From: Escherichia coli
Lineage (GTDB): Bacteria; Pseudomonadota; Gammaproteobacteria; Enterobacterales; Enterobacteriaceae
NCBI RefSeq assembly: GCF_013315695.1
Contig: NZ_CP054353.1
Reading direction: 5' to 3' (one strand)
Length of the DNA stretch: 64,000 nt
Made by a program: the position numbers and the translations under genes. Shown one piece after another: positions 1 through 64,000 of this stretch. The notes under the pieces are model-generated. The model had not been told where the DNA came from and ran no database searches. It worked only from the letters and a program-made list of their open reading frames with translations. Numbering within the stretch: the first letter of the stretch is position 1; every line of letters starts with the position of its first letter.

Positions 1-1
1 A

Positions 2-70
2 AGTGTGGATGAACACAAAAAGGCCAACGCCTTTACCGGCAGTGCCCTGAGTCACGCGGCGCTGCCGTAA
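2..70 (+). CDS. 3' end of upstream head gene (position of decoration protein D in lambda), partial
   Basis: Open frame running off the 5' edge, stop TAA at 68-70 just upstream of the capsid gene; identity inferred from gene order only. Confidence 0.3.
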   Translation, partial: SVDEHKKANAFTGSALSHAALP

Positions 71-127
71 CACGTTATCAGGCCACCGCGTTGGCCTGAC
101 TGATTTCTTAATGAAAGGAACTGATTT

Positions 128-1156
128 ATGGGATTGTTTACGACCCGCCAGTTACTCGGTTATACCGAACAAAAAGTTAAATTCCGTGCGCTGTTTCTGG
201 AGCTGTTTTTCCGCCGTACGGTGAATTTCCACACCGAAGAGGTGATGCTGGACAAAATTACCGGAAAAACGCCGGTGGCGGCCTATGTCTCCCCGATCGT
301 TGAAGGAAAAGTGCTTCGCCATCGCGGTGGTGAAACCCGCGTGTTACGTCCGGGCTACGTCAAGCCCAAACACGAATTTAATTACCAGCAGGCGGTTGAG
401 CGCCTTCCTGGTGAAGATCCGGCTCAGCTGAACGACCCGGCCTACCGTCGTCTGCGTATCATTACCGATAACCTCAAACAGGAAGAGCACGCCATTGTCC
501 AGGTGGAAGAAATGCAGGCGGTGAATGCCGTGCTGTATGGCAAATACACCATGGAAGGGGATCAGTTTGATACTGTCGAGGTGGATTTCGGGCGCTCTGA
601 AGGAAATAACATTGAGCAGGCTGACGGTAAAAAATGGTCTGAGCAGGACCGTGATACGTTTGATCCGACGCATGATATTGACCTCTACTGCGATCAGGCC
701 AGCGGCCTTGTGAATATCGCCATTATGGACGGTACGGTCTGGCGTCTGCTGAATGGCTTTAAGCTGTTCCGCGAAAAACTGGATACCCGTCGCGGCTCAA
801 ATTCACAACTCGAAACGGCAGTGAAAGACCTGGGGGCGGTGGTGTCCTTCAAGGGGTATTACGGCGATCTGGCCATTGTGGTGGCGAAAACGTCTTATGT
901 GGCAGAAGACGGTACCGAAAAACGTTATCTGCCGGAGGGCACACTGGTCCTGGGGAATACGGCAGCAGAGGGCATTCGTTGCTATGGTGCCATTCAGGAT
1001 GCGCAGGCGTTGTCCGAAGGTGTGGTGGCCTCTTCCCGTTATCCGAAACACTGGCTGACTGTGGGCGATCCGGCCCGTGAATTCACCATGACGCAGTCCG
1101 CACCGCTGATGGTGCTGCCGGATCCGGATGAGTTTGTGGTGGTACAGGTGAAATAA
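128..1156 (+). CDS. E: Major capsid protein, lambda gpE family
   Basis: 342 aa; translation strongly resembles lambda gpE (YVSPIV...RGG motif region and overall colinearity). Confidence 0.9.
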   Translation: MGLFTTRQLLGYTEQKVKFRALFLELFFRRTVNFHTEEVMLDKITGKTPVAAYVSPIVEGKVLRHRGGETRVLRPGYVKPKHEFNYQQAVERLPGEDPAQLNDPAYRRLRIITDNLKQEEHAIVQVEEMQAVNAVLYGKYTMEGDQFDTVEVDFGRSEGNNIEQADGKKWSEQDRDTFDPTHDIDLYCDQASGLVNIAIMDGTVWRLLNGFKLFREKLDTRRGSNSQLETAVKDLGAVVSFKGYYGDLAIVVAKTSYVAEDGTEKRYLPEGTLVLGNTAAEGIRCYGAIQDAQALSEGVVASSRYPKHWLTVGDPAREFTMTQSAPLMVLPDPDEFVVVQVK

Positions 1157-1164
1157 TCCGTGAG

Positions 1165-1193
1165 CGGGGGCGAAATGCCCCCGTGTCTTTTTT
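1165..1193 (+). terminator. Hairpin plus T-run immediately after capsid gene (terminator/attenuator)
   Basis: CGGGGGC-gaaat-GCCCCCG stem followed by TGTCTTTTTT. Confidence 0.55.
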
Positions 1194-1207
1194 CACAGGA
1201 GGCTGAG

Positions 1208-1591
1208 ATGGCAACAAAAGAAGAAAATCTGAATCGTCTTCGTCAACTGGCTGGCCTGCTGGGGCGCGAGGCGGATATGTCGGGGAGTGCTGCGGATATT
1301 GCTCAACGTGTGTCTGAGTGGGAAGAGGAGCTTGCTGTTTCCCCGGAGGGCATTATGCACTCTGATGAGAGCGGGGCTGATCAAAATCACACAGACGATG
1401 GTGAGCAGTTGCACAACACTGATGCTCCGGATGATGTTAAAGCGGTCCGTGTGCGGAAATGCCTGCATGTGATGGGGTATTGCCCGGAGACAGGCCGTCC
1501 CGTTGAACTGACGTACCGGGGCATGCGTGTTATGGTGCCATCACCACTGGCGACAGCCATGATACAGCACGGAACGGCTGAGCATGCGTGA
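1208..1591 (+). CDS. DNA packaging protein FI-like
   Basis: Start chosen at ATG 1208 preceded by AGGAGG; position between E and FII as in lambda; weak similarity to gpFI. Confidence 0.6.
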   Translation: MATKEENLNRLRQLAGLLGREADMSGSAADIAQRVSEWEEELAVSPEGIMHSDESGADQNHTDDGEQLHNTDAPDDVKAVRVRKCLHVMGYCPETGRPVELTYRGMRVMVPSPLATAMIQHGTAEHA

Positions 1592-1937
1592 TTTTCAGAA
1601 TGCCTTTGATGCTGCCCTCGCCGGGGTGGACAGTACGATCGTTGAAGTGATGGGGATCCGTGCGCAGTTCACCTCCGGAGCACAACGTGGCGGCGAAGTT
1701 CAGGGGGTTTTTGACGATCCGGAGTCGCTGGGTTTTGCCGGTGGCGGGGTCCGTATTGAAGGAAGCAGCCCGTCATTATTTGTGCGGACGGATACGGTGC
1801 GTGCCGTGCGGCGTGGTGACACGCTGACCATTAACGGCGAGATGTTCTGGGTGGATCGTGTTTCTCCGGATGACGGGGGAAGCTGTTATCTCTGGCTCAA
1901 CCGTGGGCAACCACCCGCTGTTAACCGGCGACGATAA
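1584..1937 (+). CDS. Head-tail joining protein FII
   Basis: 117 aa; C-terminus ...VSPDDGGSCYLWLNRGQPPAVNRRR matches lambda gpFII. Confidence 0.85.
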   Translation: MRDFQNAFDAALAGVDSTIVEVMGIRAQFTSGAQRGGEVQGVFDDPESLGFAGGGVRIEGSSPSLFVRTDTVRAVRRGDTLTINGEMFWVDRVSPDDGGSCYLWLNRGQPPAVNRRR

Positions 1938-1952
1938 ACGCAGGGTGAAATT

Positions 1953-2528
1953 ATGGCGATAAAAGGGCTTGATCAGGCGATTGATAATCTGAGCCGGGTT
2001 CGTAAAAACGCCATTCCGGCGGCTTCAGCAATGACGATTAACCGCGTGGCCACAACGGCGATTAATCAGTCTTCATCACAGGTTGCCCGGGAGACAAAGG
2101 TACGCCGGAAACTGGTTAAGGAACGGTCCAGACTGAAACGGGCCACGGTCAGAAATCCGAATGCAAAAATTATCGTTAACCGCGGTGATCTCCCTGTGAT
2201 TAAGCTGGGGATCAGAATGCTGGGGCGTCGTCCGGACAGCATACTCAAAGCCGGTCAGCATCGTTATCAGCGGGCATTTATCCAGCGATTAAATAATGGG
2301 CGCTGGCATGTTATGCAACGTCTTCCCCAGGCCAGATATGAGGAGGGCAATGACGACAAGGGAAGGAAAAAGCGTAATCGCCTTCCCATTCAGGTGGTGA
2401 AAATCCCGATGGCGGCCCCACTGAAACAGGCATTTGATGAGAATGTTGACCGTATCCGGCGTGAACGCCTGCCTAAAGAACTGGCATACGCGCTGAAACA
2501 ACAACTGAGGATTGCGATAAAACGATGA
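1953..2528 (+). CDS. Z: Minor tail protein Z
   Basis: 191 aa; MAIKGL...RVRKNAIPAASAMTINRVA... matches lambda gpZ. Confidence 0.85.
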   Translation: MAIKGLDQAIDNLSRVRKNAIPAASAMTINRVATTAINQSSSQVARETKVRRKLVKERSRLKRATVRNPNAKIIVNRGDLPVIKLGIRMLGRRPDSILKAGQHRYQRAFIQRLNNGRWHVMQRLPQARYEEGNDDKGRKKRNRLPIQVVKIPMAAPLKQAFDENVDRIRRERLPKELAYALKQQLRIAIKR

Positions 2529-2920
2529 AACACACTGACATTCGTGCCGCAGTGCTGGATGCACTCGAGCAGCATGAACACGGGGCGACGCTGTTTGATG
2601 GTCGCCCCGTTGTTTTTGACGAAGAGGATTTTCCTGCGATCGCGGTTTATCTGACGGATGCAGAGTATACCGGTGAAGAGCTGGATGCAGATACCTGGCG
2701 GGCCACGCTGCATATTGAGGTGTTTTTACCGGCACAGGTACCGGATTCAGAGCTTGATCAGTGGATGGAAAGCCGGATTTACCCGGCGATGACCGCGATC
2801 CCGGCACTGGCAGGACTGATTACCACGATGGTTACGCAGGGCTATGAGTATCGTCGTGATGACGATATGGCGTTATGGAGTTCTGCAGATCTGACTTATT
2901 CCATTACATACGAGATGTGA
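2525..2920 (+). CDS. U: Tail terminator protein U
   Basis: 131 aa; [15 protein letters not shown]... matches lambda gpU; overlaps Z stop (ATGA). Confidence 0.85.
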
Positions 2921-2927
2921 GGACGAT

Positions 2928-3674
2928 ATGGCAACACCAAATCCCCTTGAGCCGGTAAAAGGTGCCGGTACCACTCTGTGGGTTTACAACGGCAAGGCTG
3001 ATGCTTACGCAAACCCGTTGTCAGACGATGGCTGGCAGCGACTGGCTAAGGTGAAGGATCTGACGCCGGGCGAGATGACGGCTGAACCCTACGATGATAA
3101 CTACCTGGATGATGAAGACGCGGACTGGACCGCGACCGGGCAGGGACAGAAATCTGCAGGTGATACCAGTTTTACGCTGGCCTGGAAACCGGGAGAGGAA
3201 GGCCAGAAAGGGCTTATAGGCTGGTTTGAAAGCGGCGATGTCCGGGCCTATAAAATCCGTTTTCCGAATGGCACGGTGGATGTGTTTCGTGGCTGGGTCA
3301 GCAGTATCGGTAAGGCCGTGACGGCGAAAGAAGTGATCACCCGCACGGTGAAAGTCACTAACGTGGGTAAACCTTCTGTAGCGGAAGAACGCAGCAAAAT
3401 TACGCCGGTCACTGCGATTAAGGTAACGCCGACAGGTACGGTTGAAAAAGGGAAAACAACCACCCTGACCGTTACTGTGGAACCGGAAAATGCAACGGAT
3501 AAGACATTCAGGGCGATTTCCGCCGATCCATCAAAAGCCACCATTAGCGTGAAAGATATGACGATTACTGTGACGGGGGTTAAGGATGGAAAAGTCAGCA
3601 TCCCTGTGATTTCCGGTAATGGTCAGTTTGCTGCGGTGGCTGAAATTACCGTTAATAATGTGCCGGGTGGCTAA
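2928..3674 (+). CDS. V: Major tail tube protein V with C-terminal Ig-like domain
   Basis: 248 aa; near-colinear with lambda gpV ([10 protein letters not shown]...[20 protein letters not shown]...). Confidence 0.9.
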
Positions 3675-3692
3675 AGAGCTGAGAGATAAGCG

Positions 3693-4124
3693 ATGTTCCT
3701 GAAAACAGAACAATTTGAATATAACGGTGTATCCGTCACGCTTTCTGAGCTGTCTGCGCTGCAGCGTATTGAGCATCTTGCCCTCCTGAAACGGCGGGCA
3801 GAAGAGGCTGAAGCCAGCGGCAACCTGCAGGTGAGTGTGGAAGATCTTGTCAGAACCGGCGCGTTTCTGGTGGCGATGTCCCTGTGGCATAACCATCCAC
3901 AGAAAACGCAGTCACCGTCAATGAATGAGGCCGTGATGAAGATAGAGCAGGAAGTGCTCACCACCTGGCCTGCCGATGCCATTGCCCGGGCGGAAGACGT
4001 GGTGTTGTGCCTGTCCGGGATGATCGAAGCTGTTCGTCCGGATACTGATATTACTGAAGTGGCGAAAAATAACACGCTGACTGATGATGATTTTTCTGCG
4101 GGAAAGTCTTCGACGGCGAGCTGA
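3693..4124 (+). CDS. G: Tail assembly chaperone G
   Basis: 143 aa; MFLKTEQFEYNGVSVTLSELSALQRIEHL... matches lambda gpG. Confidence 0.85.
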   Translation: MFLKTEQFEYNGVSVTLSELSALQRIEHLALLKRRAEEAEASGNLQVSVEDLVRTGAFLVAMSLWHNHPQKTQSPSMNEAVMKIEQEVLTTWPADAIARAEDVVLCLSGMIEAVRPDTDITEVAKNNTLTDDDFSAGKSSTAS

Positions 4125-4564
4125 ACTTTGCCCTCAGACTGGCGCGTGAGATGGGGAGACCCGACTGGCGCGCCATGCTTGCCGGGATGACATCCACCGA
4201 ATATGCCGACTGGCACCGTTTTTACCGCACGCATTATTTTCAGGATACCCAGCTGGATATGCATTTTTCCGGGCTGACGTACGCTGTACTCAGCCTGTTT
4301 TTTTGCGATCCGGATATGCATCCCTCTGATTTCAGTCTGCTTGTCCCCCGGCATGAGGAAGAGCAGGTGGAGAGGCCGGATGAGGACAAAATGCTGATGC
4401 AGAAAGCGGCAGGACTTGCCGGAGGCGTCCGGTTCGGTGGGGACGGAGGGCGCGATATTTTATCGTCTGCGGATGTGGCGGATGTCATGGTGGATGATGC
4501 CGCATTAATGATGGCTTCAGCGGGGATTCCGGGAGGTGTGAGATATGTCCCAGCCGGTTGGTGA
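3693..4564 (+). CDS. T: Tail assembly chaperone G-T fusion (via -1 frameshift at 4100-4106)
   Basis: T-frame ORF 4151-4564 resembles lambda gpT and overlaps the start of H; geometry identical to the lambda G/GT system. Confidence 0.7.
4100..4106 (+). other. Programmed -1 ribosomal frameshift slippery heptamer GGGAAAG (G to G-T fusion)
   Basis: Heptamer is read GCG-GGA-AAG in the G frame (frame 0); the downstream T ORF is in the -1 frame (frame 2) and is open from this point. Confidence 0.75.
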
Positions 4565-7118
4565 TCTTGTTATTGACCTTAGTCTGGATGCTGTCCGTTT
4601 CGATGAGCAGATGAGCCGGGTAAGGCGTCATTTTTCAGGTCTGGATACCGACGCCAGAAAAACCGCCAGTGCTGTTGAACAGGGCCTGAGCCGCCAGGCG
4701 CTGGCTGCACAAAAAGCAGGGATTTCCGTCGGGCAGTATAAAGCGGCCATGCGAACCCTGCCCGCACAGTTTACGGATATCGCCACGCAGCTTGCCGGTG
4801 GTCAGAATCCCTGGCTGATCCTGCTGCAACAGGGCGGTCAGGTGAAGGACTCCTTCGGCGGGATGATCCCCATGTTCAGGGGGCTTGCCGGTGCGATCAC
4901 CCTGCCGATGGTCGGGGTCACCTCGCTGGCGGTGGCGACAGGTGCGCTGGTGTACGCCTGGTACCAGGGAGATTCCACGCTTTCAGCGTTTAATAAAACT
5001 CTGGTTCTTTCCGGTAATCAGTCCGGACTGACTGCCGATCGTATGCTGACTCTCTCAAGAGCCGGGCAGGCAGCAGGGCTGACGTTTAACCAGGCGAGAG
5101 AGTCACTGGCAGCCCTGGTGAATGCCGGTGTGCGTGGTGGTGAACAGTTTGATGCCATCAACCAGAGTGTCGCGCGTTTTGCGTCTGCATCCGGTGTGGA
5201 GGTGGATAAAGTCGCTGAAGCCTTCGGGAAGCTGACCACTGACCCGACGTCGGGACTGATGGCGATGGCGCGCCAGTTCCGTAACGTGACGGCAGAGCAG
5301 ATTGCGTATGTTGCACAGCTGCAGCGTTCCGGAGACGAGGCCGGGGCATTGCAGGCGGCGAACGATATCGCCACGAAAGGCTTTGATGAGCAGACCCGTC
5401 GCCTGAAAGAAAACATGGGAACACTGGAGACCTGGGCGGATAAAACAGGGAAGGCATTCAAATCGATGTGGGATGCCATTCTGGATATCGGTCGTCCGGA
5501 ATCCTCAGCGGATATGCTCGCCAGTGCGCAGAAGGCATTTGATGAGGCGGATAAAAAATGGCAGTGGTACCAGAGCCGGAGCCAGCGCCGGGGAAAGACC
5601 TCCTCTTTTCGTGCGAACCTTCAGGGGGCATGGGATGACCGGGAAAATGCCCGTCTGGGTCTGGCAGCGGCCACGCTGCAGTCGGATATGGAAAAAGCCG
5701 GTGAACTGGCGGCAAGGGACCGGGCTGAGCGTGAGGCGTCACAGCTGAAGTATACCGGAGAGGCGCAGAAGGCGTATGAGCGCCTGCAGACGCCGCTGGA
5801 TAAATATACCGCCCGTCAGAAAGAGCTGAATAAGGCCCTGAAAGACGGAAAAATCCTGCAGGCGGATTACAACACGCTGATGGCGTCGGCAAAAAAGGAT
5901 TATGAATCGACGCTGAAAAAGCCGTCAGGTGTGAAGGTGTCTGCCGGTGAGCGCCAGGAAGACCGGGCGCATGCAGCCATGCTGGCGCTTGAAACCGAGC
6001 TCAGGACGCTGGAAAAACACAGCGGTGTGAATGAGAAAATCAGCCAGCAGCGCCGGGATTTATGGGAAGCGGAAAATCAGTATGTGGTCCTGAAAGAGGC
6101 CGCCACGAAACGGCAGTTATCTGAGCAGGAAAAATCCCTGCTGGCCCATGAGAAAGAAACGCTGGAGTACAAACGCCAGCTGGCTGAGCTGGGCGACAAG
6201 ATAGAACACCAGAAGCGGCTGAATGAGCTGGCACAGCAGGCGGCGCGGTTTGAACAGCAGCAGAGCGCGAAGCAGGCGGCAATCAGCGCAAAAGCCCGCG
6301 GCCTCACTGACCGTCAGGCGCAGCGGGAGTCGGAAGAGCAGCGCCTTCGTGAGGTGTACGGTGATAATCCGGCTGCGCTGGCGAAGGCCACATCGGCACT
6401 GAAGAACACCTGGTCTGCGGAGGAGCAGCTTCGTGGAAGCTGGATGGCCGGGATGAAGTCCGGCTGGGGCGAGTGGGCGGAAAGTGCGACGGACAGTTTT
6501 TCGCAGGTTAAAAACGCGGCCACGCAGACCTTTGACGGTATTGCACAGAATATGGCGGCGATGCTGACCGGCAGTGAGCAGAACTGGCGTGGTTTCACCC
6601 GTTCCGTGCTCTCCATGCTGACAGAGATTTTTCTGAAGCAGGCAATGGTGGGGATTGTCGGAAGTATCGGCAGCGCCATTGGCGGGGCTGTTGGTGGTGG
6701 CGCATCCGCGTCAGGCGGTACAGCCATTCAGGCTGCGGCGGCGAACTTCCATTTTGCGACCGGAGGATTTACGGGAACCGGCGGCAAATATGAGCCAGCG
6801 GGGATTGTTCACCGTGGTGAATTTGTCTTCACGAAGGAGGCAACCAGCCGGATTGGTGTCGGCAACCTGTATCGTCTGATGCGCGGGTATGCGGAAGGTG
6901 GTTATGTCGGCGGTGCCGGAAGTCCGGCGCAGATGCGGCGGGCGGAAGGTATCCGGTTTGAGCAGAACAACAGCGTGGTGATTCAGAACGACGGTATCAA
7001 CGGACAGGCCGGGCCGCAGCTGATGAAAGCGGTGTATGAGATGGCCCGTAAAGGTGCGCAGGATGAGATTCAGGCGCAGATGCGTGATGGCGGCGTATTT
7101 TCCGGAGGCAGGCGATGA
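4545..7118 (+). CDS. H: Tail tape measure protein H
   Basis: 857 aa; colinear with lambda gpH over its full length (lambda H is about 853 aa). Confidence 0.95.
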   Translation: MSQPVGDLVIDLSLDAVRFDEQMSRVRRHFSGLDTDARKTASAVEQGLSRQALAAQKAGISVGQYKAAMRTLPAQFTDIATQLAGGQNPWLILLQQGGQVKDSFGGMIPMFRGLAGAITLPMVGVTSLAVATGALVYAWYQGDSTLSAFNKTLVLSGNQSGLTADRMLTLSRAGQAAGLTFNQARESLAALVNAGVRGGEQFDAINQSVARFASASGVEVDKVAEAFGKLTTDPTSGLMAMARQFRNVTAEQIAYVAQLQRSGDEAGALQAANDIATKGFDEQTRRLKENMGTLETWADKTGKAFKSMWDAILDIGRPESSADMLASAQKAFDEADKKWQWYQSRSQRRGKTSSFRANLQGAWDDRENARLGLAAATLQSDMEKAGELAARDRAEREASQLKYTGEAQKAYERLQTPLDKYTARQKELNKALKDGKILQADYNTLMASAKKDYESTLKKPSGVKVSAGERQEDRAHAAMLALETELRTLEKHSGVNEKISQQRRDLWEAENQYVVLKEAATKRQLSEQEKSLLAHEKETLEYKRQLAELGDKIEHQKRLNELAQQAARFEQQQSAKQAAISAKARGLTDRQAQRESEEQRLREVYGDNPAALAKATSALKNTWSAEEQLRGSWMAGMKSGWGEWAESATDSFSQVKNAATQTFDGIAQNMAAMLTGSEQNWRGFTRSVLSMLTEIFLKQAMVGIVGSIGSAIGGAVGGGASASGGTAIQAAAANFHFATGGFTGTGGKYEPAGIVHRGEFVFTKEATSRIGVGNLYRLMRGYAEGGYVGGAGSPAQMRRAEGIRFEQNNSVVIQNDGINGQAGPQLMKAVYEMARKGAQDEIQAQMRDGGVFSGGRR

Positions 7119-7444
7119 AAACCTTTCGCTGGAAAGTGAAACCGGATATGGAGGTGAACTCGCAGCCATCGGTGCGTGAAGTGCGTTTTGGTGACGGGTA
7201 CTCACAGCGTATGGCGGCAGGGCTGAATGCTGACCTGAAAACATACAGGGTGACGCTTTCCGTGACCCGGGAGGAGGCCCGGCATCTGGAAGCGTTCCTG
7301 GCAGAGCACGGTGGCTGGAAGGCATTTTTGTGGAAGCCACCCTATGCATACCGGCAGATAAAGGTGACCTGTGCCGGGTGGTCTGCGCGGGTCGGGATGT
7401 TGCGCGTTGAGTTCAGCGCGGAGTTTAAGCAGGTGGTGAACTGA
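7115..7444 (+). CDS. M: Minor tail protein M
   Basis: 109 aa; position and similarity to lambda gpM. Confidence 0.85.
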   Translation: MKTFRWKVKPDMEVNSQPSVREVRFGDGYSQRMAAGLNADLKTYRVTLSVTREEARHLEAFLAEHGGWKAFLWKPPYAYRQIKVTCAGWSARVGMLRVEFSAEFKQVVN

Positions 7445-8142
7445 TGCAGGATATTCGCGAAGAAAGTCTGAACGAGTCGGTTAAGTCAGAGCAGTCACCG
7501 CGGGTGGTACTCTGGGAAATCGACCTGACGGTACAGGGTGGTGAGCGGTATTTTTTCTGTAATGAGCTGAATGAAAAAGGGGAGCCGGTCACCTGGCAGG
7601 GGCGTAAGTATGAGGCATACCCGATTGACGGCAGCGGCTTTGAGATGAACGGCCGGGGCAGCAGTGCCAGACCGTCGCTGACGGTGTCCAATCTGTTCGG
7701 TCTGGTCACCGGGATGGCGGAAGACCTGCAGAGTCTGGTGGGGGCCACGGTGGTCCGCCGCCGGGTGTATGCCCGTTTTCTGGATGCGGTGAATTTCGTT
7801 GCGGGCAATCCGGAGGCGGACCCGGAGCAGGAGCTGAGTGACCGCTGGGTGGTGGAGCAGATGTCGCAGCTGACAGCCATGACGGCCTCGTTTGTGCTGG
7901 CCACACCGACCGAGACGGACGGGGCGCTGTTTCCCGGTCGCATCATGCTGGCGAACACCTGTATGTGGGATTACCGGGGAGATGAATGCGGGTATAACGG
8001 TCCTGCGGTGGCGGATGAGTTCGACAACCCCACCACGGATATCCGTAAGGACAGATGCAGCAAGTGCATGCGCGGGTGTGAGATGCGCGGCATGGTGGCT
8101 AATTTTGGCGGTTTCCTTTCCATTAACAAACTTTCGCAGTAA
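7444..8142 (+). CDS. L: Tail tip protein L (Cys cluster at C-terminus)
   Basis: 232 aa; lambda gpL-like; C-terminal CSKCMRGCEMRG cysteine motif. Confidence 0.85.
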   Translation: MQDIREESLNESVKSEQSPRVVLWEIDLTVQGGERYFFCNELNEKGEPVTWQGRKYEAYPIDGSGFEMNGRGSSARPSLTVSNLFGLVTGMAEDLQSLVGATVVRRRVYARFLDAVNFVAGNPEADPEQELSDRWVVEQMSQLTAMTASFVLATPTETDGALFPGRIMLANTCMWDYRGDECGYNGPAVADEFDNPTTDIRKDRCSKCMRGCEMRGMVANFGGFLSINKLSQ

Positions 8143-8147
8143 ATCCA

Positions 8148-8891
8148 ATGACACAGACAGAATCAGCGATTCTGGCGCATGCCCGGCGGTGTGTGCCTGC
8201 GGAGTCGTGCGGCTTAGTGGTGAGAACGCCGGAGGGGGAGCGGTATATCCCTTGTGTGAATATCTCTGCAGAGCCGGAGGCGTATTTTCGTATTGCACCG
8301 GAAGACTGGCTGCGGGCAGAGATGCAGGGGGAGATTGTGGCACTGGTCCACAGTCATCCCGGTGGGCTGCCCTGGCTGAGCGAGGCTGACCGGCGGCTGC
8401 AGATAAAAAGCGCACTGCCCTGGTGGCTGGTCTGCCGGGGTGACATTCACAAATTCCGCTGCGTGCCGCACCTGACGGGACGGCGCTTTGAGCACGGGGT
8501 GACGGACTGTTACACCCTGTTCCGGGATGCATACCATCTGGCGGGGACTGAAATGCCGGATTTTCATCGCGAGGATGACTGGTGGCGCAACGGTCAGAAC
8601 CTTTACCTGGACAATATGGCGGTCACCGGCTTTTACCGGGTGCCCCTGTCCTCTGCACAGGCGGGCGATATTCTGCTGTGCTGCTTTGGTGCTTCGGTAC
8701 CGAACCATGCCGCCATTTACTGCGGCAACGGTGAGCTGCTTCACCATCTGCCTGAACAACTGAGTAAACGGGAGAGGTATTCCGAAAAATGGCAACGACG
8801 AACGCATTCTGTCTGGCGTCACCGCCACTGGCACGCATCTGCCTTCACGGGGATTTGCAACGATTTGGCCGCCGCCTCAGCCTGTATGTGA
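8148..8891 (+). CDS. K: Tail tip assembly protein K (MPN/JAB plus NlpC/P60 domains)
   Basis: 247 aa; HSHP metal motif then Cys/His NlpC-like region; lambda gpK-like; 3' end overlaps I. Confidence 0.8.
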   Translation: MTQTESAILAHARRCVPAESCGLVVRTPEGERYIPCVNISAEPEAYFRIAPEDWLRAEMQGEIVALVHSHPGGLPWLSEADRRLQIKSALPWWLVCRGDIHKFRCVPHLTGRRFEHGVTDCYTLFRDAYHLAGTEMPDFHREDDWWRNGQNLYLDNMAVTGFYRVPLSSAQAGDILLCCFGASVPNHAAIYCGNGELLHHLPEQLSKRERYSEKWQRRTHSVWRHRHWHASAFTGICNDLAAASACM

Positions 8892-9469
8892 ACACGGCAG
8901 CGGAAGCCATTCGCGCCCTGTCGATGCAGATGCCGGGCTTTCGCCGTCAGATGAACGAAGGCTGGTACCAGATACGTATTGCCGGTGATGACACGGCACC
9001 GGAGGCGGTGTATGCCCGTCTTCACGAACAGCTGGGTGAGGGAACGGTCATCCACATTGTGCCGCGACTGGCCGGGGCCGGAAAGGGTGGACTGCAGATT
9101 GTGCTGGGGGCGGCAGCCATCGTGGGCTCTTTCTTCACGGCCGGAGGCTCGATGGCGTTATGGGGTACAGCCCTGAGTGCCGGTGGTTTTTCTGCCACCA
9201 CGATGCTGTTTTCACTGGGTGCCAGCATGATACTGGGCGGAGTGGCCCAGATGCTGGCCCCGAAGGCAAAAACACCGGATTACCGCGCAACGGATAACGG
9301 CAGACAGAACACGTACTTTTCCTCGCTGGATAACATGATTGCCCAGGGGAACCCGATGCCGGTGCCTTACGGGGAAATGCTGGTTGGCTCCCGCCGTATA
9401 TCCCAGGACATCAGCACCCGTGATGAAGGCGGGGGCGGAAAGGTCGTGGTTATCGGGCGGCAGGGGTAA
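8789..9469 (+). CDS. I: Tail tip assembly protein I
   Basis: 226 aa; ...ARICLHGDLQRFGRR... and Gly-rich hydrophobic middle match lambda gpI. Confidence 0.85.
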   Translation: MATTNAFCLASPPLARICLHGDLQRFGRRLSLYVNTAAEAIRALSMQMPGFRRQMNEGWYQIRIAGDDTAPEAVYARLHEQLGEGTVIHIVPRLAGAGKGGLQIVLGAAAIVGSFFTAGGSMALWGTALSAGGFSATTMLFSLGASMILGGVAQMLAPKAKTPDYRATDNGRQNTYFSSLDNMIAQGNPMPVPYGEMLVGSRRISQDISTRDEGGGGKVVVIGRQG

Positions 9470-9473
9470 AAAG

Positions 9474-9515
9474 AATAAAAAAATCCCGCAGTGATCGCGG
9501 ACAGGAACTGCGGGA
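9474..9515 (-). terminator. Hairpin with adjacent A-run (terminator-like when read on minus strand) in the I-J intergenic insert
   Basis: TCCCGCAG ... CTGCGGGA 8-bp stem, 16-nt loop, preceded on + strand by AATAAAAAAA. Confidence 0.35.
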
Positions 9516-9680
9516 GAGTTACGAAGATTAAGTGTAAGGAATTATTCTTATATCACGACAAAAAAATTAACGCAGAGAAATTATACGCGCCACAGTCAGT
9601 TTGTGAAAATGTGAAGATATTCAGAATTTTTATGCCATTACCGGTTTTAACCAACAGGATTATCGGTGGGCATGAAAGAA

Positions 9681-9715
9681 AACCCCGGTATCTGCTGATA
9701 CCGGGGTTTCTCTTT
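9681..9715. terminator. Perfect 11-bp palindromic hairpin flanked by A-rich and T-rich tracts (bidirectional terminator-like)
   Basis: AACCCCGGTAT-ctgctg-ATACCGGGGTT followed by TCTCTTT. Confidence 0.35.
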
Positions 9716-9812
9716 AGCATGGCAGAAATGTGTTTCATGCTTTTCGGGCGAAGGATATCCGACTTCTGTACGGAATGGCAAGTGGCGGTTAATTTATTCA
9801 GGGGAAGGCTGT

Positions 9813-12800
9813 ATGGGAAAAGGTGGCGGTAAGGCACACACGCCTCGTGAGGCGAAGGATAATCTCAAATCCACGCAGATGATGAGTGTGATTGATGCGA
9901 TTGGTGAGGGACCGATAGAAGGTCCGGTGAAGGGACTGCAGAGTATTCTGGTGAACAAAACCCCGCTGACGGACACGGACGGTAATCCCGTGATACACGG
10001 TGTGACTGCGGTCTGGCGTGCCGGGGAGCAGGAGCAGACACCACCGGAAGGCTTTGAGTCCTCCGGAGCTGAAACCGGACTGGGCGTGGAAGTGACGAAG
10101 GCAAAACCGGTGACGCGCACCATTACGTCCGCGAACATTGACCGCCTGCGGGTTACCTTCGGGGTGCAGTCACTGGTGCAGACCACGTCAAAGGGCGACC
10201 GTAATCCTTCCTCTGTCCGGATTCTGATTCAGTTACAGCGTAATGGCCGCTGGGTGACGGAAAAGGATGTCACCATTAACGGCAAGACCACCTCGCAGTT
10301 CCTGGCCTCGGTGATTCTGGATAATCTGCCTCCCCGGCCCTTTAACATCCGGATGGTCAGGGAGACGGCGGACAGCACCACGGACCAGCTGCAGAATAAG
10401 ACGCTGTGGTCGTCATACACCGAAATCATCGATGTGAAACAGTGCTACCCGAACACGGCCATTGTGGGGCTGCAGGTGGATGCGGAGCAGTTCGGCGGCC
10501 AGCAGATGACGGTGAACTACCATATCCGCGGTCGCATCATCCAGGTGCCGTCAAACTATGACCCGGAAAAACGCACGTACAGTGGTATCTGGGACGGCAG
10601 CCTGAAACCGGCATACAGCAACAACCCGGCCTGGTGTCTGTGGGACATGCTGACTCACCCGCGCTACGGCATGGGAAAACGTCTGGGGGCGGCGGATGTG
10701 GACAAGTGGGCGCTGTATGCCATCGGGCAGTACTGCGACCAGACGGTCCCGGATGGTTTCGGGGGGACCGAGCCGCGGATGACCTTTAATGCGTACCTGG
10801 CACAACAGCGTAAGGCGTGGGACGTTCTCAGTGATTTCTGCTCTGCGATGCGCTGTATGCCGGTATGGAACGGCCAGACGCTGACGTTCGTTCAGGACCG
10901 TCCGTCGGATGTGGTGTGGCCGTACACCAACAGCGATGTGGTGGTGGATGATAACGGCGTGGGTTTCCGCTACAGCTCCAGTGCCCTGAAGGACCGGCAC
11001 ACGGCAGTGGAGGTGAATTACACCGACCCGCAGAACGGCTGGCAGACCTCCACGGAACTGGTGGAAGACCCGGAAGCCATACTGCGCTACGGACGCAACC
11101 TGCTGAAGATGGACGCGTTCGGCTGTACCAGCCGCGGTCAGGCCCACCGTGCCGGGCTGTGGGTGATAAAGACCGAACTGCTGGAAACGCAGACGGTGGA
11201 TTTCACGCTTGGGTCACAGGGGCTGCGTCACACACCCGGTGACATCATTGAAATCTGTGATAACGACTATGCCGGGACCATGACCGGCGGACGTGTCCTG
11301 TCCATCGATGCCGCCAGCCGTACCCTGACGCTGGACCGGGAGGTGACACTGCCGGAGACCGGCACGGCCACTGTTAATCTGATTAACGGCAGCGGTAAGC
11401 CGGCGAGCGTGGCCATCACCGCACACCCCGCGCCTGACCGGATACAGGTCAGCACCCTGCCGGATGGTGTGGAGACATACGGTGTGTGGGGACTCTCCCT
11501 GCCGTCACTGCGTCGTCGCCTGTTCCGCTGTGTCTCCATCCGGGAAAACACGGACGGCACCTTTGCCATCACGGCGGTGCAGCACGTACCTGAAAAAGAA
11601 GCCATCGTGGATAACGGGGCCCGCTTTGAGCCGCAGTCAGGCACCCTGAACAGCGTTATCCCACCGGCAGTGCAGCACCTGACGGTGGAGGTGAGCGCAG
11701 CTGACGGCCAGTATCTGGCGCAGGCTAAATGGGACACGCCGCGGGTGGTGAAGGGCGTGCGCTTCAGTCTGCGCCTGACCAGTGGTAAGGGAACGGATGC
11801 CAGACTGGTGACCACCGCCATCACCGCAGACACGGAGCACCGTTTCAGCGGCCTGCCACTGGGGGAATACACCCTGACGGTGCGGGCCATTAACAGCTAC
11901 GGCCAGCAGGGCGAACCTGCGACCACCACCTTCCGGATTAACGCGCCTGCAAAACCCGCCACCATTGAGCTGACGCCGGGGTATTTTCAGATAACGGCGG
12001 TACCGGTGCTGGCGGTGTATGACCCGACGGTGCAGTTTGAATTCTGGTTCTCAGAAAAACGCATCACGAACACGGCACAGGTGGAAAAATCTGCCCGTTA
12101 TCTGGGGACCGGCAGTCAGTGGACTGTCCAGGGGAGCCGGATTAAGCCGGGGACGGATTTCTGGTTTTACGTGCGAAGCGTCAACCTGGTGGGAAAATCT
12201 GCTTTTGTGGAAGCCAGCGGGCAGCCCAGCAATGATGGTGAAGGGTATCTGGAAATTTTCCGGGGGCTGATAGATGAGACGCTTCTGGGGCAGGCACTGA
12301 AAGAGCGCATTGATGCTTCAGCGCTGCGTACGGAGGTCACGCAACTGGAAGAAGATATCCGTCAGCGGATGGACACGGATATCGCAGAAGTGACCCGGAA
12401 AATCGGGAAGGCGGAAAACAGCCTCACGCAGCTGGTTGCGAAAAAGAATGAGGACCAGACACTGGCCATCGCGCAGGTGAGCCAGAAAGTGGACCGGGTG
12501 AGCAGTGAAATCTCACAGACTGTCAGCCAGGGGCAGTCAGAAAACGCCCGACAGATAGCACAGGTCCGCCAGTACGTGGATAAAAAAGGGAGTGAAATTA
12601 CCTCGACCACGGATAAAAAGCTGGGTGACCAGGCCGTGACCATACAGCAAATCCAGCGGGTTCAGTCAGACACGCGCAATGAGCTGAATGCCATGTATAT
12701 GCTGAAGGTGCAGAAAACAAAAAACGGTATTCCCTATGTGGCCGGGATTGGCGCGGGGATTGAGGATGTTGATGGTCAGACCCTGAGTAACATTCTGCTG

Positions 12801-13505
12801 CAGGCCGATCGCATTGCGATGATTACCCCGGAGAACGGCAACACCACGCCGCTGTTTGTGGCGCAGGGGAATCAGCTGTTCATGAACGACGTGTTCCTGA
12901 AGCGACTGTTTGCGGTGAGCATCACGTCATCCGGCAATCCTCCGACGTTTTCCCTGACGCCGGATGGCAGGCTGACAGCCCGCAATGCGGATATCAGTGG
13001 AGCCATCACGGCGAATACCGGCACGCTCAATAATGTCACCATTAACGAGAACTGTGTCATCAGAGGGAAACTGTCTGCAAACCAGATTGAAGGCGATCTC
13101 GTTAAAACAGTGGGTAAGGCTTTCCCCCGTGACTCCCGTGCACCGAAGCGTTGGCCATCAGGAACCATTACCGTCAGGGTTTATGACGATCAGCCGTTTA
13201 ACCGGCAGATTGTTATTCCGGCGGTGGCTTTCAGCGGTGCCAGACATGAGCGGGAGAACAGCGATACTTATTCGTCATGCCGCCTGATAGTGAAGAAAAA
13301 CGGTGCTGAAATTTATAACCGTACCGCGATGGATAATACGCTGGTTTACAGTGGTGTTATTGATATGCCTGCTGGTCGCGGCCACATGACGCTGGAGTTT
13401 TCTGTATCAGCATGGTGGGTAAATGGCTGGTATCCCACAGCAAGTATCAGCGATTTGCTGGTTGTTGTGATGAAGAAAGCCACTGCAGGCATCACGATTA
13501 GCTGA
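9813..13505 (+). CDS. J: Host specificity / central tail fibre protein J
   Basis: 1230 aa; N-terminal 850 aa and C-terminal 270 aa colinear with lambda gpJ; extra coiled-coil segment in between. Confidence 0.95.
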
Positions 13506-13523
13506 ATTTTATAACCCCAATAC

Positions 13524-13548
13524 GGGCGCCAGAAATGGCGCCTTTTTT
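13524..13548 (+). terminator. Rho-independent terminator after J
   Basis: GGCGCC-agaaat-GGCGCC stem then TTTTTT. Confidence 0.6.
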
Positions 13549-13572
13549 ATTGCAGAAAAGCGAGAGGTAATT

Positions 13573-14172
13573 ATGCGTAAATTATGTGCAGCCATTTTGT
13601 CCGCAGCCATCTGTCTGTCCGTATCCGGTGCGCCTGCATGGGCGTCTGAACATCAGTCCACACTGAGCGCGGGGTATCTTCATGCCCGTACGAACGCTCC
13701 CGGCAGCGATAATCTGAACGGGATTAACGTGAAATACCGTTATGAGTTTACGGACACGCTGGGGCTGATTACGTCCTTCAGTTATGCCAATGCTGAGGAT
13801 GAGCAAAAAACGCACTACAACGATACCCGCTGGCATGAAGATTCCGTGCGTAACCGCTGGTTCAGCGTGATGGCGGGGCCGTCTGTACGCGTGAATGAAT
13901 GGTTCAGCGCGTATGCGATGGTGGGTGTGGCTTACAGCCGTGTGTCGACTTTCTCCGGGGATTATCTCCGCGTAACTGACAACAAGGGGAAAACGCACGA
14001 TGTGCTGACCGGAAGTGATGACGGTCGCCACAGCAACACGTCTCTGGCGTGGGGGGCTGGCGTGCAGTTTAACCCGACCGAATCCGTGGCCATTGATATT
14101 GCTTATGAAGGCTCCGGTAGTGGTGACTGGCGCACTGACGGTTTCATCGTGGGTGTCGGTTATAAGTTCTGA
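13573..14172 (+). CDS. lom: Outer membrane protein Lom (Ail/PagC family)
   Basis: 199 aa; nearly colinear with lambda Lom including signal peptide. Confidence 0.9.
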   Translation: MRKLCAAILSAAICLSVSGAPAWASEHQSTLSAGYLHARTNAPGSDNLNGINVKYRYEFTDTLGLITSFSYANAEDEQKTHYNDTRWHEDSVRNRWFSVMAGPSVRVNEWFSAYAMVGVAYSRVSTFSGDYLRVTDNKGKTHDVLTGSDDGRHSNTSLAWGAGVQFNPTESVAIDIAYEGSGSGDWRTDGFIVGVGYKF

Positions 14173-14198
14173 TTAGCCAGGTAACACAGTGTTATGAC

Positions 14199-14225
14199 AG
14201 CCCGCCGGTTCAGGCGGGCTTTTTT
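14199..14225 (+). terminator. Rho-independent terminator after lom
   Basis: AGCCCGCC-ggttca-GGCGGGCT stem then TTTTT. Confidence 0.65.
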
Positions 14226-14236
14226 GTGGAGTGGAT

Positions 14237-16303
14237 ATGGCAGCAGTAAAAATCTCAGGTGTGCTGAAAGATGGTGCGGGAAAACCAATACAGAACTGCA
14301 CTATTCAACTGAAGGCAAAGCGTAACAGCACCACGGTACTGGTGAACACGGTGGCCTCTGAAAATCCGGATGAAGCCGGGCGTTACAGCATGGATGTTGA
14401 GTATGGCCAGTACAGCGTCACCCTGCTGGTTGAAGGTTTTCCACCTTCACATGCCGGGACCATTACCGTCTATGAAGGTTCCAGACCAGGTACGCTGAAT
14501 GATTTTCTCGGTGCCATGACGGAGGATGATGTTCGTCCGGAGGCACTGCGCCGTTTTGAGCTGATGGTGAATGAAGTGGCACGTCATGCCGGAGCGTCAT
14601 CACAGAGTGCAGCGGCGGCAAAGAAATCCGAAACGGCAGCAGCCTCATCGAAGAATGCGGCGAAAACCTCAGAAACGAATGCAGCTAACAGCGCACAGGC
14701 GGCAGCGGCCTCGCAGACTGCATCGGCAAACTCCGCGACAGCAGCCAAAAAATCAGAAACCAGCGCGAAAAATAGCGAGACAGCCACAAAGGCCAGCGAA
14801 AAAAACGCAAAATCCAGCCAGACGGCAGCGAAAACCAGTGAGACGAATGCCAAAGACAGTGAAGCCAACGCAAAGGTGAGCGAAACAGCGGCGGCGAACT
14901 CGGCGAAAGCATCGGCAGCAAGCCAGACGGCAGCAAAAGCAAGTGAAGATGCTGCCAGAGAATACGCAAACCAGACAGCAGAGCCGTACAGATATGTTTT
15001 ACAGCCGCTGCCGGATGTGTGGATACCCTTTAATGATTCGCTGGATATGATTACGGGCTATTCTCCGGGTTATAAAAAAGTGAAGATTGGTGATAATGTG
15101 GTTCAGGTTGCCAGTGATAAACAGGTTAATTTCAGTCGCGCATCAACGGCAACATATATCAACAAATCTGGCGAACTGAAAACGGCGGAAATTAATGAGC
15201 CACGATTTGAGTGTGATGGCCTGCTTATTGAGGGGCAAAGAACGAACTTCTTCCCGAACAGTACAGACCCTTCGAAGTGGAATAAGTCAACTTCACTGGA
15301 CGTTACAGAAACAGGCACAGATAGTTTCGGGTTTAATTATGGCCGGTTTGTCGTACAGGATTCGATTGTTGGTACAAGTAAAGCGCATACCATTATCGGA
15401 CTGTATTCGAGTACCGGAGGGGTTGATACTTCAGGGGACGAAAAGCATGTAACTATATCCTGTCGGGTAAAAAGTGAAGTTGATAATATCGCCGTTCGTA
15501 TTTTATTTGAACATTATGATGGGGAGGTAAGGACATCAATAGGAGCAGCAAACCTGAACCTTACCACCCGCATAATTAGCAAGACAGGTCAGACAAGCCG
15601 TGTTACAGCAAGGTCTGTTAAGGATGATGCAACTGGCTGGATATTTTTTGAGGCTACATTAAAAGCAGATACAACAGAAAATACGGTTGGTGGTTTTGTC
15701 CAGTATTCTCCGGATACAGGGCAGATGGTTGCATCAGGGGATTATCTCGATGTAACCACTCCACAGATTGAGGCTGGTACAGGCGCATCATCTTTTATTG
15801 TTACGGGGACGGCACCGGTAACGCGGGCAAGCGATATGGTTACAGTTCCGATTAAGAATAATCTTTATAATCTTCCTTTTACGGTTCTTTGTGAGGTACA
15901 TAAGAACTGGTATAAAACGCCAAATGCAGCACCGCGTGTTTTTGACACATACCGGCATCAGGCAGATGCGGGGATCGTAATGGGGTTTGGTTCATCAGGT
16001 GGGTACGACGGTTTTCCGTATTGCGATATAGGTGGTTCAGACCGACGAATAAATGAAAATGCCGGGCTGGAAAAAATGCTTATTGGTATGCGGGTAAAGT
16101 CCGAACGGTCCACATGTGTAGTCAGTAACGGTAAGTTAAGCAGCGAAACTAAAACCAAATGGGAATATATCCGGAGTACAGCAACCATTCGCATTGGTGG
16201 ACAAACTACAGCAGGATTACGCCATTTATTTGGGCATGTGAGGAATTTTCGTCTCTGGCATAAAGAGCTAACAGATGCGCAGCTTGGGGAGGTTGTGGAG
16301 TGA
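14237..16303 (+). CDS. stf: Side tail fibre protein, lambda Stf-like N-terminus with divergent C-terminal receptor-binding domain
   Basis: First 120 aa match lambda Stf (AVKISGVLKDG...), then Ala/Ser/Thr-rich SETNA/AAKxSE repeats, then about 400 aa with no lambda counterpart; start set at ATG 14237. Confidence 0.75.
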   Translation: MAAVKISGVLKDGAGKPIQNCTIQLKAKRNSTTVLVNTVASENPDEAGRYSMDVEYGQYSVTLLVEGFPPSHAGTITVYEGSRPGTLNDFLGAMTEDDVRPEALRRFELMVNEVARHAGASSQSAAAAKKSETAAASSKNAAKTSETNAANSAQAAAASQTASANSATAAKKSETSAKNSETATKASEKNAKSSQTAAKTSETNAKDSEANAKVSETAAANSAKASAASQTAAKASEDAAREYANQTAEPYRYVLQPLPDVWIPFNDSLDMITGYSPGYKKVKIGDNVVQVASDKQVNFSRASTATYINKSGELKTAEINEPRFECDGLLIEGQRTNFFPNSTDPSKWNKSTSLDVTETGTDSFGFNYGRFVVQDSIVGTSKAHTIIGLYSSTGGVDTSGDEKHVTISCRVKSEVDNIAVRILFEHYDGEVRTSIGAANLNLTTRIISKTGQTSRVTARSVKDDATGWIFFEATLKADTTENTVGGFVQYSPDTGQMVASGDYLDVTTPQIEAGTGASSFIVTGTAPVTRASDMVTVPIKNNLYNLPFTVLCEVHKNWYKTPNAAPRVFDTYRHQADAGIVMGFGSSGGYDGFPYCDIGGSDRRINENAGLEKMLIGMRVKSERSTCVVSNGKLSSETKTKWEYIRSTATIRIGGQTTAGLRHLFGHVRNFRLWHKELTDAQLGEVVE

Positions 16304-16578
16304 GAGATTTCACGTTGCGTTTCAGTGATAAAGCAGATTTCAGGGCATTTCTCAGGAAACTTAACTGGGAAGAGGACGAAGAGCTGCAGAATGCCGTTCT
16401 GGTTGATGAGATTGGTTTTACGTTCAGGGAGACAGATGTTTCTGATGACGGAGAACCAGAATACACGCGAAACGAAGGGTACTTTGTTAATATCCGTCTT
16501 CTTGACGATGGATTTGATGATTCCGTGTTCCGTGAGTGGGTGGTTACACCAGAGCGCCCGCTCAGGGAGTGGTTTTAA
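16300..16578 (+). CDS. Hypothetical acidic protein (92 aa) downstream of stf
   Basis: ORF overlapping stf stop by 4 nt (translational coupling); occupies the tfa position but is shorter and unlike lambda Tfa. Confidence 0.4.
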   Translation: MRDFTLRFSDKADFRAFLRKLNWEEDEELQNAVLVDEIGFTFRETDVSDDGEPEYTRNEGYFVNIRLLDDGFDDSVFREWVVTPERPLREWF

Positions 16579-16587
16579 GGATAGCAG

Positions 16588-16875
16588 ATGGATATCACGT
16601 CGATACTTCATGCGCTTTGTGCCGTAGCGGTGCAGGTACTGGCTGGTCTTTTTACCGGAAACTGGGCTTACGGTGCGATAGCCGGTTGTACGTTCTTCAT
16701 TGCGCGTGAACACACCCAGGCAGAATATCGCTGGATTGAAATGTTTGGGCATGGCAAGAGGATTAACATGCCGTGGTGGGGCGGTTTTGATCCGCGCGTG
16801 TGGGATGTGGCAAGCCTGATGGATTTTGCTGTGCCGGTGGTGGCGTGTCTGCTGATCTGGATGTTGATCCGTTAA
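16588..16875 (+). CDS. Hypothetical small membrane protein (95 aa)
   Basis: Two predicted hydrophobic segments at N- and C-termini; last ORF before att. Confidence 0.4.
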   Translation: MDITSILHALCAVAVQVLAGLFTGNWAYGAIAGCTFFIAREHTQAEYRWIEMFGHGKRINMPWWGGFDPRVWDVASLMDFAVPVVACLLIWMLIR

Positions 16876-17224
16876 ATATAAAAAGTAAAAAGCCGCAGTA
16901 ACTTGTCATGACAGGATACTGCGGCTGGCTGGTTAACTTTCGATAGTGCGAGTATTGAATGATTTCCAGCTGTTACTGATTTTATATAACTGCAGTGGAA
17001 TTATTCAACACACAGGCAAAACGGAATAAGCTGAGAAAAAAAGCGTGCTTTCCCAATCTGGGGTAAATCACATCTGAATGACACCTGAAAACAGGTGGTG
17101 GCCTCAAGAAGGCTTGGAATATTCTTCTTTAATGTTATGTAATTTATTGATTTTTCGTGTACGATTTTAAGACATTTATTCCAAGAAAAATTTTTAACTC
17201 TTTGATTTTTCGACTCTGTATCAT

Positions 17225-17286
17225 CGGTCTCGAAAACCGGAGTAGGGGCAACTCTACCGGGGGTTCAAATCCCCCTCTCTCCGCCA
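17225..17286 (+). tRNA. Partial tRNA-Ser (3' 62 nt, serU-like, anticodon loop to CCA end): prophage attachment-site repeat, not a full gene
   Basis: CGGTCTCGAAAACCGGAGTAGGGGCAACTCTACCGGGGGTTCAAATCCCCCTCTCTCCGCCA matches the 3' part of E. coli tRNA-Ser(CGA) as I recall it; the 5' acceptor/D-arm is absent. Confidence 0.7.
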
Positions 17287-17830
17287 CTTTATCAATGACT
17301 TATCTCCCGACTTCCCGCCTTGCTTTTCCTAAACAGAACAATCGTAGAATATTCTTGAAGGGTTAGATCGTCACTGTTTTCTGTTCGATACTGTGACATT
17401 CAGCACTTGATTCGCTATGGAGCTGACAGGAAGGTTTCGAGCGAAAATCTACAGTTATTCAGTCGTTTTCTTATCGATCACCATTATTCTTTTAGACATT
17501 GATCCTATGAAACTGCCGCAAAGTTGCTGGCGGGAACTGAAGTTGCGTAGAGAAGGGGTCAATAATTGAGCCAAAAAAGGAACGCGGCCGTCAGATTAAA
17601 GCCGCGGGACAAAGTCCATAATTTCCAAGAGTTGTTGAATTTCCCAGCTTTTTTGAAAGCCTTTGTATTATACTAACAAGTAAAAAAGGTTTAAACACCA
17701 AAATTAACCTATATTTCTGGTTAGCTTTACCATGACAGATGACTTGCTCCTGGAAACATTTGCGCTGCCAGTCTGTATGGCTGAGTTGTGTATTTATTGT
17801 TCGCCTTTTTCGCAGTTTTTTTCTACAGAC

Positions 17831-17867
17831 ATAATAAAAAAGACACGACTCAAGTATGAGCGTGTCT
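17831..17867 (-). terminator. Rho-independent terminator of zinT
   Basis: AGACACG ... CGTGTCT stem followed on minus strand by a U-run (plus-strand ATAATAAAAA). Confidence 0.6.
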
Positions 17868-17955
17868 GAGTTTGTCTTACTTATTTGTCTTGGTAAATTA
17901 TTGTTGTTACTACCAGGCACTGTTCTGTTAAATAACTGAAGTCAGCGCAAAAAAA

Positions 17956-18606
17956 TCAATGAGACATCATCTCCTCGACCACTTCTTCGCTACTCAACTG
18001 ATAGGGATAATACGTTGGCCAGTTTTCCATTTCATTCAATAAAGATTGCTGGGAATCATTACCCATAAAAATGTGAAAATGAGATGATTTTCGTGGTGCA
18101 ATTATATGATCGCTAAATTGTATATATTTAGGGGCTTTGCTTTCAGGATCTTTACATTCGAATAAGTAACGAACGCCTTTCTTGCCTGATTTATAGGTGA
18201 GTATTTTGTATCCATCGTAATCATATTTACAGGATGTTGTTTCATTATTTCTATGGAATTCGACAATGCCGTCCTCAATGCCAATCATTTCGATATCTGT
18301 CGCATAACCTTTGCGATAATAATCTTTAATTTCAGCAAATGGTTTGGTTTTATCTGCATCCGCTTTCTTCTGAAAGACGGGATCAAGTTTGCCACTTTGC
18401 AGTAAAGGGTAAACGGATTGCCAGACTCCATCCCAGTCACTGAGCGTTCGGTTTTGTACATTGGTATCATCAAAAACACCATTAGCAGCTTTTTGTTCGA
18501 CCTCTGTTAAGGGTTTGCCGTGTGAGTGATGACCATGCGAAAAGGCAGGAGCGCTAACAATAAAGACACCTAAAGCAACAGCCAGTTTATGAAGACGAAT
18601 CGCCAA
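17956..18606 (-). CDS. zinT: Metal-binding periplasmic protein ZinT (YodA)
   Basis: 216 aa; His-rich N-terminus HGHHSHG after signal peptide; matches E. coli ZinT. Confidence 0.9.
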
Positions 18607-18863
18607 AACAATTTCCTCCAGAGTTAATGTACATGATGTGTAATGTTATATTGTAACATATGAAAAAATGCAACAACTCATTAGGAAATGAGAGCATGGT
18701 ATTCTCAGGTGTATTTAACTATCTTATTGAAATAAAATAAATTATTCTGGTGATGAAAGGTTGATGACAAACGAAACATAACTTGATGCGATCTGTGTGG
18801 GCCGGATAGGGCGCTCGCGCCGCATCCGGCCGGGATAACGCGAAGTTTGTCGGCAATATGAAG

Positions 18864-19499
18864 TTATAGAGATAATTTGTTGTGGGCCTGCTTGCGTAAC
18901 CGGTTGAAAAGGGAAAGCAACTTCTTATACCGTAAGGCTAAAAGCAGTACAGCCAGCCCAGCGTAGATGAGTGGCTGCGGTGAAATAATCTTCACTGACC
19001 ACAGATAATGTATTGGGGCCAGGATCGCGACAAGATAGACGAAGTTATGCAACTGTTGCCAGTGTTTGCCGAGTTTTCGCTGCATCGACTGGGTTGAAGT
19101 GAACGCTAAAGCAAGCAAAATAACCCAGCTGATAATTCCTAACGTTAAATAAGGCCGGGTAATTAACTCCTTACCTAATAACGCCAGATTATTCACGCCC
19201 AACTCCAGCAATGCGTAACTGGTTAAATGCAGTGTCGCCCAGGCAAAGCACCATAAGCCTAACAGGCGGCGAGTGCGTATCAATAACGGCTGTTTTGCGT
19301 AGCGTGCCAGAGGTGTGATTAACAAGGCCGCAAGCAAAAATTTCAGTGCAGTGCGACCGGTAAAATGCTGAATATCTTTCACCGGATCGGCACCTAGTCC
19401 ACCGTGATTGATCGCCCAGACCAGCCAGAGAAACGGCAACAATCCGGCAAGATGCAGGCAAACTTTCAGCCATATCACCTGCTTTGCTGTCAGACGCAT
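18864..19499 (-). CDS. msrQ: Methionine sulfoxide reductase heme-binding subunit MsrQ (YedZ)
   Basis: 211 aa polytopic membrane protein matching E. coli MsrQ. Confidence 0.9.
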
Positions 19500-20510
<1,011 letters not shown>

Positions 20511-20612
20511 TCACACTTTTTTGTCGTTAGCCAACAAGAGCCGTTTACTGTTAATCTGTCAGGGAGTCACCTCCCTAACAGTAGCAGAGATCAGCTTTTA
20601 CATATTTACGCA

Positions 20613-21026
20613 TTAACTGCCACGATAGGTTGAATACCCATATTGGCTGAGTAATAAAGGCACATGATAATGCTCGTTCACTTTATTAATATGAAATTCA
20701 ACGGGGATCTCAGGGAAGAAACTTTCAAGATTTTGTTTCTTGAAATAGTCTCCGGTTTTAAATACGACACGGTAATCGCCAGTAGTCGCAGTTTGCTCGG
20801 GCCACAGTGCCTTAATTCGTCCATCCTTATCTGTTTTGGCGGTATTAAGTTGTAACCAGCCGTTATCCGCTTTCTTTTCAAGAGTGACTGTCACGTCGGC
20901 AGCGGGTTTTCCTGTTTGCTGGTTCAAAATGTGCACGCTAAGAATGTTTTGTTGTGCGGCATAAACCAAAGAAGGTAATGAAAATGCTGCCGTTGCTACC
21001 GAGAGTACTAAATAACGCTTTAACAT
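20613..21026 (-). CDS. hiuH: 5-hydroxyisourate hydrolase (transthyretin-like) HiuH (YedX)
   Basis: 137 aa; C-terminal YRGS motif; matches E. coli HiuH. Confidence 0.9.
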
Positions 21027-21158
21027 GTTTATATCCTTGTCATGTGAATGAGTTTTGAGGATAGCGAAAAAACGTCCAGGGTAACCTTACAGCAGCATTA
21101 CAATTTTGTAATGAACCAGGTTGTTTCTATAACATATGATTTATGGCATATTATTTTC

Positions 21159-21830
21159 ATGAAGATTCTACTTATTGAAGATAATCAAAGGACCCAGGAA
21201 TGGGTAACGCAGGGGCTTTCCGAAGCGGGTTATGTCATTGATGCCGTTTCTGATGGCAGAGATGGGCTTTATCTTGCGCTGAAGGATGATTATGCATTGA
21301 TCATTCTGGATATTATGCTTCCGGGTATGGATGGCTGGCAGATCTTACAAACGTTAAGAACGGCAAAGCAAACTCCTGTTATTTGCCTTACAGCAAGGGA
21401 TTCTGTCGATGACAGAGTCAGAGGGCTGGACAGTGGAGCAAATGATTATCTGGTAAAACCTTTTTCATTTTCTGAGTTGCTGGCAAGGGTTCGGGCACAA
21501 TTAAGGCAACATCACGCTTTGAATTCAACATTAGAAATCAGTGGCTTAAAAATGGACTCTGTCAGTCAAAGTGTGAGCAGGGACAATATCAGTATTACAC
21601 TGACGCGCAAGGAGTTTCAGTTACTTTGGCTACTGGCCTCCAGAGCTGGCGAGATTATACCCAGAACGGTTATTGCGAGTGAAATTTGGGGAATCAACTT
21701 TGATAGTGAGACCAATACGGTGGATGTCGCCATTCGCAGGCTCCGCGCAAAAGTTGATGATCCTTTTCCTGAAAAGCTAATCGCCACAATCCGGGGGATG
21801 GGCTATTCATTCGTAGCGGTAAAAAAATAA
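21159..21830 (+). CDS. hprR: Two-component response regulator HprR (YedW)
   Basis: 223 aa from ATG 21159 (MKILLIEDN...); OmpR-family receiver plus winged helix. Confidence 0.9.
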   Translation: MKILLIEDNQRTQEWVTQGLSEAGYVIDAVSDGRDGLYLALKDDYALIILDIMLPGMDGWQILQTLRTAKQTPVICLTARDSVDDRVRGLDSGANDYLVKPFSFSELLARVRAQLRQHHALNSTLEISGLKMDSVSQSVSRDNISITLTRKEFQLLWLLASRAGEIIPRTVIASEIWGINFDSETNTVDVAIRRLRAKVDDPFPEKLIATIRGMGYSFVAVKK

Positions 21831-23188
21831 TGAAAAGATTATCTATAACCGTCCGTTTAACCTTGCTTTTTATATTGCTGCTGTCTGTTGCTGGCGCTGG
21901 AATTGTATGGACTCTCTATAATGGCCTGGCAAGTGAGTTGAAATGGCGCGATGATACAACACTCATTAACCGGACAGCGCAGATCAAGCAGTTGTTAATT
22001 GATGGGGTAAATCCAGATACGTTACCTGTGTACTTTAACCGGATGATGGATGTTAGTCAGGATATTTTGATCATTCATGGTGATGGCATCAATAAAATTG
22101 TTAACCGGACAAATGTCAGTGATGACATGTTAAATAACATACCTGCTAGTGAGACAATCAGCGCAGCAGGCATTTACAGAAGCATTATTAATGATACAGA
22201 GATAGATGCTTTACGAATTAACATTGATGAAGTTTCGCCATCATTAACGGTTACTGTGGCTAAATTGGCTTCAGCCAGACATAATATGCTTGAACAGTAT
22301 AAAATTAATAGCATTATAATTTGCATTGTCGCCATTATATTGTGCTCAGTATTAAGTCCGTTGTTAATCAGGACGGGGTTGCGAGAGATCAAAAAGTTGA
22401 GTGGCGTAACGGAAGCGCTGAATTATAACGATAGCCGAGTGCCGGTTGAGGTTAGCGCATTACCGAGAGAACTAAAACCTCTTGGGCAGGCGTTGAATAA
22501 AATGCATCATGCTTTAGTCAAAGATTTTGAGCGCCTTAGTCAATTTGCTGACGATCTCGCTCATGAACTTAGAACGCCAATTAATGCATTACTGGGTCAG
22601 AATCAGGTTACGCTCAGTCAAATCAGAAGTATCGCTGAATATCAAAAAACAATTGCCGGAAACATTGAAGAGCTGGAAAATATTTCGCGGTTAACAGAGA
22701 ATATACTGTTTCTTGCCAGGGCAGACAAAAACAATGTTTTGGTGAAACTGGATGCGCTTTCTCTCAATAAGGAAGTTGAAAATCTTTTGGACTATCTTGA
22801 ATATCTTTCAGACGAGAAAGAGATTCGTTTTAAGGTCGAGTGCAATCAACAAATCTTTGCGGATAAAATTTTACTGCAACGAATGTTATCGAATCTTATT
22901 GTTAACGCCATTCGATATTCACCAGAAAAATCGCGTATTCATATAACCAGTTTTCTTGATGCCAACGGTTCTCTTAATATTGATATCGCCAGTCCTGGAA
23001 CGAAAATTAATGAGCCTGAAAAACTCTTCCGTAGATTTTGGCGGGGAGATAATTCGCGTCATTCCGTAGGTCAGGGACTTGGCCTTTCTTTAGTCAAAGC
23101 GATTGCCGAATTACATGGAGGAAGTGCTACGTATCACTATCTCAGTAAGCATAACGTGTTCCGAATTACGTTACCGCAAAGAAATTAA
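21830..23188 (+). CDS. hprS: Sensor histidine kinase HprS (YedV)
   Basis: 452 aa; two TM segments, HAMP, H-box (LAHELRTP) and ATPase domain; start overlaps hprR stop. Confidence 0.9.
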   Translation: MKRLSITVRLTLLFILLLSVAGAGIVWTLYNGLASELKWRDDTTLINRTAQIKQLLIDGVNPDTLPVYFNRMMDVSQDILIIHGDGINKIVNRTNVSDDMLNNIPASETISAAGIYRSIINDTEIDALRINIDEVSPSLTVTVAKLASARHNMLEQYKINSIIICIVAIILCSVLSPLLIRTGLREIKKLSGVTEALNYNDSRVPVEVSALPRELKPLGQALNKMHHALVKDFERLSQFADDLAHELRTPINALLGQNQVTLSQIRSIAEYQKTIAGNIEELENISRLTENILFLARADKNNVLVKLDALSLNKEVENLLDYLEYLSDEKEIRFKVECNQQIFADKILLQRMLSNLIVNAIRYSPEKSRIHITSFLDANGSLNIDIASPGTKINEPEKLFRRFWRGDNSRHSVGQGLGLSLVKAIAELHGGSATYHYLSKHNVFRITLPQRN

Positions 23189-23295
23189 CATCGGGCTTCA
23201 GTACGCCATAAGTTAACCGTGAAAAAACGCAGCCACGTCGTGAGTATTAACGTGGCTGCGATTGATTATGCGCTTACATCACAATGTAACAGGGA

Positions 23296-24147
23296 TTAAC
23301 TCGCGTAAGCTGCCAGCATTTCCTGCGCCGCCAGTTTACCCAACGCATTCGCTGCAAAAGGACTGTCGCCGGTGAGAAGTTTACGGTCCTTATGTACTCG
23401 CCCGGTGATGTCGTCATTAATGATGTTCATGCCCATTTTCTTCAACTCTTCGCCGAAGTACCAGGTGAGATGACCCGGCATATAGCCAATATCTGGCGTT
23501 TGTTTGTCTGCGGCGTCTGGGAATGCGCAAATAGAATAACCATTCAGTGGGTTATCGCTGTGGCGAAGTGCCAGAAAAGCCGCCGGACCGTGGCAAAGGG
23601 AGATAACAAAACGGTCATTTTTGATTGCCCACTGTAAAGCGGCAGCCACGTCCTGGCTTTCTGGTAAACCAATAAGTGCGCCATGCCCACCAGGAACAAA
23701 GATTGCTGCATATTCGCTATCAGCGTTGAGGCTGGCGACAACATCCGCGAGTTTCTTCGGATTACGGAATAACGATTTATGCTGTTCAAAGAATGGCATT
23801 ACTTTTTCATCTTTGTGCGGCATAGCCCAGTATTCAAACTTGGTCATCAGACCGGAAATGGTCGCCACTTCGAATTCGAAACCTGCAGCATGGAGATGAT
23901 ACAACGGCAGCAACGTTTCAATCGGATGGTTACCGGTCGAGAACAGTTTTCCGTTATCGGTCGGCAAATAACGTTCGTCCGCGGCGATCACCAGAATTTT
24001 ATGTTTACCGCGATACGGTTTTGGATAGTCCACGCCATCAAGATCAGAGACGGGACTCGTATATTGGCTAAGCGAATATTCTGAAGGGAAGAACGCATTA
24101 TCTTCAGCAATATCGACCTGCGGGTTTTTACTTGTTTGAACAGTCAT
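23296..24147 (-). CDS. hchA: Hsp31 glyoxalase/chaperone HchA
   Basis: 283 aa; DJ-1/PfpI fold with conserved Cys (ISLCHGPAA); matches E. coli HchA. Confidence 0.9.
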   Translation of the reverse strand: MTVQTSKNPQVDIAEDNAFFPSEYSLSQYTSPVSDLDGVDYPKPYRGKHKILVIAADERYLPTDNGKLFSTGNHPIETLLPLYHLHAAGFEFEVATISGLMTKFEYWAMPHKDEKVMPFFEQHKSLFRNPKKLADVVASLNADSEYAAIFVPGGHGALIGLPESQDVAAALQWAIKNDRFVISLCHGPAAFLALRHSDNPLNGYSICAFPDAADKQTPDIGYMPGHLTWYFGEELKKMGMNIINDDITGRVHKDRKLLTGDSPFAANALGKLAAQEMLAAYAS

Positions 24148-24662
24148 AGTGTATTCCTTATTGTTGCTTAGTTAGGGTAGTCACTATATTTGCGACTGAG
24201 CTGGTCGCTATTTTTAACCAGGCTGAAAAATTGAGTCAATATATCGAAAGCGGTAGTTGGCGGGCATAAGTATGTAATGATGATGCTGCACTGGTGTTGA
24301 ATATTATTCACGCCAAACTTTCCTTATTGAGTAACGTCGTCGCAAGTGGCCTCAATGATTTTAGACCATTATCAGAGGTTTGGGGGCGATGGGGAGAGAT
24401 TTAGTGCTGTGGAATGTTGTGGTACTGATGAATATTTATATCCCGGATTGGTAGGGAAAAAGCTTTTTTCATGCACTATTTTTGCAAATATTTCTATATG
24501 GGAAGCGGTTTTGTTACAGATTAAATTTATAAAGAAATGCATTTGGGGTGTTGGCTGGAAGAGTTGCTGGTAGAGGATATTGTGCCAGGAGGGGCAGGGT
24601 AAGTGGCTGTATCGAGATGCTTTGGCAATTGCGTGTGCCGCAGATGGAGATGAAATGCCAAT

Positions 24663-24700
24663 AAAAAAAGCCTGAGTTCGATGAGGGACGAACTCAGGCT
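24663..24700 (-). terminator. Rho-independent terminator of yedS
   Basis: GCCTGAGTTCG-atgaggga-CGAACTCAGGC 11-bp stem; A-run on plus strand gives a U-run on minus. Confidence 0.6.
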
Positions 24701-24742
24701 GGTGTTATGTTTTACAGTAACACGCCTCGGCGCGTTGGCTGA

Positions 24743-25801
24743 TTAGAACTGGTAGACGATACCAACTGCCAGTTGGTCGTCGGTGTTCAGTCCATGAGCG
24801 AGAACATAATCACTCTTATCAAGCAGGTTGATCTGATAAGCGGTATATACGTTCATATTCTTATTGAAGTAATACCAGGTACCGATTTCAATATAGTTCA
24901 GACGATCAGAATCTTTGTAACCTGCTACGTCCAGTGCTTTAGAATAGGAGTAACCGATGGATGGACGCAGACCAAAGTCGAACTGATATTGCAGAACAGC
25001 TTCGAAGTTTTGTGTTTTGTTCACAACATCACCGTCGTCGGAATTCATGTTGTGAGATTCACCGTACATCACAGCAGCATAGACATTGTTAGCGTCATAT
25101 TTTGTTGACAACGCCCAAACTTCGGCTCTTTCGCCTTTACCATCACCAGACTGCCAATCAGTACGGTCAGAGTTTGCATAAGCACCAGCAAATGAGAAAC
25201 CGTCAATAGTGTAAGTTGCAGATAAACCATGGCCATCGCCATTTGCTTTGTAGTTGCCTGTACCTTCATTTTTACCCTGATATTGCAGAGCAAAATTTAG
25301 ACCTTCAACCATGCCAAAGAAATCTGTGTTACGATAGGTTGCAACACCGTTGGTACGGTTGGTCATGAACAGGTCAGTACCAGCCCATGAGTCACCGCCC
25401 CACTCAACAAACATATCAGTAAATGCTTCTGCATCATACGCGACACCGACATTACGACCGTAGTCGAATGAACCAAAATCTTTGTAACTCAAACCAGCAT
25501 ATGCCAAACGAGTTTGGTCAGGGTTGTGTCTGTTTGATGCTTCCAGGTCTAGTTCAAACTGACCGTAACCAGTCAGTTCAGGGTTGATCTGAGTTTCACC
25601 TTTCACGCCTACACGGGCATAAGAGGTATCTTGAGAATTATCGCCTTTTTCACCATTTTCACGGTCGGTCAGAATGCGCTCACCAACCATCTTGCCGTAT
25701 AGCTCAACTTTATTGCCATTTTTATTATAAATTTCAGCCGCATTTGCTGCGCCAGCAACTAATAACGCCGGGACCAGCATTGCCAGAACTTTTCTTTTCA
25801 T
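24743..25801 (-). CDS. yedS: Outer membrane porin (OmpC/OmpN family), YedS-like, apparently intact
   Basis: 352 aa from MKRKVLAM...; signal peptide, C-terminal ...VGIVYQF typical of general porins. Confidence 0.8.
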   Translation of the reverse strand: MKRKVLAMLVPALLVAGAANAAEIYNKNGNKVELYGKMVGERILTDRENGEKGDNSQDTSYARVGVKGETQINPELTGYGQFELDLEASNRHNPDQTRLAYAGLSYKDFGSFDYGRNVGVAYDAEAFTDMFVEWGGDSWAGTDLFMTNRTNGVATYRNTDFFGMVEGLNFALQYQGKNEGTGNYKANGDGHGLSATYTIDGFSFAGAYANSDRTDWQSGDGKGERAEVWALSTKYDANNVYAAVMYGESHNMNSDDGDVVNKTQNFEAVLQYQFDFGLRPSIGYSYSKALDVAGYKDSDRLNYIEIGTWYYFNKNMNVYTAYQINLLDKSDYVLAHGLNTDDQLAVGIVYQF

Positions 25802-26349
25802 TATGTATTCCCTTGTGATTATAATCTTCATGAATATATCAATAAGTGCTGTTATCCAAAAAAAGCACATTTGGATACTATTCTATGAAGTTCATTTTAT
25901 TTTAAAGATTACATGTAACAAATGTATTTAAAAGATTTCAAAATGTTTCTAATCTATTTAATATAATTCATAGTTATGAATTCTGAATATAAATATTCAC
26001 GAATATTATGGATATATATCAATATGTTATGAGTTGATCGAAAAGATAGGGAGTATCAATGATTGTTGCGCTAAACGGCTGGTGTGATCTCGCGCACATT
26101 AATGAAGGCATAAAAAAAAGCCGGCATCATGCCGGCCCAAAAAAATATAAACAAGACGATAAAAGGCTAATAACGGAGGCATGATGACACAGAAAAATAA
26201 AAAGGTATAATTGTAATCAGTACCAATATATTGATTGAATGAATTAATAAAGCCGAAATCAAAGATAAATAACATCGTTCAAATCGATTTTTCCTGTATT
26301 CACCGCCGTTGCGCAAAATTTATCTATTTGTTCAAAAAATGATTGAGTC

Positions 26350-26733
26350 TTGACTGGCTCATCCAATGTGGAAAAATGTGACTTTTATCACATAATAGTT
26401 CTAAGTCTGAATTTTCCGGGTTATCTCAAAATGGAATACGGTTCGACAAAGATGGAAGAGAGACTCTCTCGCAGCCCTGGCGGCAAATTGGCTTTGTGGG
26501 CTTTCTATACATGGTGTGGCTATTTCGTCTGGGCAATGGCGCGATACATCTGGGTGATGAGCCGGATCCCCGATGCCCCCGTGTCGGGATTTGAAAGTGA
26601 TTTAGGATCTACCGCGGGGAAGTGGTTAGGAGCATTGGTCGGATTTCTGTTTATGGCCCTGGTTGGTGCCTTGTTAGGCGGCATTGCATGGTACACCCGA
26701 CCTCGTCCCGCACGTTGCAGACGCTATGAATAA
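26350..26733 (+). CDS. yedR: Inner membrane protein YedR (start uncertain: ATG 26350, in-frame GTG 26368 or ATG 26431)
   Basis: Translation contains MEYGSTKMEERLSRSPGGKLALWAFYTW... and two TM segments as in YedR. Confidence 0.7.
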   Translation: MTGSSNVEKCDFYHIIVLSLNFPGYLKMEYGSTKMEERLSRSPGGKLALWAFYTWCGYFVWAMARYIWVMSRIPDAPVSGFESDLGSTAGKWLGALVGFLFMALVGALLGGIAWYTRPRPARCRRYE

Positions 26734-26772
26734 AAACTGCTAAGGTTGCGACTCTTTGGCAACGGAGCGCGT

Positions 26773-27468
26773 ATGGAGTTACAACACTGGCAGGCACAGT
26801 TCGATAACTGGTTGAAAAACCATCATCAACATCAGGACGCGGCGCATGACTTGTGTCATTTTCGCCGTGTCTGGGCTACGGCACAGAAACTGGCGGCAGA
26901 TGACGATGTCGATATGCTGGTGATTTTAACCGCCTGTTATTTTCACGATATCGTGACCCTGGCGAAAAATCATCCGCAACGGCAGCGTTCTTCAATCCTG
27001 GCGGCAGAAGAGACGCGTCGCCTGCTCCGTGAAGAGTTCGCGCAATTTCCGGCGGAGAAAATTGAGGCCGTTTGTCATGCCATTGCCGCTCACAGTTTCA
27101 GCGCGCAAATCGCCCCCTTAACAACGGAAGCTAAAATCGTCCAGGATGCGGATCGGCTGGAAGCCCTGGGGGCGATTGGCCTGGCGCGCGTATTTGCCGT
27201 TTCAGGGGCATTGGGCTTGGCGCTGTTTGATGGCGAAGATCCGTTCGCACAGCATCGCCCGCTTGATGATAAACGCTACGCGCTGGATCATTTCCAGACA
27301 AAGTTACTGAAATTACCGCAAACCATGCAAACCGCAAGAGGCAAGCAGCTGGCACAGCACAACGCGCAATTTTTAGTCGAGTTTATGGCGAAGCTCGGTG
27401 CCGAACTGGCGGGGGAGAATGAAGGTATCGATCACAAGGTGATAGATGCGTTTTCACCCGCTGGCTGA
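26773..27468 (+). CDS. yedJ: HD-domain phosphohydrolase YedJ
   Basis: 231 aa from MELQHWQ...; HD motif (CYFHDIV); matches E. coli YedJ. Confidence 0.85.
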
Positions 27469-27534
27469 GCGCGTGGCCCTAAACGGCAGTAATTATGTTA
27501 ACCTGTCGGCCATCTCAGATGGCCGGTTAAATCT

Positions 27535-28953
27535 ATGCAGGAAAATATATCAGTAACCGATTCATACAGCACCGGGAATGCCGCACAGGCAATGCTGGAG
27601 AAACTGCTGCAAATTTATGATGTTAAAACGCTGGTGGCGCAGCTTAATGGTGTGGGTGAGAATCACTGGAGCGCGGCAATTTTAAAACGTGCGCTGGCGA
27701 ATGACTCGGCATGGCACCGTTTAAGTGAGAAAGAGTTTGCCCATCTGCAAACGTTGTTACCCAAACCACCGGAACATCATCCGCATTATGCGTTTCGCTT
27801 TATCGATCTATTTGCCGGAATTGGCGGCATCCGTCGCGGTTTTGAATCGATTGGCGGACAGTGCGTGTTTACCAGCGAATGGAACAAACATGCTGTACGC
27901 ACTTATAAAGCCAACCATTATTGCGACCCGGCGACGCATCATTTTAATGAAGATATCCGCGACATCACCCTCAGTCATCAAGAAGGCGTGAGTGATGAGG
28001 CGGCGGCGGAACATATTCGTCAACACATTCCTGAACACGATGTTTTACTGGCCGGTTTCCCTTGTCAGCCATTTTCGCTGGCTGGCGTATCGAAAAAGAA
28101 CTCGCTCGGGCGGGCGCACGGTTTTGCCTGCGATACCCAGGGTACGCTGTTCTTTGATGTGGTGCGCATTATCGACGCGCGTCGTCCGGCGATGTTTGTG
28201 CTCGAAAATGTCAAAAACCTGAAGAGTCACGATAAGGGAAAAACGTTCCGCATCATCATGCAGACGCTGGACGAACTGGGCTATGACGTTGCCGACGCAG
28301 CAGATAACGGGCCGGACGATCCGAAAATCATCGACGGTAAACATTTCCTGCCGCAGCACCGTGAACGCATCGTGCTGGTGGGTTTTCGTCGCGATCTGAA
28401 TCTGAAAGCCGATTTTACTCTGCGTGATATCAGCGAATGTTTCCCTGCACAGCGAGTGACGCTGGCGCAGCTGCTGGACCCGATGGTTGAGGCGAAATAT
28501 ATCCTGACGCCGGTGCTGTGGAAGTACCTCTATCGATATGCGAAAAAACATCAGGCGCGCGGTAACGGCTTCGGTTATGGAATGGTTTATCCGAACAATC
28601 CGCAAAGCGTCACCCGTACGCTGTCTGCTCGTTATTACAAGGATGGCGCGGAAATTTTAATCGACCGCGGCTGGGATATGGCCACGGGTGAGAAAGACTT
28701 TGACGATCCGCTGAATCAGCAACATCGTCCACGTCGGTTAACACCTCGTGAATGCGCGCGCTTAATGGGTTTTGAAGCGCCGGGAGAAGCGAAATTCCGC
28801 ATTCCGGTTTCGGACACTCAGGCCTATCGCCAGTTCGGTAACTCGGTGGTCGTGCCGGTCTTTGCCGCGGTGGCAAAACTGCTTGAGCCAAAAATCAAAC
28901 AGGCGGTGGCGTTGCGTCAGCAAGAGGCACAACATGGTCGACGTTCACGATAA
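27535..28953 (+). CDS. dcm: DNA-cytosine C5-methyltransferase Dcm
   Basis: 472 aa; motifs FxGxGG (FAGIGG), PCQ (GFPCQPFS), ENV (ENVKN); matches E. coli Dcm. Confidence 0.95.
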
Positions 28954-29404
28954 GGCCACCCGCAGCAAAAATATGCGCGCGATTGCCACGCGTGATACGG
29001 CGATTGAGAAGCGCCTCGCCAGTTTGTTAACCGGGCAGGGCCTTGCGTTTCGCGTTCAGGACGCCAGTCTGCCCGGACGCCCGGATTTTGTCGTTGATGA
29101 ATATCGCTGCGTGATATTTACCCACGGCTGCTTCTGGCATCATCATCACTGCTATCTGTTTAAAGTGCCTGCGACTCGAACCGAGTTCTGGCTGGAGAAG
29201 ATAGGTAAAAATGTTGAACGCGATCGCCGCGATATCAGTCGCTTGCAGGAGCTCGGCTGGCGCGTACTGATTGTCTGGGAGTGTGCGTTACGTGGGCGCG
29301 AGAAGCTGACGGATGCGGCGCTTACCGAGCGTCTGGAAGAGTGGATCTGCGGCGAAGGTGCCAGCGCGCAGATCGACACGCAGGGGATTCATTTACTCGC
29401 TTGA
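28934..29404 (+). CDS. vsr: Very-short-patch repair endonuclease Vsr
   Basis: 156 aa from ATG 28934 ([16 protein letters not shown]...), overlapping the dcm 3' end as in E. coli. Confidence 0.9.
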
Positions 29405-30313
29405 TGCATCCTGAATAACTGGCGCGACAACGGGTTTGGCCGGGAAGAGATATTTTCCCAACGTGACCAGTACCACCGCGAAAACAATTACGCCGAGCGC
29501 CAGCCATTCAATTTTCGACAGCGTTTCGCCACCCAGTCCCGTACCCAGCAAGACCGCGACCACCGGGTTAACGTAGGCGTAGCTGGTGGCGAGAGCCGGA
29601 CTGACATTACGGATTAAATACATATAAGCGTTAATGGCGATAATCGAACCAAACAGCGCCAGATAGCCGACCGCAAGGAAGCCTGACAGGGAAGGGAGCG
29701 CCGTCAGTTTTTCACCCGCAATCATCGATGCGATCATTAACACCACGCCTGCCGCCAGCATCTCAATCGCACCCGCCATCATCCCTACAGGTAAGGTAAT
29801 GCGCGAGCCATAAACTGAGCCAAACGCCCAGCTAATCGAGCCGATTAAAATCAGAATCGCGCCCCACGGATTGCCGCTTAAATTTCCACCGCTATTGAGC
29901 ATGATGATTCCGGCAAGCCCAATGGCGATACCCACCCATTCCAGTTTGCGCGTTTTAATGCCAAACAGGCGGCTGAAGCACAGGGTAAAGAGGGGCACGG
30001 TTGCAACCACTACGGCGGCGATGCCGGAAGGAACATTTTGATGTTCGGCAACCGTCACCATGCCATTACCGACAGCCAGCAATAACAGGCCAATCAGCGC
30101 GGCATTGAGCAGCGGACGTAGCGGGGGAAGTTTGTGTCCGCGCAGTAGCAAAAATGCCAGCAATAAAATACCGGCTGCCAGGAATCGAACGCCCGCCATC
30201 ATTAACGGAGGCCAGCTTTCCACGCCAATCCGAATGACAAAATAGGTTGAGCCCCAAATGATATACAACGCAAACAGCGCGCCAAAAAGCGGTAACAACT
30301 GGCGGAAACGCAT
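29393..30313 (-). CDS. yedA: EamA/DMT-family transporter YedA
   Basis: 306 aa, 10 TM-like segments; matches E. coli YedA. Confidence 0.9.
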   Translation of the reverse strand: MRFRQLLPLFGALFALYIIWGSTYFVIRIGVESWPPLMMAGVRFLAAGILLLAFLLLRGHKLPPLRPLLNAALIGLLLLAVGNGMVTVAEHQNVPSGIAAVVVATVPLFTLCFSRLFGIKTRKLEWVGIAIGLAGIIMLNSGGNLSGNPWGAILILIGSISWAFGSVYGSRITLPVGMMAGAIEMLAAGVVLMIASMIAGEKLTALPSLSGFLAVGYLALFGSIIAINAYMYLIRNVSPALATSYAYVNPVVAVLLGTGLGGETLSKIEWLALGVIVFAVVLVTLGKYLFPAKPVVAPVIQDASSE

Positions 30314-30485
30314 AATCCCTCACGGCGGAAATAAAAAGGTGGTTCATAGTAAACGTGAAAATCATTCTGCTGGCGAGAGATATAATTGCACTTGATTGTT
30401 AAATAAATGTTGACCTGTGAAGCAAGTATCAGAGCTGCCGTTTTTGCTTCATACTTACACCCTTCAACAATAAAAATGAGAGGGA

Positions 30486-31403
30486 ATGCTTTTGGCCGGG
30501 AGTAGTTTACTGACGTTGCTCGATGATATCGCCACACTGCTGGACGATATCTCCGTGATGGGCAAACTGGCGGCGAAGAAAACCGCCGGTGTATTAGGGG
30601 ATGATTTATCGCTCAATGCGCAACAAGTTTCAGGCGTGCGGGCCAACCGGGAACTTCCCGTGGTCTGGGGCGTGGCGAAAGGATCGCTGATCAATAAAGT
30701 GATTCTGGTGCCGCTGGCGTTGATCATCAGTGCGTTTATCCCGTGGGCGATTACGCCACTGTTGATGATTGGTGGCGCGTTTCTCTGCTTTGAAGGGGTA
30801 GAGAAAGTGCTGCATATGCTGGAGGCGCGTAAACATAAAGAAGATCCAGCGCAGAGCCAGCAGCGTCTGGAGAAGCTGGCGGCGCAGGATCCGCTGAAGT
30901 TTGAAAAGGACAAAATTAAAGGGGCGATTCGTACCGATTTTATTTTGTCTGCGGAAATCGTCGCCATCACGCTGGGGATTGTGGCAGAGGCGCCGTTGCT
31001 TAATCAGGTGCTGGTGCTTTCAGGCATCGCGCTGGTAGTGACCGTGGGCGTCTACGGTCTGGTAGGGGTTATCGTTAAGATTGATGACCTGGGGTATTGG
31101 CTGGCGGAAAAATCCAGCGCGCTGATGCAGGCATTAGGTAAAGGGTTATTGATTATCGCGCCCTGGCTGATGAAAGCATTATCGATTGTCGGCACGCTGG
31201 CGATGTTCCTCGTCGGCGGCGGGATTGTGGTACATGGTATTGCGCCGCTGCATCACGCCATTGAACATTTCGCCGGGCAGCAAAGTGCAGTGGTGGCGAT
31301 GATATTACCGACTGTTTTAAATCTGATTCTTGGATTTATCATCGGCGGCATCGTGGTGCTGGGAGTGAAAGCAGTAGCGAAAATGCGCGGTCAGGCACAT
31401 TAA
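30486..31403 (+). CDS. yedI: DUF808 inner membrane protein YedI
   Basis: 305 aa; matches E. coli YedI. Confidence 0.85.
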
Positions 31404-31481
31404 TACTCGCACTGGCTATTATGCAAAATTTGCCATCTTCAACTAAGGTGAACAAGTTTCACTCGAAAAAAGGAGGCGAGT

Positions 31482-31664
31482 ATGAGCTTTATGGTTAGTG
31501 AGGAAGTTACGGTTAAAGAGGGCGGCCCGCGGATGATTGTCACTGGATACTCCAGCGGTATGGTTGAGTGTCGTTGGTATGACGGTTACGGGGTCAAGCG
31601 GGAAGCTTTTCATGAAACCGATCTTGTTCCGGGGGAGGGGAGTCGTTCTGCGGAAGAAGTTTGA
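31482..31664 (+). CDS. yodC: Small protein YodC
   Basis: 60 aa; MSFMVSEEVTVKEGGPRMIVTGY... matches E. coli YodC. Confidence 0.8.
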   Translation: MSFMVSEEVTVKEGGPRMIVTGYSSGMVECRWYDGYGVKREAFHETDLVPGEGSRSAEEV

Positions 31665-31834
31665 AAGGGTATCATTAACACCAGGCCGGATCACATCCGG
31701 CCTGGTGTCCCAATGCCTGCAATGAATGATAGTCGCGTCTTATCATGCCACCATTATAAAATTATCGCTGTTTTGCGGTACGCTATCGCCGGGTTATGCC
31801 AGAATCATAAAAAAGCAGGTTGGGAGTCGTCAGG

Positions 31835-32626
31835 GTGCAGCACGAGACAAAAATGGAAAACCAGAGCTGGTTGAAAAAACTCGCACGCCGCCTGGGGCCT
31901 GGTCATATCGTTAATCTCTGCTTTATCGTGGTATTGCTTTTTTCCACCTTGCTCACCTGGCGTGAAGTGGTGGTGCTGGAAGATGCCTATATCTCCAGCC
32001 AGCGTAATCATCTGGAAAACGTAGCCAACGCGCTCGATAAGCATTTGCAGTATAACGTCGACAAACTGATCTTTTTGCGTAATGGCATGCGCGAAGCTCT
32101 CGTGGCGCCACTGGATTTCACCTCTCTGCGTAATGCCGTAACCGAGTTCGAACAGCATCGCGACGAGCACACCTGGCAAATCGAACTCAACCGACGGCGC
32201 ACCCTGCCAGTCAATGGCGTATCGGATGCATTAGTCAGCGAGGGGAATCTCCTGTCTCGCGAAAATGAAAGCCTCGACAATGAAATTACCGCTGCACTGG
32301 AAGTTGGTTACTTGCTGCGACTGGCGCACAACTCCTCGTCGATGGTTGAACAGGCGGTGTATGTCTCGCGTGCTGGATTTTACGTTTCGACGCTGCCGAC
32401 CTTGTTTACGCGCAATGTACCAACGCGTTATTACGGCTATGTCACCCAACCCTGGTTTATCGGCCATTCACAACGAGAAAATCGTCACCGCGCGGTACGC
32501 TGGTTCACTTCGCAACCGGAACACGCCAGCAATACTGAACCGCAGGTTACCGTCAGTGTTCCGGTAGACAGTAATAACTACTGGTTGATCAGACATGAGA
32601 TAAATGAAGGGGGATCCGTGAGATAA
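31835..32626 (+). pseudogene. dgcQ: Diguanylate cyclase DgcQ (YedQ), 5' fragment only (periplasmic sensor domain); truncated by prophage insertion
   Basis: About 264 codons matching the DgcQ N-terminal region, then a premature stop in phage-derived sequence; no TM or GGDEF domain follows. Confidence 0.8.
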
Positions 32627-32628
32627 AT
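32596..32628 (+). repeat. Two direct copies of TGAGATAAAT, 23 bp apart, at the prophage left terminus (candidate transposase-binding end repeats)
   Basis: Copies at 32596-32605 and 32619-32628, immediately after the point where the dgcQ frame diverges. Confidence 0.4.
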
Positions 32629-32781
32629 AACGAATTGGAGTGGGTTAACATGGGTTCTGGTGAACAGAACTGAAATTCTTTTCCGCTATACGATAGATAA
32701 GTCGGGCATTGAAATCATCCTTCCTGGCAACTTAGAATCGAGTTTGCTGAAACATGACCCGTAACAAAAAGGATGATTCCA

Positions 32782-32943
32782 ATGACTACTCAAAACAATA
32801 AGCATGACAGCCTGGATTACTCAGAAAAGCCCAAAAGCAAGCACATTGTGACGTTCGAGCGCGATTCCGGTAGAAAAGGAGAATCGTCTTCCTCTGCCAA
32901 TAAAACCACTATGCCGGCAGCTCCTGCTCCAGGGAAAAAATAA
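32782..32943 (+). CDS. Hypothetical small hydrophilic protein (53 aa)
   Basis: ATG with AAAGGA-like RBS 8 nt upstream; below the ORF-track length cutoff; no recognisable similarity. Confidence 0.25.
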   Translation: MTTQNNKHDSLDYSEKPKSKHIVTFERDSGRKGESSSSANKTTMPAAPAPGKK

Positions 32944-32946
32944 ACA

Positions 32947-33579
32947 TCATTCATCGTTCGTTGCACGAACGCGCCTGATCTCCACTCTGGCAATCTGATC
33001 TGCTGGAATATAGGTTGCCAGAGCTCCCCAGTACTTATCAACCACGCCTTTATACTCTTCCCATTCGTTACTTCCTGAAGGGCTGCTGTGCGTGACGTAA
33101 AGAACCATATCGCCTTTATTTCCCAGGGTAAACGGACCGTTAGGCCACTCTTCAAAGTTCCCTGGCAGCCGTGACATCATACCGGAACCATCGCGAAGAA
33201 TCACTCTGACCTCGGTGACGCTGAAGCCTGTTTGATCAAACATTGCCTGCCATGCTGAGCTGGTATTGTCAGACCATGAAATATCATTATTCCACAGTAA
33301 TCTGTACATCCATTTGCGACCGTACCTGCGCCACCACGCACCGCATGTAACGGCACACAGAAGTGCTGGGGGGGTTGCCAGCCAGGCATTCAGACCTGCC
33401 CACATAACAGCCTGGTAAGCCATCATTGCTGTCAGGCCAAAAATCAGCGAAGAAAAAGTCACCTCAATGGGTTTGTGGTGATCCTTCAGCCCCACATTCG
33501 CAATAAAATACCCAATATAGCCACTGGTCAGGGTCACCAGTGTTGCCCATGGCAGATTTAATAACGAAACGTCAAACAT
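32947..33579 (-). CDS. Hypothetical membrane protein (3 N-terminal TM segments plus about 110-aa soluble C-terminal domain), terminal gene of early operon
   Basis: Start set at ATG 33579 preceded by GGGAGA; ORF track gives 33657. Confidence 0.6.
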   Translation of the reverse strand: MFDVSLLNLPWATLVTLTSGYIGYFIANVGLKDHHKPIEVTFSSLIFGLTAMMAYQAVMWAGLNAWLATPPALLCAVTCGAWWRRYGRKWMYRLLWNNDISWSDNTSSAWQAMFDQTGFSVTEVRVILRDGSGMMSRLPGNFEEWPNGPFTLGNKGDMVLYVTHSSPSGSNEWEEYKGVVDKYWGALATYIPADQIARVEIRRVRATNDE

Positions 33580-33693
33580 ATTTTCTCCCGGCATCCTGAA
33601 TATTACATAGAGAGCATAAAAAAAGCACGGTAAAGGGTCTACCGTGCTCTTATACAATAAGGAGATTTTTGAAAGGACTTTAACAAGCAGGAA

Positions 33694-34092
33694 TTATCTG
33701 GATTTGTTAACGTCTTTCGTCTCCTCTGGCAGATCTTCATCAAACAACCTGCCCTGCATCCGATCCAGTTCTTCTTTTCTGACCCGCTTAACCACGCTGT
33801 AGACCCACTGAAGCGAAACACCAAAATTGCGGGCCAGTTCGTGGTGGTTGCGTCCGTTAAACTCCCTGAAGATTTCCCGGTCGCGCTGACTGACCTTCCA
33901 TACCATGCCCATCGGGAAATAAACGTTTTGCCCGCCCCAGACCTGCATCATTCGGTTCGCGACGGCCTGACCAATCTGGTCGGCAATTGCGGGCTCAATA
34001 TCAATAATCTCGCGAACGGTCTCAGAGGTATGCTGTGCCAGTTCCACCAGGAGTTCCGGCCCTTTACTTCGAAACTGATTCAGGTCGCTCAT
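33694..34092 (-). CDS. mor: Mor/C-family transcriptional activator (middle/late gene activator)
   Basis: 132 aa; C-terminal HTH ...ELARNFGVSLQWVYSVVKR... typical of the Mu Mor/C family. Confidence 0.7.
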   Translation of the reverse strand: MSDLNQFRSKGPELLVELAQHTSETVREIIDIEPAIADQIGQAVANRMMQVWGGQNVYFPMGMVWKVSQRDREIFREFNGRNHHELARNFGVSLQWVYSVVKRVRKEELDRMQGRLFDEDLPEETKDVNKSR

Positions 34093-34555
34093 GTTTTACT
34101 CCCGCAGCTCTGCGCTGCCACTTCTTCAGTTTCTCAATAACACTGCTTGCCTGTTCAGTATTGAGCCAGCGCAGGGCGCTGATGCCCGTTTCCCGCTTGA
34201 TCCACCGCGCTAATGCATTTTCTGAACGGTCACGAACAATGCCGGCAGCAGCCATTTCAAGCCATAGCGCACGGATTTTCCTGGACTGCGGATGGTTATC
34301 CAGCGGTAAACCGGAGCTGGCTTTTCTGGCAGGCTTAACGCGAAAGCCTTTCCTTTTCATGGATTCCAGCACGCAGTTTAGTTGTGTGGTATCCATTCCT
34401 TTGGTTGAGGCTTTACCGGTCAGCCCCTGTAACATCTGGCGGTAGGTGTCTTCATCCATACCCAGTTCATTACGGGCAATATGAATGAGCTGGATAAGAC
34501 GTTGTTTAGTCATCATCGTTGCTCCTTTTACCTGCGCCACCGATATAATCGACAT
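34064..34555 (-). CDS. gemA: GemA-like protein (Mu gp16 family, DUF1018)
   Basis: 163 aa; similarity to Mu GemA/gp16-type proteins. Confidence 0.65.
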   Translation of the reverse strand: MSIISVAQVKGATMMTKQRLIQLIHIARNELGMDEDTYRQMLQGLTGKASTKGMDTTQLNCVLESMKRKGFRVKPARKASSGLPLDNHPQSRKIRALWLEMAAAGIVRDRSENALARWIKRETGISALRWLNTEQASSVIEKLKKWQRRAAGVKHERPESVSK

Positions 34556-34877
34556 ATAAAGGAAGCGCCACAGGCCAGCACAGGAACATCACCGACCAGC
34601 TAATCCAGTAGCCGGCACCACTGTAACGTGAATAAAACCCTGAACGGCGGTGCAGTTCAGCAGTACACCAACCGACAAAACAATACCAGAACAGGGCACA
34701 TACAACAGATTCAGCCGTCATTCTGAATATCCCCCCAACTGATATGAATATTACGGGCAGCAATGACAGGGTCGTTATTCCACCATGCACCTGACATGTA
34801 TTTTTCAACCTGTTCGCGTCCGGCAATAACACCAATTGTGATCCCCGGCCTGACGTTCTTAAAAAAGGCGCGGGCAA
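34506..34877 (-). CDS. Hypothetical small membrane protein (real start probably the internal Met, about 71 aa)
   Basis: Hydrophobic ORF in the early-operon orientation overlapping the gemA 5' end. Confidence 0.3.
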   Translation of the reverse strand: MPAPFLRTSGRGSQLVLLPDANRLKNTCQVHGGITTLSLLPVIFISVGGIFRMTAESVVCALFWYCFVGWCTAELHRRSGFYSRYSGAGYWISWSVMFLCWPVALPLYVDYIGGAGKRSNDDD

Positions 34878-34937
34878 AAAGGTATCTGGCAGATATTCGG
34901 CAGGCTTTTAATTTCCGGCTGTTACCTGATAGCGTAA

Positions 34938-35657
34938 TCATCTGGCCTCCAGTTTCTGTTGTTCCTGCCCACTGACCGGGCGGTGCAGTCTGACGTTCTG
35001 CCCTTCACGAAACCCCGCATAGCGCGAGGCGTCGCCATTGCGGCTTCTTCCCGGTTTACGCGCCCTGGTGGTTTGCGTCTGCGGGTATTTATGTTCCAGC
35101 CACTGCTGCATCAGTTCACGCTCATCATCGGTCAGGGCAAAGGACTGTATTTCACTGATAACGGCCAGCACCCAGCCTTCGGCAAACTGGTCTCCACGGC
35201 TGGTGCGGGTGGCGGTTTTTATTCTTTTGTTCTGTGCACTGATATACTGCTGACGCGCCTTTTTCAGCTGACGGGCCAGCACTTCCCAGGTGTATGCAGC
35301 CAGTGCCGCACGTTCCCGGTTGCCGTAGAACCCCACAGACGGGTGCGTGCCGGGGTGAATGATGGAGTTAACACCAAATACCTCGCGGATGATGTTCATC
35401 AGGCCCAGCATGTAGCGCGGTGGACGGAGACTGCCTGTCGGCCAGTAGTGACTGATGGTTTCATCAATATCACTCATAGCAATGTCGGAATGTGTGATGC
35501 CGTGAACATCCATCAGTTTACGGGCTCGGCGCAGTGCCAGAGCGGCCTCGTGCGGGTTGCCGGATGCGGCCAGCGCCAGCAACTTTTTCAGTTTCTCAAT
35601 GTGTTTATTCTGGTCTGTCATTGTTCTGTATCTCCGGTATTTTTCTGCCGTTTCCAT
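34938..35657 (-). CDS. DUF2786-like early protein
   Basis: 239 aa; N-terminal KLLALAASGNPHEAALALRRARKLM motif typical of this Mu-like prophage family. Confidence 0.5.
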   Translation of the reverse strand: METAEKYRRYRTMTDQNKHIEKLKKLLALAASGNPHEAALALRRARKLMDVHGITHSDIAMSDIDETISHYWPTGSLRPPRYMLGLMNIIREVFGVNSIIHPGTHPSVGFYGNRERAALAAYTWEVLARQLKKARQQYISAQNKRIKTATRTSRGDQFAEGWVLAVISEIQSFALTDDERELMQQWLEHKYPQTQTTRARKPGRSRNGDASRYAGFREGQNVRLHRPVSGQEQQKLEAR

Positions 35658-35833
35658 GCCCGGACAGCGTCGGACAGCTCTTTCAGGCTGTATGCTGCTT
35701 TAAGCTTTTCCCATAACCACTGTGTTGTTATGTGCATCAGCAGGGCAGCCAGGGCTGCCCCCGCACTGAGGCATGTCGCCAGGCCAGTAAGAATCAGTGT
35801 CCATGCGGTGATTTCCCTGAGTATGTCAGCCAT
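35618..35833 (-). CDS. Hypothetical small membrane protein (71 aa)
   Basis: One TM segment; in operon orientation. Confidence 0.4.
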   Translation of the reverse strand: MADILREITAWTLILTGLATCLSAGAALAALLMHITTQWLWEKLKAAYSLKELSDAVRAWKRQKNTGDTEQ

Positions 35834-35847
35834 TGAATGCCTCCCGG

Positions 35848-36144
35848 TTACTCGTTCGTGTAAATCACGCCCAGTCGTGCAGCCAGACGTTCCAGTTTTT
35901 TCTGTTTGTGGAAGTCAATCAGCCGGTCCATCCCCTGAAGGCGCAGTTGCTCTGTCATGATTTCCACGTCTGCCAGCTCTGCCGCGAGGTCACTTTCGCT
36001 GCCCTGTCCGTTCAGGTTGCGGGCGGCACTGGCCGCCAGTTCAGCGGCCTCTTCTGCCAGTTTCAGGGCCTGTGCGTCCGGCCCGAAACGCTGCAGGGCC
36101 AGACGGTAGAGGGCGGTGCGGGTGAGTTCGGTGTTTCGTGTCAT
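35848..36144 (-). CDS. Small MazG-like nucleotide pyrophosphohydrolase domain protein
   Basis: 98 aa; ...LKLAEEAAELAASAA...ELADVEIMTEQL... resembles the MazG/HisE-type helical NTP-PPase core. Confidence 0.5.
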   Translation of the reverse strand: MTRNTELTRTALYRLALQRFGPDAQALKLAEEAAELAASAARNLNGQGSESDLAAELADVEIMTEQLRLQGMDRLIDFHKQKKLERLAARLGVIYTNE

Positions 36145-36153
36145 GCCGCGCCC

Positions 36154-36426
36154 TCAGTGCTTCCGGCTGACGGTGATGTGCAGGCCGCCTTCTGCAGTGG
36201 TTTCCATCCGGTACGGCACCTCATGCTCTGCCGTGTGGGTGAGTGTGTTCATCAGTACCTGCAGGGCAGCCTCCTTTCCGTTGGTCGCCACAATGGCCTG
36301 TGTGGCCATGCTGATTAGCGCCGTCAGGACGTGATTCACATCGGTGAGGTCGCGGCATTCACACTCGTTGACATAGTGTTCAACAAGGGTTCGGGTGCGC
36401 TGTCGTGCTTCCTGTGGGGTAATCAT
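36154..36426 (-). CDS. Hypothetical protein (90 aa)
   Basis: ORF in early-operon orientation, compact spacing. Confidence 0.4.
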   Translation of the reverse strand: MITPQEARQRTRTLVEHYVNECECRDLTDVNHVLTALISMATQAIVATNGKEAALQVLMNTLTHTAEHEVPYRMETTAEGGLHITVSRKH

Positions 36427-36617
36427 TGCGCGTCCTCCCTGTCAGGGCGGGAGAATTCCATGACGGGCACGTCCGCCGAAAAATGCTGGCTGCAGTACGG
36501 GCAGACCAGGGTGACACGTACTGCAGGTATGTGATACTTACCGGACATCACGGCGATGGCGCTGTGAAAACGCAGGGCTGTTATATCCCTCTCGCACTGA
36601 ATACATTTAAATATCAT
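36423..36617 (-). CDS. Small zinc-ribbon protein
   Basis: 64 aa with CxxC (CIQC) ... CPYC motifs. Confidence 0.45.
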   Translation of the reverse strand: MIFKCIQCERDITALRFHSAIAVMSGKYHIPAVRVTLVCPYCSQHFSADVPVMEFSRPDREDAQ

Positions 36618-36714
36618 AATTTAATTCTCCTCTGTTTCCGGCGTGCAGAAGCCCACGGCGCTGACGCCGGAATAAAAAAGAAAATGTTTTTATTAAATAA
36701 TTAACGTGGTGTGT

Positions 36715-37245
36715 TTACTGCACATCCTGCTCAAAAGGAATTATTGAAAAATCCTCAATGTCGCTTTTAATGGAAATACCGGGAATATTTTTCACGGCCT
36801 CTTTTTCATTCAGAATGGCATCTTTATTTATTTCCTCCTTTACACGAATAAAGCGCTCAAGCCCCAGACGTCTCAGCAGTTCAATGACATTATCCGCCCC
36901 GCGAATGCTGACTGACGGCGGACGGTTTCGCCACTGCACCTCGCCGGTGGTGAGGTTAGCGAACTTCACCTTCCCGTTGCCGGTCAGTTCATCACGGTGC
37001 GCCTCACACCATGTCTGGATACCGGACTGCAGTTCGGCCATGCGTTTTTTCAGGCTCTCGGTGAGCGGGGCATAACGTGCAGTGATGTCGCCAATGGTGT
37101 CATTCATTTCTGTTTCAGCCCTGACCAGTTCACGTTGCGCGTCACCAAGCAGTCTGATTCCCTCAATGACCTCTTCGCGTGTCCCCGGCACCCAGAGTGC
37201 TGCTGCGGCTTTGATACGTTTTGCCCCTTTTGTACTTTTTGCCAT
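36715..37245 (-). CDS. gam: Host-nuclease inhibitor Gam (Mu Gam / Ku-like)
   Basis: 176 aa; near-colinear with Mu Gam (MAK...KRIK.AAA...ETEMND...GKVK.ANL.TG.V.WR.RPPSVSIRG...FIR.K.EINK.AIL...EDFSIIPFEQ). Confidence 0.95.
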   Translation of the reverse strand: MAKSTKGAKRIKAAAALWVPGTREEVIEGIRLLGDAQRELVRAETEMNDTIGDITARYAPLTESLKKRMAELQSGIQTWCEAHRDELTGNGKVKFANLTTGEVQWRNRPPSVSIRGADNVIELLRRLGLERFIRVKEEINKDAILNEKEAVKNIPGISIKSDIEDFSIIPFEQDVQ

Positions 37246-37272
37246 ATTTTATGACTCCTCCTGTTGTGCTGA

Positions 37273-37542
37273 TTACCACAAAGATTCCGGCCACACGACG
37301 CGACAGCCGTGCAGTTCGAAAACGCCCTGACGGAAATATCCCCTGTGGTCATGTCCGGTATACAGATAACAGGCCTTTCCCTGCTCAAGCATGCGCATGC
37401 AATGCGCACTCCGGGAAACGCGGATGACAGGTTTGTTACCCCTGATGGTGATGCTTTGTACATCCGTGTTCGTCGCCTTAAGCGCCATAATGGCTGACTG
37501 CACTTTGCTGATTTGCTGGTTGATACCTGTGGTGGATTTCAT
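37273..37542 (-). CDS. Hypothetical protein (89 aa) in the kil-region position
   Basis: ORF between B and gam. Confidence 0.4.
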   Translation of the reverse strand: MKSTTGINQQISKVQSAIMALKATNTDVQSITIRGNKPVIRVSRSAHCMRMLEQGKACYLYTGHDHRGYFRQGVFELHGCRVVWPESLW

Positions 37543-37544
37543 TA

Positions 37545-38711
37545 TTAAACCCCTTTGACAACGTCAGCGTTGACCTGTGGAACCCCGATTTCAGCGGCCA
37601 GATTCATGGCGGCTATCACCAGGTTACTGACGGCCAGCGGATACAGCAGGCTGACCATATTTTTACGATGACTTCCCGGATTGCTCAGGCGGGCACGTAT
37701 GGCATCCACTGCGCTGGCGTCCATAATGTCCGTCAGTTGTTTACCGGCCCGTTGCAGTTTGAACGTCAGAAATTCTTCAAGGTTATTGTCCAGAGGCAGA
37801 AGTTCGACCACCTCACAACGCTGAACGACTTCACGGACTTCCATATTGCGTTCAGACAGTTTTGTCGCCAGTTCCGGCTGGCCAATCAGCACGATGGACA
37901 GCAGTTTTTTGAAACCGGACTCCAGCTCAAAAAAGCGTTTGAGGTGTTTCAGTGTCGGAATGGGCAGACTGTGGGCCTCCTCAATCACCAAAACGTGGCT
38001 GAACCCCGCCTGGCTGCTGTCTTTCAGGACGCGATGCAACTGGCGAAAGCGGGCGTCCTGACTGCGTCTGATGCTTTCCAGTGGTGCGATGGTACTGATA
38101 ATGGCTTCGGCAATCGCTGCTGCCTTCAGGGTTTTCCCTTTCACATCGTTGTCTTCCATAGCGATGATGTATGGCTCGATAACAATTACCGGCGCATTCT
38201 CGCGGTTGATACGTTCAGTCAGGTCGCGGCGCAGCGTGGATTTACCCGCACCGGACTCACCGATGACGGCCATAAACCCACCATGACGGGCTGTCTGGTA
38301 CAACGCCTCACGCACGTAGCGAATGTCCGGGGTGGTGAACACATCATCAGAACCCTGCATGGCTTCATCGGCGAACGGGTCACGGAAAAGACCAAACGCT
38401 TTTTTGGTTGCTGGAAATAACACCTGTTTTTTGAGTAACATATTCTCTTCCTCACTGAGGCTCGTTTTATCTGTGGTACCCGCTGTACGGGGCGTGGCTG
38501 CGCCCTGTACAGCATCAAAACTCTTCGTTGTATCAATCCCCTGACTTTCCAGCCAGGACGCAAGACGCCGGCGCACTTCTCCGGGGCTGGTGCGGGGCCA
38601 CGCGTTATGATTCACAATCTGGGCCAGCGTGGCCTCAGAAACATCGACAGCTCTCGCCACCACCGCCTGTGGGATACGGGCCTCTTTCAGTTGCTGCTTC
38701 AGTACCAGCAT
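37545..38711 (-). CDS. B: Transposition ATPase B-like (AAA+, TniB/ExeA-type Walker A GESGAGKST)
   Basis: 388 aa from ATG 38711 preceded by GAGGAGG; N-terminal HTH-like segment, central P-loop ATPase; immediately downstream of transposase. Confidence 0.7.
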   Translation of the reverse strand: MLVLKQQLKEARIPQAVVARAVDVSEATLAQIVNHNAWPRTSPGEVRRRLASWLESQGIDTTKSFDAVQGAATPRTAGTTDKTSLSEEENMLLKKQVLFPATKKAFGLFRDPFADEAMQGSDDVFTTPDIRYVREALYQTARHGGFMAVIGESGAGKSTLRRDLTERINRENAPVIVIEPYIIAMEDNDVKGKTLKAAAIAEAIISTIAPLESIRRSQDARFRQLHRVLKDSSQAGFSHVLVIEEAHSLPIPTLKHLKRFFELESGFKKLLSIVLIGQPELATKLSERNMEVREVVQRCEVVELLPLDNNLEEFLTFKLQRAGKQLTDIMDASAVDAIRARLSNPGSHRKNMVSLLYPLAVSNLVIAAMNLAAEIGVPQVNADVVKGV

Positions 38712-38721
38712 GTTTTCCTCC

Positions 38722-40491
38722 TCAGTTGCCGTTAACAATGCTGATAACACTGCTGCGTGCCGGCGTGGTCAGCGTGGCCATGACTTCATCCAGTGCAGCT
38801 TCCGGTACGCCGTCCGGGTACTGTGCCGTTAACTGGCGGTAATGTTCCGGCGTCCAGGTAAGGCCGTCGGCGCTGAACTTATCGCGCAGGGCTTTCGCGG
38901 CCTCCACATGAGTCATGGGACGTTGTTCAGTGCGCGGCCCGCGTACGTCAGAGGCCTGACCACGCTTCGGCATATAGGCCGGAAGTGTGGTGTCGTCGAT
39001 ATGTTTATACGGGTCAAGCCGCCCGCCGAACGGCAGCGCCTTCGCCTTGCGTGCGGCGGCTGCATCTGCGGCGTTGTCTGTACCGGTAACCAGCGCTTCA
39101 GTTTCTTTTGCCGCCATCTGTGCCGAGGTTTCCGGCAGGGCTTTGTAACTTTCGCCAAATACCGCCGCGCCTTCAGCAAAGCCAAACTCGTTCTTTCTGA
39201 CCTCTTCGACCAGGAAGAACGTCTCGTGGCCGTCCTCACCGGTCAGAACCACCTGTGCCACATCGCTGCGCCATGGGTTACGGGTAATCATCAGTTTTTC
39301 ACCAACCAGTACGCCCGGTACCGTTGATACGTCAAATTCAGTGCCCCGGAACGAGACACGAAGTTTTGGCGTGACTTTGCGGAGTTCTGGTGCCGCCACA
39401 GCCAGTTCACGACATACCTCAACGGAAGGCGCTTTTTTCAGCTGCTCAGCAGTAATCTTCAGCCAGATATCCGTGCGGGTTTTACCGTGGCGGCTGTGAA
39501 CAGCCGTGGCGTTAAAGTGGCTGCGCCATTTCGCGGCCAGCGCGTTGAGTTCTTCCAGACTGTGAACCGGCCGGAACTTCAGCCCCGGCTCCAGCTTGCG
39601 TTCGATAATGTCACGCGCCTTTTCCACCTGTCCGGTGGCGCGGGCGTTATGCGGCTTGTGCGCTATCAGGTCGATGCCCAGTGAGCGGCACATGTTTTTC
39701 GTCATACCCGCGGTGTTTGCCGAGCCGGGGTCGAGATAGAGTATTTTCGGCACGCCGTGCAGCACGTCTGCGCCGCCACGCTCCTGCATGGCGTTGATAA
39801 GCACAGAGCACAGGTTCTCACCTGATTCCGCGCCCGTCACATACTCAACGTAAATCCAGCCGCTGGCATGGTCGGTAATCTCGTAACTCCACACGCGGTC
39901 ACTGGCGATACGGGCAAGGTTAGCGGGCTTGTTCTTGTAGAACTTCGCGCTGTCCATCACCTGCAGCCCTTTATGTCCATTGCTCAGGTAGTAAAGCGTG
40001 CAGAGTGAGGCGTCAATCTGCCAGACATGATTGGGATGCAGACTGGCCACTTCGGTATGTGGTGCAGGGGCATCCAGTTGTTCCGGGTGCAGGCCATAGT
40101 TACGCAGAGCACGGCTGATGGCATCTTCAGACAACGGGAAAAACTCACTGGTGGTTTCATCTGTTCTGCCTGCGGTGATAAAGCCGTTAGCCCGCAGGGT
40201 TTCCACTGCATCTGCGATGGAATAGAGACGCTTACCGTTCTTGCGGGTGGCCTCACGCAGTGTGGCAGATATCAGCGCGGCTTCGTCGCGGGTCAGGGCG
40301 CTGCGCCCGGCATCGGCGCGTTTTTTGCGTTTATCAGTCACAGAGACCTCCTTCAGCCTGCGCAGCAGAGTGGCGCGGGACATGCCAAGTTCAGCACAGG
40401 CAGCGTCGTATATTGCACCGCGTTTACCATGCCCCGCGTCACGTGCCGCGCGGGCGACATAAACCAGTCGTTCAGTCAGGGCAGCATTCAT
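38722..40491 (-). CDS. A: DDE transposase (Mu A-like, integrase-fold catalytic core)
   Basis: 589 aa; N-terminal HTH, central core with HVWQIDASL-type first Asp region, C-terminal domain. Confidence 0.75.
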   Translation of the reverse strand: MNAALTERLVYVARAARDAGHGKRGAIYDAACAELGMSRATLLRRLKEVSVTDKRKKRADAGRSALTRDEAALISATLREATRKNGKRLYSIADAVETLRANGFITAGRTDETTSEFFPLSEDAISRALRNYGLHPEQLDAPAPHTEVASLHPNHVWQIDASLCTLYYLSNGHKGLQVMDSAKFYKNKPANLARIASDRVWSYEITDHASGWIYVEYVTGAESGENLCSVLINAMQERGGADVLHGVPKILYLDPGSANTAGMTKNMCRSLGIDLIAHKPHNARATGQVEKARDIIERKLEPGLKFRPVHSLEELNALAAKWRSHFNATAVHSRHGKTRTDIWLKITAEQLKKAPSVEVCRELAVAAPELRKVTPKLRVSFRGTEFDVSTVPGVLVGEKLMITRNPWRSDVAQVVLTGEDGHETFFLVEEVRKNEFGFAEGAAVFGESYKALPETSAQMAAKETEALVTGTDNAADAAAARKAKALPFGGRLDPYKHIDDTTLPAYMPKRGQASDVRGPRTEQRPMTHVEAAKALRDKFSADGLTWTPEHYRQLTAQYPDGVPEAALDEVMATLTTPARSSVISIVNGN

Positions 40492-40494
40492 TGG

Positions 40495-41409
40495 TTATGC
40501 CTCCAGCCCGTTAATCTGTGGCGTCGGCTCAGTCAGCCATGAAGGCGCTGCATTGCCTGTTGGCTCGTCCGGCAGGTCAAATGTGGAGCGCAGGCTACGC
40601 GCTGTGCTTTCCAGTTGACAGACCAGGCCTGCCATGAAGTCTCTGGGGGTATCAATCATGTTTTCAGCACAATATGCGCACAGCGTCTCAAAAGCGCTGG
40701 ACAGTCGGACGGCGATAGCAGATTCCGCCTCAACCGCTAATGCTGTTACTTCCGCCCGCAGCTTCTTAACCTCCTCATCAGGCTCAGGCGGCTGAATACG
40801 GGATTTCTTCTCCAGTCTGGTGGAGAGTGAATCTATTTTTTCATTTTTGTCGGCGAGTACGCGCTGTTGTGCTGCGTTGGTTTCGCGCGCTTCGCGCAGG
40901 GCCTGACGCAATTCACGTACTGACATGCGATCAACGTCGTCAAGCGTCAGGCCGGCAACTGTGCCGCCGTCGGCCAATTCATCAAGTTCTTCATTATCCA
41001 GAACCATCAGGTCGTACAGTTTGGCTTTCCCCAAAACGCTCAACGTTGAGCGTTTTGTTGGCTCATCACCTTCTCCCAAAAACTTCATACTGGCTTGCAT
41101 CATGCGGCGAGCAACTTGTGGTGCAAGTCCGAGTTCATTTTCTAAAATGTTTGTAAAATCACCGTGTGGCTCATTTTCTTTTAAGATGATCAGCCGCTTA
41201 CCCGCTTCCAGCATAGATTCAGCACTCTGCGCCATATAAAAACGTGCTTCGTGAACAATGCGATCACGTTCATAAGGCAGTCCATCACCAAACTGCTGCA
41301 TAATTTCCATGCGATGCTGTGTCATAGCGTTCAAATTGACATTGATGTTATCTGACAGCGGAACCTCAACATTCAGTTCAGTGTTAACGGGTGATTTGGT
41401 GCGTCCCAT
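40495..41409 (-). CDS. Hypothetical coiled-coil early protein (304 aa)
   Basis: ORF between the Ner-like regulator and transposase; long acidic coiled-coil; no confident family assignment. Confidence 0.45.
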   Translation of the reverse strand: MGRTKSPVNTELNVEVPLSDNINVNLNAMTQHRMEIMQQFGDGLPYERDRIVHEARFYMAQSAESMLEAGKRLIILKENEPHGDFTNILENELGLAPQVARRMMQASMKFLGEGDEPTKRSTLSVLGKAKLYDLMVLDNEELDELADGGTVAGLTLDDVDRMSVRELRQALREARETNAAQQRVLADKNEKIDSLSTRLEKKSRIQPPEPDEEVKKLRAEVTALAVEAESAIAVRLSSAFETLCAYCAENMIDTPRDFMAGLVCQLESTARSLRSTFDLPDEPTGNAAPSWLTEPTPQINGLEA

Positions 41410-41419
41410 TGATTACTCC

Positions 41420-41728
41420 TTACAAACGACTACCTGAAATAACTCGTTGGTTGATTTCGTTAATACGATCCTGTGCACGCGCCATCTCGTGACTGTGAGC
41501 CATGGCGATCTGTAGTAACTGGATTCCCGGTGCGAAACGTCCGTTCTCTAATTTCATGGCCAGTCCCTCTTCAATAAGGGTATTAAGTGCTCGATTGATA
41601 TTCGCCGGGGACTCCCCCAGGGCTGATGCCAGTTCACCGTTAGAAACACCGTTCAGAGCATGACCGCGTAGAGCTTTGAGTACACGTAGGATGCGGGTCC
41701 CAGAACTGGAAATATTTACTTTACTCAT
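41420..41728 (-). CDS. Winged-helix DNA-binding protein (102 aa from internal Met)
   Basis: ...GELASALGESPANINRALNTLIEEGL... wHTH-like; ORF track start 41791 would overlap the upstream gene. Confidence 0.45.
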   Translation of the reverse strand: MSKVNISSSGTRILRVLKALRGHALNGVSNGELASALGESPANINRALNTLIEEGLAMKLENGRFAPGIQLLQIAMAHSHEMARAQDRINEINQRVISGSRL

Positions 41729-41780
41729 GTCACATTTCCATTTTTGCAATATGTGATAACCTGTTGCATATGTGGAAAAT

Positions 41781-41969
41781 TTATGCCGCATTTGACGTGG
41801 GTTTTAATCCCAGTTTTACGGCAATTTCATGGGCTTTGCCGTAACGAGCTTTGGTCTGTCCATTGAGAACACGATAGACCTCATTGCGGCTGTAGCCGTG
41901 TTCTTCGGCCCAGCGGGTAAACGTGATACCACGCTGACGGAAGAGATTTTTAACTTGTTCGGAAGTCAT
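41781..41969 (-). CDS. Small HTH DNA-binding protein, Ner/Cro-like early regulator
   Basis: 62 aa; first gene of the leftward early operon, divergent from the putative repressor. Confidence 0.55.
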   Translation of the reverse strand: MTSEQVKNLFRQRGITFTRWAEEHGYSRNEVYRVLNGQTKARYGKAHEIAVKLGLKPTSNAA

Positions 41970-42052
41970 TGTTGTCTCCTTTGTTGATGCAATGATGTTT
42001 GTTTTATATGTGATAGATTATGAGAACTATTGTTCTCATTGTCAATGAGGTT
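41970..42052. promoter_or_regulatory. Divergent early/immunity control region with 20-bp palindromic operator candidate ATGAGAAC-tatt-GTTCTCAT (42020-42039)
   Basis: AT-rich intergenic region between divergent regulators; perfect 8-bp inverted repeat. Confidence 0.5.
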
Positions 42053-42481
42053 TGTGTGAATTTTGATTCTCTTTGCGCGTCGCGGTTCAAAGCTGAGCGT
42101 TCGCGGTTATCACTCAAGCAGGCTGAAGTAGCAGCCCTTTGTGGCGTTTCAAGAGAAATGTGGGGGAAATATGAACGAGGGGTTGCTGTTCCCGGAGGTG
42201 AGTTACTTGCAGCCTTTGCAAGAATTGGGGCCAATGTACAGTTCATTCTTACCGGGGAGTCATCAGGTATAACTTTATCACGTGATGAAATGGAGTTACT
42301 GCAGCACTACCGGCAGGCACCATTACAGGTCAAAGGTTCAGTTTTGTCGGCCTTGACTACTGGCTCCTCCAGAGAACGGGCGGAACAGGTTATTCATGGA
42401 GATGTTCTGGGGAATGTTATCAAAGGTAACGTAACCATAGGAACAGGTGGAATAATGAACAAAAATACCAAGAGAAGATGA
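42053..42481 (+). CDS. XRE-family HTH repressor (putative prophage immunity repressor)
   Basis: HTH ...LSLKQAEVAALCGVSREMWGKYERG...; start proposed at GTG 42053 (GAGG 5 nt upstream); ORF-track ATG 42020 lies inside the palindrome. Confidence 0.6.
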   Translation, partial: CVNFDSLCASRFKAERSRLSLKQAEVAALCGVSREMWGKYERGVAVPGGELLAAFARIGANVQFILTGESSGITLSRDEMELLQHYRQAPLQVKGSVLSALTTGSSRERAEQVIHGDVLGNVIKGNVTIGTGGIMNKNTKRR

Positions 42482-43464
42482 GTAAAGAGAAGCAAACAGT
42501 TAACGGGGATGTGGGTAACGTTGTCAGCGGTGATGTTACCATTCATAACTATTCTGCTGACATACTTCCTTCGGCCCAGCAACCAATTTCGTTGCTGCAA
42601 AAACGCGATTTACACAGATTGATGGATGAATTGGTTGATCTGGGGGAAAGTAAGCGCGAGCTATGGATGACGATCCACACGAAACTTAATACCAAAACAG
42701 TTAATGAAATGACTGCGGCTGATTATCATGGTGCGGTTGAGATCCTTCAGAGATATGCACAACAGATCCAGAATATGAAGGACTGTAATCTTCTGGTCAG
42801 CAAAATAATGGCGCTTACTGACCCTGGGTATCGTCTTGACCGTGACAGATACTGTCTGAAGCATTTCGGTACAACCCATCTTAAAGGCCTAGACAAAGAG
42901 CAGTTGCAGGCTGTGTTTGGTTATTTTGATGATCTGCTGAATATTCGTGATGAGAGTAAAACTCTATCACCTCCATCGGAAAGCGGTGCAAAATCAGTCG
43001 CAACTGTACCAACCAGAAGCCGGAAGCCTCATGTAGTAGTGTTGGGGGGAGTGTTAGTTCTTGTAGCAATATTTTTCGTGGGAATGATTGTGTTCGCTGG
43101 TAAATGGGGAAATGCCAAAGCAGTAGCTTCTACTGAAACCAGCGTTTTTAACATTAAAACCAACGATAAAATAATAGAAGATTCCATCCCCGCACTGCGC
43201 AGCATGTTTCCAGGGTTAAATAAGTACTCAGATGATTTCCATTCGGTTTCAAGCTACAAGCAAAAAACGGGCTGGCATACCCTTAAATTTACTGTATCAG
43301 CAAAGGCATCCGTCCCCGAAAATTATAGTGTTAAGGGCAAGGTTTGTTACATTAACATAAGCCCTGATGGTAGTTATGCTCGGGTTTTGACTGCTCCATG
43401 TCGTTCACTGCTACTTGATCAGCAAAGCACTCCTGACAGTAAATACCGTTTTATTCTTAAATAG
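42478..43464 (+). CDS. Hypothetical single-pass membrane protein (328 aa), translationally coupled to the repressor
   Basis: ATGA start/stop overlap with repressor; about 175-aa cytoplasmic N-domain, TM (VVVLGGVLVLVAIFFVGMIVFA), about 120-aa C-terminal domain; no recognisable family. Confidence 0.6.
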   Translation: MSKEKQTVNGDVGNVVSGDVTIHNYSADILPSAQQPISLLQKRDLHRLMDELVDLGESKRELWMTIHTKLNTKTVNEMTAADYHGAVEILQRYAQQIQNMKDCNLLVSKIMALTDPGYRLDRDRYCLKHFGTTHLKGLDKEQLQAVFGYFDDLLNIRDESKTLSPPSESGAKSVATVPTRSRKPHVVVLGGVLVLVAIFFVGMIVFAGKWGNAKAVASTETSVFNIKTNDKIIEDSIPALRSMFPGLNKYSDDFHSVSSYKQKTGWHTLKFTVSAKASVPENYSVKGKVCYINISPDGSYARVLTAPCRSLLLDQQSTPDSKYRFILK

Positions 43465-43545
43465 AAAATAACAGCTGAATTACCATGGGATCAGAAAAAA
43501 GACAAAGGCGGCATCATGCTGCGTTCTGAAATTTTAATGTAAAAG

Positions 43546-44136
43546 GTGATGAACATGGCAGGGATTCAGGTTATCGCAGGAAGTTTTCCTAAAGGGTGGG
43601 CAAGCATGGGGTTCGGTACCATCGTGTTTGCCAAAAAAACAAAACAAGGCTTTCCTGAAAATATTGTATTAAATCTGAAAGAAGAGCTTTTATCGATTGA
43701 ACTTGCGGATAGTGAAGAGGAAAGCCGTATAGGTAAGGCGGCAGGCGCAGGTTTGCTTGGTGGATTAATCTTTGGTGGTGCAGGGTTGGTCATTGGAGGT
43801 TTGCTTGGTGCGGCGGACAAGACGAAAAAAACTATCACTTTTAAGGCAATGTTTACGGGAAATAGGTTACTTCTGGCTAAAACAGATTCAAAAACTTTTG
43901 TAAAACTTCAGTCAATTGCTGCTGATAATGCCCATAACGCATCTGTAATCAACATGAAGCAAACTAATAGGGGCGATGTTTCTTCTCGTAAACAACTAAC
44001 AGAAAATCCACAGCAGCAAGACTTACCTGCGCCCGCTACAACAGTAAAAATGACTGCCAAAGATAAGTTAGAATCGGCTCTTGGGCTGGGAATCATCGTT
44101 ATAGCTGTTTGGGCAATAATACACTTCTTTTTTTAG
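43546..44136 (+). CDS. Hypothetical glycine-zipper membrane protein (196 aa)
   Basis: Central GxxxG-rich segment AAGAGLLGGLIFGGAGLVIGGLLGAA and C-terminal TM LGLGIIVIAVWAIIHFFF. Confidence 0.55.
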   Translation: MMNMAGIQVIAGSFPKGWASMGFGTIVFAKKTKQGFPENIVLNLKEELLSIELADSEEESRIGKAAGAGLLGGLIFGGAGLVIGGLLGAADKTKKTITFKAMFTGNRLLLAKTDSKTFVKLQSIAADNAHNASVINMKQTNRGDVSSRKQLTENPQQQDLPAPATTVKMTAKDKLESALGLGIIVIAVWAIIHFFF

Positions 44137-44173
44137 TGCAGCCCTTCAGGGCTGTTTCTGTTCAGGAGGTATC

Positions 44174-44650
44174 TTAAGGATTATCCGGGGCGTTTTCCTG
44201 TTTGCCGTACTTCGGAGACGAACAACATTCTGTTGGCTGACCGGTGAGTTTACGTAACTCCTTCATGAGCAGCTCCTGATCGTAAACTGTCATCAGTGCC
44301 GCAATGGTGGCATGCAGTGCATCGGGCAGTATCCAGGGTTGCCGGCCCGTGGGGCATATAACATCCAGCAGCTCATTCGTCCGACAGATACGCTCCTCGC
44401 CGTATGACAACAGGCCCTGTCCCGTGTATTCCTCTAGCCTGATCACTGTGCCACCCCGTGGCTTCTGCCAGGTCGTCAGATCTTCGCCATTCATACGGCG
44501 CTCATTCTCCACGTCAGCAGCATCGACAATGACGCTGTTTCCGAGTTCCTGTTTCACCATCTCTTCTATCCGCGCCAGTACGTAACTTTTACCGCTGCCC
44601 ACAGGACCGGACACAGTGACAGTGATGACCGGATTCAGTGTGTGCGTCAT
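44174..44650 (-). CDS. Small P-loop NTPase (158 aa), function unknown
   Basis: Walker A GPVGSGKS at residues 25-32, Walker-B-like VIVDAAD; convergent with the membrane protein genes. Confidence 0.55.
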   Translation of the reverse strand: MTHTLNPVITVTVSGPVGSGKSYVLARIEEMVKQELGNSVIVDAADVENERRMNGEDLTTWQKPRGGTVIRLEEYTGQGLLSYGEERICRTNELLDVICPTGRQPWILPDALHATIAALMTVYDQELLMKELRKLTGQPTECCSSPKYGKQENAPDNP

Positions 44651-44780
44651 ATCGTATTCTCCTCTGTGAATAATTCATCGTTTATCCTGCACATCCCGTA
44701 TCCCCGGCTCTCTTAACGCGCTTTAAAATCCTTCGCGCCCTGTATTTGTGATGCTGTCTCCACCAAACGAGGAGACACAC

Positions 44781-45131
44781 ATGAAAAACCTGAAAAAATT
44801 CATTCCCCCTGTTAAAAAACCTCGCCTCAGCGGCTGGCTGCTGACCTCAGTGCTGTTGCTGGGCACCATCGCTCTGGTCTCACCACAGCAGCTGCCTGTT
44901 GTGATCTACAAGCTGGCACTCATCACGCTGGCAGCAGTGCTGGGTTACTGGCTTGACCGTTCGCTCTTCCCCAAAGCCCGTCCCGGTCAGTACCTGAAAC
45001 ATGACGACAGGCTGATGGCTGAAGGGCGTTTCCCGGTACAGACCGGCCTTCACCTGGTGTTTTCTGCTGCGTTAATCCGCCGTGCACTGATTGTTGCAGC
45101 GGTCTGCCTGGCTGTTGCGATGGGGCTTTAA
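44781..45131 (+). CDS. Putative holin (3 TM segments)
   Basis: 116 aa from ATG 44781 (GAGGAG upstream); first gene of lysis cassette upstream of endolysin. Confidence 0.5.
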   Translation: MKNLKKFIPPVKKPRLSGWLLTSVLLLGTIALVSPQQLPVVIYKLALITLAAVLGYWLDRSLFPKARPGQYLKHDDRLMAEGRFPVQTGLHLVFSAALIRRALIVAAVCLAVAMGL

Positions 45132-45133
45132 TC

Positions 45134-45874
45134 ATGAACTGGCCGCAGATCACCTGGATTGTATGCATGTCCCTGAAACTGGCTTTCGAAGCCTTTCGGG
45201 TCTTCATCAGAACCGAACGCCTGTCAGTCCGCGCCGGGACCTTTCTGGTTCATATGGCATGGGTATTCTTTGTCGCAATGTTGCTCTGGTGTGGCGGCTT
45301 TTTCAGCCAGGCATGCGCAGCACAACCTCCGCAGGCTGCGCTGCAGTATCGCGATGATGTGATCCGTAATGCCCGGCTTGAATGGGGACTGTCTGCGCCG
45401 GTGGCCGATTTCGCCGCGCAACTGCATCAGGAAAGCGGCTGGCGACCTGATGCGATCTCGCCGGCTGGCGCTCAGGGACTGGCGCAGTTCATGCCTGCCA
45501 CTGCCGACTGGATAAGCCAGTTGATACCGATGCTGAGCAGTCGTGAGCCGTTTAATCCGGCATGGGCTATCCGGGCGCTGGTCAGCTATGACCGCTGGCT
45601 GTGGCAGCGTGTCAGCGCCGCCAGTGACTGCGAGCGTATGGCCATGACACTGTCGGGCTATAACGGTGGTCTGGGCTGGGTACAACGGGACAGGCGGCTT
45701 GCATCACAGAAAGGTCTGGACAGCACCCGCTGGTTCGGACATGTCGCCACGGTGAATGCCGGACGCAATGCGGCCAGCTGGCGGGAGAACCGCCATTATC
45801 CGCAGCGCATCCTGCGCGAACTGGCACCGCGATATCTCACATGGGGAGGCAGCAGTTGTGTGGCATCTGGTTAA
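45134..45874 (+). CDS. Endolysin, lytic transglycosylase (SLT domain) with N-terminal hydrophobic signal-anchor-release-like segment (start may be 45254)
   Basis: Catalytic region ...HQESGWRPDAISPAGAQGLAQFMPATA...; hydrophobic Gly-containing N-terminal stretch. Confidence 0.75.
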   Translation: MNWPQITWIVCMSLKLAFEAFRVFIRTERLSVRAGTFLVHMAWVFFVAMLLWCGGFFSQACAAQPPQAALQYRDDVIRNARLEWGLSAPVADFAAQLHQESGWRPDAISPAGAQGLAQFMPATADWISQLIPMLSSREPFNPAWAIRALVSYDRWLWQRVSAASDCERMAMTLSGYNGGLGWVQRDRRLASQKGLDSTRWFGHVATVNAGRNAASWRENRHYPQRILRELAPRYLTWGGSSCVASG

Positions 45875-46508
45875 AAAGCTGCCGTGGCGCGGCATTCTGC
45901 TGGCCATTCTTATCAATGCCTTTCTGGTCGGCCTGTATGCCATGGGATACAGAAGTGGTCATGACTCTGCAAAGCGTGACGGTGATACCGCGCTCAGTCA
46001 GTTGCAGTCAGCATTTGACGCGTACAAAACGGAGCAGGCAACGCTTGAGAATGCTGCGCTGCGGGCCTGGGCCAGACGGTATCAGGAGCAGGTGGCCGCC
46101 GGGCAGCGGGCTGAAGCCGGTTATCTTGAGCAGATTGCTCAACTGGAGAGCCGGAACAAACAACTACAGGGGCAAATTAACGATGTCACACAGCGCTGGA
46201 TTGATGAAAAAGGTAAGAGTCATCCCATTGAGTGCGTGTTTACTCGCGGTTTCGTGCGCCAGTACAACGCCGCACTCGGGTATGACAACGCATCTGTCGA
46301 CACCGGTCATTCAGACTCAGTTGCCGCCACTGGCACCCGCTCTGGCACAGCGACCGGGCAACCTGAAACCACTGACACCCGGTTACGCGATTCGGGTGTC
46401 TCCCAGCGTGACGTTCTCGCCAACATCATCGACAACGCAGGACAATGTCGTCGCTGGCGGAACCAGATAAACGCGTTACTGGATGAACGGGAAGGATTAC
46501 AGAAATGA
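45858..46508 (+). CDS. Inner-membrane spanin Rz-like (i-spanin)
   Basis: GTG start with GGAGG RBS; N-terminal TM then long coiled-coil; overlaps endolysin 3' end. Confidence 0.65.
   Translation: MWHLVKKLPWRGILLAILINAFLVGLYAMGYRSGHDSAKRDGDTALSQLQSAFDAYKTEQATLENAALRAWARRYQEQVAAGQRAEAGYLEQIAQLESRNKQLQGQINDVTQRWIDEKGKSHPIECVFTRGFVRQYNAALGYDNASVDTGHSDSVAATGTRSGTATGQPETTDTRLRDSGVSQRDVLANIIDNAGQCRRWRNQINALLDEREGLQK
46204..46470 (+). CDS. Outer-membrane lipoprotein spanin Rz1-like (o-spanin), embedded in the +1 frame of Rz
   Basis: MKKVRVIPLSAC... with lipobox LSAC, Pro-rich mature region. Confidence 0.6.
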   Translation: MKKVRVIPLSACLLAVSCASTTPHSGMTTHLSTPVIQTQLPPLAPALAQRPGNLKPLTPGYAIRVSPSVTFSPTSSTTQDNVVAGGTR

Positions 46509-46831
46509 CACTGCAGGTTGAATTCTGGACGGTGGTGAGTTTTTTGCTCACCTTCATGGGGTTTGTGGGAGGGCTCGCCAAATGGTTGTTCAGTAAAACA
46601 GAAGAACGCCAGGCGGCACGATTCGCCTCTCTTGAACAGGCCCTGCAACAGTCCGCATCCAACTGGGGCGAGCTGGAAAAAGAATTTATGCGATTTAAAG
46701 CGGATTTACCGCTGAATTATGTCCGTCGCGAGGATTATATCCGTGGCCAGACAGTCATCGAGGCCAAACTGGACGCGCTTTATAACAAACTGGAAGTGGT
46801 ACAGCAGTACCGCAATACCGGAGGTCAATAA
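46505..46831 (+). CDS. Small membrane-anchored protein (Mu gp25-like position)
   Basis: 108 aa; N-terminal TM then coiled-coil; between spanins and packaging genes. Confidence 0.45.
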   Translation: MTLQVEFWTVVSFLLTFMGFVGGLAKWLFSKTEERQAARFASLEQALQQSASNWGELEKEFMRFKADLPLNYVRREDYIRGQTVIEAKLDALYNKLEVVQQYRNTGGQ

Positions 46832-47142
46832 TGGTCGATATTACCCGGGTACGCCGCGAATCCCTGCGCTGGAGTCTGCTGGTTGCCCTGAACAAAACCC
46901 GCCCTTACACCGCCAGCGAAACGTTGCTGCTGGACGTGTCCCGCGCCATCTACCCGGACACCACGCAACTGGAGCTGCGCCGGGAGCTTGATTATCTGGC
47001 AGATCGCAAAATGGTGGAGCTGGAGAAGAGACCGTCCGGTGACTGGTTTGCCGATCTGAGTCGCCTTGGTGTGGATATTGTGGAATACACCGTGGAATGC
47101 GGCCCGGGTATTGCCCGACCGGAAAAATACTGGAGTGAGTGA
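46831..47142 (+). CDS. Hypothetical protein (Mu gp26-like position)
   Basis: 103 aa; operonic with ATGA overlaps. Confidence 0.45.
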   Translation: MVDITRVRRESLRWSLLVALNKTRPYTASETLLLDVSRAIYPDTTQLELRRELDYLADRKMVELEKRPSGDWFADLSRLGVDIVEYTVECGPGIARPEKYWSE

Positions 47143-47687
47143 TTATGGGACGTCGCAGCAGCATTGATTCTCTGCCGACGGATGTCCGCCGCTGGCTGGA
47201 GCGGGCGCTGACGGAGAATAATTTCACCGGCTATGCTGAACTTGAAAGTTTGTTAAAAGAGAGGGGATATGTGATAACCCGCTCCTCCCTGCAGCGGTTC
47301 GGCTACAAAATGGAGCAGCAACTGGCCCGTGTTCGTGCGGCAACTGAAGCAGCCAGGCTGATGGCTCGTGAAGCGGGGGATGATGCGGATGACCGTTCTG
47401 CGGGACTGATGACGTTGATCCAGACGGAGATGATCGACATCCTGATGCGTCTGCAACAAGTCAGTGACGAGAATGATCCGACTGATCGGGCGAAATTGCT
47501 GGCCACCGCTTCCCGCAATATTGCGACCCTGACCCGCGCCTCTGTCAATCTCAAGCGTTTTCAGAGTGAGGTCAAGGAAAAAGCAGAACTTGCAGCGAAT
47601 GCGGCCGAGAAAATTGCCCGTAAGGGCGGATTGTCAAGCGACGCAGTACAGGCACTTCGTCGCGAGATTCTGGGGATTGCCACATGA
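47139..47687 (+). CDS. Putative terminase small subunit (Mu gp27-like)
   Basis: 182 aa immediately upstream of large terminase; N-terminal HTH-like region. Confidence 0.55.
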   Translation: MIMGRRSSIDSLPTDVRRWLERALTENNFTGYAELESLLKERGYVITRSSLQRFGYKMEQQLARVRAATEAARLMAREAGDDADDRSAGLMTLIQTEMIDILMRLQQVSDENDPTDRAKLLATASRNIATLTRASVNLKRFQSEVKEKAELAANAAEKIARKGGLSSDAVQALRREILGIAT

Positions 47688-49207
47688 GCCAGTTCACGCC
47701 GGTAATACCAGACACTTCCGGTTATGATGCCCCTCCCGTTCTGTTGCCCTACCAGCAGCGCTGGGTGGCAGATGCCTCTCCGCTTAAGGTGATAGAAAAG
47801 AGCCGTCGTACCGGTATTACATGGGCTGAGGCATCCGATAACGTACTGACCGCCGCCTCTTCTGCGCCAGCAGGCGGGATGAATGTGTATTACATCGCTT
47901 ATAACCAGGACATGACCGTCGAATACATTCAGGCGTGTGCGATGTGGGCACGGGCATTCAACTATGCGGCCAGTGAAATTGAAGAAGGATTCTGGGAAGA
48001 GGACGACGACGACAAACACATCAAGACTTACACCATCAAATTTCCTGACTCCGGCTTTCGTATTGTTGCGCTCTCCAGCCGCCCGTCTAACCTGCGTGGC
48101 CGTCAGGGTATTATTGTTATCGACGAAGCGGCGTTCCATGAGCAACTGGACGAACTGCTGAAAGCGGCGCTGGCGATGCTTATCTGGGGGGGAAAGGTAC
48201 GCGTTATCTCCACCCATGACGGTGACGACAATCCGTTCAATACGCTTATCGGGGATATCCGTGCCGGACGTCAGGGAGGCAGCGTACATCGCATCACTTT
48301 CCGGGAAGCCGTATCTGAGGGGCTGTTCCGGCGCGTCTGTCTGCGCACCGGGAAGGAATGGTCAGAGGCATCCGAGCAGGCCTGGATGGCGTCGGTGTAC
48401 AAATTCTACGCTGCCGGCGCATCCGAAGAGCTTGACTGTATTCCGGTCAACGGTGGCGGCGCCTGGCTGTCCCGTGCCCTGATAGAGTCCCGCATGTCCG
48501 CTGATACGCCGGTATTGCGTCTGACCTGTCAGGAAGGTTATGAACTGCTGTCTGATGAGGTTCGCTTCCACGAGACACAGGACTGGCTTGATGAGCATCT
48601 GAAACCCTTGCTGGAGGCACTCCCCGCTGATGCCCGCTCTTTCCTGGGGCGCGACTTTGGCCGTAGCGGTGATTTGTCGGTGGACTATCCCCTGCTGCAG
48701 GAGAAGAACCTGGTACGACGCGTGCCATTCGTACTGGAGCTGCGTAACGTGCCGTTCAGACAGCAGGAGCAAATCACCTGGTATCTGATGGATGGCCTGC
48801 CCGGTCTACTGGGTGCAGCGTTTGATGCCCGTGGTAATGGTGCCTATCTGGCTGAATACGCCATGCAGCGCTACGGCTCCAGCCGGGTTCAGCAGGTGAT
48901 GCCAACTGAAGGCTGGTACCGGGAGCATATGCCTCCGGTCAAAGCTGCACTGGAAGACGGTAACCTGGTGGACTTACCAAAGGATGAAGACACACTGGAT
49001 GACCTGCGGGCCGTTCAGGTGGTGAACGGTGTCCCCCGCGTGCCGGAGCAACGCTCAAAAGCAAAGGCTGACGGTGGTAAACGCCACGGGGATTCAGCCA
49101 TCGCACTGGCGCTGGCGTATTTCGCCAGCCGTGAAATTAACAAAGGGCCGGTGAAGGCAAGCTCACGCCGTCGTCGTCAGGCGGCCCGTATGCTGGAGGG
49201 ATTCTGA
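47684..49207 (+). CDS. Terminase large subunit (Mu gp28-like)
   Basis: 507 aa; ATPase and nuclease regions; resembles Mu-family TerL. Confidence 0.85.
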   Translation: MSQFTPVIPDTSGYDAPPVLLPYQQRWVADASPLKVIEKSRRTGITWAEASDNVLTAASSAPAGGMNVYYIAYNQDMTVEYIQACAMWARAFNYAASEIEEGFWEEDDDDKHIKTYTIKFPDSGFRIVALSSRPSNLRGRQGIIVIDEAAFHEQLDELLKAALAMLIWGGKVRVISTHDGDDNPFNTLIGDIRAGRQGGSVHRITFREAVSEGLFRRVCLRTGKEWSEASEQAWMASVYKFYAAGASEELDCIPVNGGGAWLSRALIESRMSADTPVLRLTCQEGYELLSDEVRFHETQDWLDEHLKPLLEALPADARSFLGRDFGRSGDLSVDYPLLQEKNLVRRVPFVLELRNVPFRQQEQITWYLMDGLPGLLGAAFDARGNGAYLAEYAMQRYGSSRVQQVMPTEGWYREHMPPVKAALEDGNLVDLPKDEDTLDDLRAVQVVNGVPRVPEQRSKAKADGGKRHGDSAIALALAYFASREINKGPVKASSRRRRQAARMLEGF

Positions 49208-50700
49208 TGGCGAGGGGTATCTGGGTTTCACCCGATGAATTTGTTGCTTTTTCTGAGCCTCAGAAATCACTGACCGCGCAGATTGCCTCCCGCAGCCGCG
49301 CGATCGACTTTTACGGACTGGGCATGTATCTGCCCAATCCTGATCCCATTCTCAAGGCTCAGGGACGGGATATCCGTATCTACCGCGAACTGCGCACCGA
49401 CCCGCTGGTCGGGGGCTGTATCCGCAGACGTAAAGCAGCGCTCAAATCGCTGGAGCGTGGACTGGAGCGTGGTCACGCCTCTGCCCGGGTCTTCCGTTTC
49501 ATCCGCGACATGCTCGACGATCTGGATCTGTCCCGCATCATCGGTGAAATGAGCGATGCCGTGCTCTACGGGTATCAGCCCTGTGAAATCATGTGGGGCC
49601 GTTCGGTCAGGGCGTGGGCGGTGACGGATATTGTCGGCAAACCGCCTGAGTGGTTTCAGTTTGATACGGACAACTGCCTGCGCTTCCGGGCGCGTGATGC
49701 GGGTGTGGAGGGTGAGCTGCTGTCACCGTCAAAATTCGTGGTGCCGGCACAGGATGCCTCGTATGACAATCCTTACGGTTTCCCTGACCTGTCCATGTGC
49801 TTCTGGCCGGTCGCCTTCAAGAAAGGCGGGATGAAATTCTGGCTCCGCTTTGCCGAAAAGTTTGGCTCCCCGTGGGTGATCGGTAAGCACCCGAGGGGCG
49901 CAAATGATGCAGAGATTGAAAAACTGCTGGACTCCATGGAGCAGATGGTGGAGGACGCGGTGGCCGCCATCCCCGATGACAGCAGTATTGAGCTCAGGGC
50001 AGCGGATGGCAAGGCAGACAGCAGCGAGGTATTTCGCGAGCTGATCACACTGTCACGCAGTGAGATCTCCATTGCATTACTCGGTCAGAATCAGACCACG
50101 GAAGCGAACAGTAACAAGGCCTCTGCACAGGCCGGGCTGGAGGTAACGGCTGATATCCGCGATGCGGATGCGGACATCATTCAGGCGGCAGTGAATCAGG
50201 TCATCAGAACGGTGGTCACCCTGAACTTCGGCGATGTGCCGTGTCCGGTCTGGGCCATGTGGGAACAGGAGGCCATTGATGACACCCGCGCCACCCGCGA
50301 CGAAAAACTCACCCGCGCGGGACTGCGCCTGACCCCGCAGTACTTCATGCGGGAGTACCAGCTGCAGGAGGGGGATATTGACCTCTCTGATGCACCGGTT
50401 GCGGACGGGGCAGTGCCTGCGGAATTTGCCGAGGCGATAAGCGCCGATCATGATGCACAACAGCAGCTTGACGACGCGCTGGACATTCTGATGAACGGAG
50501 GTGTGTTAAATGGCACGCTGGAACCCGTCCTGGCACCTCTGTTTAAGCGGGTCGAAAATGGGGTTAACCCGTCTGAGCTGCTGGGCGAACTGGCGGAGCT
50601 CTACCCTCAGATGAACACGGACGATCTGCAGGAACGGTTGGCCCGCATTCTCTTTGTGGCAAATATCTGGGGGCGTCTGCATGAGCGTGACAACGGCTGA
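49207..50700 (+). CDS. Portal protein (Mu gp29 family, DUF935)
   Basis: 497 aa; position and similarity. Confidence 0.85.
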   Translation: MARGIWVSPDEFVAFSEPQKSLTAQIASRSRAIDFYGLGMYLPNPDPILKAQGRDIRIYRELRTDPLVGGCIRRRKAALKSLERGLERGHASARVFRFIRDMLDDLDLSRIIGEMSDAVLYGYQPCEIMWGRSVRAWAVTDIVGKPPEWFQFDTDNCLRFRARDAGVEGELLSPSKFVVPAQDASYDNPYGFPDLSMCFWPVAFKKGGMKFWLRFAEKFGSPWVIGKHPRGANDAEIEKLLDSMEQMVEDAVAAIPDDSSIELRAADGKADSSEVFRELITLSRSEISIALLGQNQTTEANSNKASAQAGLEVTADIRDADADIIQAAVNQVIRTVVTLNFGDVPCPVWAMWEQEAIDDTRATRDEKLTRAGLRLTPQYFMREYQLQEGDIDLSDAPVADGAVPAEFAEAISADHDAQQQLDDALDILMNGGVLNGTLEPVLAPLFKRVENGVNPSELLGELAELYPQMNTDDLQERLARILFVANIWGRLHERDNG

Positions 50701-51502
50701 ACTGGCGTACTGCATGACGCTTCCCCCGAAGCGGGCAGTCAGTTACCTGAAGTCCAAAGGGTATCAGATTACCTGGGACTGGGAAGAAATGTGGCAGGAG
50801 GCCCATGCCCGCGCCTTTACCGTTGCTAAAGTGACCCGCCTGGATATCCTGGAAGATATTCGCGGGGCACTGCAGCAGGCTGTCGATGAAGGAAAAACCG
50901 ATCGCTGGTTCCGGCAGGAGCTGGAGCCGGTGCTGAAGCGTAAGGGATGGTGGGGACCACGTGACACGACTGACCCGGTAACGGGTAAGCCGGTCACCAT
51001 TCAGCAGGGCAGTCCGTGGCGGCTCGATACCATCTTTCGCACCAATATGTCCGTACTCTACAGCGCCGGTCGTTGGGCGGAACAGATGGAAAACGTCGAC
51101 GACAGGCCGTACTGGATGTATACCGGCATCAACGACAGCCATACCCGCAGGAGCCATCTGGCGCTGCATGGTCTGGTGCTGCGCTGGGATGACCCGTTCT
51201 GGCAGGCATTTTACCCGCCGAACGGCTGGCGCTGCCGCTGTAGTGTGATTGCCCTGAGTGCGGCGGATGTACGTGCCCGTGGCCTGAAGGTTATCAGCTC
51301 CGGCTCTGCCATGGGCCAGGAACTGAAACTGGTCTCAGAGAAAACCGGCGAAATGCGGAACGTGGCCACCTTTAATACCGGCACCACGAAGGTGACCACC
51401 GACGTCGGCTGGTCTTATGCACCGGGGGCAGCATACCGTCCCGACCTGGCCCGCTATCAGGGTACGCTTCAGCCACTGGCACAACAGGAACTGAGAGGAT
51501 AA
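50681..51502 (+). CDS. Head morphogenesis protein (Mu F / SPP1 gp7 family)
   Basis: 273 aa; conserved ...WMYTGINDSHTRRSH...GW.CRC... region. Confidence 0.8.
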   Translation: MSVTTAELAYCMTLPPKRAVSYLKSKGYQITWDWEEMWQEAHARAFTVAKVTRLDILEDIRGALQQAVDEGKTDRWFRQELEPVLKRKGWWGPRDTTDPVTGKPVTIQQGSPWRLDTIFRTNMSVLYSAGRWAEQMENVDDRPYWMYTGINDSHTRRSHLALHGLVLRWDDPFWQAFYPPNGWRCRCSVIALSAADVRARGLKVISSGSAMGQELKLVSEKTGEMRNVATFNTGTTKVTTDVGWSYAPGAAYRPDLARYQGTLQPLAQQELRG

Positions 51503-51504
51503 CA

Positions 51505-51963
51505 ATGGCTTCCGATAACCTGGTCAGTATCACCATTAACGATAAATCCCTGCGCCGGAGCCTCCGTGCGCTGGATCTTGCTGCCACAGACCTGGAGCCC
51601 GCGATGCGCAAAATCGCCGGAACCCTGCTGGCGGAAACACAGTTTAACTTTCTTGATGAGGGGCGTCCGGGGTGGATCCCCTCGCTGGCAGCGGAAGAAC
51701 GTGACGGGCAGACACTGCAGGATACCGGGCGTCTGATGGGGTCAGTATCAACCGACCATGACGACCGGCAGGCTGTTGTGGGGACCAACGTTGTTTACGG
51801 TGCCATTCACCAGTTCGGGGGTAAAACGGGGCGTAATGAGTCTGTTGAACTTCCGGCCCGCCCGTTCCTGCCGGTGACGGGGGATGGAGAACTACAGCCT
51901 GAAGTGGTAATCCCCATCCTCGATACCATTGTCCGCCATCTTGAATCAGCGGCCCGTCGCTGA
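51505..51963 (+). CDS. Virion morphogenesis protein (Mu G family)
   Basis: 152 aa; position and similarity. Confidence 0.7.
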   Translation: MASDNLVSITINDKSLRRSLRALDLAATDLEPAMRKIAGTLLAETQFNFLDEGRPGWIPSLAAEERDGQTLQDTGRLMGSVSTDHDDRQAVVGTNVVYGAIHQFGGKTGRNESVELPARPFLPVTGDGELQPEVVIPILDTIVRHLESAARR

Positions 51964-52177
51964 GTTTTCTCTCTTCAGGCGGGTGATTTATCATTGCCAG
52001 CGAATGAGGGGCTGTATTACCTTTATAAAGGCTTTACAGCCTCTGTTTTATAACCGCCTCCGGTTCACCGCATTGCTTTCCCTGTCCTTCTCCCCTGATG
52101 TTTTCTAAAGCAGATTAAAATCGCCGGGCCTGCATTTCTCACAAACTGTCTCCGACAACATAACGCGGGACAGCAAA
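51964..52177 (+). promoter_or_regulatory. Intergenic region upstream of the protease/scaffold gene; candidate Mor/C-dependent late promoter (analogue of Mu P_I) with a hairpin GGCTGTA ... TACAGCC
   Basis: Only gap over 200 bp inside the otherwise tightly packed head operon; Mu has a late promoter at the same position. Confidence 0.3.
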
Positions 52178-53293
52178 ATGTCAGCCATTCACATTTTTAA
52201 AGCCGGTACTCATACCGATATGCACGGCAAAAAACTGCCGTTCACGCCAGACGATCTTGCCGCCTGCGTGAAAGCCTATGACCCGTCCGTCCATGAAGCA
52301 CCACTCGTGATTGGTCATCCCAGAACGGAAGACCCGGCGTGGGGCTGGGTGAAAGCCCTGTCGCTCAGCGGCGTCGATCTGATGGCAGAGCCTGCCCAGC
52401 TGGACCCGCAGTTTGCTGAGATGGTCACCGACGGACGATTCAAAAAAGTGTCCGCCTCTTTCTACCTCCCGGATTCACCGTCCAATCCGAAGCCCGGCGT
52501 GCTCTACCTTCGCCATGTGGGCTTTCTCGGGGCACAGCCACCTTCCGTCAAGGGGCTGAAACAGGTGTCCTTCAGTGAGCAGGAAGAAGGTGTGGTGGAG
52601 TTCGCCGACTGGCAGGCCATCACGAATGCCTCCCTGTGGGGAAAGCTGCGCGATTTTCTGATCGCCCGCTTCAGTCTGGACGAGGCAGAAAAAGTCCTGC
52701 CGGAATGGCAGCTCAACAGTCTGCGCGAAGAGGCGTACCGCGACACACTGTCGCAGGATGCAGCAGGTGCACAATTCAGTGAGACAGGCCCGGGGCCGTC
52801 TTCCGCAAGTAACGAGGAATCATCGATGACAAAAGAAGAGATTGAAGCCCTTCAGGAGGAGAACCGCCGCTTGAAGCAGCAGGCTGCTGATCGCGATGCG
52901 CGTGATGCACAGGTCAGACAGGAGCAACTGCATAAGGACAATGTGGCCTTTGCAGAAAAACTGGTCGCAGAGGGCCGTCTGGCTCCCCGCGCCTCCTCCG
53001 TGGTGGTTGCCCTGCTGGATGCCGTCGCCGGTGGCGACAAGCCGGTGGAGTTTGCTGAGGGGGAAAGCCGCACACCGCTGGCCACCGCCTTTCGTTCATT
53101 GCTCTCCGACGGGGAGCCGGTGATGAATTTCGCCGAACAGGCCACAAAAGAGCGTGTCGGCGACACGGTGAAGGTGGATGTGGCAGAGTTTGCGGAAGCC
53201 GATCCTGAGCGTCTGGCCCTGCATCAGAAAGCAGTGGCCCTGTCCAAAAAAGAAGGCATCAGCTATGAGGCTGCTGTCGCACGCTGCCTGTAA
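52178..53293 (+). CDS. Head maturation protease / scaffold protein (Mu I family)
   Basis: 371 aa; N-terminal protease-like domain, C-terminal coiled-coil scaffold region. Confidence 0.8.
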   Translation: MSAIHIFKAGTHTDMHGKKLPFTPDDLAACVKAYDPSVHEAPLVIGHPRTEDPAWGWVKALSLSGVDLMAEPAQLDPQFAEMVTDGRFKKVSASFYLPDSPSNPKPGVLYLRHVGFLGAQPPSVKGLKQVSFSEQEEGVVEFADWQAITNASLWGKLRDFLIARFSLDEAEKVLPEWQLNSLREEAYRDTLSQDAAGAQFSETGPGPSSASNEESSMTKEEIEALQEENRRLKQQAADRDARDAQVRQEQLHKDNVAFAEKLVAEGRLAPRASSVVVALLDAVAGGDKPVEFAEGESRTPLATAFRSLLSDGEPVMNFAEQATKERVGDTVKVDVAEFAEADPERLALHQKAVALSKKEGISYEAAVARCL

Positions 53294-53307
53294 TTTAAGG
53301 AGAGAGC

Positions 53308-54261
53308 ATGTCTGATTACTTAAAAGGTAAACGTGTCGTTGATCCGGTACTGACCAGTATCGCCCGTGGCTATAAAAATGCCGCATTCATCGGCGAACGT
53401 ATTTTCCCCGTCGTGCTGACGGACAAGGAAGGCGTGCGTGTACCGACCTTCGGGAAAACCGCCTTTGTGGAATATGACACCGAGCGTGCCGTCGGGGCGG
53501 ACAGCAATGTTCTGGTCCGTGAAAAAACAGGCACGCTGGACCTGGTGCTGGGTGAACACGATCTGGCTGCGCCGGTGGACTATCGCGAGCAGGCGGAGTC
53601 CATGTTTAACGAAGAGAGCAAGGCCATCCGTCGCGCCACGAATGGCGTGAACCTGCGCCGTGAACTTATCGCTGCCCGTCTGGCTCAGGATGAAAAGGTC
53701 TACCGTACCGGGCACGTCAAAAAACTGACAGCCAGTGATCGCTGGGCCGGTGGTAAGGGGGACCCCATCGGGGTGATTGAAGCCGGTATGGAAGCGGTCC
53801 GTACGGCCACGGGGCTGCGTCCTAACCTGATGACCATGGGGGCCGGCGTGATGGCGCTGCTGAAGTTCCACCCGGCGATTCAGGCCGCCATCGGAGCCAA
53901 CGAACGCAAGCGCATCACCACAGAAATCCTGCAGGACCTCTTTCAGATCGAAGAGATCGTCATCGGTGCCCCAGTCTCCCTGCCGTCCATGAAAGCGGCA
54001 ATGGATAAGAACAGCGTGCCGGCGGATATCTGGGGAGACAATCTGATGCTGCACTATGTCGGCAAACCGCAGCCGGGGGCGGACAGCGCGGACGAGAACG
54101 AGCCGTCCTTCGGCTACACCCTGCGTCGTAAGGGGATGCCTGTTGCCGACAAATACGACGGAGCCGGTGGCAAGGTGAAGTACTGCCGTTATACCGATAT
54201 CTACAAAGTCGCCGTGGTTGGTGGCGATGCCGGGTATCTCATTACCGGTATCAGTAAATAA
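53308..54261 (+). CDS. Major capsid protein (Mu T family)
   Basis: 317 aa; position after I; similarity to Mu-like major head subunits. Confidence 0.85.
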   Translation: MSDYLKGKRVVDPVLTSIARGYKNAAFIGERIFPVVLTDKEGVRVPTFGKTAFVEYDTERAVGADSNVLVREKTGTLDLVLGEHDLAAPVDYREQAESMFNEESKAIRRATNGVNLRRELIAARLAQDEKVYRTGHVKKLTASDRWAGGKGDPIGVIEAGMEAVRTATGLRPNLMTMGAGVMALLKFHPAIQAAIGANERKRITTEILQDLFQIEEIVIGAPVSLPSMKAAMDKNSVPADIWGDNLMLHYVGKPQPGADSADENEPSFGYTLRRKGMPVADKYDGAGGKVKYCRYTDIYKVAVVGGDAGYLITGISK

Positions 54262-54270
54262 GGAGGCGTT

Positions 54271-54609
54271 ATGGGAACCACTCAGCAGGTCATTCTGATC
54301 ACAACCGTAACGGCAGGGGCAGCACTGGCACAGCAGCGTTTTGTCGGGGCAGATAATACCCCCTGTAAAGCCGGTGCCGCAGCGCTCGGGGTTGCCGAAG
54401 TGGATGCTGTTACCGGCGACAGCACGCCGGTGAGCGTTCTGGGCATTATTGCTGTCGAGGCCGGGGCCGCTGTCAGCCGTGGTGTGGCTGTTCAGTCAGA
54501 TGCTCAGGCCAGAGCCGTGCCGCAGTCCGGCGACGGTAAATCCTGTGGTATTGCACTTGATGAAGCCGGGGGTGAAGGCGACGTCATTCGTATCCTGCGC
54601 GGGGTGTGA
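54271..54609 (+). CDS. Small Gly/Ala-rich head protein (possible decoration protein)
   Basis: 112 aa downstream of capsid gene. Confidence 0.45.
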   Translation: MGTTQQVILITTVTAGAALAQQRFVGADNTPCKAGAAALGVAEVDAVTGDSTPVSVLGIIAVEAGAAVSRGVAVQSDAQARAVPQSGDGKSCGIALDEAGGEGDVIRILRGV

Positions 54610-54610
54610 C

Positions 54611-55057
54611 ATGTACTGCACCCTGGAGGATTTGCTTGCGCAGGTGCCGGAGCGGACGCTTATCGAGCTCACCAGTGAAGAGATGGACTTCGACTCACCT
54701 GCAACAGTGAATACCCGTGTGGTGGACAGCTGTATCCGCTATGCCGACGAGCTGATTGATGCCCATCTGCGCGGACGCTATATCCTGCCACTGGCAGAGA
54801 TACCGACTGTTCTGCGGGACATTGCCATCACGCTGGTCCGTTACCGGCTCTACGCCCGCCGCCCGGAAGGTGACCTCCCGGATACGGTGAAGGATGACCA
54901 CAAAGAAGCGCTGCGGCAACTCAGGGAGTTACGTGATAACAGGCTCACGCTGGGGCTGCCGTCCACTCAGAAAGATGTGCCTGAGCCTGGCGAGTTTCGT
55001 GTACGCAGTCGCCCGGCTACTTTCGGCGGTCGTGACGGTTTACTGGAGAAATACTGA
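54611..55057 (+). CDS. Head-tail connector protein (Mu gp36 family, DUF1320)
   Basis: 148 aa from ATG 54611. Confidence 0.6.
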   Translation: MYCTLEDLLAQVPERTLIELTSEEMDFDSPATVNTRVVDSCIRYADELIDAHLRGRYILPLAEIPTVLRDIAITLVRYRLYARRPEGDLPDTVKDDHKEALRQLRELRDNRLTLGLPSTQKDVPEPGEFRVRSRPATFGGRDGLLEKY

Positions 55058-55521
55058 TGAACGTTCTGCCCGTCCTTGATGCGGTACTGGCCCGGTTACG
55101 CGAGAAGCTGCCGCAACTGCAGGTGGAGTACTTCCCGGAGAAACCGGCTGAATATCGCCTGAACCATCCGGTTGGCGCGTTGCTGTTGAGCTATGCCGGT
55201 TCGCGCTTTGACAGGCCGGATGATACCGGTGCAGTGATCCAGTCTCAGACTATCCAGCTCTGCGTCACGGTGGTCTTCCGCCAGCTCAACGGTAAAAAAG
55301 GGGCGATTAATGTCCTGGATGCTGTCCGCCGCATTCTCGGTGGCCACACCCCGCCCGGCTGCCGCCGCCGTATCTGGCTGACCCGCGAGGTGTTTATCGG
55401 TGAAGTCAGGGGGCTGTGGCAGTACGCCCTCGACTTCGCGACTGAAAGCGTCTTTATCGAAGACAGCGATTTACCGTCCGGCCCGCTGTTAACCGAAGTG
55501 AACTATGAGGAAAGCGAGTGA
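55057..55521 (+). CDS. Head-tail joining protein (Mu gp37 family)
   Basis: 154 aa. Confidence 0.6.
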   Translation: MNVLPVLDAVLARLREKLPQLQVEYFPEKPAEYRLNHPVGALLLSYAGSRFDRPDDTGAVIQSQTIQLCVTVVFRQLNGKKGAINVLDAVRRILGGHTPPGCRRRIWLTREVFIGEVRGLWQYALDFATESVFIEDSDLPSGPLLTEVNYEESE

Positions 55522-55772
55522 TGAAAGAATACCGCTATTCCGGCCCGGCCAGCGGCGTCACGCTGTCGGACGGAACCGAAATCCTGCTCTGGCCGGGGAA
55601 GACGGTTTCCCTGCCGGAGGAGCATGACTACGTGAAGGTACTGGTGGCGCTGAAACATCTGACGCCGGTACCTGAAGAGACTAAACCCGCCGGCACACCG
55701 GCTGTGCAGTCACCAAAGCGCAGAAGCAGCAGTGACAGCGAAGTGAAAACGGAGGACACCCATGGCAGCTAA
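55518..55772 (+). CDS. Small protein (Mu gp38 position)
   Basis: 84 aa, ATGA-coupled. Confidence 0.5.
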   Translation: MMKEYRYSGPASGVTLSDGTEILLWPGKTVSLPEEHDYVKVLVALKHLTPVPEETKPAGTPAVQSPKRRSSSDSEVKTEDTHGS

Positions 55773-57189
55773 CTATCTGCATGGTCCCGAAACCATTGAG
55801 GTGGAAAACGGTGCCCGCCCGGTTAAAACGGTGAAATCTGCCGTTATTGGCCTGATTGGTACCGCCCCGATGGGGGATGTCAATACGCTGGTACAGTGCC
55901 TGTCTGAGAAAGACGCAGCGGCATTTGGCAGCCAGTTCACCGGCTTTACCATTCCGCAGGCGCTGGATGCGATTTATGACCATGGTGCAGGTATCGTTCT
56001 GGTCATTAACGTCCTCGACCCGGCGAAACATAAAACGGCGATCGAGGATGAGGTGGTTACCTTTGACAAATCGACAGGGCAGGCCAGACTGGCGCATCCG
56101 GTTGTCGCTAATGTGGTGGTGAAAAACAGTGAAGGCAGCACCTCCCACACGGCGAACACGGACTACCGTGTTGATGCGCAGGCGGGTGTGCTCACGAACC
56201 TGGGCAAGGCTATTGAGGCCGGTGGCAGCGTGAAGGTGAGCTATGAGTACGCGGACCCGTCGAAGGTGACTGCGGCGGACATCATCGGCGGGGTGAACAG
56301 CGCCGGAAACCGAACCGGCATGAAGCTGCTTAACGACAGCTTCAACCTGTACGGCTATTTCGCCAAAATTCTGATTGCGCCGGTGTTCTGCACCCAGAAG
56401 AGTGTCGCAGTTGAGCTTATCGCCATGGCAGAGAAGCTGGGCGCGGTAACCTACATTGATGCGCCTGTCGGTACCACCTTTGCACAGGCTCTGGCAGGTC
56501 GTGGCCCGGAAGGCACCATCAACTTCAATACCAGCTCCGACCGCGTCCGTCTGTGCTATCCGCATGTGAAGGTATATGACCCGGTGACAAACACAGAGCG
56601 TCTGGAGCCGCTCAGCCAGCGTGCAGCAGGTCTGCGTGCCAGAGTCGATCTGGACAAGGGCTACTGGTGGTCATCCTCCAATCAGGAGATTCTGGGGATC
56701 ACTGGCGTGGAGCGCCAGCTGTCCGCGATGATTGATGACCCGCAGAGTGAGGTGAACCTGCTTAACGAACAGGGGATCACCACGGTATTCAGCAGTTACG
56801 GCAGCGGCCTTCGTCTGTGGGGTAACCGGACGGCAGCATGGCCAACGGTCACCCATATGCGTAACTTTGAGAACGTTCGCCGCACCGGTGATGTGATCAA
56901 CGAGTCCATTCGTTATTTCAGCCAGCAGTACATCGACATGCCGATTACTCAGGCGCTGATTGATGCACTGACGGAGTCGGTCAACGCCTACGGTCGCAAA
57001 ATGACTGGTGATGGTGCGGTACTGGGCTTCCGTTGCTGGTTTGATCCGGCCCGCAATCCGGAGACGGAGCTGGCCGCCGGGCACCTGTTGCTGAGCTACA
57101 AATATACGCCACCACCGCCGCTGGAGCGACTGACGTTTGAGACTGAGATCACCTCGGAATACCTGTTAACCCTGAAAGGGGGCAACTGA
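55762..57189 (+). CDS. Contractile tail sheath protein (Mu L family)
   Basis: 475 aa; similarity to Mu/P2-type sheath proteins. Confidence 0.9.
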   Translation: MAANYLHGPETIEVENGARPVKTVKSAVIGLIGTAPMGDVNTLVQCLSEKDAAAFGSQFTGFTIPQALDAIYDHGAGIVLVINVLDPAKHKTAIEDEVVTFDKSTGQARLAHPVVANVVVKNSEGSTSHTANTDYRVDAQAGVLTNLGKAIEAGGSVKVSYEYADPSKVTAADIIGGVNSAGNRTGMKLLNDSFNLYGYFAKILIAPVFCTQKSVAVELIAMAEKLGAVTYIDAPVGTTFAQALAGRGPEGTINFNTSSDRVRLCYPHVKVYDPVTNTERLEPLSQRAAGLRARVDLDKGYWWSSSNQEILGITGVERQLSAMIDDPQSEVNLLNEQGITTVFSSYGSGLRLWGNRTAAWPTVTHMRNFENVRRTGDVINESIRYFSQQYIDMPITQALIDALTESVNAYGRKMTGDGAVLGFRCWFDPARNPETELAAGHLLLSYKYTPPPPLERLTFETEITSEYLLTLKGGN

Positions 57190-57710
57190 TGTCAAAGATT
57201 GAGATAAACCGCATCACGAATGCCAACATCTATCTGGATGGTACTAACCTGCTGGGACGGGCTGAGGAAGTTAAACTCCCCGATGTCTCCATGATTATGC
57301 AGGAACACAAGGCGCTGGGGATGGTGGGTAAGGTGGAACTCCCGGCTGGTTTTGACAAACTGGAAGGCGAAATCAAATGGAACAGCTTTTACCGCGATGC
57401 GATGCTGTCTGCCGCGAACCCGTACAGGTCGCTGGCACTGCAGTGTCGTTCCAGCGTCCAGCGCTACAGCTCGCAGGGGCTGATTGACGAAATCCCGCTG
57501 GTCACCTTCCTGACGATTATGTTCAAGAAGAACCCGCTGGGGACGTTCAAACAGCACGAGAACGCCGAGTTCTCCAGTAGCTTCACCTGCACGTATATCA
57601 GACAGGTACTGGATGGTGAAGAGCTGCTGCAACTGGACTATCTGGCCAACATCTTCCGGGTCGGCGGTGTTGATCAACTGACTGACTACCGTATCAATAT
57701 CGGGGGCTGA
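57189..57710 (+). CDS. Tail tube protein (Mu M family)
   Basis: 173 aa; position after sheath. Confidence 0.85.
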   Translation: MSKIEINRITNANIYLDGTNLLGRAEEVKLPDVSMIMQEHKALGMVGKVELPAGFDKLEGEIKWNSFYRDAMLSAANPYRSLALQCRSSVQRYSSQGLIDEIPLVTFLTIMFKKNPLGTFKQHENAEFSSSFTCTYIRQVLDGEELLQLDYLANIFRVGGVDQLTDYRINIGG

Positions 57711-57712
57711 CG

Positions 57713-57994
57713 GTGAGTGTTGAACTGACGGATAAAGGAGGACGATGTGCGGCACTGGGCATGTCAAATGGTACGTGGTTTACCCTCCTTGATATTCCGG
57801 GGGTGGAAACCCTTTTTAATACCCGTAAAACCAATGACCCGATTGACTGCACACGTTCAAAGGCCCGCAAACTGGCGGATTTGATTGAAGCATGGGAGCC
57901 TCCCGACCACTGGTTCTCCGGCATCGGCAAATCTGAGGGAAAGACGCTTCTCATCGCTTTCCTGCGTAACTGCAAGGGGTTTCGCACTTGCTGA
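57713..57994 (+). CDS. Hypothetical protein (93 aa, GTG start)
   Basis: ORF between tube and tail chaperone genes. Confidence 0.35.
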   Translation: MSVELTDKGGRCAALGMSNGTWFTLLDIPGVETLFNTRKTNDPIDCTRSKARKLADLIEAWEPPDHWFSGIGKSEGKTLLIAFLRNCKGFRTC

Positions 57995-58091
57995 CATCAC
58001 AGGGGCTCCGGCCCCTTCTTCTTAATCTCCTTTAATATCCGTCACGCGCTTCTCCCGACATACTGCCCTGAACTTACACAGGAGCACAATC

Positions 58092-58427
58092 ATGTCACAG
58101 ACCCCATCCGATACTTTTAAATTGTCTTATCCCTTCACCACTGCTGCAGGCACCAGAATTGAGCTGGTTGAACTGAAACGCCTGACGGTAAAAGACCTGA
58201 AGCAGGTGCGCAAAATCAGCAAAAACCCGGCAGACTGGGACGAACCGCTGATTGCCCGCAGTACTGGTCTTCTCCCGGAAGATCTCGACAATATGGATCT
58301 GGCTGATTACCTGCAGTTACAGAAACGATTTCAGCTCATCACGGGGATGGGTGAGAGCAACCAGGGCGCTGACGCAGGCGCAGGGGCTGCTGGCGAGATG
58401 GTTCCGGTTTCAGCCGGGGGAGATTGA
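58092..58427 (+). CDS. Tail assembly chaperone (Mu gp41 / lambda G analogue)
   Basis: 111 aa directly upstream of tape measure gene. Confidence 0.7.
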   Translation: MSQTPSDTFKLSYPFTTAAGTRIELVELKRLTVKDLKQVRKISKNPADWDEPLIARSTGLLPEDLDNMDLADYLQLQKRFQLITGMGESNQGADAGAGAAGEMVPVSAGGD

Positions 58428-58509
58428 TGCCCTCGATACTGACGATCTGGAGATGTGGCTGGAGCAGGCTGAAGAGCAAATAAAAAGCGAGTACGGCGAC
58501 AAATCATAG
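58252..58509 (+). other. Overlapping +1-frame ORF: likely C-terminal extension of the tail chaperone produced by programmed frameshift
   Basis: Frame +1 relative to chaperone, open across its stop (58425-58427) to 58509; G-rich run GCCGGGGGAGATTGA at the end of frame 0. Confidence 0.5.
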
Positions 58510-58584
58510 TACAGACAGCCGCCAGTAGCGGCTGTTCTGCGTTATTCCCTCACGTCTTTTCACCTTCCCCGGAGGTTAACCACT

Positions 58585-61536
58585 ATGTCGGGACAGTTTT
58601 CAGTCGGCGTTGTTATCGGCGGGATGATTGGCAGCACATTCCGTTCTGCAATGAGCGGTACCCGCCGTGCGCTTGATTCCCTGAGCGATACCTCACGCCG
58701 CCTGCAGGAACGTCAGAACGCTTTAACCCGTGCAACAGAACGTTATGGTCAACTGGGTTCTTCCCGGATGCAGCATCTCAACAGCGAGCTGCTGCGGGTA
58801 AGCCGCACCATGGAGCAAATTGAGCGCCAGCAGCGCCGTCTGTCAGCGGCATCCGCTACCAGTGATGCGCTGAAAGCTAACCGCATGGCGCTGTATGGTC
58901 AGGGGATTGAAGCGTATGGCATGGCACAGACTGTTTATCATACGGTTTCCCCTGCCGTTCAGCAGTCCATGTCTTTTCAGGACAAAATGATTGATATGTC
59001 GATCACCGCAAAATATGACAATAAAACGCGGGATGCACTTGCCGGACAGATAAAAGGCTGGGCGCTTAAATACAATCAGTATCAGGATGAGCTGCAGGAG
59101 GCGGTGGGTTCACTCATCAGCGACAATATTGATAATGTGTCAGATATCGGTTTTCTGATGCCGGATATTGCCCGCGCGGCAACGGCAACACGCACGTCTG
59201 CTCAGGACTGGGCAAAAGTGGCCGCAGTCTGGCAAAACTCCCTGAAAGGTGCGGCCAGAGATTTTGGTGCCGTTCAGAATATTATGGCTTATGCCGGTGA
59301 CCAGGGGTCATTTGAAATCCCGGATCAGGTCAAGTGGATGCAGTCCCTGGCCCCAATGATGGCGGGTATTGCCAGTGGAAAAGAGGCTGTTGCTGAAATC
59401 GGGGCCAGTCTCCAGATAGCAAAAATCGGTGCAGGTTCCACCGACGAAGCAGCTAATAATTTTAAAAACTTTCTTACCAAAATTTTTGCCCGCGATACTC
59501 AGAAACAGTTTGCTGATCTGGGTATTGATTTGCAGGGATCTATTGCGAGTTATAAAGCTGCGGGGATCTCTCCGATTGAAGGGATGTTGAGTGTTATAGA
59601 ACGTTACCTCAATGCCAAAAGCCCCGAAGCGCTGGCCGGCTTCAAATCAGCCATGAAAATAAAGAATGATACGGCAAGAGATGAGGCACTTCAGGCTCTG
59701 GCGAAAAACTTTGGTCTGGGCGATATGTTCGCGGATATGCAGGTCATGGCATTTATCCGCCCGATGCTGGCCAACATGGACAGATATCGAGAGATCCGTG
59801 CCGGTGCTCTCAGGGCTGCGGATAACGATTTGCTTGCCAGTGCTTATGATCAGCGGCTGAAATCTCCCCTTGAAGCCACTAAAACACTTATGGTCAGCAG
59901 TCGCGATCTGGCAATTACGCTGGGCGATCAATTAGCTCCATCTTTTATTTCTTTGACTCAGGAACTGCTTCCACTCATTCAGGGGGCAAAACACTGGGTA
60001 GCGACTCACCCGCAATTTGTCAGTGGGGCTTTTAAGCTCATCAGTGCGCTCCTTGCGATTAAGATAGCGACTGTTGGTCTCAAACTGGGGCTGAATCTCC
60101 TTATTTCCCCCTTTGTAAGTGTCTGGAAAAATGCTGTTTTACTTCGGGCCAACTGGCTTCGTCTGTCGCTCGCACTGGGGCAAGGCGGTAAGCTCCGCTG
60201 GCTGGTGACCGGATTTAGCGCCGTCGCCAGAGGAGCCAGAACACTGAGTGGCGTGCTCTCCGGGGGGCTGGTTCGCGGAATTATGCTCGCCGGACGTGCT
60301 GTTCTCTGGATTGGACGTGCGCTGATGATGAATCCCATCGGTCTCGTTATCACCGCTGTCGCGGCAGCAGCTTACCTTATCTACCGCAACTGGGGGGCAG
60401 TCAGTGGCTGGTTTAAACAGCGCTGGGCAGACATTCAGGAAGCCTTTAACGGCGGCATTGTGGGAATTGGTAAGTTACTGATTAACTGGTCGCCGGCAGG
60501 CCTGCTCTATAAAGCCTTTGCGGCTGCGCTGAAATATTTCGGCGTTGCTCTGCCGGCAAAGTTCACCGACTTCGGTGGCCATCTTATCGACGGTCTGATT
60601 AACGGTATCAAAAACAAATGGGGGTCGCTCAAATCCAGTGTAACCGGAATGGGTGACAGCATCAGTAGCTGGTTTAAACAGTGCTGGGCTGACATTCAGG
60701 AAGCCTTTAACGGCGGTATCGCGGGAACTGGTAAGCTGCTGATTAACTGGTCGCCGGCAGGTCTGCTCTATAAAGCCTTTGCAGCTGCGCTGAAATATCT
60801 TGGTGTTGATCTGCCGGCAAAGTTCACCGACTTCGGTGGCCATCTTGTCGACGGTCTGATTAACGGTATCAAAAACAAATGGGAGTCGCTCAAATCCAGT
60901 GTAACCGGAATGGGTGACAGCATCAGTGGCTGGTTCAGCGAAAAGCTGGGCATTCATTCGCCGAGCCGCGTGTTTATGGGCTTTGGTGACAATATCGCGC
61001 AGGGGGCCGCCATTGGCCTGCAGCGGACCACTCCGCTTGCAGCTCTGGCCGGGCAGCGAATGGCCAGTGAACTGCTCCCCAAAATGCCCGTGAGCATTCA
61101 GGGGCCAGAAATACGGGATAACACTTCAGGTGTTCGCTTCAGTATGCCGTTGCCCGATATCAATGGGTTTATGTCGTCTGCTAAAAATGCGATCGGAGCC
61201 GTAATCAATAGTTTGTCTTCCATGCCCGCTATCCCGCTCTCCACCCGGGCATCGATTTTACCAGGGCAACGTCTGGCAAATGAGATGACACCGGATGTTC
61301 CCCGTATCCCCTCGCCTGAAATCATGGCTGCCGGATATTCAGGCCGTGGTGCAGCTGCAACCGGCGGTGGAACGTCTGGTGGTATCCAGGTCAGCTTTAA
61401 TCCTCAGTTTTTCCTCAATGGCAGGGAAACCACAGCGCCTGCAGGACTGACTGGTGCCCTGAATATGAGTCTGCATGAGCTGGAAAAAATGCTGGAGCGT
61501 CTGCTGGCTCAGAAACAACGTAAGGAGTACCGCTGA
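58585..61536 (+). CDS. Tail tape measure protein
   Basis: 983 aa; long helical protein with hydrophobic central segments between chaperone and baseplate genes. Confidence 0.9.
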   Translation: MSGQFSVGVVIGGMIGSTFRSAMSGTRRALDSLSDTSRRLQERQNALTRATERYGQLGSSRMQHLNSELLRVSRTMEQIERQQRRLSAASATSDALKANRMALYGQGIEAYGMAQTVYHTVSPAVQQSMSFQDKMIDMSITAKYDNKTRDALAGQIKGWALKYNQYQDELQEAVGSLISDNIDNVSDIGFLMPDIARAATATRTSAQDWAKVAAVWQNSLKGAARDFGAVQNIMAYAGDQGSFEIPDQVKWMQSLAPMMAGIASGKEAVAEIGASLQIAKIGAGSTDEAANNFKNFLTKIFARDTQKQFADLGIDLQGSIASYKAAGISPIEGMLSVIERYLNAKSPEALAGFKSAMKIKNDTARDEALQALAKNFGLGDMFADMQVMAFIRPMLANMDRYREIRAGALRAADNDLLASAYDQRLKSPLEATKTLMVSSRDLAITLGDQLAPSFISLTQELLPLIQGAKHWVATHPQFVSGAFKLISALLAIKIATVGLKLGLNLLISPFVSVWKNAVLLRANWLRLSLALGQGGKLRWLVTGFSAVARGARTLSGVLSGGLVRGIMLAGRAVLWIGRALMMNPIGLVITAVAAAAYLIYRNWGAVSGWFKQRWADIQEAFNGGIVGIGKLLINWSPAGLLYKAFAAALKYFGVALPAKFTDFGGHLIDGLINGIKNKWGSLKSSVTGMGDSISSWFKQCWADIQEAFNGGIAGTGKLLINWSPAGLLYKAFAAALKYLGVDLPAKFTDFGGHLVDGLINGIKNKWESLKSSVTGMGDSISGWFSEKLGIHSPSRVFMGFGDNIAQGAAIGLQRTTPLAALAGQRMASELLPKMPVSIQGPEIRDNTSGVRFSMPLPDINGFMSSAKNAIGAVINSLSSMPAIPLSTRASILPGQRLANEMTPDVPRIPSPEIMAAGYSGRGAAATGGGTSGGIQVSFNPQFFLNGRETTAPAGLTGALNMSLHELEKMLERLLAQKQRKEYR
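60408..60929 (+). repeat. Tandem direct duplication (2 x 261 bp, about 95 percent identical) inside the tape measure gene
   Basis: Unit WFKQ(R/C)WADIQEAFNGGI(V/A)G(I/T)GKLLINWSPAGLLYKAFAAALKY... repeated in frame; second copy begins near 60669. Confidence 0.85.
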
Positions 61537-62420
61537 TGTTTGCCGTACTGGGTGATATTGAGTTTGAGCTGATTACCTACTGGGACGGCTTCGAGGCCAC
61601 GTTCGGCGTCGATTATGCGGAGCATGCCCGCATCGGGGGTAAGCCTGGCCTGCAGTTCGTCGGCGACAGGCTGGACGAAATCCAGATAACTCTGGTTTTC
61701 CATCAGCATTATTGTGTACCCGATGTGGAGCTGGCGAGACTGCGAACAGCCATGAAAGCCCATCAGGCACTGGCGCTGGTCTTCGGCAACGGTGACTATC
61801 GCGGCTGGTTCGTGATTACCGATGTGACTGCAACCAGCGAGCAGACTGACAGTACCGGCAACGTGCTGGCTGTCAGTGCCACCGTGTCTCTCCGGGAATA
61901 CACCGGTGACCCGAAAAATCCTCTGCAACCACCGGCAATACGCACGAAGCTCCCGGGTGTCGGGGCGGTCTCCGGTGCCATTCCTTCGCCTTCAGGGGTG
62001 GCGCAGTTCATCCGCAACGGCGTCAACTATGCGAAACAGGCGCAGTCTGTACTCCAGACCACTATCAGCGCCGTTCGGGTGACACAGAAAATGAAGGATA
62101 ACCCCGTTGTCGCACTGACCCGTGTGCCGGGGCTGATGAGCGGACTGGGTAATATCTCCGGGGCTCTGGGGAAAAGTGTTCCGGCGTTTAACGCACTCTC
62201 TGAATCCATGCCCGATGCCATCAGTCTGGCCAGAACAGCCAGCGAAGCAGCCACGTATGTACAGCAGGCACAGTCTGCGCTGAGTGGTGTGGACAAAAGA
62301 AATATTGCAGGTGCTCTGGATACCGTTTCCGGGCAGCTTAACGCCGCCGGCACAGCATTCAACCGCATGTCTCCGGGATTAAGTGCAATGGCCACCAGAA
62401 TACTGACGAGGAGTGTGTGA
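61536..62420 (+). CDS. Tail protein (Mu N / P2 gpU-like, DNA circularisation protein family)
   Basis: 294 aa; position after tape measure. Confidence 0.6.
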   Translation: MFAVLGDIEFELITYWDGFEATFGVDYAEHARIGGKPGLQFVGDRLDEIQITLVFHQHYCVPDVELARLRTAMKAHQALALVFGNGDYRGWFVITDVTATSEQTDSTGNVLAVSATVSLREYTGDPKNPLQPPAIRTKLPGVGAVSGAIPSPSGVAQFIRNGVNYAKQAQSVLQTTISAVRVTQKMKDNPVVALTRVPGLMSGLGNISGALGKSVPAFNALSESMPDAISLARTASEAATYVQQAQSALSGVDKRNIAGALDTVSGQLNAAGTAFNRMSPGLSAMATRILTRSV

Positions 62421-62632
62421 TGTTTCTTGAACATATTACCCGTGACGGAGAGCGCTGGGATTCGCTGGCATGGCAGTACTACGGTGACCCGCTGGGCTAT
62501 CCCCGGATTATTGCAGCCAATCCGCACGTGGCCATCACGCCGGTGCTGCCCTCCGGGTTGTTGTTACTGATCCCGGTTATTGAGGCTGAAGATGCCCGTA
62601 CAGAAGAGGATATTGCCCCATGGCTGAGATAA
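62417..62632 (+). CDS. Tail protein X-like (LysM-like small tail protein)
   Basis: 71 aa; ...WDSLAWQYYGDP... motif typical of P2 gpX-like proteins. Confidence 0.65.
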   Translation: MMFLEHITRDGERWDSLAWQYYGDPLGYPRIIAANPHVAITPVLPSGLLLLIPVIEAEDARTEEDIAPWLR

Positions 62633-63774
62633 ACAGTACTGCGCAAGCCACATCAGCGTTAACCGGCGTCAGCGATGTGCTGACGCCGGTATTCACTCTG
62701 TGGTATCTGCAGAAAAACATCACCTCTGATATCGCGCCTTATGTCACCCGTGTGGTCTGGAGCGATAACATCAAAAATGAGTCCGATACCATTGAGGTGG
62801 AGCTGGACGACACCGATGGCCGCTGGCTGGATAAGTGGTATCCGGGCAAGGGTGACACGCTGACGCTGAAAATGGGTTATCAGGGCGAGAAACTGCTGTC
62901 CTGCGGTACATTCTCAATAGACGAGATCGAAGTGAGTTCGCCCGCGTCCGTTGTCGCTATCCGTGGGGTGGCCACCTCGGTTAACAGTGCTCTGCGGACT
63001 AAATCCAGCCGTGGTTTTGAGAACACCACGCTGGCAGCTGTTGCGGGGCGGATTGCCAGAAAGCACCGGCTGAAACTGGTGGGCAGCATTGAGTCCATCA
63101 GAATCGACCGGGTGACCCAGTATGCTGAAACCGACGTGGGTTTTCTGCGCCGGCTGGCCAGCGAGTATGGTTATGCAGTGAAAGTGGTCAGTGACCAGCT
63201 GATTTTTTCTCATCTGGCCACACTGCGCAGTCAGGAGCCGGTCAGGCAGTTAAAACCGCAGGATGTGGCCCGCTTTTCCCTGCGTGACACCATCAACCGG
63301 GTCTATAAATCTGCAAAGGTAAAACACCAGAAAAGCAGCAGTAAAAAACTGATCGTCTACGAAGCTGATGGTGGTACCCGTGAAAGCGACAAAAAGCTCA
63401 AAGGTGGTAAGGTTACCAGCGCTGACTCACTTAAAGTTAACAGCCGCGTCAGCGACCCGGACAGTGCCCGGATTAAAGCGGATTCAGCACTGGCCAGACA
63501 TAACGAATACCAGCAGAACGGCTCCCTGACGCTGACGGGAACACCTCAACTGACAGCAGGCAACAAAATTGAACTGGTGGGTTTTGGGCAGTTATCCGGG
63601 CCATGGCTCATAACCACTGCCCGCCATGCGTTTGACCGTAACAGCGGCTACACCACAGAGCTGGAAGTGGCACGGGGGCCAGTCACAAGAGGGAAAAAAC
63701 AAAAAACTCAGAAACTCACGGTTTATCACCCGGATGGCAGTACATCGACGGTGATTAAGGAGAAGAAAAAATGA
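62620..63774 (+). CDS. Tail/baseplate hub protein (P2 gpD / Mu P-like)
   Basis: 384 aa; position and similarity. Confidence 0.7.
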   Translation: MAEINSTAQATSALTGVSDVLTPVFTLWYLQKNITSDIAPYVTRVVWSDNIKNESDTIEVELDDTDGRWLDKWYPGKGDTLTLKMGYQGEKLLSCGTFSIDEIEVSSPASVVAIRGVATSVNSALRTKSSRGFENTTLAAVAGRIARKHRLKLVGSIESIRIDRVTQYAETDVGFLRRLASEYGYAVKVVSDQLIFSHLATLRSQEPVRQLKPQDVARFSLRDTINRVYKSAKVKHQKSSSKKLIVYEADGGTRESDKKLKGGKVTSADSLKVNSRVSDPDSARIKADSALARHNEYQQNGSLTLTGTPQLTAGNKIELVGFGQLSGPWLITTARHAFDRNSGYTTELEVARGPVTRGKKQKTQKLTVYHPDGSTSTVIKEKKK

Positions 63775-64000
63775 CTGGTGTCACTCGTCAGGTCGGTACG
63801 GTCAGTGCCGTTGATGCCGACAGGGTTCAGGCCCGCGTTCGTCTGCCTGAATGCGATAACCTGCGCACAAACTGGCTTAACGTGCTGCAGCGCAATATCC
63901 AGGATAACAAAGATTACTGGCTCCCTGACGTGGGGGAGCAGGTTGAGGTGCTGCTCGATGCCAACGGCGAGGATGGTGTTATTCTGGGCGCGGTGTATTC
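63771..64000 (+). CDS. Baseplate spike/assembly protein (P2 gpV / Mu gp45-like), 5' part only, runs off window
   Basis: ATG 63771; open frame to the window edge. Confidence 0.6.
   Translation, partial: MTGVTRQVGTVSAVDADRVQARVRLPECDNLRTNWLNVLQRNIQDNKDYWLPDVGEQVEVLLDANGEDGVILGAVY

What the first reader, a model, noticed from the sequence alone, without database searches (positions are those of the whole stretch)
3693..4564. Canonical lambda G/G-T -1 frameshift site conserved
The slippery heptamer GGGAAAG is present at 4100-4106 in exactly the register required (G frame GCG-GGA-AAG; T ORF in the -1 frame). Low novelty, but it confirms that T should be annotated as a G-T fusion rather than as the stand-alone ORF starting at 4151.
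Basis: partly seen in the sequence, partly recalled or inferred. Interest (0 to 1): 0.2.

Follow-up and report, generated by a model that had tools for sequence, protein, structure and literature searches.

The report
Lambda-type G/GT tail chaperone frameshift site
This is the well-known lambda "G-T" programmed -1 ribosomal frameshift in an E. coli prophage, where a small share of ribosomes slip back one base to make a fused tail-assembly protein; it is ordinary biology, and its only practical value is that automatic annotation still lists T as a separate gene.

Summary
GGGAAAG lies at 4100-4106 in X_XXY_YYZ phase of gene G (3693-4124; GCG GGA AAG). The -1 frame is open from 4091 to 4564 and encodes the lambda T domain. 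The site aligns exactly with lambda's: same heptamer, same phase, 22 nt before the G stop.

T should be read as a 290-aa G-T fusion, join(3693..4106,4106..4564).
- T-frame conservation starts right after the heptamer, 15 codons upstream of ATG 4151.
- That stretch varies mainly at T-frame third codon positions.
- ATG 4151 is present in only 12 of 42 distinct relatives; the rest encode Phe.
- The curated T model (TIGR01715) matches the stand-alone ORF only from profile position 12, but the fusion from position 1.
- In 167 related loci a shift-prone site sits exactly 42 nt upstream of the ARE(F/M)GRPDW motif.

Novelty is nil. The locus is 100% identical to many E. coli prophages, and Sharma et al. 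2014 already list this gpG cluster as a true -1 frameshift with a predicted downstream hairpin. I tested that fold (4114-4184). It is marginal locally and not conserved across the family.

RefSeq annotates T as a stand-alone 137-aa protein, so the annotation point is valid but minor.

The parts
3693..4124 (+). Gene G: tail assembly chaperone gpG, 143 aa, 15.71 kDa, the zero-frame product
   Evidence: ORF. PF06894 E=3.5e-51. TIGR01674 equivalog E=3.3e-49. Aligns with lambda gpG. Mass.
4100..4106 (+). Slippery heptamer G_GGA_AAG, the site of the -1 shift (Gly-Lys in both frames)
   Evidence: Position and phase. Identical heptamer, phase and 22-nt distance to the G stop in lambda. A shift-prone site sits at the same position, 42 nt upstream of the ARE(F/M)GRPDW motif, in all 167 loci where the motif was found.
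4091..4124 (+). G/T overlap window: from the opening of the -1 frame to the G stop codon UGA (4122-4124)
   Evidence: It holds 11 in-phase candidate positions.
4106..4564 (+). T segment in the -1 frame, 152 codons, translated only as the C-terminal part of GT. Fusion CDS = join(3693..4106,4106..4564), 290 aa, 32.23 kDa
   Evidence: PF06223 E=3.8e-14. TIGR01715 matches profile positions 1-110 in the fusion. phrog_32165 positions 140-290 of 290. Alignment with lambda gpGT. Mass.
4106..4150 (+). Fifteen T-frame codons (VFDGELNFALRLARE) upstream of ATG 4151. The stand-alone annotation omits them, yet they are conserved as protein.
   Evidence: third-position periodicity; invariant Glu, Phe and ARE. 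TIGR01715 covers 11 of them.
4151..4153 (+). ATG used by PGAP as the T start. Here it is read as internal Met154 of GT.
   Evidence: RefSeq annotation. It is ATG in only 12 of 42 distinct relatives. Weakest anti-SD pairing of eight starts. It lies inside the predicted helix 4140-4175.
4114..4184 (+). Predicted downstream RNA structure, uncertain. Outer helix 4114-4121/4177-4184 begins 7 nt after the heptamer; inner hairpin 4140-4155/4160-4175. Possible moderate stimulator.
   Evidence: MFE -40.5 kcal/mol, z=-3.2. Top 1.3% of local windows, 4.3% when GC-matched. Synonymous-recoding null z=-2.07, with 2.8% of recodings folding as well. Not conserved over 42 relatives. Sharma 2014 Table S4 predicts a structure for this cluster.
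2928..3674 (+). Gene V, the major tail tube protein. In lambda it is the binding partner of the T domain. Context only.
   Evidence: PF16461 E=1.2e-67 plus Big_2. Role taken from PMC5009743.
4545..7118 (+). Gene H, the tape measure protein. In lambda it is the binding partner of the G domain. Its start overlaps the end of T by 20 nt and it has a strong SD.
   Evidence: PF06791 E=3.7e-69 and PF09718 E=3.3e-21. SD pairing -11.6 kcal/mol. Role taken from PMC5009743.

Best explanation
The locus is the tail-assembly-chaperone gene pair of a lambda-like prophage in an E. coli chromosome. It is expressed by programmed -1 ribosomal frameshifting.

1. Ribosomes start at ATG 3693 and translate G. Most terminate at UGA 4122-4124 and release gpG (143 aa).
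2. With GGA in the P site and AAG in the A site (4101-4106), a minority of ribosomes slip one base back. The tRNA-Gly and the single E. coli tRNA-Lys (anticodon mnm5s2UUU, which pairs weakly with AAG) re-pair on GGG AAA (4100-4105).
3. Translation then continues from 4106 in the T frame to 4564 and gives the 290-aa fusion gpGT.
4. By analogy with lambda, the G part of both proteins coats the tape measure protein H, and the T part of the rare GT recruits the major tail protein V. The frameshift rate therefore fixes a G:GT ratio of roughly 30:1, which is needed for correct tail assembly. Neither protein ends up in the virion.

Shown here: the anatomy, register, homology, positional conservation and coding signature. 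Inferred from lambda: the actual slippage, its rate of about 4%, and the protein functions. A moderately stable structure predicted 7 nt downstream (4114-4184) may raise the rate above what the bare heptamer gives. That step is uncertain, about 0.3.
For: - Register and ORF geometry.
- Pfam and NCBIfam identities of G, T, Z, U, V and H, in lambda gene order.
- Junction match to lambda: same heptamer, phase and 22 nt to the stop. The surrounding sequence TTTCTGCGGGAAAGT(G/C)TTCGACGG is nearly identical.
- The 15 codons between the heptamer and ATG 4151 are conserved in the T frame, and T-frame similarity begins at the heptamer in relatives down to 38% identity.
- T-frame third-position periodicity upstream of the ATG, and the ATG not conserved (12 of 42).
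- TIGR01715 is truncated at profile position 12 in the stand-alone ORF and complete in the fusion. phrog_32165 spans the fusion.
- Across 167 loci a shift-prone site lies exactly 42 nt before the ARE(F/M)GRPDW motif. The heptamer varies (GGGAAAG 85 loci, GGAAAAG 72, AAAAAAG, GGCAAAA/GGAAAAA abutting a TAG), so the site is kept by function rather than by sequence inertia.
- The GenBank records of N15, Gifsy-2 and phage 21 annotate the homologous junction as a frameshift.
- No promoter or terminator lies inside the region.
- Literature: lambda G-T shifts at GGGAAAG and the zero frame is kept about 96% of the time (PMC3296357). The 30:1 ratio, G binding H and T binding V come from PMC5009743. G_GGA_AAG is among the three most shift-prone heptamers in E. 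coli, and the E. coli gpG cluster G_GGA_AAG_4 is marked '[true]' (PMC4066793).
Against: - No expression data exist for this prophage. Only its late arm is in the window (1 to about 16,900), so it could be defective or never induced.
- The bare heptamer gave only 0.28% shifting in a reporter (PMC4066793 Table S3). A rate near lambda's 4% therefore needs a context or structure effect that I could not establish. The predicted downstream fold is not conserved family-wide and is only marginal under a synonymous-recoding null.
- G's own Shine-Dalgarno pairing is also weak (-3.0 kcal/mol), so the weak SD before ATG 4151 is not decisive on its own.
- Low-level independent initiation at ATG 4151 cannot be excluded from sequence.
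Confidence: 0.93

Rival explanations
1. T is an independent gene, as RefSeq/PGAP annotates it. Ribosomes start at ATG 4151, either de novo or by reinitiation after terminating at the G stop 27 nt upstream, and make a free 137-aa (15.24 kDa) T protein. The in-phase heptamer would be incidental.
For: - An ATG-initiated 137-aa ORF exists.
- It is annotated this way in RefSeq and seen on at least 1000 contigs.
- It passes the TIGR01715 cut-off on its own (193 bits against 77).
- The G stop lies close upstream, so coupling is geometrically possible.
Against: - The ATG is replaced by Phe codons in 30 of 42 distinct relatives.
- Protein conservation and third-position periodicity continue 15 codons upstream of it, right up to the heptamer.
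- The T family model starts 11 residues upstream of it.
- Its anti-SD pairing is the weakest of the tail-gene starts, with GAG abutting the ATG.
- The ATG is buried in the predicted hairpin.
- In lambda the T domain is reported only as part of gpGT (PMC5009743).
Confidence: 0.04
2. The shift is a stimulator-dependent signal. The structure predicted at 4114-4184 begins 7 nt after the heptamer. It pauses or strains the ribosome and raises shifting from the roughly 0.3% of the bare heptamer to a few percent. This refines the best explanation rather than replacing it.
For: - MFE -40.5 kcal/mol, z=-3.2, with 0 of 200 shuffles as stable. Lambda gives z=-2.3.
- The spacer of 7 nt is in the usual range.
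- Top 1.3% of 94-nt windows in the prophage arm.
- Synonymous recoding folds as well in only 2.8% of samples for the window, 2.5-5% for lambda, N15 and phi80, and 0 of 400 for Gifsy-2 and L167.
- In the 12-sequence panel six pairs change on both sides against 2.9 expected, reached by 3 of 500 shuffles. This includes G-C to A-U at columns 16/84 in N15, HK225 and phi80.
- Sharma 2014 measured GGGAAAG at 0.28% bare against 3.8% with moderate stimulators, and flags a predicted structure for the gpG cluster.
Against: - With 42 distinct relatives the fold is not kept. Only 68% of cells are paired, pairs changing on both sides are 8 against 8.3 in shuffles (442 of 500 reach it), and RNAalifold finds no consensus (-1.5 kcal/mol).
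- Several lineages fold no better than recoded controls, z from +0.6 to +1.5.
- The GC-matched local percentile is only 4.3%.
- The stems are built from GC-rich Ala/Arg codons of the conserved LAREMGRPDWRA peptide, so protein constraint may explain them.
- Sharma found no reduced synonymous variability for this cluster (RVSS 'N').
Confidence: 0.3
3. Shifting is stimulated by ribosome collision. A leading ribosome pausing at the slowly decoded UGA stop of G pushes the trailing ribosome into the -1 frame on G_GGA_AAG.
For: Smith et al. 2019 showed about 2-fold stimulation of -1 shifting on this same heptamer by a ribosome stalled at UGA (PMC6815119). The G stop is UGA and its 22-nt distance is conserved among the lambda and N15 types.
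Against: - The effect peaks at 8-10 codons of A-site to A-site spacing. Here the spacing is 6 codons (4104 to 4122), too close for two ribosomes to occupy both sites.
- In other lineages of the same family the stop is 1-2 codons after the site, or abuts it, and is sometimes TAG or TAA.
Confidence: 0.03

Closest known systems
Bacteriophage lambda G / G-T programmed -1 frameshift (Levin, Hendrix & Casjens 1993; Xu, Hendrix & Duda 2013, 2014; lambda record NC_001416, heptamer at 10109-10115)
   Same: - Same heptamer G_GGA_AAG, same phase, and same 22 nt to a UGA stop.
- The same residues span the junction (SAGK|VFDGEL).
- Same gene order Z-U-V-G-T-H-M-L.
- The same Pfam and TIGRFAM families match.
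   Different: - The GT product is 290 aa against 279 aa in lambda.
- The linker at the C-terminal end of G is unrelated (RPDTDITEVAKNNTLTDDDF against VNNAPEQTEDAGPAEPV).
- The T domain is 73.5% identical, with a longer acidic insert and a different C-terminus.
- The first codon after the heptamer is GTC rather than GTG.
- It is resident as a prophage in E. coli chromosomes rather than in the reference phage.
E. coli prophage gpG cluster 'G_GGA_AAG_4' of Sharma et al. 2014 (PMC4066793, Table S4), and near-identical phages PhiR12_1/2/4/5 and Stx2a-converting phages
   Same: This is the same object. The locus is 100% identical in many E. coli genomes, 98.6% identical in the PhiR12 phages and 91.7% identical in Stx2a phages. 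The cluster is marked as a true -1 PRF, with no SD and a predicted downstream structure.
   Different: Nothing of substance. RefSeq still lists G and T as two separate CDS.
N15 gp14/gp15, HK225, phi80, mEp460, Gifsy-2: the wider lambda-type tail assembly chaperone frameshift family (Xu et al. 2004, the conserved frameshift in dsDNA phage tail assembly genes)
   Same: G-like ORF followed by a T-like ORF in the -1 frame. The shift site is at the homologous position, 42 nt before ARE(F/M)GRPDW. The A-site codon is AAG.
   Different: - They use G_GAA_AAG (annotated as the slippery sequence in N15), A_AAA_AAG, or GCA_AAA_TAG instead of G_GGA_AAG.
- The distance to the stop is 10 or 7 nt in several lineages.
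- The residue equivalent to Met154 is Phe.
E. coli dnaX and IS911/IS3 -1 frameshift signals
   Same: An X_XXA_AAG heptamer that exploits the single E. coli tRNA-Lys(UUU), with two products in a fixed ratio (PMC5009743, PMC4066793).
   Different: Those signals have demonstrated stimulators: an upstream SD-like element and/or a downstream hairpin or pseudoknot, and they shift at much higher rates. Here there is no SD-like element upstream (sequence; Sharma marks it 'N'), and the downstream structure is unproven.

Membership tests
Lambda-type G/GT tail assembly chaperone with programmed -1 frameshift | Upstream ORF homologous to lambda gpG | tested here: met
   PF06894 E=3.5e-51, positions 1-119 of 126. 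TIGR01674 equivalog 166 bits against a cut-off of 74. Aligned with lambda gpG.
Lambda-type G/GT tail assembly chaperone with programmed -1 frameshift | Downstream ORF in the -1 frame homologous to lambda T | tested here: met
   The frame offset is -1. PF06223 E=3.8e-14. TIGR01715 gives 209 bits for the fusion against a cut-off of 77.
Lambda-type G/GT tail assembly chaperone with programmed -1 frameshift | Located between the major tail protein gene and the tape measure gene | tested here: met
   V at 2928-3674 (PF16461) and H at 4545-7118 (PF06791, PF09718) flank the pair.
Lambda-type G/GT tail assembly chaperone with programmed -1 frameshift | Shift-prone heptamer in X_XXY_YYZ phase inside the G/T overlap, at the position homologous to lambda's | tested here: met
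   G_GGA_AAG at 4100-4106, phase 2. It is 22 nt before the stop, as in lambda, and 42 nt before the ARE(F/M)GRPDW motif, as in all 167 loci.
Lambda-type G/GT tail assembly chaperone with programmed -1 frameshift | T has no conserved start of its own, and its coding constraint extends upstream to the shift site | tested here: met
   ATG present in only 12 of 42 relatives, and T-frame periodicity upstream of it. tblastn similarity starts at residue 1-4. TIGR01715 profile positions 1-11 lie upstream of the ATG. Weak SD.
Lambda-type G/GT tail assembly chaperone with programmed -1 frameshift | Two proteins, G and GT, are made at roughly 30:1 (about 4% shifting) | not testable with these tools
   This needs a Western blot, mass spectrometry or ribosome profiling. 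The lambda values come from PMC3296357 and PMC5009743.
Lambda-type G/GT tail assembly chaperone with programmed -1 frameshift | The G domain binds the tape measure protein, the T domain binds the major tail protein, both are needed for tail assembly, and both are absent from virions | not testable with these tools
   Known for lambda (PMC5009743). No solved structure matches by sequence.
Stimulator-dependent bacterial -1 PRF signals (dnaX / IS911 / IS3 type) | SD-like element 6-17 nt upstream of the heptamer | tested here: not met
   The upstream sequence GATGATGATTTTTCTGC contains no GGAG, AGGA or GGGG element. Sharma 2014 Table S4 marks SD 'N' for the gpG cluster.
Stimulator-dependent bacterial -1 PRF signals (dnaX / IS911 / IS3 type) | Conserved stable hairpin or pseudoknot 5-9 nt downstream | tested here: inconclusive
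   Locally there is a stable fold beginning 7 nt downstream, z=-3.2. It is marginal under synonymous recoding, 2.8%. It is not conserved across 42 relatives. Sharma 2014 predicted a structure for this cluster.

The most novel reading that the evidence does not exclude
The most novel reading still open is that lambda-type G-T mRNAs carry lineage-specific, non-homologous downstream RNA structures. Here that would be 4114-4184, with stronger candidates in the Gifsy-2 and L167 lineages. Each would tune the shift rate from the roughly 0.3% of the bare heptamer to the few percent needed, and the structure would be re-invented whenever the heptamer type or the T sequence changes. A hairpin has been predicted for this cluster (Sharma 2014), but to my knowledge it has never been tested.
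Probability: 0.25. Interest if true: 0.25.

Novelty: already known. Interest (0 to 1): 0.08.

Why it matters
Scientifically it adds nothing new. It is a textbook recoding event in a very common E. coli prophage module; a match to this 872-base locus is present in 3647 of 5426 complete E. coli genomes.

Its practical value is for annotation. RefSeq/PGAP and gene callers in general list T as a free 137-aa protein, seen on at least 1000 contigs. The exact 290-aa GT product is absent from a 15-billion-protein collection. The functional product is therefore systematically missing from protein databases, and 15 conserved residues are lost.

A simple rule could correct thousands of records automatically: a G-family ORF followed by a T-family ORF in the -1 frame, with a shift-prone site 42 nt upstream of the ARE(F/M)GRPDW motif.

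Tried and rejected
1. Family-wide downstream stimulatory structure. A 12-sequence panel looked promising. It was rejected at family level with 42 distinct sequences. It is kept only as an uncertain, lineage-specific possibility after the local and synonymous-recoding controls.

2. Ribosome-collision stimulation at the UGA stop. Rejected because the spacing is 6 codons against the 8-10 codon optimum, and because the distance to the stop is not conserved across the family.

3. Upstream SD-like stimulator. None is present in the sequence (Sharma marks it 'N').

4. Transcriptional slippage. The A run is only three bases, too short by established knowledge of slippage. I did not pursue it.

5. Heptamer enrichment as evidence. 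There is none: 13 observed against 8.7 expected, so the argument rests on position and phase.

6. Internal promoter or terminator between G and T. None found.

7. Solved structure for G or GT. None found by sequence.

8. Primary papers. Levin 1993 and Xu 2004 and 2013 are not in the held library. What Levin et al. found about downstream sequence requirements could not be checked, and I do not rely on it.

9. First viral-contig scan. It returned mostly near-identical loci, which are uninformative for conservation. I repeated it with a divergent alignment.

10. L003 and L005 failed my junction filter. The cause was an indel in G upstream of the heptamer, not a different site.
Full report
**Observation.** The window carries GGGAAAG at 4100-4106. 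Gene G is the ORF 3693-4124 (143 aa).
- Base 4100 is the third base of a G-frame codon, so the G frame reads GCG GGA AAG. This is the X_XXY_YYZ phase required for tandem -1 slippage.
- Every coordinate and frame statement in the finding is correct.
- The heptamer alone is not significant: 13 copies in the window against 8.7 +/- 2.7 expected.
- Its placement is significant. Only 11 in-phase positions would give an uninterrupted G-to-T fusion, and the chance of GGGAAAG at one of them is about 9e-4.
- Thirteen late genes hold three in-phase X_XXA_AAG sites. Only this one opens into a long -1 ORF of 152 codons; the others stop after 13 and 2 codons.

**What it is.** The window is an E. coli chromosome segment.
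- Its first roughly 17 kb are the late arm of a lambdoid prophage (capsid, FI, FII, Z, U, V, G, T, H, M, L, K, I, J, Lom, tail fibre). Host genes follow: zinT, msrQP, hiuH, hprRS, hchA.
- G matches PF06894 (E=3.5e-51) and the TIGR01674 equivalog.
- The -1 ORF matches PF06223 and the TIGR01715 equivalog.
- The neighbours match lambda Z, U, V and the tape measure H.
- The 872-base locus is 100% identical in many E. coli genomes. Some match is present in 3647 of 5426 complete genomes. It is 98.6% identical in the PhiR12 phages and 91.7% identical in Stx2a-converting phages.

**Comparison with lambda.** In lambda (NC_001416) the heptamer is at 10109-10115.
- It has the same phase and lies 22 nt before the UGA stop of G, exactly as here.
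- The junction peptide is the same: SAGK|VFDGEL.
- The surrounding nucleotides are nearly identical, while the linker just upstream in G is unrelated.
- The predicted fusion here is join(3693..4106,4106..4564), 290 aa and 32.23 kDa, against 279 aa in lambda.

**Is T a fusion or a stand-alone gene?** Six independent lines favour the fusion.
1. tblastn of the T-frame translation finds relatives down to 38% identity whose similarity begins at residue 1-4 after the heptamer. The ATG is residue 16.
2. In 42 distinct relatives, the 15 codons between the heptamer and the ATG vary mainly at T-frame third positions. Mean entropy is 0.65/0.58/1.17, against 0.61/0.32/1.26 in undisputed T. The G-frame tails differ in length and content (S*, SSTAS*, P*, * and others).
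3. The ATG is ATG in only 12 of the 42 relatives. The other 30 have TTC or TTT, which encode Phe.
4. TIGR01715 aligns to the stand-alone ORF only from profile position 12, but to the fusion from position 1.
5. phrog_32165 is a 290-position profile that G matches at 1-142 and T at 140-290.
6. ATG 4151 has the weakest anti-Shine-Dalgarno pairing of eight tail-gene starts (-2.3 kcal/mol), and GAG abuts the ATG. This is only supportive, because G's own pairing is also weak at -3.0 kcal/mol.

There is no internal promoter or terminator. RefSeq/PGAP nevertheless annotates 'phage tail assembly protein T' as the stand-alone ORF (WP_000533402.1). The 137-aa sequence is on at least 1000 contigs, whereas the exact 290-aa fusion is absent from a 15-billion-protein collection.

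**Conservation of the site.** I fetched a diverged panel from GenBank phages and 160 loci from IMG/VR.
- In all 167 loci where the T motif ARE(F/M)GRPDW could be found, a shift-prone site lies exactly 42 nt upstream of it, in phase.
- The heptamer itself varies.
  - G_GGA_AAG is found in lambda, phage 21, Stx2a phages and this window.
  - A_AAA_AAG is found in Stx1a phages and CP-1639.
  - G_GAA_AAG is found in N15, where the record annotates it as the slippery sequence, and in HK225, phi80, mEp460, Gifsy-2 and a Providencia phage.
  - GCA_AAA_TAG or GAA_AAA_TAG is found in a few lineages, where the site abuts the G stop.
- A fixed position with changing sequence argues for selection on the function. 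The constant part is the A_AAG (or A_AAA) slip of tRNA-Lys in the A site.

**Mechanism.** Shown here are the geometry, homology, positional conservation and coding signature. The rest is inferred from lambda and the E. coli literature.
- Tandem slippage occurs on G_GGA_AAG, and the zero frame is kept about 96% of the time (PMC3296357).
- The gpG:gpGT ratio is about 30:1. G binds the tape measure protein H and the T domain recruits the major tail protein V. Both are absent from the virion (PMC5009743).
- Shifting is sensitive to thiolation of tRNA-Lys(UUU).

**Stimulators.** Sharma et al. 2014 measured G_GGA_AAG at 0.277% with no stimulator, 3.80% with the IS911 stimulators and 43% with the IS3 pseudoknot (PMC4066793 Table S3). 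A rate of a few percent therefore suggests some help from context. I tested three candidates.
- Upstream SD-like element: none is present (Sharma marks it 'N').
- Collision with a ribosome paused at the UGA stop: the spacing is 6 codons, against an optimum of 8-10, and the distance to the stop is not conserved in the family. Rejected.
- Downstream structure: the 94 nt after the heptamer fold to -40.5 kcal/mol (z=-3.2). An outer helix 4114-4121/4177-4184 begins 7 nt after the site, and an inner hairpin 4140-4155/4160-4175 buries ATG 4151. Lambda folds the same way (z=-2.3).
  - For: a 12-sequence panel gave modest covariation.
  - Against: with 42 distinct sequences the fold is not kept. Only 68% of cells are paired, pairs changing on both sides are 8 against 8.3 in shuffles, and RNAalifold finds no consensus.
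  - Local controls: the segment is in the top 1.3% of windows, or 4.3% when GC-matched.
  - Synonymous recoding: 2.8% of recodings fold as well for the window, 2.5-5% for lambda, N15 and phi80, and 0 of 400 for Gifsy-2 and L167. Several lineages show no excess.
  - Conclusion: a lineage-specific moderate stimulator is possible, about 0.3, but unproven. A hairpin had already been predicted for this cluster by Sharma et al. (Table S4: G_GGA_AAG_4, gpG, 74 genes, '[true]', SD N, structure Y).

**Comparison with the known, and novelty.** All the sequence-testable defining features of the lambda G/GT family are met (see the membership table). The biochemical features cannot be tested here. The locus is a member of a known family and has been catalogued explicitly for E. 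coli prophages. Novelty is 'already known' and interest is low.

**What I could not check.** The primary papers (Levin 1993; Xu 2004, 2013) are not in the held library. I do not rely on recollection of what they report about downstream sequence requirements. No expression data exist for this particular prophage, and only its late arm lies in the window.

Noticed in passing
window 5591-5597 and 5891-5897 (+), inside tape measure gene H (4545-7118): H holds two more in-phase shift-prone heptamers. G_GGA_AAG at 5591 leads to a -1 frame that stops after 13 codons, and A_AAA_AAG at 5891 to one that stops after 2 codons. Shifting there would only truncate H. The site at 5591 lies in a segment that does not align with lambda H, and the aligned lambda sequence has no heptamer there; the site at 5891 was not compared with lambda.
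   Followed up: partly
window 4151-4564; L001 3459-3872; L173 4151-4564; lambda NC_001416 10115-10549: RefSeq/PGAP annotates T as a stand-alone CDS in every E. coli genome I inspected. The lambda RefSeq record itself lists T as a separate CDS 10115..10549, starting on the last base of the heptamer, rather than as a join with G. Phage 21 (OL657228) is annotated correctly as a two-piece join.
   Followed up: yes
L003 (IMGVR_UViG_2695420576_000005) and L005 (IMGVR_UViG_2526164664_000012), G gene around locus 1800-1910: These two related prophage contigs keep GGGAAAG but carry an indel in G upstream of it, which ends G early or puts the heptamer out of phase. They are either decaying prophages or assembly errors.
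   Followed up: partly
L151, L156, L158, L159 (GGCAAAATAG) and L153 (GGAAAAATAG), at the position homologous to window 4100: In a few relatives the G frame reads GCA/GAA AAA TAG, so the shift site directly abuts the G stop codon. That suggests a single P-site tRNA-Lys slip with a stop codon in the A site, rather than a tandem slip.
   Followed up: no
L087 (Gifsy-2, NC_010393) and L148, 94 nt after the heptamer; also L167: These lineages have by far the most stable downstream folds of the panel, -42 to -49 kcal/mol. None of 400 synonymous recodings folds as well for L087 and L167. They are better candidates for a real frameshift stimulator than the lambda subtype.
   Followed up: partly
window 26113-26203 (-): The only Rfam match above gathering score in the window is the Hfq-binding sRNA rseX (RF01401, 90.8 bits). 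It lies in the host part of the window. No tRNA genes were found.
   Followed up: no
window about 16,900-17,960: The end of the prophage late arm falls here. In the best-matching genome, two small hypothetical genes follow the tail-fibre gene and end at 16,880, and the host gene zinT begins at 17,961. The attachment-site boundary should lie in this gap.
   Followed up: no

Follow-up and report, generated by a model that had tools for sequence, protein, structure and literature searches.

Prophage small RNAs connect horizontally acquired DNA with host regulation, and PasB is among the better-connected accessory sRNAs in EPEC. PasB (pathogenicity-associated sRNA B) is encoded in prophage PP6 of EPEC E2348/69 (NC_011601, 1466343..1466261, minus strand), is 83 nt long and is listed with the Northern probe AATCCCGCAGTGATCGCGGAGCT (Pearl Mizrahi et al. 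2021, PMC8550237 Table S6). The sizes and the Hfq-dependent stability of the Pas sRNAs were confirmed by Northern blots. In the same work PasB had 37 RIL-seq interactions, and its chimeras, in which it acts as the sRNA partner, were with many RNAs of the core and the accessory genome (PMC8550237). A recent preprint places PasB within an operon of genes for phage structural proteins, describes it as widespread outside EPEC and EHEC, and proposes that its seed directly precedes the terminator (Zhu, Shabalina and Storz 2026, bioRxiv 10.64898/2026.05.13.724894).

Three further prophage sRNAs, EcOnc22, EcOnc23 and EcOnc24, were found as Hfq-crosslinked RNAs in the O157 Sakai prophages Sp15 (Stx1), Sp14 and Sp11 (Tree et al. 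2014, PMC4104026 Table S2). They gave a Northern band of ~85 nt and were destabilised in a delta-hfq strain (PMC4104026). For PasB itself, no EHEC homologue is given in Table S6 of PMC8550237.

Here, we describe a related locus in E. coli NZ_CP054353.1 (GCF_013315695.1). The window is the whole stretch of 64,000 nt that was analyzed, and all positions are counted from its first letter. The locus is a gap between the phage tail genes I and J, for which we establish the anatomy, the homology, the distribution and the non-coding status. The window sRNA is a divergent member of the known prophage sRNA family, and current views are not overturned by it. Both the sRNA gene and the hairpin in front of J are real, but they are common and already largely known.

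Anatomy of the gap between tail genes I and J

The left boundary of the gap is the gene for tail assembly protein I (8789..9469, plus strand), an open reading frame that ends with the stop codon TAA at 9467-9469 and matches Pfam PF06805 (Lambda_tail_I, E=1.8e-16). The right boundary is the gene for J, the tip attachment or host specificity protein (9813..13505, plus strand), which has J-specific Pfam domains with E values down to 1.6e-41. Since the I frame ends at 9469 and the J frame starts at 9813, the gap occupies 9470-9812 and measures 343 bp. Directly 3' of J lies a gene for an outer-membrane protein of the Ail/Lom family (13573-14172, plus strand; PF06316, E=3e-127), and lom has the same place in lambda. 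The J leader (9745..9812, plus strand) carries a Shine-Dalgarno-like sequence, GGGGAAGG, at 9801-9808 and is 100% identical across 13 phage records.

A first-pass annotation had described a non-coding gap of 343 bp with two hairpins between I and J, and the reading frames, the Pfam matches and an inverted-repeat scan bore this out. It had also considered the insert unusual by comparison with lambda. The comparison holds in that only 60 bp separate I from J in lambda and in phage D2, both of which are without the sRNA unit. The insert is nevertheless common: in a set of 5426 complete E. coli genomes, 1661 carried the whole insert or its sRNA half. An allele 100% identical to that of the window is found in E. 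coli strain SK1144 (NZ_AP018784.2, 2876607-2876949). We consider it highly probable that the gap holds two separate things, a leftward sRNA gene and a hairpin (hairpin 2) that precedes J.

The sRNA gene is read from the minus strand. Its sigma-70 promoter (9580..9607) consists of a -35 element TTCACA at 9607-9602, a 16-nt spacer and a -10 element TATAAT at 9585-9580, and it matches the consensus at 11 of 12 positions. From the predicted start site, the primary transcript would be ~97 nt long (9477..9573, minus strand). A 5' end homologous to the annotated end of PasB would be at ~9560, 13-14 nt downstream of the predicted start site, giving an RNA of ~84 nt. The intrinsic terminator (9477..9515, minus strand) has the stem UCCCGCAGU/ACUGCGGGA (9515-9507 and 9492-9484) followed by U7 (9483-9477). 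On the DNA, this is hairpin 1, with arms at 9484-9492 and 9507-9515 that form 9 perfect base pairs around a 14-nt loop, and with A7 in front of it at 9477-9483. A terminator scan reported hairpin 1 on the minus strand, in agreement with the earlier view that the hairpin and its A-run are terminator-like on that strand; a T-run is absent on the plus strand. Folded as RNA, hairpin 1 reaches -15.7 kcal/mol (z = -4.1). The predicted 3' end of the sRNA is 8 nt away from the stop codon of I. Upstream of the terminator is a conserved single-stranded core, UUCCUUACACUUAAUCUUCG, and in the minimum free energy fold the core and the putative seed are unpaired apart from weak pairs.

The earlier suggestion of a small leftward unit inside the tail operon therefore stands in part. 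The unit has a homologue in PasB, but its limits are the promoter at 9607-9580 and the RNA from 9573 to 9477, not the 165 bp between the hairpins. We regard this minus-strand unit, directed leftward against the tail operon, as very probably an sRNA gene of the PasB/EcOnc22 family.

A conserved block that resembles a CRP site (9607..9628), AAATGTGAAGATATTCAGAATT, was read from the sequence upstream of the -35 element. This 22-mer matches the left half of the CRP site at 8/8 positions and the right half at 6/8. The part ATATTCAGAA is preserved in nearly all loci, and the half-sites TGTGA and TCAGA are preserved in Sakai Sp15 despite a different spacer and a different core promoter. The center of the block is at about -44.5 or -45.5, which is a non-canonical position for CRP. 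This candidate site may place the sRNA under catabolite control. Such control, if real, would fit the reportedly higher level of PasB in LB than in glucose-containing DMEM.

By analogy with its homologues, the following course of expression is predicted for the window allele. The near-consensus sigma-70 promoter at 9607-9580 would fire against the direction of the late operon, and the transcript would end at hairpin 1 and its U7 (9515-9477). A lysogen would be expected to make the sRNA independently of late transcription. Hfq would bind the U-tail and the terminator hairpin, and pairing with mRNAs would take place through the single-stranded stretch that contains the AUCUU core and an anti-Shine-Dalgarno-like UCCUU. 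When the starts of 168 open reading frames in the window were searched for targets, the best duplex had -26.0 kcal/mol, compared to a median of -26.1 kcal/mol for shuffled sequences.

The arrangement is that of a moron, a concept that goes back to Juhala et al. 2000, as cited in PMC4104026. The unit has its own promoter and its own terminator around its cargo, at a place where I and J are close together (60 bp) in lambda and D2. It would thus be a moron-type insertion beside the stop codon of I, a self-contained gene for an Hfq-dependent base-pairing sRNA. It shares with the lambdoid morons lom and bor of lambda and with AgvB and AsxR the form of an autonomous promoter-gene-terminator unit between genes that are adjacent in related phages. 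The lambdoid morons and the homologues of the window RNA are both expressed from the prophage; uninduced cultures of EPEC and EHEC contained these homologues (PMC8550237; PMC4104026), and the window unit is probably expressed from its prophage as well. Unlike lom and bor, the window unit has a non-coding RNA as cargo, is opposite to the late operon and lies within the block of tail genes. AgvB and AsxR lie downstream of pR', whereas the window unit is at I-J. Identity with the anti-sRNAs AgvB and AsxR was rejected, since those occupy the moron site at pR' and gave no sequence match.

Relationship to PasB and to EcOnc22, EcOnc23 and EcOnc24

In E2348/69, PasB is located between genes annotated as 'tail assembly protein' and 'gpJ'. 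The promoter block and the terminator of E2348/69 align with the window nearly base for base, and the block CCACAGTCAGTNTGTGAAAATGTGAAG is identical between the two and recurs in at least 114 IMG/VR loci. Over its first 20 nt, the PasB probe equals window positions 9481-9500, so that 20 of the 23 probe nucleotides match. The window and PasB thus have in common the I-J site, the antisense orientation, the promoter block, the terminator stem with U7 and a similar length. They differ in the core before the terminator, which is AAUCUU in the window and GAUCUU in PasB, and in the terminator loop, which is 5-6 nt longer in the window. The bodies of the two RNAs are ~58% identical. The segments from the promoter to J are unrelated, with 199 nt and hairpin 2 in the window compared to 97 nt and a CAGGCACC hairpin in E2348/69.

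When the window was searched by BLAST with PasB, the terminator alone was aligned (25 nt). A covariance model was built from 15 alleles of the PasB class and Sakai, with the window class left out. It matched 9477-9573 on the minus strand over model positions 1-98 with 61.2 bits (E=6.1e-10), a score of which the terminator supplies much, and this was the sole significant match in 64 kb. Because the BLAST match to PasB is limited to the terminator, homology of the RNA body rests on the covariance model, on synteny and on alleles that are mosaic intermediates. With a body only ~58% identical to that of PasB, the window RNA represents a distinct allele class, and its target set probably differs from that published for PasB.

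This gene is left unmarked by current annotation. At the Rfam gathering threshold, rseX was the only match in the whole window, with none for the window sRNA; in the region 8500-11000, no relevant match was obtained at E<=1. PasB of E2348/69 has no Rfam match itself. The window-class sRNA gene was unannotated by RefSeq/PGAP in every genome counted, and a literature search with the window RNA sequence and the PasB probe sequence found no paper. A covariance model of the family alleles would annotate the gene that Rfam and PGAP leave unmarked. The rseX match is a host sRNA gene (26113-26203, minus strand; RF01401, 90.8 bits), and its presence indicates that the window's right part is chromosomal DNA of the bacterium.

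The EcOnc RNAs of Sakai appear to belong to the same family. In NC_002695.2, all three EcOnc coordinates fall inside identical 240-bp I-J gaps, antisense to the tail genes (loci L123 2337-2427, L124 and L125), and the PasB-like unit in this gap scored 82.6 bits with the family model. EcOnc22-24 share the terminator stem and the AAUCUUC core of the window. The core promoter of EcOnc22 differs from that of the window, with AATAAT as its -10 element and TTCACA missing at -35. The EcOnc22 body is ~58% identical to the window allele, and the whole aligned RNA is 66% identical.

The published EcOnc coordinates refer to version.1 of the genome, and this mapping uses an offset of +128 to +139 that we infer from two comparisons. 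The present Sakai sequence is 5,498,578 bp long, and version.1 is taken to have been 5,498,450 bp (Hayashi 2001), a difference of 128 bp. The AgvB anchor gives an offset of ~+139. With any offset in this range, the Hfq peak falls on the RNA body. EcOnc51, a homologue of PasA, is an ambiguous anchor that gives either -20 or +131, because two tandem PasA/PasC-like units are present in Sp12. Located between the holin gene and ECs_2262, these two units have a terminator each (L149 251-336 and ~411-487; NC_002695.2 2237450-2237686).

Allele classes and distribution

Scanning IMG/VR with the promoter block yielded at least 114 usable loci with 34 distinct RNA alleles. The -10 element, which lay outside the search pattern, is [T/A/G]ATAAT in 114/114 retrieved loci and is also kept in E2348/69. 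All 34 alleles keep the -10 element, the AUCUU core and the terminator, and their bodies vary, with mosaic intermediates. Among the distinct alleles that were aligned, the stem CCCGCAG/CUGCGGG is unvaried in 24 of 25 and is followed by U6-8; the exception, L008, is without the distal arm. PasB of E2348/69 has the same terminator stem. AUCUU is present in 25/25 aligned alleles, as AAUCUU in 21 and as GAUCUU in 4 of the E2348/69 type, PasB included, and the UCCUU upstream of the core is nearly invariant among them. This comparison of alleles points to AUCUU together with UCCUU as the likely seed.

Covariation analysis of the RNA structure, which the first-pass annotation had put forward as a check, brought no support, as no compensatory change was found and the predicted 5' helix was no better than shuffled sequences. 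Since the terminator stem is invariant, it provides no covariation evidence in either direction.

Where the window is compared with PasB-2 loci that have the same right-hand module, identity is 66-72% in 9489-9585 only and 100% in 9289-9438 and 9636-9935. This pattern looks like a cassette-type replacement or a locally accelerated change of the RNA body. In mosaic alleles such as L046, L087 and L090, parts of both classes are joined. The confined divergence between identical flanks, along with these intermediates, gives the picture of an interchangeable cassette at a fixed I-J expression site, in which the promoter, the AUCUU core and the terminator would be constant and the rest of the body swapped or diversified. 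In its full form, this would make the window RNA a separate, unnamed sRNA with a regulon of its own. We hold that joint reading to be possible and lean somewhat against it.

A megablast search of the 5426 complete E. coli genomes found the window class in 799, with 612 records at >=99% identity. The PasB class was found in 956 of the 5426, mostly as the single-nucleotide variant PasB-2, which was recognized indirectly through its C27A change. Each class is therefore carried by some 15-18% of these genomes. The published BLAST-seeded count of PasB is 1,158 hits. This is close to the count of the PasB class alone, suggesting that the window class was not included in it. Since a BLAST-seeded survey would miss the window class, the family would be about twice as widespread in E. 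coli as the published counts suggest. At least two deeply diverged classes at the I-J site, with EcOnc22-24 as apparent members, enlarge the family and bring names from three papers together.

Genomes representing species were scanned with a pattern of terminator plus core, and the 17 matches were then scored with the covariance model. The real family members among these were from E. albertii and from three short contigs that are probably mis-binned. The remaining matches were rejected as chance terminators (18-28 bits). This result agrees with the published range of the family, which is Escherichia and Shigella. The sRNA was seen at 45-85 bits in contigs of Collinsella and Clostridiales metagenome-assembled genomes and in a 460-bp contig of Parendozoicomonas haliclonae (L135 4010-4106, L136 141-237, L142 292-382), and these contigs are likely contamination or mis-binning.

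The hairpin in front of J and competing readings

Hairpin 2 (9672..9718) is a perfect 13-bp palindrome with an A-tract upstream and a T-tract downstream. Its arms are at 9680-9692 and 9697-9709 around a 4-nt loop, and its flanks are GAAAGAAAA and TTTCTCTTT. The fold is -27.1 kcal/mol on the plus strand (z = -9.1) and -26.4 kcal/mol on the minus strand (z = -6.5), and a perfect 13-bp palindrome would be expected by chance in 343 bp with a value of ~1e-4. The first-pass annotation had rightly seen a perfect stem between A- and T-rich flanks, but had placed an 11-bp stem at 9681-9715 instead of 13 bp at 9680-9709. It had also called the hairpin bidirectional and terminator-like, and the A- and T-tracts beside this very stable stem do give it a terminator-like look on either strand; the U-tracts are interrupted (UUUCUCUUU on the plus strand, UUUUCUUUC on the minus strand), and a consensus scan flagged neither strand. 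A smaller plus-strand hairpin at 9717-9740, followed by TTTT, had no significant fold (z = -0.7). Relative to the sRNA promoter, hairpin 2 is ~75-100 bp upstream, a position that places it outside the sRNA, and 104 nt separate it from the start codon of J. The right module and the full insert occur in the same 13 phage records. A 47-nt segment that contains hairpin 2 (9682-9728) is polymorphic for presence and absence, being missing in L035 and L102. Two imperfect direct repeats, GCATGaaAGAAA and GCATGgcAGAAA, delimit this segment, and deletion between them probably accounts for its absence.

Hairpins recur at this place in junctions that are otherwise unrelated. In the E2348/69-type junction, with its 96-97 nt, CAGGCAYC...GRTGCCTG followed by TTGTTTTT has the shape of a plus-strand terminator, with an exchange of C:G to U:A in the stem (L001 ~1900-1995). 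Lambda and phage D2 have ACCGCC-TGCG-GGCGGT followed by TTTGTCATTT before J (lambda 15445-15504, which is L122 746-805). In HK446 (L147) and Klebsiella phage KLB28 (L146), a non-homologous plus-strand hairpin with a T-run lies just before J, and that of KLB28 was annotated as a terminator by its depositors. In Yersinia phage P400, I and J abut and the hairpin is absent. Hairpin 2 resembles the hairpins of lambda, HK446 and KLB28 in its place relative to J and in its G+C-rich stem followed by a T-rich plus-strand run. It is unlike them in that it has no homology to them, is longer (13 bp), is symmetric with its A-tract, and is 104 nt rather than ~20-30 nt before J. Given these recurring hairpins, the most plausible view is that hairpin 2 represents, at this locus, a general feature of lambda-like tail operons and that the sRNA moron was inserted between the hairpin and I. 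No description of such a hairpin before J in lambda-like phages was found in the literature.

By analogy with those hairpins, hairpin 2 would serve as a terminator or an insulator. It most likely halts plus-strand transcription that is not antiterminated by Q before this reaches J. Q-modified polymerase would ignore it in lytic growth. Its minus-strand U-tract means that it could also shield the sRNA promoter from antisense read-through.

One possible explanation for the gap is that its hairpins, and above all hairpin 2, work on the late mRNA itself. As a partial terminator, an attenuator or a 3'-stabilizing barrier, they would adjust the amount of J relative to the tail genes upstream of it, the sRNA being incidental. 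J is required in few copies per virion, and this counts for such a role, as do the recurrence of a plus-strand hairpin with a T-run before J in unrelated junctions and the strong plus-strand fold of hairpin 2. However, only hairpin 2 could attenuate J, since hairpin 1 has no T-run on the plus strand. Hairpin 2 is itself missing in two natural loci, and P400 does without any space between I and J. An intrinsic terminator should not stop Q-antiterminated polymerase, as is well established. Nor does this explanation account for the conserved promoter and terminator on the minus strand. We therefore think this explanation unlikely, and it is compatible with the reading as an sRNA gene and a separate pre-J hairpin only where hairpin 2 is concerned.

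Another explanation gives the minus-strand RNA a predominantly cis role: as an antisense RNA, it would target the late I-J transcript made by its own phage or by a related superinfecting one, through RNase III cleavage or transcriptional interference. By construction, the RNA is complementary to the late mRNA over its whole length, and its promoter is convergent with late transcription. Diversification confined to the body could mean escape from cross-targeting. Against this, the RIL-seq chimeras of PasB are with many core and accessory RNAs (PMC8550237), the family keeps an anti-Shine-Dalgarno-like core that is typical of trans-acting sRNAs, and at least 137-240 nt separate the paired region from the start of J. 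A role mainly in cis seems distinctly improbable to us compared with a base-pairing sRNA of the PasB family.

It is more doubtful still that the minus strand encodes a second sRNA of ~70 nt (~9745 to 9672), with hairpin 2 as its terminator. A promoter-like site, TTGCCA-18-TATCCT at 9781-9752, has 9 of 12 matches, and an 81-nt minus-strand segment that ends in UUUUCUUUC folds at -32.2 kcal/mol (z = -5.8). However, this z-score is borne by the palindrome alone. No Hfq peak was called in the I-J gap of Sakai Sp12, which has the module, and the module is altogether missing in junctions of the E2348/69 type. The right module is almost invariant, so its conservation is uninformative on a second sRNA.

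Finally, the perfect palindrome, the 47-nt presence/absence polymorphism and the direct repeats GCATGaaAGAAA and GCATGgcAGAAA could suggest a REP- or MITE-like mobile element, and a 113-aa frame (9491-9832, plus strand) or a 66-aa frame from the ATG at 9633 could suggest a small-protein gene, but both are very improbable, as the hairpin-2 segment is at I-J junctions and at no dispersed genomic sites, the ATG at 9633 has no Shine-Dalgarno sequence, and natural indels of 1 nt (two loci) and 47 nt (two loci) break every frame across the insert. These indels show the gap region to be non-coding. An annotated repetitive element had been named in advance as the outcome that would speak against the first-pass reading, and the check for dispersed copies showed that the insert is not a repeat: the 68-nt hairpin-2 segment was found in 1445 E. 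coli genomes compared to 1444 with the I-J insert. The segment is matched at two places per genome because the palindrome matches both strands.

Follow-up and report, generated by a model that had tools for sequence, protein, structure and literature searches.

Whether a lambdoid phage reaches and irreversibly binds its outer-membrane receptor is decided by the central fibre, and among the closest known counterparts of the protein considered here is gpJ of phage lambda. Cryo-EM of lambda gpJ gave the domain order FNIII-1/2, AHS, CSF and RBD, in which the alpha-helical shaft (AHS), a bundle of three helices, sits beneath the three FNIII-2 domains and clamps them (PMC11101478). When LamB is bound, the upper shaft helix (lambda residues 809-840) is remodelled, residues 841-861 become beta-strands atop the prism and the clamp is loosened; according to this recent work, the helical shaft of the central fibre belongs to the DNA-ejection trigger (PMC11101478). 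The J-like central fibre of the F-type pyocins has a trimeric coiled-coil shaft of 163-178 residues, which turns into a beta-prism upon target binding and so powers ejection (two 2026 preprints). In F7 pyocin the converting coiled coil is a trimer of 163 residues, and similar switches were predicted in 21 of 24 siphophage central fibres, although the F7 authors hold that lambda and T5 do without the extensive switch. Structures of such long trimeric shafts have been solved for F-pyocins. The coiled-coil shaft of PA0641, the J-like protein of F2-pyocin (PDB 25vf), is the docking site of three side fibres, whereas the side fibres of Ur-lambda attach via a collar at the tail tip and not on the shaft. 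Our searches of the literature on shaft-length polymorphism, on PhiR49 and on coiled-coil insertions in J returned nothing relevant, and likewise found no host-range or fibre-length data.

The present analysis concerns the J gene of a prophage in a stretch of 64,000 nucleotides of Escherichia coli DNA, hereafter the window (Table 1). The protein is 67% identical to lambda J overall and, in a MAFFT alignment, collinear with it except for one block; phmmer of window J against 8iyk_J returned E = 0, and six J-specific Pfam models lie on the protein in J order, each above its curated cut-off. The surrounding genes have the usual lambdoid order L-K-I-J-lom-stf, as judged from the open reading frames and from the annotation of lambda and of a twin locus, with a full-length stf gene downstream of lom. 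The twin, a RefSeq locus of E. coli AVS0790, is 99.9% identical, and there a CDS of the same length is annotated as gpJ and its neighbours are annotated likewise. By each criterion applied, namely domains, end-to-end alignability and position in the cluster, the window protein is a lambda-type gpJ. As in lambda (PDB 8JVM and 8XCK, closed; 8XCJ/8XCI, open; Ge & Wang 2024), FNIII-2 is followed by the shaft, the beta-prism and an Ig-like RBD. The first-pass annotation had described the C-terminal receptor-binding region as conserved, which holds for its fold (Pfam Ig_GpJ_C), its sequence being only about 43% identical to that of lambda. Between FNIII-2 and the prism, residues 817-943 match no Pfam model and form the sole long stretch of the protein that is left uncovered.

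Table 1. The J gene of the window and its parts. Nucleotide positions are those of the whole window; residues are numbered in window J.
Feature	Position (nt)	Strand	Residues	Remarks
J gene (tip attachment / central tail fibre protein)	9813..13505	+		Intact ORF, 1230 aa
FNIII-A_GpJ			86-207	Pfam
Phage-tail_3 (hub)			331-498	Pfam
Ig_J			609-712	Pfam
Ig_J_second (PF24489)	11952..12260	+	714-816	E = 5.5e-40; second FNIII/Ig domain, upper shaft anchor
Whole alpha-helical shaft (AHS)	12237..12698	+	~809-962	Counterpart of lambda gpJ 809-861
101-residue block without lambda J counterpart	12324..12626	+	838-938	Edges fixed to a few residues by alignment
Unit U1	12381..12467	+	857-885	Scores against U2 and U3, 36 and 38
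Unit U2	12468..12554	+	886-914	U2-U3 score 47; 12/29 residues and 43/87 nucleotides identical
Unit U3	12555..12641	+	915-943	Counterpart of the lone unit in Stx-phage J
Terminal unit	12642..12728	+	944-972	Homologous to lambda 845-873; overlaps the equivalent of the 841-861 switch
Phage_Tail_Tip (PF09327)	12642..13025	+	944-1071	E = 1.9e-24; beta-prism, 'central straight fibre'
Ig_GpJ_C (PF12421)	13110..13502	+	1100-1230	E = 4.8e-38; C-terminal receptor-binding Ig-like domain

This uncovered stretch holds almost all of what distinguishes the protein from lambda J in length. A length of 1230 aa against about 1132 in lambda had been given from the outset, and both the open reading frame and the lambda sequence (1132 aa; NC_001416) agree with it. 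In alignment A1 (MAFFT), which comprises the J proteins of the window, lambda, Stx2a_1447 (1157 aa) and PhiR49_2 (1232 aa), lambda J has a single gap of 101 columns facing window residues 838-938, and the remaining length differences between the two are three 1-residue gaps in window J. Since these gaps account for the whole difference (101-3 = 98 = 1230-1132), the extra residues are a discrete insertion and are not distributed along the protein. A phmmer search against the PDB found the same junction, with query residues 1-836 matching lambda 1-838 and query residues from 939 onward matching lambda from 840 onward. The first-pass annotation had set the extra length after a conserved N-terminal body and before a conserved C-terminal receptor-binding region, and had proposed the comparison with lambda and other lambdoid J proteins; that comparison and the Pfam domains bear it out, with a single block that separates the body from the C-terminal fibre and receptor-binding part. 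The region singled out there (12200-12720, residues 797-969) contains the block and nearly all of the helical shaft.

The insertion point lies between the equivalents of the lambda upper shaft helix (809-840) and the 841-861 segment. At either end the shaft can still be aligned with that of lambda, over approximately 25 residues at the N-terminal end and approximately 30 at the C-terminal end, and the equivalent of lambda 841-861 occupies a conserved position at approximately residues 940-960 of window J (A1). In the same alignment Stx2a_1447 J is without 73 of the 101 residues of the block, and PhiR49_2 J has the block entire. A tblastn search of phage records with the insert matched only PhiR40_1 and PhiR49_2 and identified no donor protein outside J.

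Within the shaft, comparison of residues 820-970 with themselves revealed excess similarity at offsets of 11, 22, 29 (z = 6.5), 58 (z = 4.3) and 87 residues. Set in a frame of 29 residues, the sequence contains three diverged tandem units, U1 to U3. Scored pairwise with BLOSUM, these units reach 36-47, where the 99.9th percentile of the null distribution is 25; measured against the same percentile, the similarity of the terminal unit to U1-U3 is not significant (scores 2-11). The 101 residues consist of the three units (87 residues) and approximately 14 residues that extend the helix upstream. Each unit of 29 residues can be written as 11+11+7 and equals 8 helical turns at 3.625 residues per turn. 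At the level of DNA the 87-bp units are just 44-49% identical and no tandem repeat was reported by Tandem Repeats Finder for 12100-12850, so the duplications are old; by the same two results, a recent array produced by DNA slippage is ruled out.

The nature of the shaft was assessed by periodicity analysis and by AF2 with monomer weights. In the power spectrum of hydrophobicity the peak is at 3.65 residues, with a power of 143 for residues 838-938 that was reached in 0 of 2000 shuffles (shuffle maximum 129), and the a/d heptad register shifts every 20-30 residues or so along the shaft. The shaft is not a canonical heptad coiled coil, of which a period of 3.5 and a stable a/d register would be expected. 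The earlier description of a heptad-rich helical stretch is accordingly right as to the helix, for which AF2 and the homologous flanks speak, and has to be amended as to the repeat, which is hendecad-like, with a period of 3.65 and a 29-residue super-repeat. Coiled coils with hendecad or other non-heptad repeats, of 11/3 periodicity, are familiar from tetrabrachion-type and adhesin stalks; the window shaft is like them in periodicity alone (3.65; 29 residues in 8 turns), and we claim no homology. Given that the super-repeat comprises 8 turns and the period is 3.65, the shaft would have little or no left-handed supercoil. The block contains 0 proline and 4 Gly residues, with 26% Val+Ile+Thr, 6% Leu and 34% Gln+Ser+Thr+Asn. 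A stable coiled coil would not usually have such a composition.

In the AF2 monomer model of residues 800-1100, built on a 19-row alignment, helices span residues 809-821 and 824-833 and one unbroken helix spans 836-957. The ten-residue block-mean pLDDT is 82-90 across 840-929 (pTM 0.25), values obtained close to single-sequence mode, the alignment over the insert being shallow with 5-6 near-identical rows. A pseudo-trimer, in which three copies of residues 830-1010 were joined by 70-residue Gly-Ser linkers, was likewise modelled as helical from 835 to 962 in each copy, with a block-mean pLDDT of 78-95 over most of the helix and a pTM of 0.47. The block is thus predicted to be part of one continuous helix of approximately 122-128 residues. 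The result for the triple copy is consistent with a three-helix bundle; a Foldseek search with this model gave no significant match and did not distinguish parallel from antiparallel packing. By analogy with lambda, to which the flanks are homologous, the packing of the window shaft would be that of a parallel trimer. With the model of the shaft, the sole significant Foldseek matches were the lambda AHS-CSF entries 8xck, 8xcj, 8xci, 8jvm and 9wca.

How the shaft varies within the J family was followed by measuring the spacer from the end of FNIII-2 to the start of the prism, using two small HMMs, in 270 database proteins and the four phage J proteins. The spacers fall into classes of 51 (the lambda type), 79 (the Stx type), 105, 137, 152 (the window and PhiR49_2), 188, 212, 232 and 250 residues, and in distant homologues the shaft spacer reaches 307-620 residues. 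One protein (P0131, spacer 129) was left out of the classes for its duplicated beta-prism start, which is probably an oddity of assembly or duplication. Compared with lambda gpJ, in which the spacer is 51 residues, window J adds the three units and the approximately 14-residue extension between the clamp and switch helices. The J proteins of Stx-converting and other O157 lambdoid prophages, such as Stx2a_1447, resemble window J, with 82-96% identity after the shaft; Stx2a_1447 J has one 29-residue unit, homologous to U3, and is without U1, U2 and the 14-residue extension (spacer 79 versus 152). In alignment A2, the gaps between window J and its closest longer relatives are of 7, 11, 29, 29 and 58 residues. 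The small indels of 7, 11 and 29 residues preserve the phase of the hydrophobic core, whereas larger differences in length are uninformative on phase, as nearly all large numbers can be made up of 7s and 11s. In P0122 one unit is present as an exact tandem copy, which indicates that expansion of the shaft is still going on.

The long shaft is not a rarity. Among 5426 complete E. coli genomes the window-type shaft allele is present in 715, the Stx type in 745 and the lambda type in 2586. Phage records tell of it far less often, since only 2 of 50,697 carry the block: PhiR40_1 and PhiR49_2, in which it is identical and which both name E. coli ECOR13 as host. The existence of these two shows that the long-shaft allele works in viable phages. 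Across many genomes the 152-residue class keeps an identity of 96-100%. Its surroundings are mosaic: in residues 1-800 window J follows Stx2a_1447 J, with an identity of 94-100%, and from approximately residue 750 to the end it follows PhiR49_2 J (98-100%), which is lambda-like up to that point. In those database proteins whose C-terminus is complete, at least four types of receptor-binding domain accompany the 152-residue shaft, and the window type of receptor-binding domain occurs with shafts of 51, 79, 152 and 188 residues. Since the combinations of shaft and RBD vary in this way, shaft length is an independently assorting module. The expansion seen in the window is one step in a wide, modular series of lengths in the J family; it is common in E. 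coli prophages and not exceptional.

We propose that the segment is an enlarged AHS, in which the block provides a rigid extension of approximately 15 nm and is flanked by a clamp and a switch that are both conserved; we consider this reading probable, if not strongly so. Three chains would associate, as in lambda, into a parallel and nearly unsupercoiled three-helix rod. At 1.5 A per residue, 101 residues would lengthen the fibre by approximately 15 nm and increase the distance between receptor-binding domain and tail tube by the same amount. Both functional ends would be retained, with the clamp below the ring of FNIII-2 domains and the switch beside the beta-prism. Unequal recombination between repeat units may change the length in steps of 7, 11 and 29 residues, with which the helical core stays in phase, and the shaft module would pass between J genes irrespective of the receptor-binding domain. 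As to what the length might be for, O-antigen screens off outer-membrane receptors from J proteins of the lambda type (PMC12312913), which makes reach through surface polysaccharide the most plausible benefit. We infer that, on wild E. coli, a longer rod could bring the receptor-binding tip past O-antigen or capsule and into contact with an outer-membrane protein.

A different view of the same helix is that U1-U3 are metamorphic, such that upon receptor binding each unit would refold as a beta-hairpin and so lengthen the beta-prism; the fibre would become shorter, and the energy set free would serve to open the tail tip. The 29-residue units would then be hairpin-forming modules, and long-shaft J proteins would be intermediates between the 21-residue switch of lambda and the 163-residue switch of the F-pyocins. 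The attraction of this idea lies in the neighbourhood of the block, since the shaft adjoins the beta-prism that could seed such a conversion and the adjacent lower shaft helix of lambda (841-861) turns into two beta-strands upon LamB binding (PMC11101478), and in the precedent of F7 pyocin and of the similar switches predicted in 21 of 24 siphophage fibres. Beta-branched and polar residues are moreover abundant in the insert and Leu is scarce, turn-like motifs with Gly (KIGK, SQGQ, DKKG and KLGD) lie at unit positions 9-12 and 22-24, and 29 residues would fit two strands of approximately 11 residues and two turns. The likeness to the pyocins has its limits, however. The central fibres of F7 (CFP) and F2 (PA0641) are J-like, with a phmmer E-value of 3.8e-124 over window residues 3-695, and share with the window a long helical shaft of comparable length upstream of the beta-prism, trimeric in the pyocin, whereas the shafts themselves have no detectable sequence similarity. 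In contrast to the window shaft, that of the F-pyocins is based on heptads, docks side fibres and carries the fold-switch motif SxSxxMxxLxS. This motif is not enriched in the window shaft, where 2 full matches compare with 1.8 expected in a crude scan of limited power that also gives 0 for the proven switch segment of lambda. Both matches lie at residues 942-960, in the lambda-homologous terminal unit, and U1-U3 have 0; distant long-shaft homologues, by contrast, are enriched in the motif (10-15 matches against 5-6.6 expected). The units also bear no significant similarity to the terminal unit, and the F7 authors deny an extensive switch in lambda and T5. Both AF2 runs gave a confident helix, which counts against conversion, with the proviso from the F7 study that shallow alignments favour the coiled-coil state in prediction. 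On balance we regard metamorphic units, and with them the intermediate position of long-shaft J between lambda and the F-pyocins, as rather unlikely. If they do exist, the shaft series of E. coli prophages (51/79/152/188/250) would tune both reach and stored trigger energy, in a tractable lambda background.

Less likely again is that the length has no consequence at all, any in-phase length being tolerated and the long allele spreading by recombinational linkage to successful neighbouring modules, with host range and triggering unaffected. Much of the survey could be read in this way, given the many length classes, the free assortment of shaft length with receptor-binding type, the coexistence of three alleles at high frequency (2586, 745 and 715 of the 5426 complete genomes) and the age of the repeats, at 44-49% nucleotide identity. 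Yet the 96-100% identity of the 152-residue class and the indels that respect phase argue for structural constraint at least, and a change of 15 nm in the reach of the only organelle of irreversible binding would be unlikely to leave adsorption unaffected; we hold neutrality to be improbable. That the added helix serves as a platform on which side tail fibres or some other accessory protein dock, in the manner of the F-pyocin shaft, is more doubtful still, for although the three side fibres of F2-pyocin dock on the PA0641 shaft and the window has a full-length stf gene after lom, the side fibres of Ur-lambda are held by the tail-tip collar and not by the shaft, the shaft that the window shares with PhiR49_2 recombines with many different contexts, and no co-varying partner was identified.

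The favoured reading is the rigid extension of the AHS. The block itself is a natural variant, and a common one, in the length of a known domain of a well-known protein, and the long-shaft J taken alone is an ordinary, common allele. Its main value lies in the natural length series to which it belongs, by which reach and triggering could be tested. Shafts that differ in length and stay in phase, in J proteins that are otherwise near-identical, amount to a ready-made experiment on how lambdoid phages reach through O-antigen or capsule and on how ejection is triggered. Furthermore, the same series of shaft lengths could guide the engineering of phage or tailocin fibres.

Judged from its alignments, the J gene of the window is a recombinant. 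Residues 1-800 of its product, the tail-tip or central tail fibre protein, share 94-100% identity with J of the Stx phage Stx2a_1447, while from approximately residue 750 to the C-terminal end the identity is 98-100% to J of phage PhiR49_2, itself lambda-like upstream of approximately residue 700.

The spacer between I and J is long, the corresponding gap being only 60 bp in both lambda and PhiR49_2, and it is low in GC (0.41-0.47, against approximately 0.6 in the flanks). PPompW prophages, Stx lambdoid prophages and the RefSeq twin locus, the 99.9%-identical locus of E. coli AVS0790, all carry this spacer, conserved at approximately 91% and without annotation. In Stx2a_1447, an IS66 element lies within the gap. 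On the minus strand of the spacer, a predicted promoter and terminator-like hairpin delimit a candidate small RNA of approximately 100 nt, which has a fold z of -2.1 and found no match in Rfam.

Features in and around the tail gene region
Feature	Position	Strand	Details
I-J intergenic spacer	9470-9812		343 bp
Near-consensus promoter	9607→9580	minus	I-J spacer; TTCACA-16-TATAAT
Terminator-like hairpin and T-run	9501→9485	minus	I-J spacer
Second strong hairpin	9680-9715		I-J spacer
J	9813-13505	+	1230 aa
Side tail fibre gene	14231-16303	+	690 aa
rseX, chromosomal Hfq-binding sRNA	26113-26203	minus	Rfam RF01401, full-length match, 90.8 bits

The rseX match suggests that the window passes out of the prophage into the host chromosome. 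The side tail fibre protein has a long low-complexity repeat region rich in Ala/Ser/Thr/Lys/Glu (approximately residues 120-245), where the AT skew of the gene is extreme, reaching 0.70, especially at 14550-14950.

The long-shaft segment of J is copied exactly within a 5'-truncated J pseudogene of E. coli B-1109 (locus L004, NZ_CP117971.1 2190871-2193726), in a prophage remnant immediately 3' of two genes, one encoding a DNA cytosine methyltransferase and the other an NgoMIV-family restriction endonuclease. Repeats also occur in two database J-family proteins. In P0131 the repeated stretch takes in the start of the beta-prism, which could reflect either an artefact of assembly or a duplication on a larger scale. 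In P0122, whose spacer between FNIII-2 and the beta-prism is 250 residues long, one 29-residue unit is duplicated in tandem and, since the copies are exact, their sequence indicates that this shaft expanded recently.

Follow-up and report, generated by a model that had tools for sequence, protein, structure and literature searches.

Genes and features of the locus

The window is a stretch of 64,000 nucleotides of Escherichia coli DNA. The locus described here is best explained as the receptor-binding end of a lambda-like prophage that is integrated at serU. As the initial annotation had described, it comprises a side tail fibre gene, an acidic ORF of 92 codons in stop/start overlap with it, and an ORF for a 95-aa membrane protein (hereafter orf92 and orf95). 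The features are the following, numbered from the first letter of the window:

14199..14220, + strand: terminator-like hairpin, after lom and directly 5′ of the fibre gene
14237..16303, + strand: side tail fibre gene (PHROG 1419), 688 aa from the ATG (RefSeq start) or 690 aa from a GTG at 14231
14243..14632, + strand: Stf N-terminal tail-attachment domain, fibre residues 5–134 (PF08400, E = 3.8e-67)
14582..14995, + strand: low-complexity Ala/Ser/Lys/Thr/Glu/Asn shaft, residues about 118–255
14993..15220, + strand: conserved neck, residues 255–330, the best-conserved part of the distal module
15221..15850, + strand: domain A, predicted beta-sandwich similar to the GTA head spike fibre, hypervariable, residues 331–540
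15851..16300, + strand: domain B, second predicted ConA/LamG-like beta-sandwich, variable core and conserved C-terminal tail, residues 541–690
16300..16578, + strand: orf92, acidic 92-aa protein (PHROG 1361), GTG start overlapping the fibre stop (GTGA)
16588..16875, + strand: orf95, small membrane protein (PHROG 1443), 9 nt beyond orf92

On an identical locus, RefSeq lists two genes for a “hypothetical protein” behind that for a “prophage tail fiber N-terminal domain-containing protein”. The hairpin 5′ of the fibre gene has an 8-bp stem with seven GC pairs and is followed by TTTTTGT, which would imply that only antiterminated late transcription reaches the fibre operon. A Shine-Dalgarno sequence (GGGGAGG) lies upstream of the orf92 GTG. 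The hairpin downstream of orf95 matched no family in an Rfam search.

That a tfa gene is missing, as had been noted initially, was borne out: no Caudo_TAP gene lies downstream of the fibre gene, neither small ORF matched Pfam (lambda Tfa itself matched PF02413 with E = 2.8e-43), and orf92 yielded no alignment with lambda Tfa. A gene for a distal fibre is likewise absent from the window.

A lambda Stf N-terminus on an unrelated distal region

Fibre residues 3–122 align with lambda Stf (lambda orf-401, BLASTP). The first 120 residues are indeed derived from lambda Stf, but at ∼87% identity their initial description as near-identical was slightly generous; a longer BLASTP alignment contained 116 identities in 157 positions. 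The structure of the lambda Stf N-terminus (PDB 9e7m, Stf 1–94) was matched at E = 5e-49. The AAK/SETNA repeats reported for the following segment are present: 87% of residues 116–253 are A, S, K, T, E or N, and the segment holds eight SE[TKA] motifs. The repeats are degenerate and exist at the protein level only, since Tandem Repeats Finder detected none in the DNA of the shaft. In this segment, the similarity to lambda Stf is likewise restricted to the level of the repeats.

The distal ∼436 residues of the fibre are unrelated to the lambda Stf tip; when the C-terminal part of lambda Stf (orf-314) was compared with them by BLASTP, the best E value was 1.4, that is, there was no similarity. 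The initial view of a mosaic fibre, in which the Stf N-terminus carries an unrelated, swapped C-terminus, is thereby upheld.

The distal module: a neck and two predicted beta-sandwich domains

The initial large protein search returned only near-identical copies from E. coli; homologue diversity was taken from IMG/VR loci. Across 24 diverse homologues, the neck contains many invariant residues; its mean identity is 0.77, and its pLDDT in the monomer model was low. Domain A, next to it, matched NCBIfam NF048003 (GTA_spike_fiber) over profile positions 1–181 of 182 (fibre residues 332–533; E = 8.4e-20, 72.1 bits vs a cutoff of 36), and a profile of the 24 homologues matched PDB 6tb9 (Rcc01080) with E = 3e-18. 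The AF2 model is all-beta, with a pLDDT of about 90 in domain A and 70–89 in domain B. A Foldseek search with the AF2 model returned tandem jelly-roll or lectin proteins (phage Pa193/E217 baseplate, BoNT Hc, galectin-8, laminin LG, CRP), of which the BoNT Hc, galectin-8, laminin LG and CRP matches had a probability of 1.0 with E values of only 1e-3 to 1e-6 and TM scores of 0.25–0.35, calculated for the whole two-domain query. The fibre sequence itself did not match Pfam Laminin_G_3. By profile and model, the fibre C-terminus is predicted to be two tandem ConA/LamG-like beta-sandwiches, the first being homologous to Rcc01080. The lectin or jelly-roll fold that had been guessed for this region was thus recovered in both the profile and the structure searches.

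Variation between alleles concentrates at residues 331–540 and 571–660, with conserved flanks. Domain A falls to 17–60% identity between alleles; residues 571–660 form allelic classes at 10–100% identity, and residues 661–690 keep 57–100%. Since dS of domain A was saturated (4.47) between the window and locus L010, this indicates that its allele was replaced by recombination. Because alleles differ mainly in the two sandwich domains, these are best explained as exchangeable specificity elements. The role in capsule binding of the homologue from RcGTA and the allelic hypervariability suggest that the fibre tip may bind carbohydrate. Rcc01080 (GhsB), the RcGTA head spike fibre homologous to domain A, mediates binding to the capsular polysaccharide of R. 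capsulatus (PMC7296036). It differs from the window fibre in that it forms a single subunit on a capsid spike, contains such a domain only once and lacks a partner resembling orf92, whereas in the window the domain ends a tail fibre and is then followed by a second sandwich domain.

The cassette is common

The arrangement had initially been taken as unusual, which it is not: this allele was found in 288 of 5,426 complete E. coli genomes, relatives occur in phages 21, mEp460 and ev243, and the module spans four phage groups (lambdoid, T5-like, T1-like and rV5-like). The cassette is a common, recurrent type, ordinary in frequency and general logic; being common but not well characterised, it does not correspond to a standard, well-characterised stf-tfa cassette either. 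The fibre is 98% identical to that of phage ev243 and 58% to the side tail fibre of phage 21. Phage 21 (CPT_21_22 to _24), ev243 and mEp460 have the identical three-gene order and the same families (58–98% identity for the fibre, 64–92% for orf92, 87–95% for orf95), but carry other alleles of both variable sandwich domains. Their annotation does not go beyond “side tail fiber / hypothetical / putative membrane protein”, and no functional study of them was found.

With the lambda Stf-Tfa system (Ur-lambda), the cassette shares the position after J and lom, the homologous N-terminal attachment domain, the low-complexity SETNA-type shaft, and a presumed accessory role in reversible adsorption. 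Unlike lambda, the window has an unrelated fibre tip and, instead of a Caudo_TAP assembly protein, a 92-aa protein of different fold.

orf92, a putative dedicated partner of the distal module

The orf92 product is strongly acidic (pI 4.3, net charge −12) and was modelled as an alpha/beta protein (AF2, pLDDT 88). A structural search with the model gave no meaningful match, including none to known fibre joints, and searches of Pfam, NCBIfam, PADLOC and PDB sequences, with single sequences as well as family-wide, found nothing credible; the PADLOC defence profiles matched neither orf92 nor orf95 at E values up to 0.1. In all loci and phages in which the upstream gene could be called (74 of 87; the coupling count rests on these 74), orf92 lies −4 to +23 nt past a fibre gene with this 436-aa C-terminus, and mostly it overlaps the fibre stop. 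The numbers of phage records are similar (218 with the fibre C-terminus and 191 with orf92). The divergence of orf92 correlated best with that of the neck (rho 0.54), followed by the C-terminal tail (0.42), and did not track the variable domains (0.16–0.23). In the clade that lacks a distal fibre, its dN/dS was 0.22–0.54, which corresponds to purifying selection; the values derive from close pairs only, as dS was saturated in distant ones. That the 92-aa protein belongs to the swapped module, as had been proposed, thus holds for every relative examined, and from this distribution orf92 appears to be an obligate partner of the C-terminal module in lambdoid, T5-like, T1-like and rV5-like phages. 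It is best explained as taking the place of Tfa as a dedicated partner that probably contacts the fibre physically.

In the orf92 clade of the window, orf95 is the next gene in 27 of 31 loci and a distal fibre gene never is. In the other orf92 clades, orf92 is followed by a distal fibre gene whose product has the N-terminus T-x-T-x-IP-x-DI-x-x-LK and a Peptidase_S74 domain, and this N-terminal peptide is confined to phages with orf92. Judged from these relatives, the window cassette is most plausibly read as the two-gene version of a branched-fibre module that otherwise has three genes. This relationship had escaped the initial annotation.

The pairing of a proximal fibre with a Peptidase_S74 distal fibre resembles the branched fibres of T5-like phages (LtfA/LtfB of DT57C, Gp22–24 of IrisVonRoten), and relatives with LtfA/LtfB-type logic occur among T5-like, T1-like and lambdoid phages; the window cassette differs from them in lacking any distal fibre. 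The distal protein of IrisVonRoten has been described as making the connection to a proximal fibre (PMC11990801). In mar004NP2, a homologue of the proximal fibre was detected in virions and the distal gene was termed an ltfB orthologue (PMC6563131); the supplementary virion proteome lists the proximal fibre, and both orf92 and the distal fibre are missing from the list. The joint of DT57C is different, with a phiEco32 gp14/gp15-like region in the middle of the fibre and no orf92 (PMC4728585). DT57C LtfA/LtfB was therefore ruled out as a precedent for orf92: orf92 is absent, the joint is another one, and so is the LtfB N-terminus.

An alternative to a folding or stabilising partner, which we regard as a realistic possibility though not the favoured one, is that orf92 acts not as a chaperone but as a structural hinge or adaptor, which stays in the virion where the proximal fibre ends and forms a socket for the N-terminal peptide of the distal fibre. 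In the window it would then merely cap the fibre, or take up a distal fibre whose gene lies elsewhere in the cell, such as in a second prophage. Phage T4 offers a precedent for such a part in its long tail fibre, whose knee contains monomeric gp35. The distal fibre gene that follows orf92 by 9 nt in every clade but that of the window, its conserved N-terminal peptide and the confinement of this peptide to phages with orf92 all fit this role, as does the label “tail fiber protein” given to the 92-aa protein by the BASEL annotators; moreover, the distal fibres have a Peptidase_S74 chaperone domain of their own and would have no need of orf92 for folding. A median of four places per E. coli genome match the region, so that supply in trans is conceivable. 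However, if it were nothing but an adaptor, orf92 should have decayed in a clade in which 27 of 31 loci have no distal fibre, yet purifying selection keeps it there; orf92 bears no structural similarity to known fibre joints, and its absence from the reported mar004NP2 virion proteome counts slightly against a virion component. It is far less probable, and indeed very unlikely, that orf92 has nothing to do with the fibre and is an anti-defence or DNA-mimic protein hitch-hiking beside it. Its small size, its acidity and the lack of a known fold would suit such a protein, but it is tightly coupled to one fibre C-terminus in four unrelated phage groups, a linkage that a hitch-hiker would lose amid extensive mosaicism, and its divergence tracks the conserved fibre segments. 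The dedicated fibre partner remains the preferred reading of orf92.

orf95, a predicted inner-membrane protein behind receptor-binding genes

The orf95 product has three hydrophobic segments and a conserved, positively charged loop of 36 residues that is probably cytoplasmic, and it lacks a charged C-terminal tail; the predicted topology is that of an inner-membrane protein. Its family is large and unnamed (529 clusters at 50% identity), and the residues H8, R40, E41, Q44, W72 and P83 are invariant in it. Members stand directly behind unrelated receptor-binding protein (RBP) genes (tailspikes, P2-type fibre plus tfa, LamG_3 proteins), and the phage matches are mostly temperate; the sampled T5-like and T1-like versions of the fibre cassette have no orf95 after them. 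Whatever the fibre allele, orf95 is 87–97% conserved, with a dN/dS of 0.15–0.26. Searches of Pfam, NCBIfam, PADLOC and PDB sequences, again with single sequences and family-wide, gave nothing credible, and PHROG 1443 is listed as “unknown function”. From its distribution, orf95 is best explained as no part of the fibre, but as a small inner-membrane protein that travels behind the receptor-binding genes of many temperate phages.

A Cor-like exclusion factor had been considered initially. Homology lends this no support: no alignment with N15 Cor had an E value below 100, and PHROG, Pfam and PADLOC offered no annotation of this kind. The protein may still serve in exclusion, as the family is largely confined to temperate phages. 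Like Cor (N15, phi80, HK022) and Llp of T5, orf95 is a small envelope protein encoded beside receptor-binding genes; it differs from them in its predicted form, a polytopic protein of the inner membrane that has invariant polar residues, shows no sequence similarity, and is conserved across phages with unrelated RBPs, hence not matched to one receptor. Its topology and this conservation would argue against receptor-matched blocking.

We consider it possible, if doubtful, that orf95, expressed from the prophage, excludes superinfecting phages in a Cor-like or Imm-like manner, by function rather than by family membership. The place behind receptor-binding genes is the classic site of exclusion genes (e.g., cor in N15), and the temperate bias, the absence from the sampled virulent-phage cassettes and the strong conservation regardless of fibre allele all accord with such a role; type-B lambdoids, in addition, set orf95 apart from the fibre genes by a terminator-like hairpin, as in a moron. 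No exclusion or defence profile matched, however, and in the window orf95 follows orf92 after only 9 nt without a promoter-like site. Furthermore, the loop that faces the cytoplasm and the invariant His/Arg/Glu/Gln/Asp residues point to a catalytic site, or to a conserved target within the cell or its membrane, and away from an outer-membrane receptor that is specific to a strain. Distinctly less probable is a late envelope factor for lysis or release, be it a holin partner or a modifier that spares progeny from being trapped on debris. Several distant relatives do place the gene between an RBP gene and the lysis cassette, with a VanY or CHAP endolysin encoded two to three genes further on or, in phiv142-3, a holin-endolysin pair, and the copy in the window shares the transcription of the late operon. 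In lambdoids, phiHAP-1 and L093/L094, however, orf95 stays with the fibre genes, far from the lysis genes; no endolysin gene lies near it in the window, and the protein does not resemble holins, given its long conserved loop, its invariant polar residues and its missing charged C-terminal tail.

Proposed mechanism

Drawing on the domain homologies, synteny, co-occurrence and selection described above, we put forward the following scheme, which as a whole we consider somewhat more likely than not; glycan binding, the orf92–fibre contact and the role of orf95 are its conjectural steps. The fibre would be anchored to the tail tip by its lambda Stf N-terminal domain, from which a short, Ala/Ser-rich, presumably trimeric shaft would lead to the conserved neck bearing the two tandem ConA/LamG-like sandwiches. 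The most likely ligand of these domains is a polysaccharide or LPS structure of the cell surface, bound for a reversible first contact. Through the stop/start overlap, orf92 would be made in step with the fibre, and it most likely binds the neck and the C-terminal tail and folds, caps or stabilises the distal module. In related cassettes, orf92 would sit between the proximal fibre and a distal fibre with docking peptide, the pair forming the joint of a branched fibre; in the clade of the window, no distal fibre gene follows. Expressed as the last gene of the late operon, orf95 would most likely act at the envelope, where a block of superinfection or entry would shield the progeny or the infected or lysogenic cell.

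Implications

Which strains a phage can initially hold on to is set by its side or lateral tail fibres, the parts that are swapped when phages or lambda-derived delivery particles are engineered. The type described here is common in E. coli prophages, including those of ST131 and other extraintestinal lineages, and is also present in virulent phages of therapy collections; the Eligo paper on lambda-Stf chimeras says nothing about it. A chimera built on this fibre type probably requires orf92 in place of Tfa, and the map of conserved and exchangeable fibre segments should be useful for such constructions. The docking peptide of the distal fibre and the orf95 family are concrete, testable leads.

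A bolder interpretation, which we regard as unlikely, is that orf92 and the neck form an undescribed universal joint (“socket”) for branched lateral fibres, common to lambdoid, T5-like, T1-like and rV5-like phages, and that orf95 represents a new RBP-linked class. Distal fibres would then be accepted by way of an N-terminal peptide of roughly 15 residues (T-x-T-x-IP-x-DI-x-x-LK), and lysogens with the two-gene form could arm their fibres with distal fibres from other prophages. In the same reading, orf95 would stand for a new and widespread class of inner-membrane proteins linked to RBPs, comprising more than 500 clusters, whose His/Arg-Glu/Gln/Glu/Asp site would be catalytic or bind a target; the envelope might be where they act, for instance by blocking entry in a new way.

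The cassette and its prophage setting

The cassette lies at the right end of a lambda-like E. coli prophage, and its coordinates bear out the layout proposed in the initial annotation: a side tail fibre gene, an overlapping acidic 92-aa ORF (orf92) and a 95-aa membrane-protein ORF (orf95).

Features of the prophage end
9813-13505: J, central tail fibre, 1230 aa, 57% identical to lambda J
14237-16303: fibre, 688 aa from the RefSeq ATG, with a GTG two codons upstream
16300-16578: orf92, GTG start overlapping the fibre stop (GTGA), ribosome-binding site GGGGAGG
16588-16875: orf95, 9 nt past orf92
~16891-16926 (within 16876-16975), minus strand: strong hairpin (-27 kcal/mol, z -4.8) with a U-run, directly past the end of orf95

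In strain MSB1_4I, where the region is 100% identical to the window, head and tail genes, J, lom, the fibre and two hypothetical genes are followed by chromosomal zinT, msrQ, msrP and hiuH. The prophage ends near 17226-17286 in a partial tRNA-Ser 3′ end (…GGTTCAAATCCCCCTCTCTCCGCCA), no complete tRNA being found at this position. This tRNA part near zinT marks the prophage/chromosome junction, a serU-type attachment site. The minus-strand hairpin, which matched no Rfam family, would be a terminator for transcription that enters the prophage from the attachment-site side; a transcript of ~90 nt could arise from a weak sigma-70-like site (17008-16979, minus strand). Only ~350 bp separate orf95 from the attachment site in the window, whereas in phages 21 (locus L003, 6731-10055) and 4A7 (locus L005, 10268-11917) the homologue of orf95 is directly followed by the sitABCD iron/manganese transporter operon, encoded on the other strand. 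Compared with lambda J, the window's J carries a ~100-residue insertion (roughly residues 835-960) and a diverged receptor-binding C-terminal end, so that LamB is probably not its terminal receptor.

The 3.4-kb region was present at ≥80% coverage in 288 of 5,426 complete E. coli genomes, and the exact orf92 sequence on at least 1,000 contigs. The same three-gene order recurs in the cultured lambdoid phages ev243, PhiR49_2, PhiR40_1, phage 21 and mEp460, with fibre identities to the window of 98%, 98%, 79% and 58% for the first four. The arrangement, initially thought unusual, is thus a standard, recurrent type, though uncharacterized: the fibre falls into PHROG 1419 ("tail protein"), orf92 and orf95 into 1361 and 1443 (both "unknown function"), and all database names for the latter two are "hypothetical". 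Phages 4A7 (locus L005, 7008-9424), D2, 1W and 3W carry an IS66-like element, with three ORFs named "mobile element protein", which breaks up the 3′ end of their fibre-gene homologue; the orf92 and orf95 homologues remain downstream of the insertion.

A lambda-type anchor carrying a putatively lectin-like distal module

The fibre N-terminus is ~87% identical to lambda Stf over the first 120 residues (116/157 in a longer alignment), matches PDB 9e7m (the solved 94 N-terminal residues of lambda Stf; E 5e-49) and belongs to Pfam PF08400. In the following shaft (residues 116-253), Ala, Ser, Lys, Thr, Glu and Asn make up 87% of residues and eight SE[TKA] motifs occur; these repeats are degenerate, and none was found at the DNA level. 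The remainder shows no similarity to the lambda Stf tip, and no cassette protein resembles the lambda tail fibre assembly protein Tfa. The initial annotation had therefore correctly recognized the Stf N-terminus, the low-complexity AAK/SETNA repeats, the unrelated distal region and the missing tfa.

A profile from 24 diverse homologues of the distal module (the last ~436 residues) matched the Rhodobacter capsulatus gene transfer agent head spike fibre Rcc01080 (E 3e-18), and residues 332-533 exceeded the curated cutoff of the NCBIfam GTA_spike_fiber domain. As a single, flexible subunit, Rcc01080 mediates particle attachment to the polysaccharide capsule (PMC7296036). The AlphaFold2 model of residues 255-690 was all-beta, with high confidence at ~335-525 and moderate confidence in the last 160 residues. 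Foldseek searches of this model against the PDB returned baseplate proteins of Pseudomonas phages Pa193 and E217 and many lectin-like jelly rolls (botulinum toxin Hc N-domain, tandem galectin-8, laminin LG domains, C-reactive protein), so that the earlier guess of a lectin or jelly-roll fold was a good one. The C-terminal sequence …VRNFRLWHKELTDAQLGE is likewise characteristic of LamG-type domains. We read the distal module as two tandem ConA/LamG-like sandwiches (domains A and B), which may bind glycans.

Variation along the distal module among 21 homologues
Residues 255-330: neck, highly conserved
Residues 331-540: domain A, hypervariable
Between domain A and the second variable stretch: linker, conserved
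Residues 571-660: second variable stretch, sorting into allelic classes
Residues 661-690: C-terminal tail, conserved

Such a pattern marks a module for receptor binding whose two specificity domains are exchangeable. When the window was compared with one locus carrying an identical orf92, domain A was only 48% identical and synonymous divergence was saturated, which points to recombinational allele replacement rather than local drift. Fibre alleles ≥99% identical were named from strains of several O serogroups, O25b:H4-ST131, O10, O45:K1 S88, O16:H6 and O6. Because a near-identical allele spans several O serogroups, a single O-antigen is unlikely as the target, and a conserved structure, for example ECA or the core of the LPS, is no less likely.

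orf92 and the absent distal fibre

Loci were sampled with an orf92 profile (80 from IMG/VR) and from cultured phages, 87 in total. In 74 of them, those with a callable upstream gene, orf92 begins -4 to +23 nt after a fibre with a window-type distal module, mostly by stop overlap. The last ~436 residues of these fibres align with the window's module, full-length in nearly every case, behind N-terminal anchors of lambda, T5, T1 or rV5 type. Phage records contained similar numbers of distal modules (218) and orf92 (191).

When orf92 sequences were clustered, the window's clade comprised 31 distinct loci; orf95 came next in 27, and a distal fibre gene followed orf92 in none of the 31. The other 33 loci form five further clades (lambdoids, T5-likes, T1-likes), in which a second fibre gene starts ~9 nt after orf92, except in one rV5-like locus and one locus where it is seemingly 5′-truncated. 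These distal fibres (225-586 aa) share the N-terminus M-[AV]-T-x-T-[VI]-IP-x-DI-x-x-LK, coiled-coil-like repeats, diverse tips and a self-cleaving Peptidase_S74 chaperone domain. The N-terminal peptide occurred only in phages that also carry orf92; the following 40 residues are a widespread fibre module. The distal protein of IrisVonRoten, Gp24, was modelled as a T-shaped dual receptor-binding protein joined to a proximal fibre (PMC11990801). Virions of mar004NP2 contained the proximal fibre; in this phage, the distal gene was named an ltfB orthologue and the "two genes immediately upstream" were proposed as the rest of the fibre (PMC6563131). The branched fibre of DT57C has no orf92 and a different joint and is not the same system. 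With a distal fibre gene present in the other clades and absent from the window's clade, the window cassette is thus a three-gene type of branched-fibre module in its two-gene form.

The orf92 protein is very acidic (pI 4.3) and predicted with confidence (pLDDT 88) to form a small alpha/beta domain, whose C-terminal PLREW tail is conserved and less ordered; no informative structural relatives were found. Across 64 distinct fibre/orf92 pairs, its divergence correlated best with that of the neck (rho 0.54) and tail (0.42), and poorly with that of the variable domains (0.16-0.23). A structural hinge or adaptor would have a precedent in the T4 long tail fibre, where monomeric gp35 sits at the knee, and is a serious, though less likely, alternative. 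However, purifying selection on orf92 persists in the clade lacking a distal fibre (dN/dS 0.22-0.54), which speaks against a pure adaptor. We therefore favour the notion that orf92 may fold, cap or stabilize the distal module of the proximal fibre.

orf95, a membrane protein linked to receptor-binding modules

orf95 has hydrophobic segments at residues 5-23, 28-39 and 76-94; a 36-residue loop holds most of the positive charge and is thus probably cytoplasmic. When a profile was run against 1.8 billion representative proteins, it retrieved 529 clusters, all stand-alone proteins of ~90-130 aa. The invariant residues are H8, R40, E41, Q44, W72 and P83, with E46 and D79 almost as constant. Among lambdoids, orf95 is 87-97% conserved whatever the fibre divergence, and dN/dS of 0.15-0.26 indicates purifying selection. 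The receptor-binding genes that relatives directly follow differ widely: the epsilon15-like phage phiv142-3 has a tailspike there and Halomonas phiHAP-1 a P2-type fibre with its assembly protein, and other relatives lie behind a Laminin_G_3 protein, pectate-lyase/S74 tailspikes or, at one prophage end, a pair of genes for 585 and 147 aa. A lysis cassette adjoins only some relatives (not those of lambdoids or phiHAP-1), so that what stays constant next to the gene is the receptor-binding module. No orf95 followed the sampled T5-like or T1-like versions of the fibre cassette, and phage matches were mostly temperate; orf95 is therefore dispensable for the fibre and associated with temperate lifestyles.

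In the window, orf95 would be transcribed as part of the late operon: a strong terminator lies past lom, directly upstream of the fibre gene, there is no promoter-like site ahead of orf95, and the spacer measures 9 nt. In 2G7b, a lambdoid with the three-gene form (locus L006, 6711-6749), a terminator-like hairpin, GGGGTCGAGCGCCCC followed by TTTTATT, lies between the distal fibre gene and the orf95 homologue, which suggests that the latter, unlike orf95 of the window, can be a separate transcription unit.

The initial annotation had considered a Cor-like exclusion factor. orf95 showed no similarity to the Cor exclusion protein of N15, so that membership of that family is not borne out, and it matched no exclusion, defence or Pfam family. 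Envelope protection, be it a block to superinfection or entry or the protection of progeny, is the most likely role, albeit at low confidence, which is low also for exclusion in the strict sense. The invariant polar residues would be compatible, too, with a small enzyme of the membrane or with inhibition of a conserved membrane protein of the host. For both orf92 and orf95, the mechanisms are ones that we infer.

The orf95 family is a large and unnamed one, of membrane proteins linked to receptor-binding proteins. New here are the domain map of the fibre's distal module, its strict pairing with orf92 across four phage groups, and the recognition of this prophage's branched-fibre module as a form without the distal fibre.
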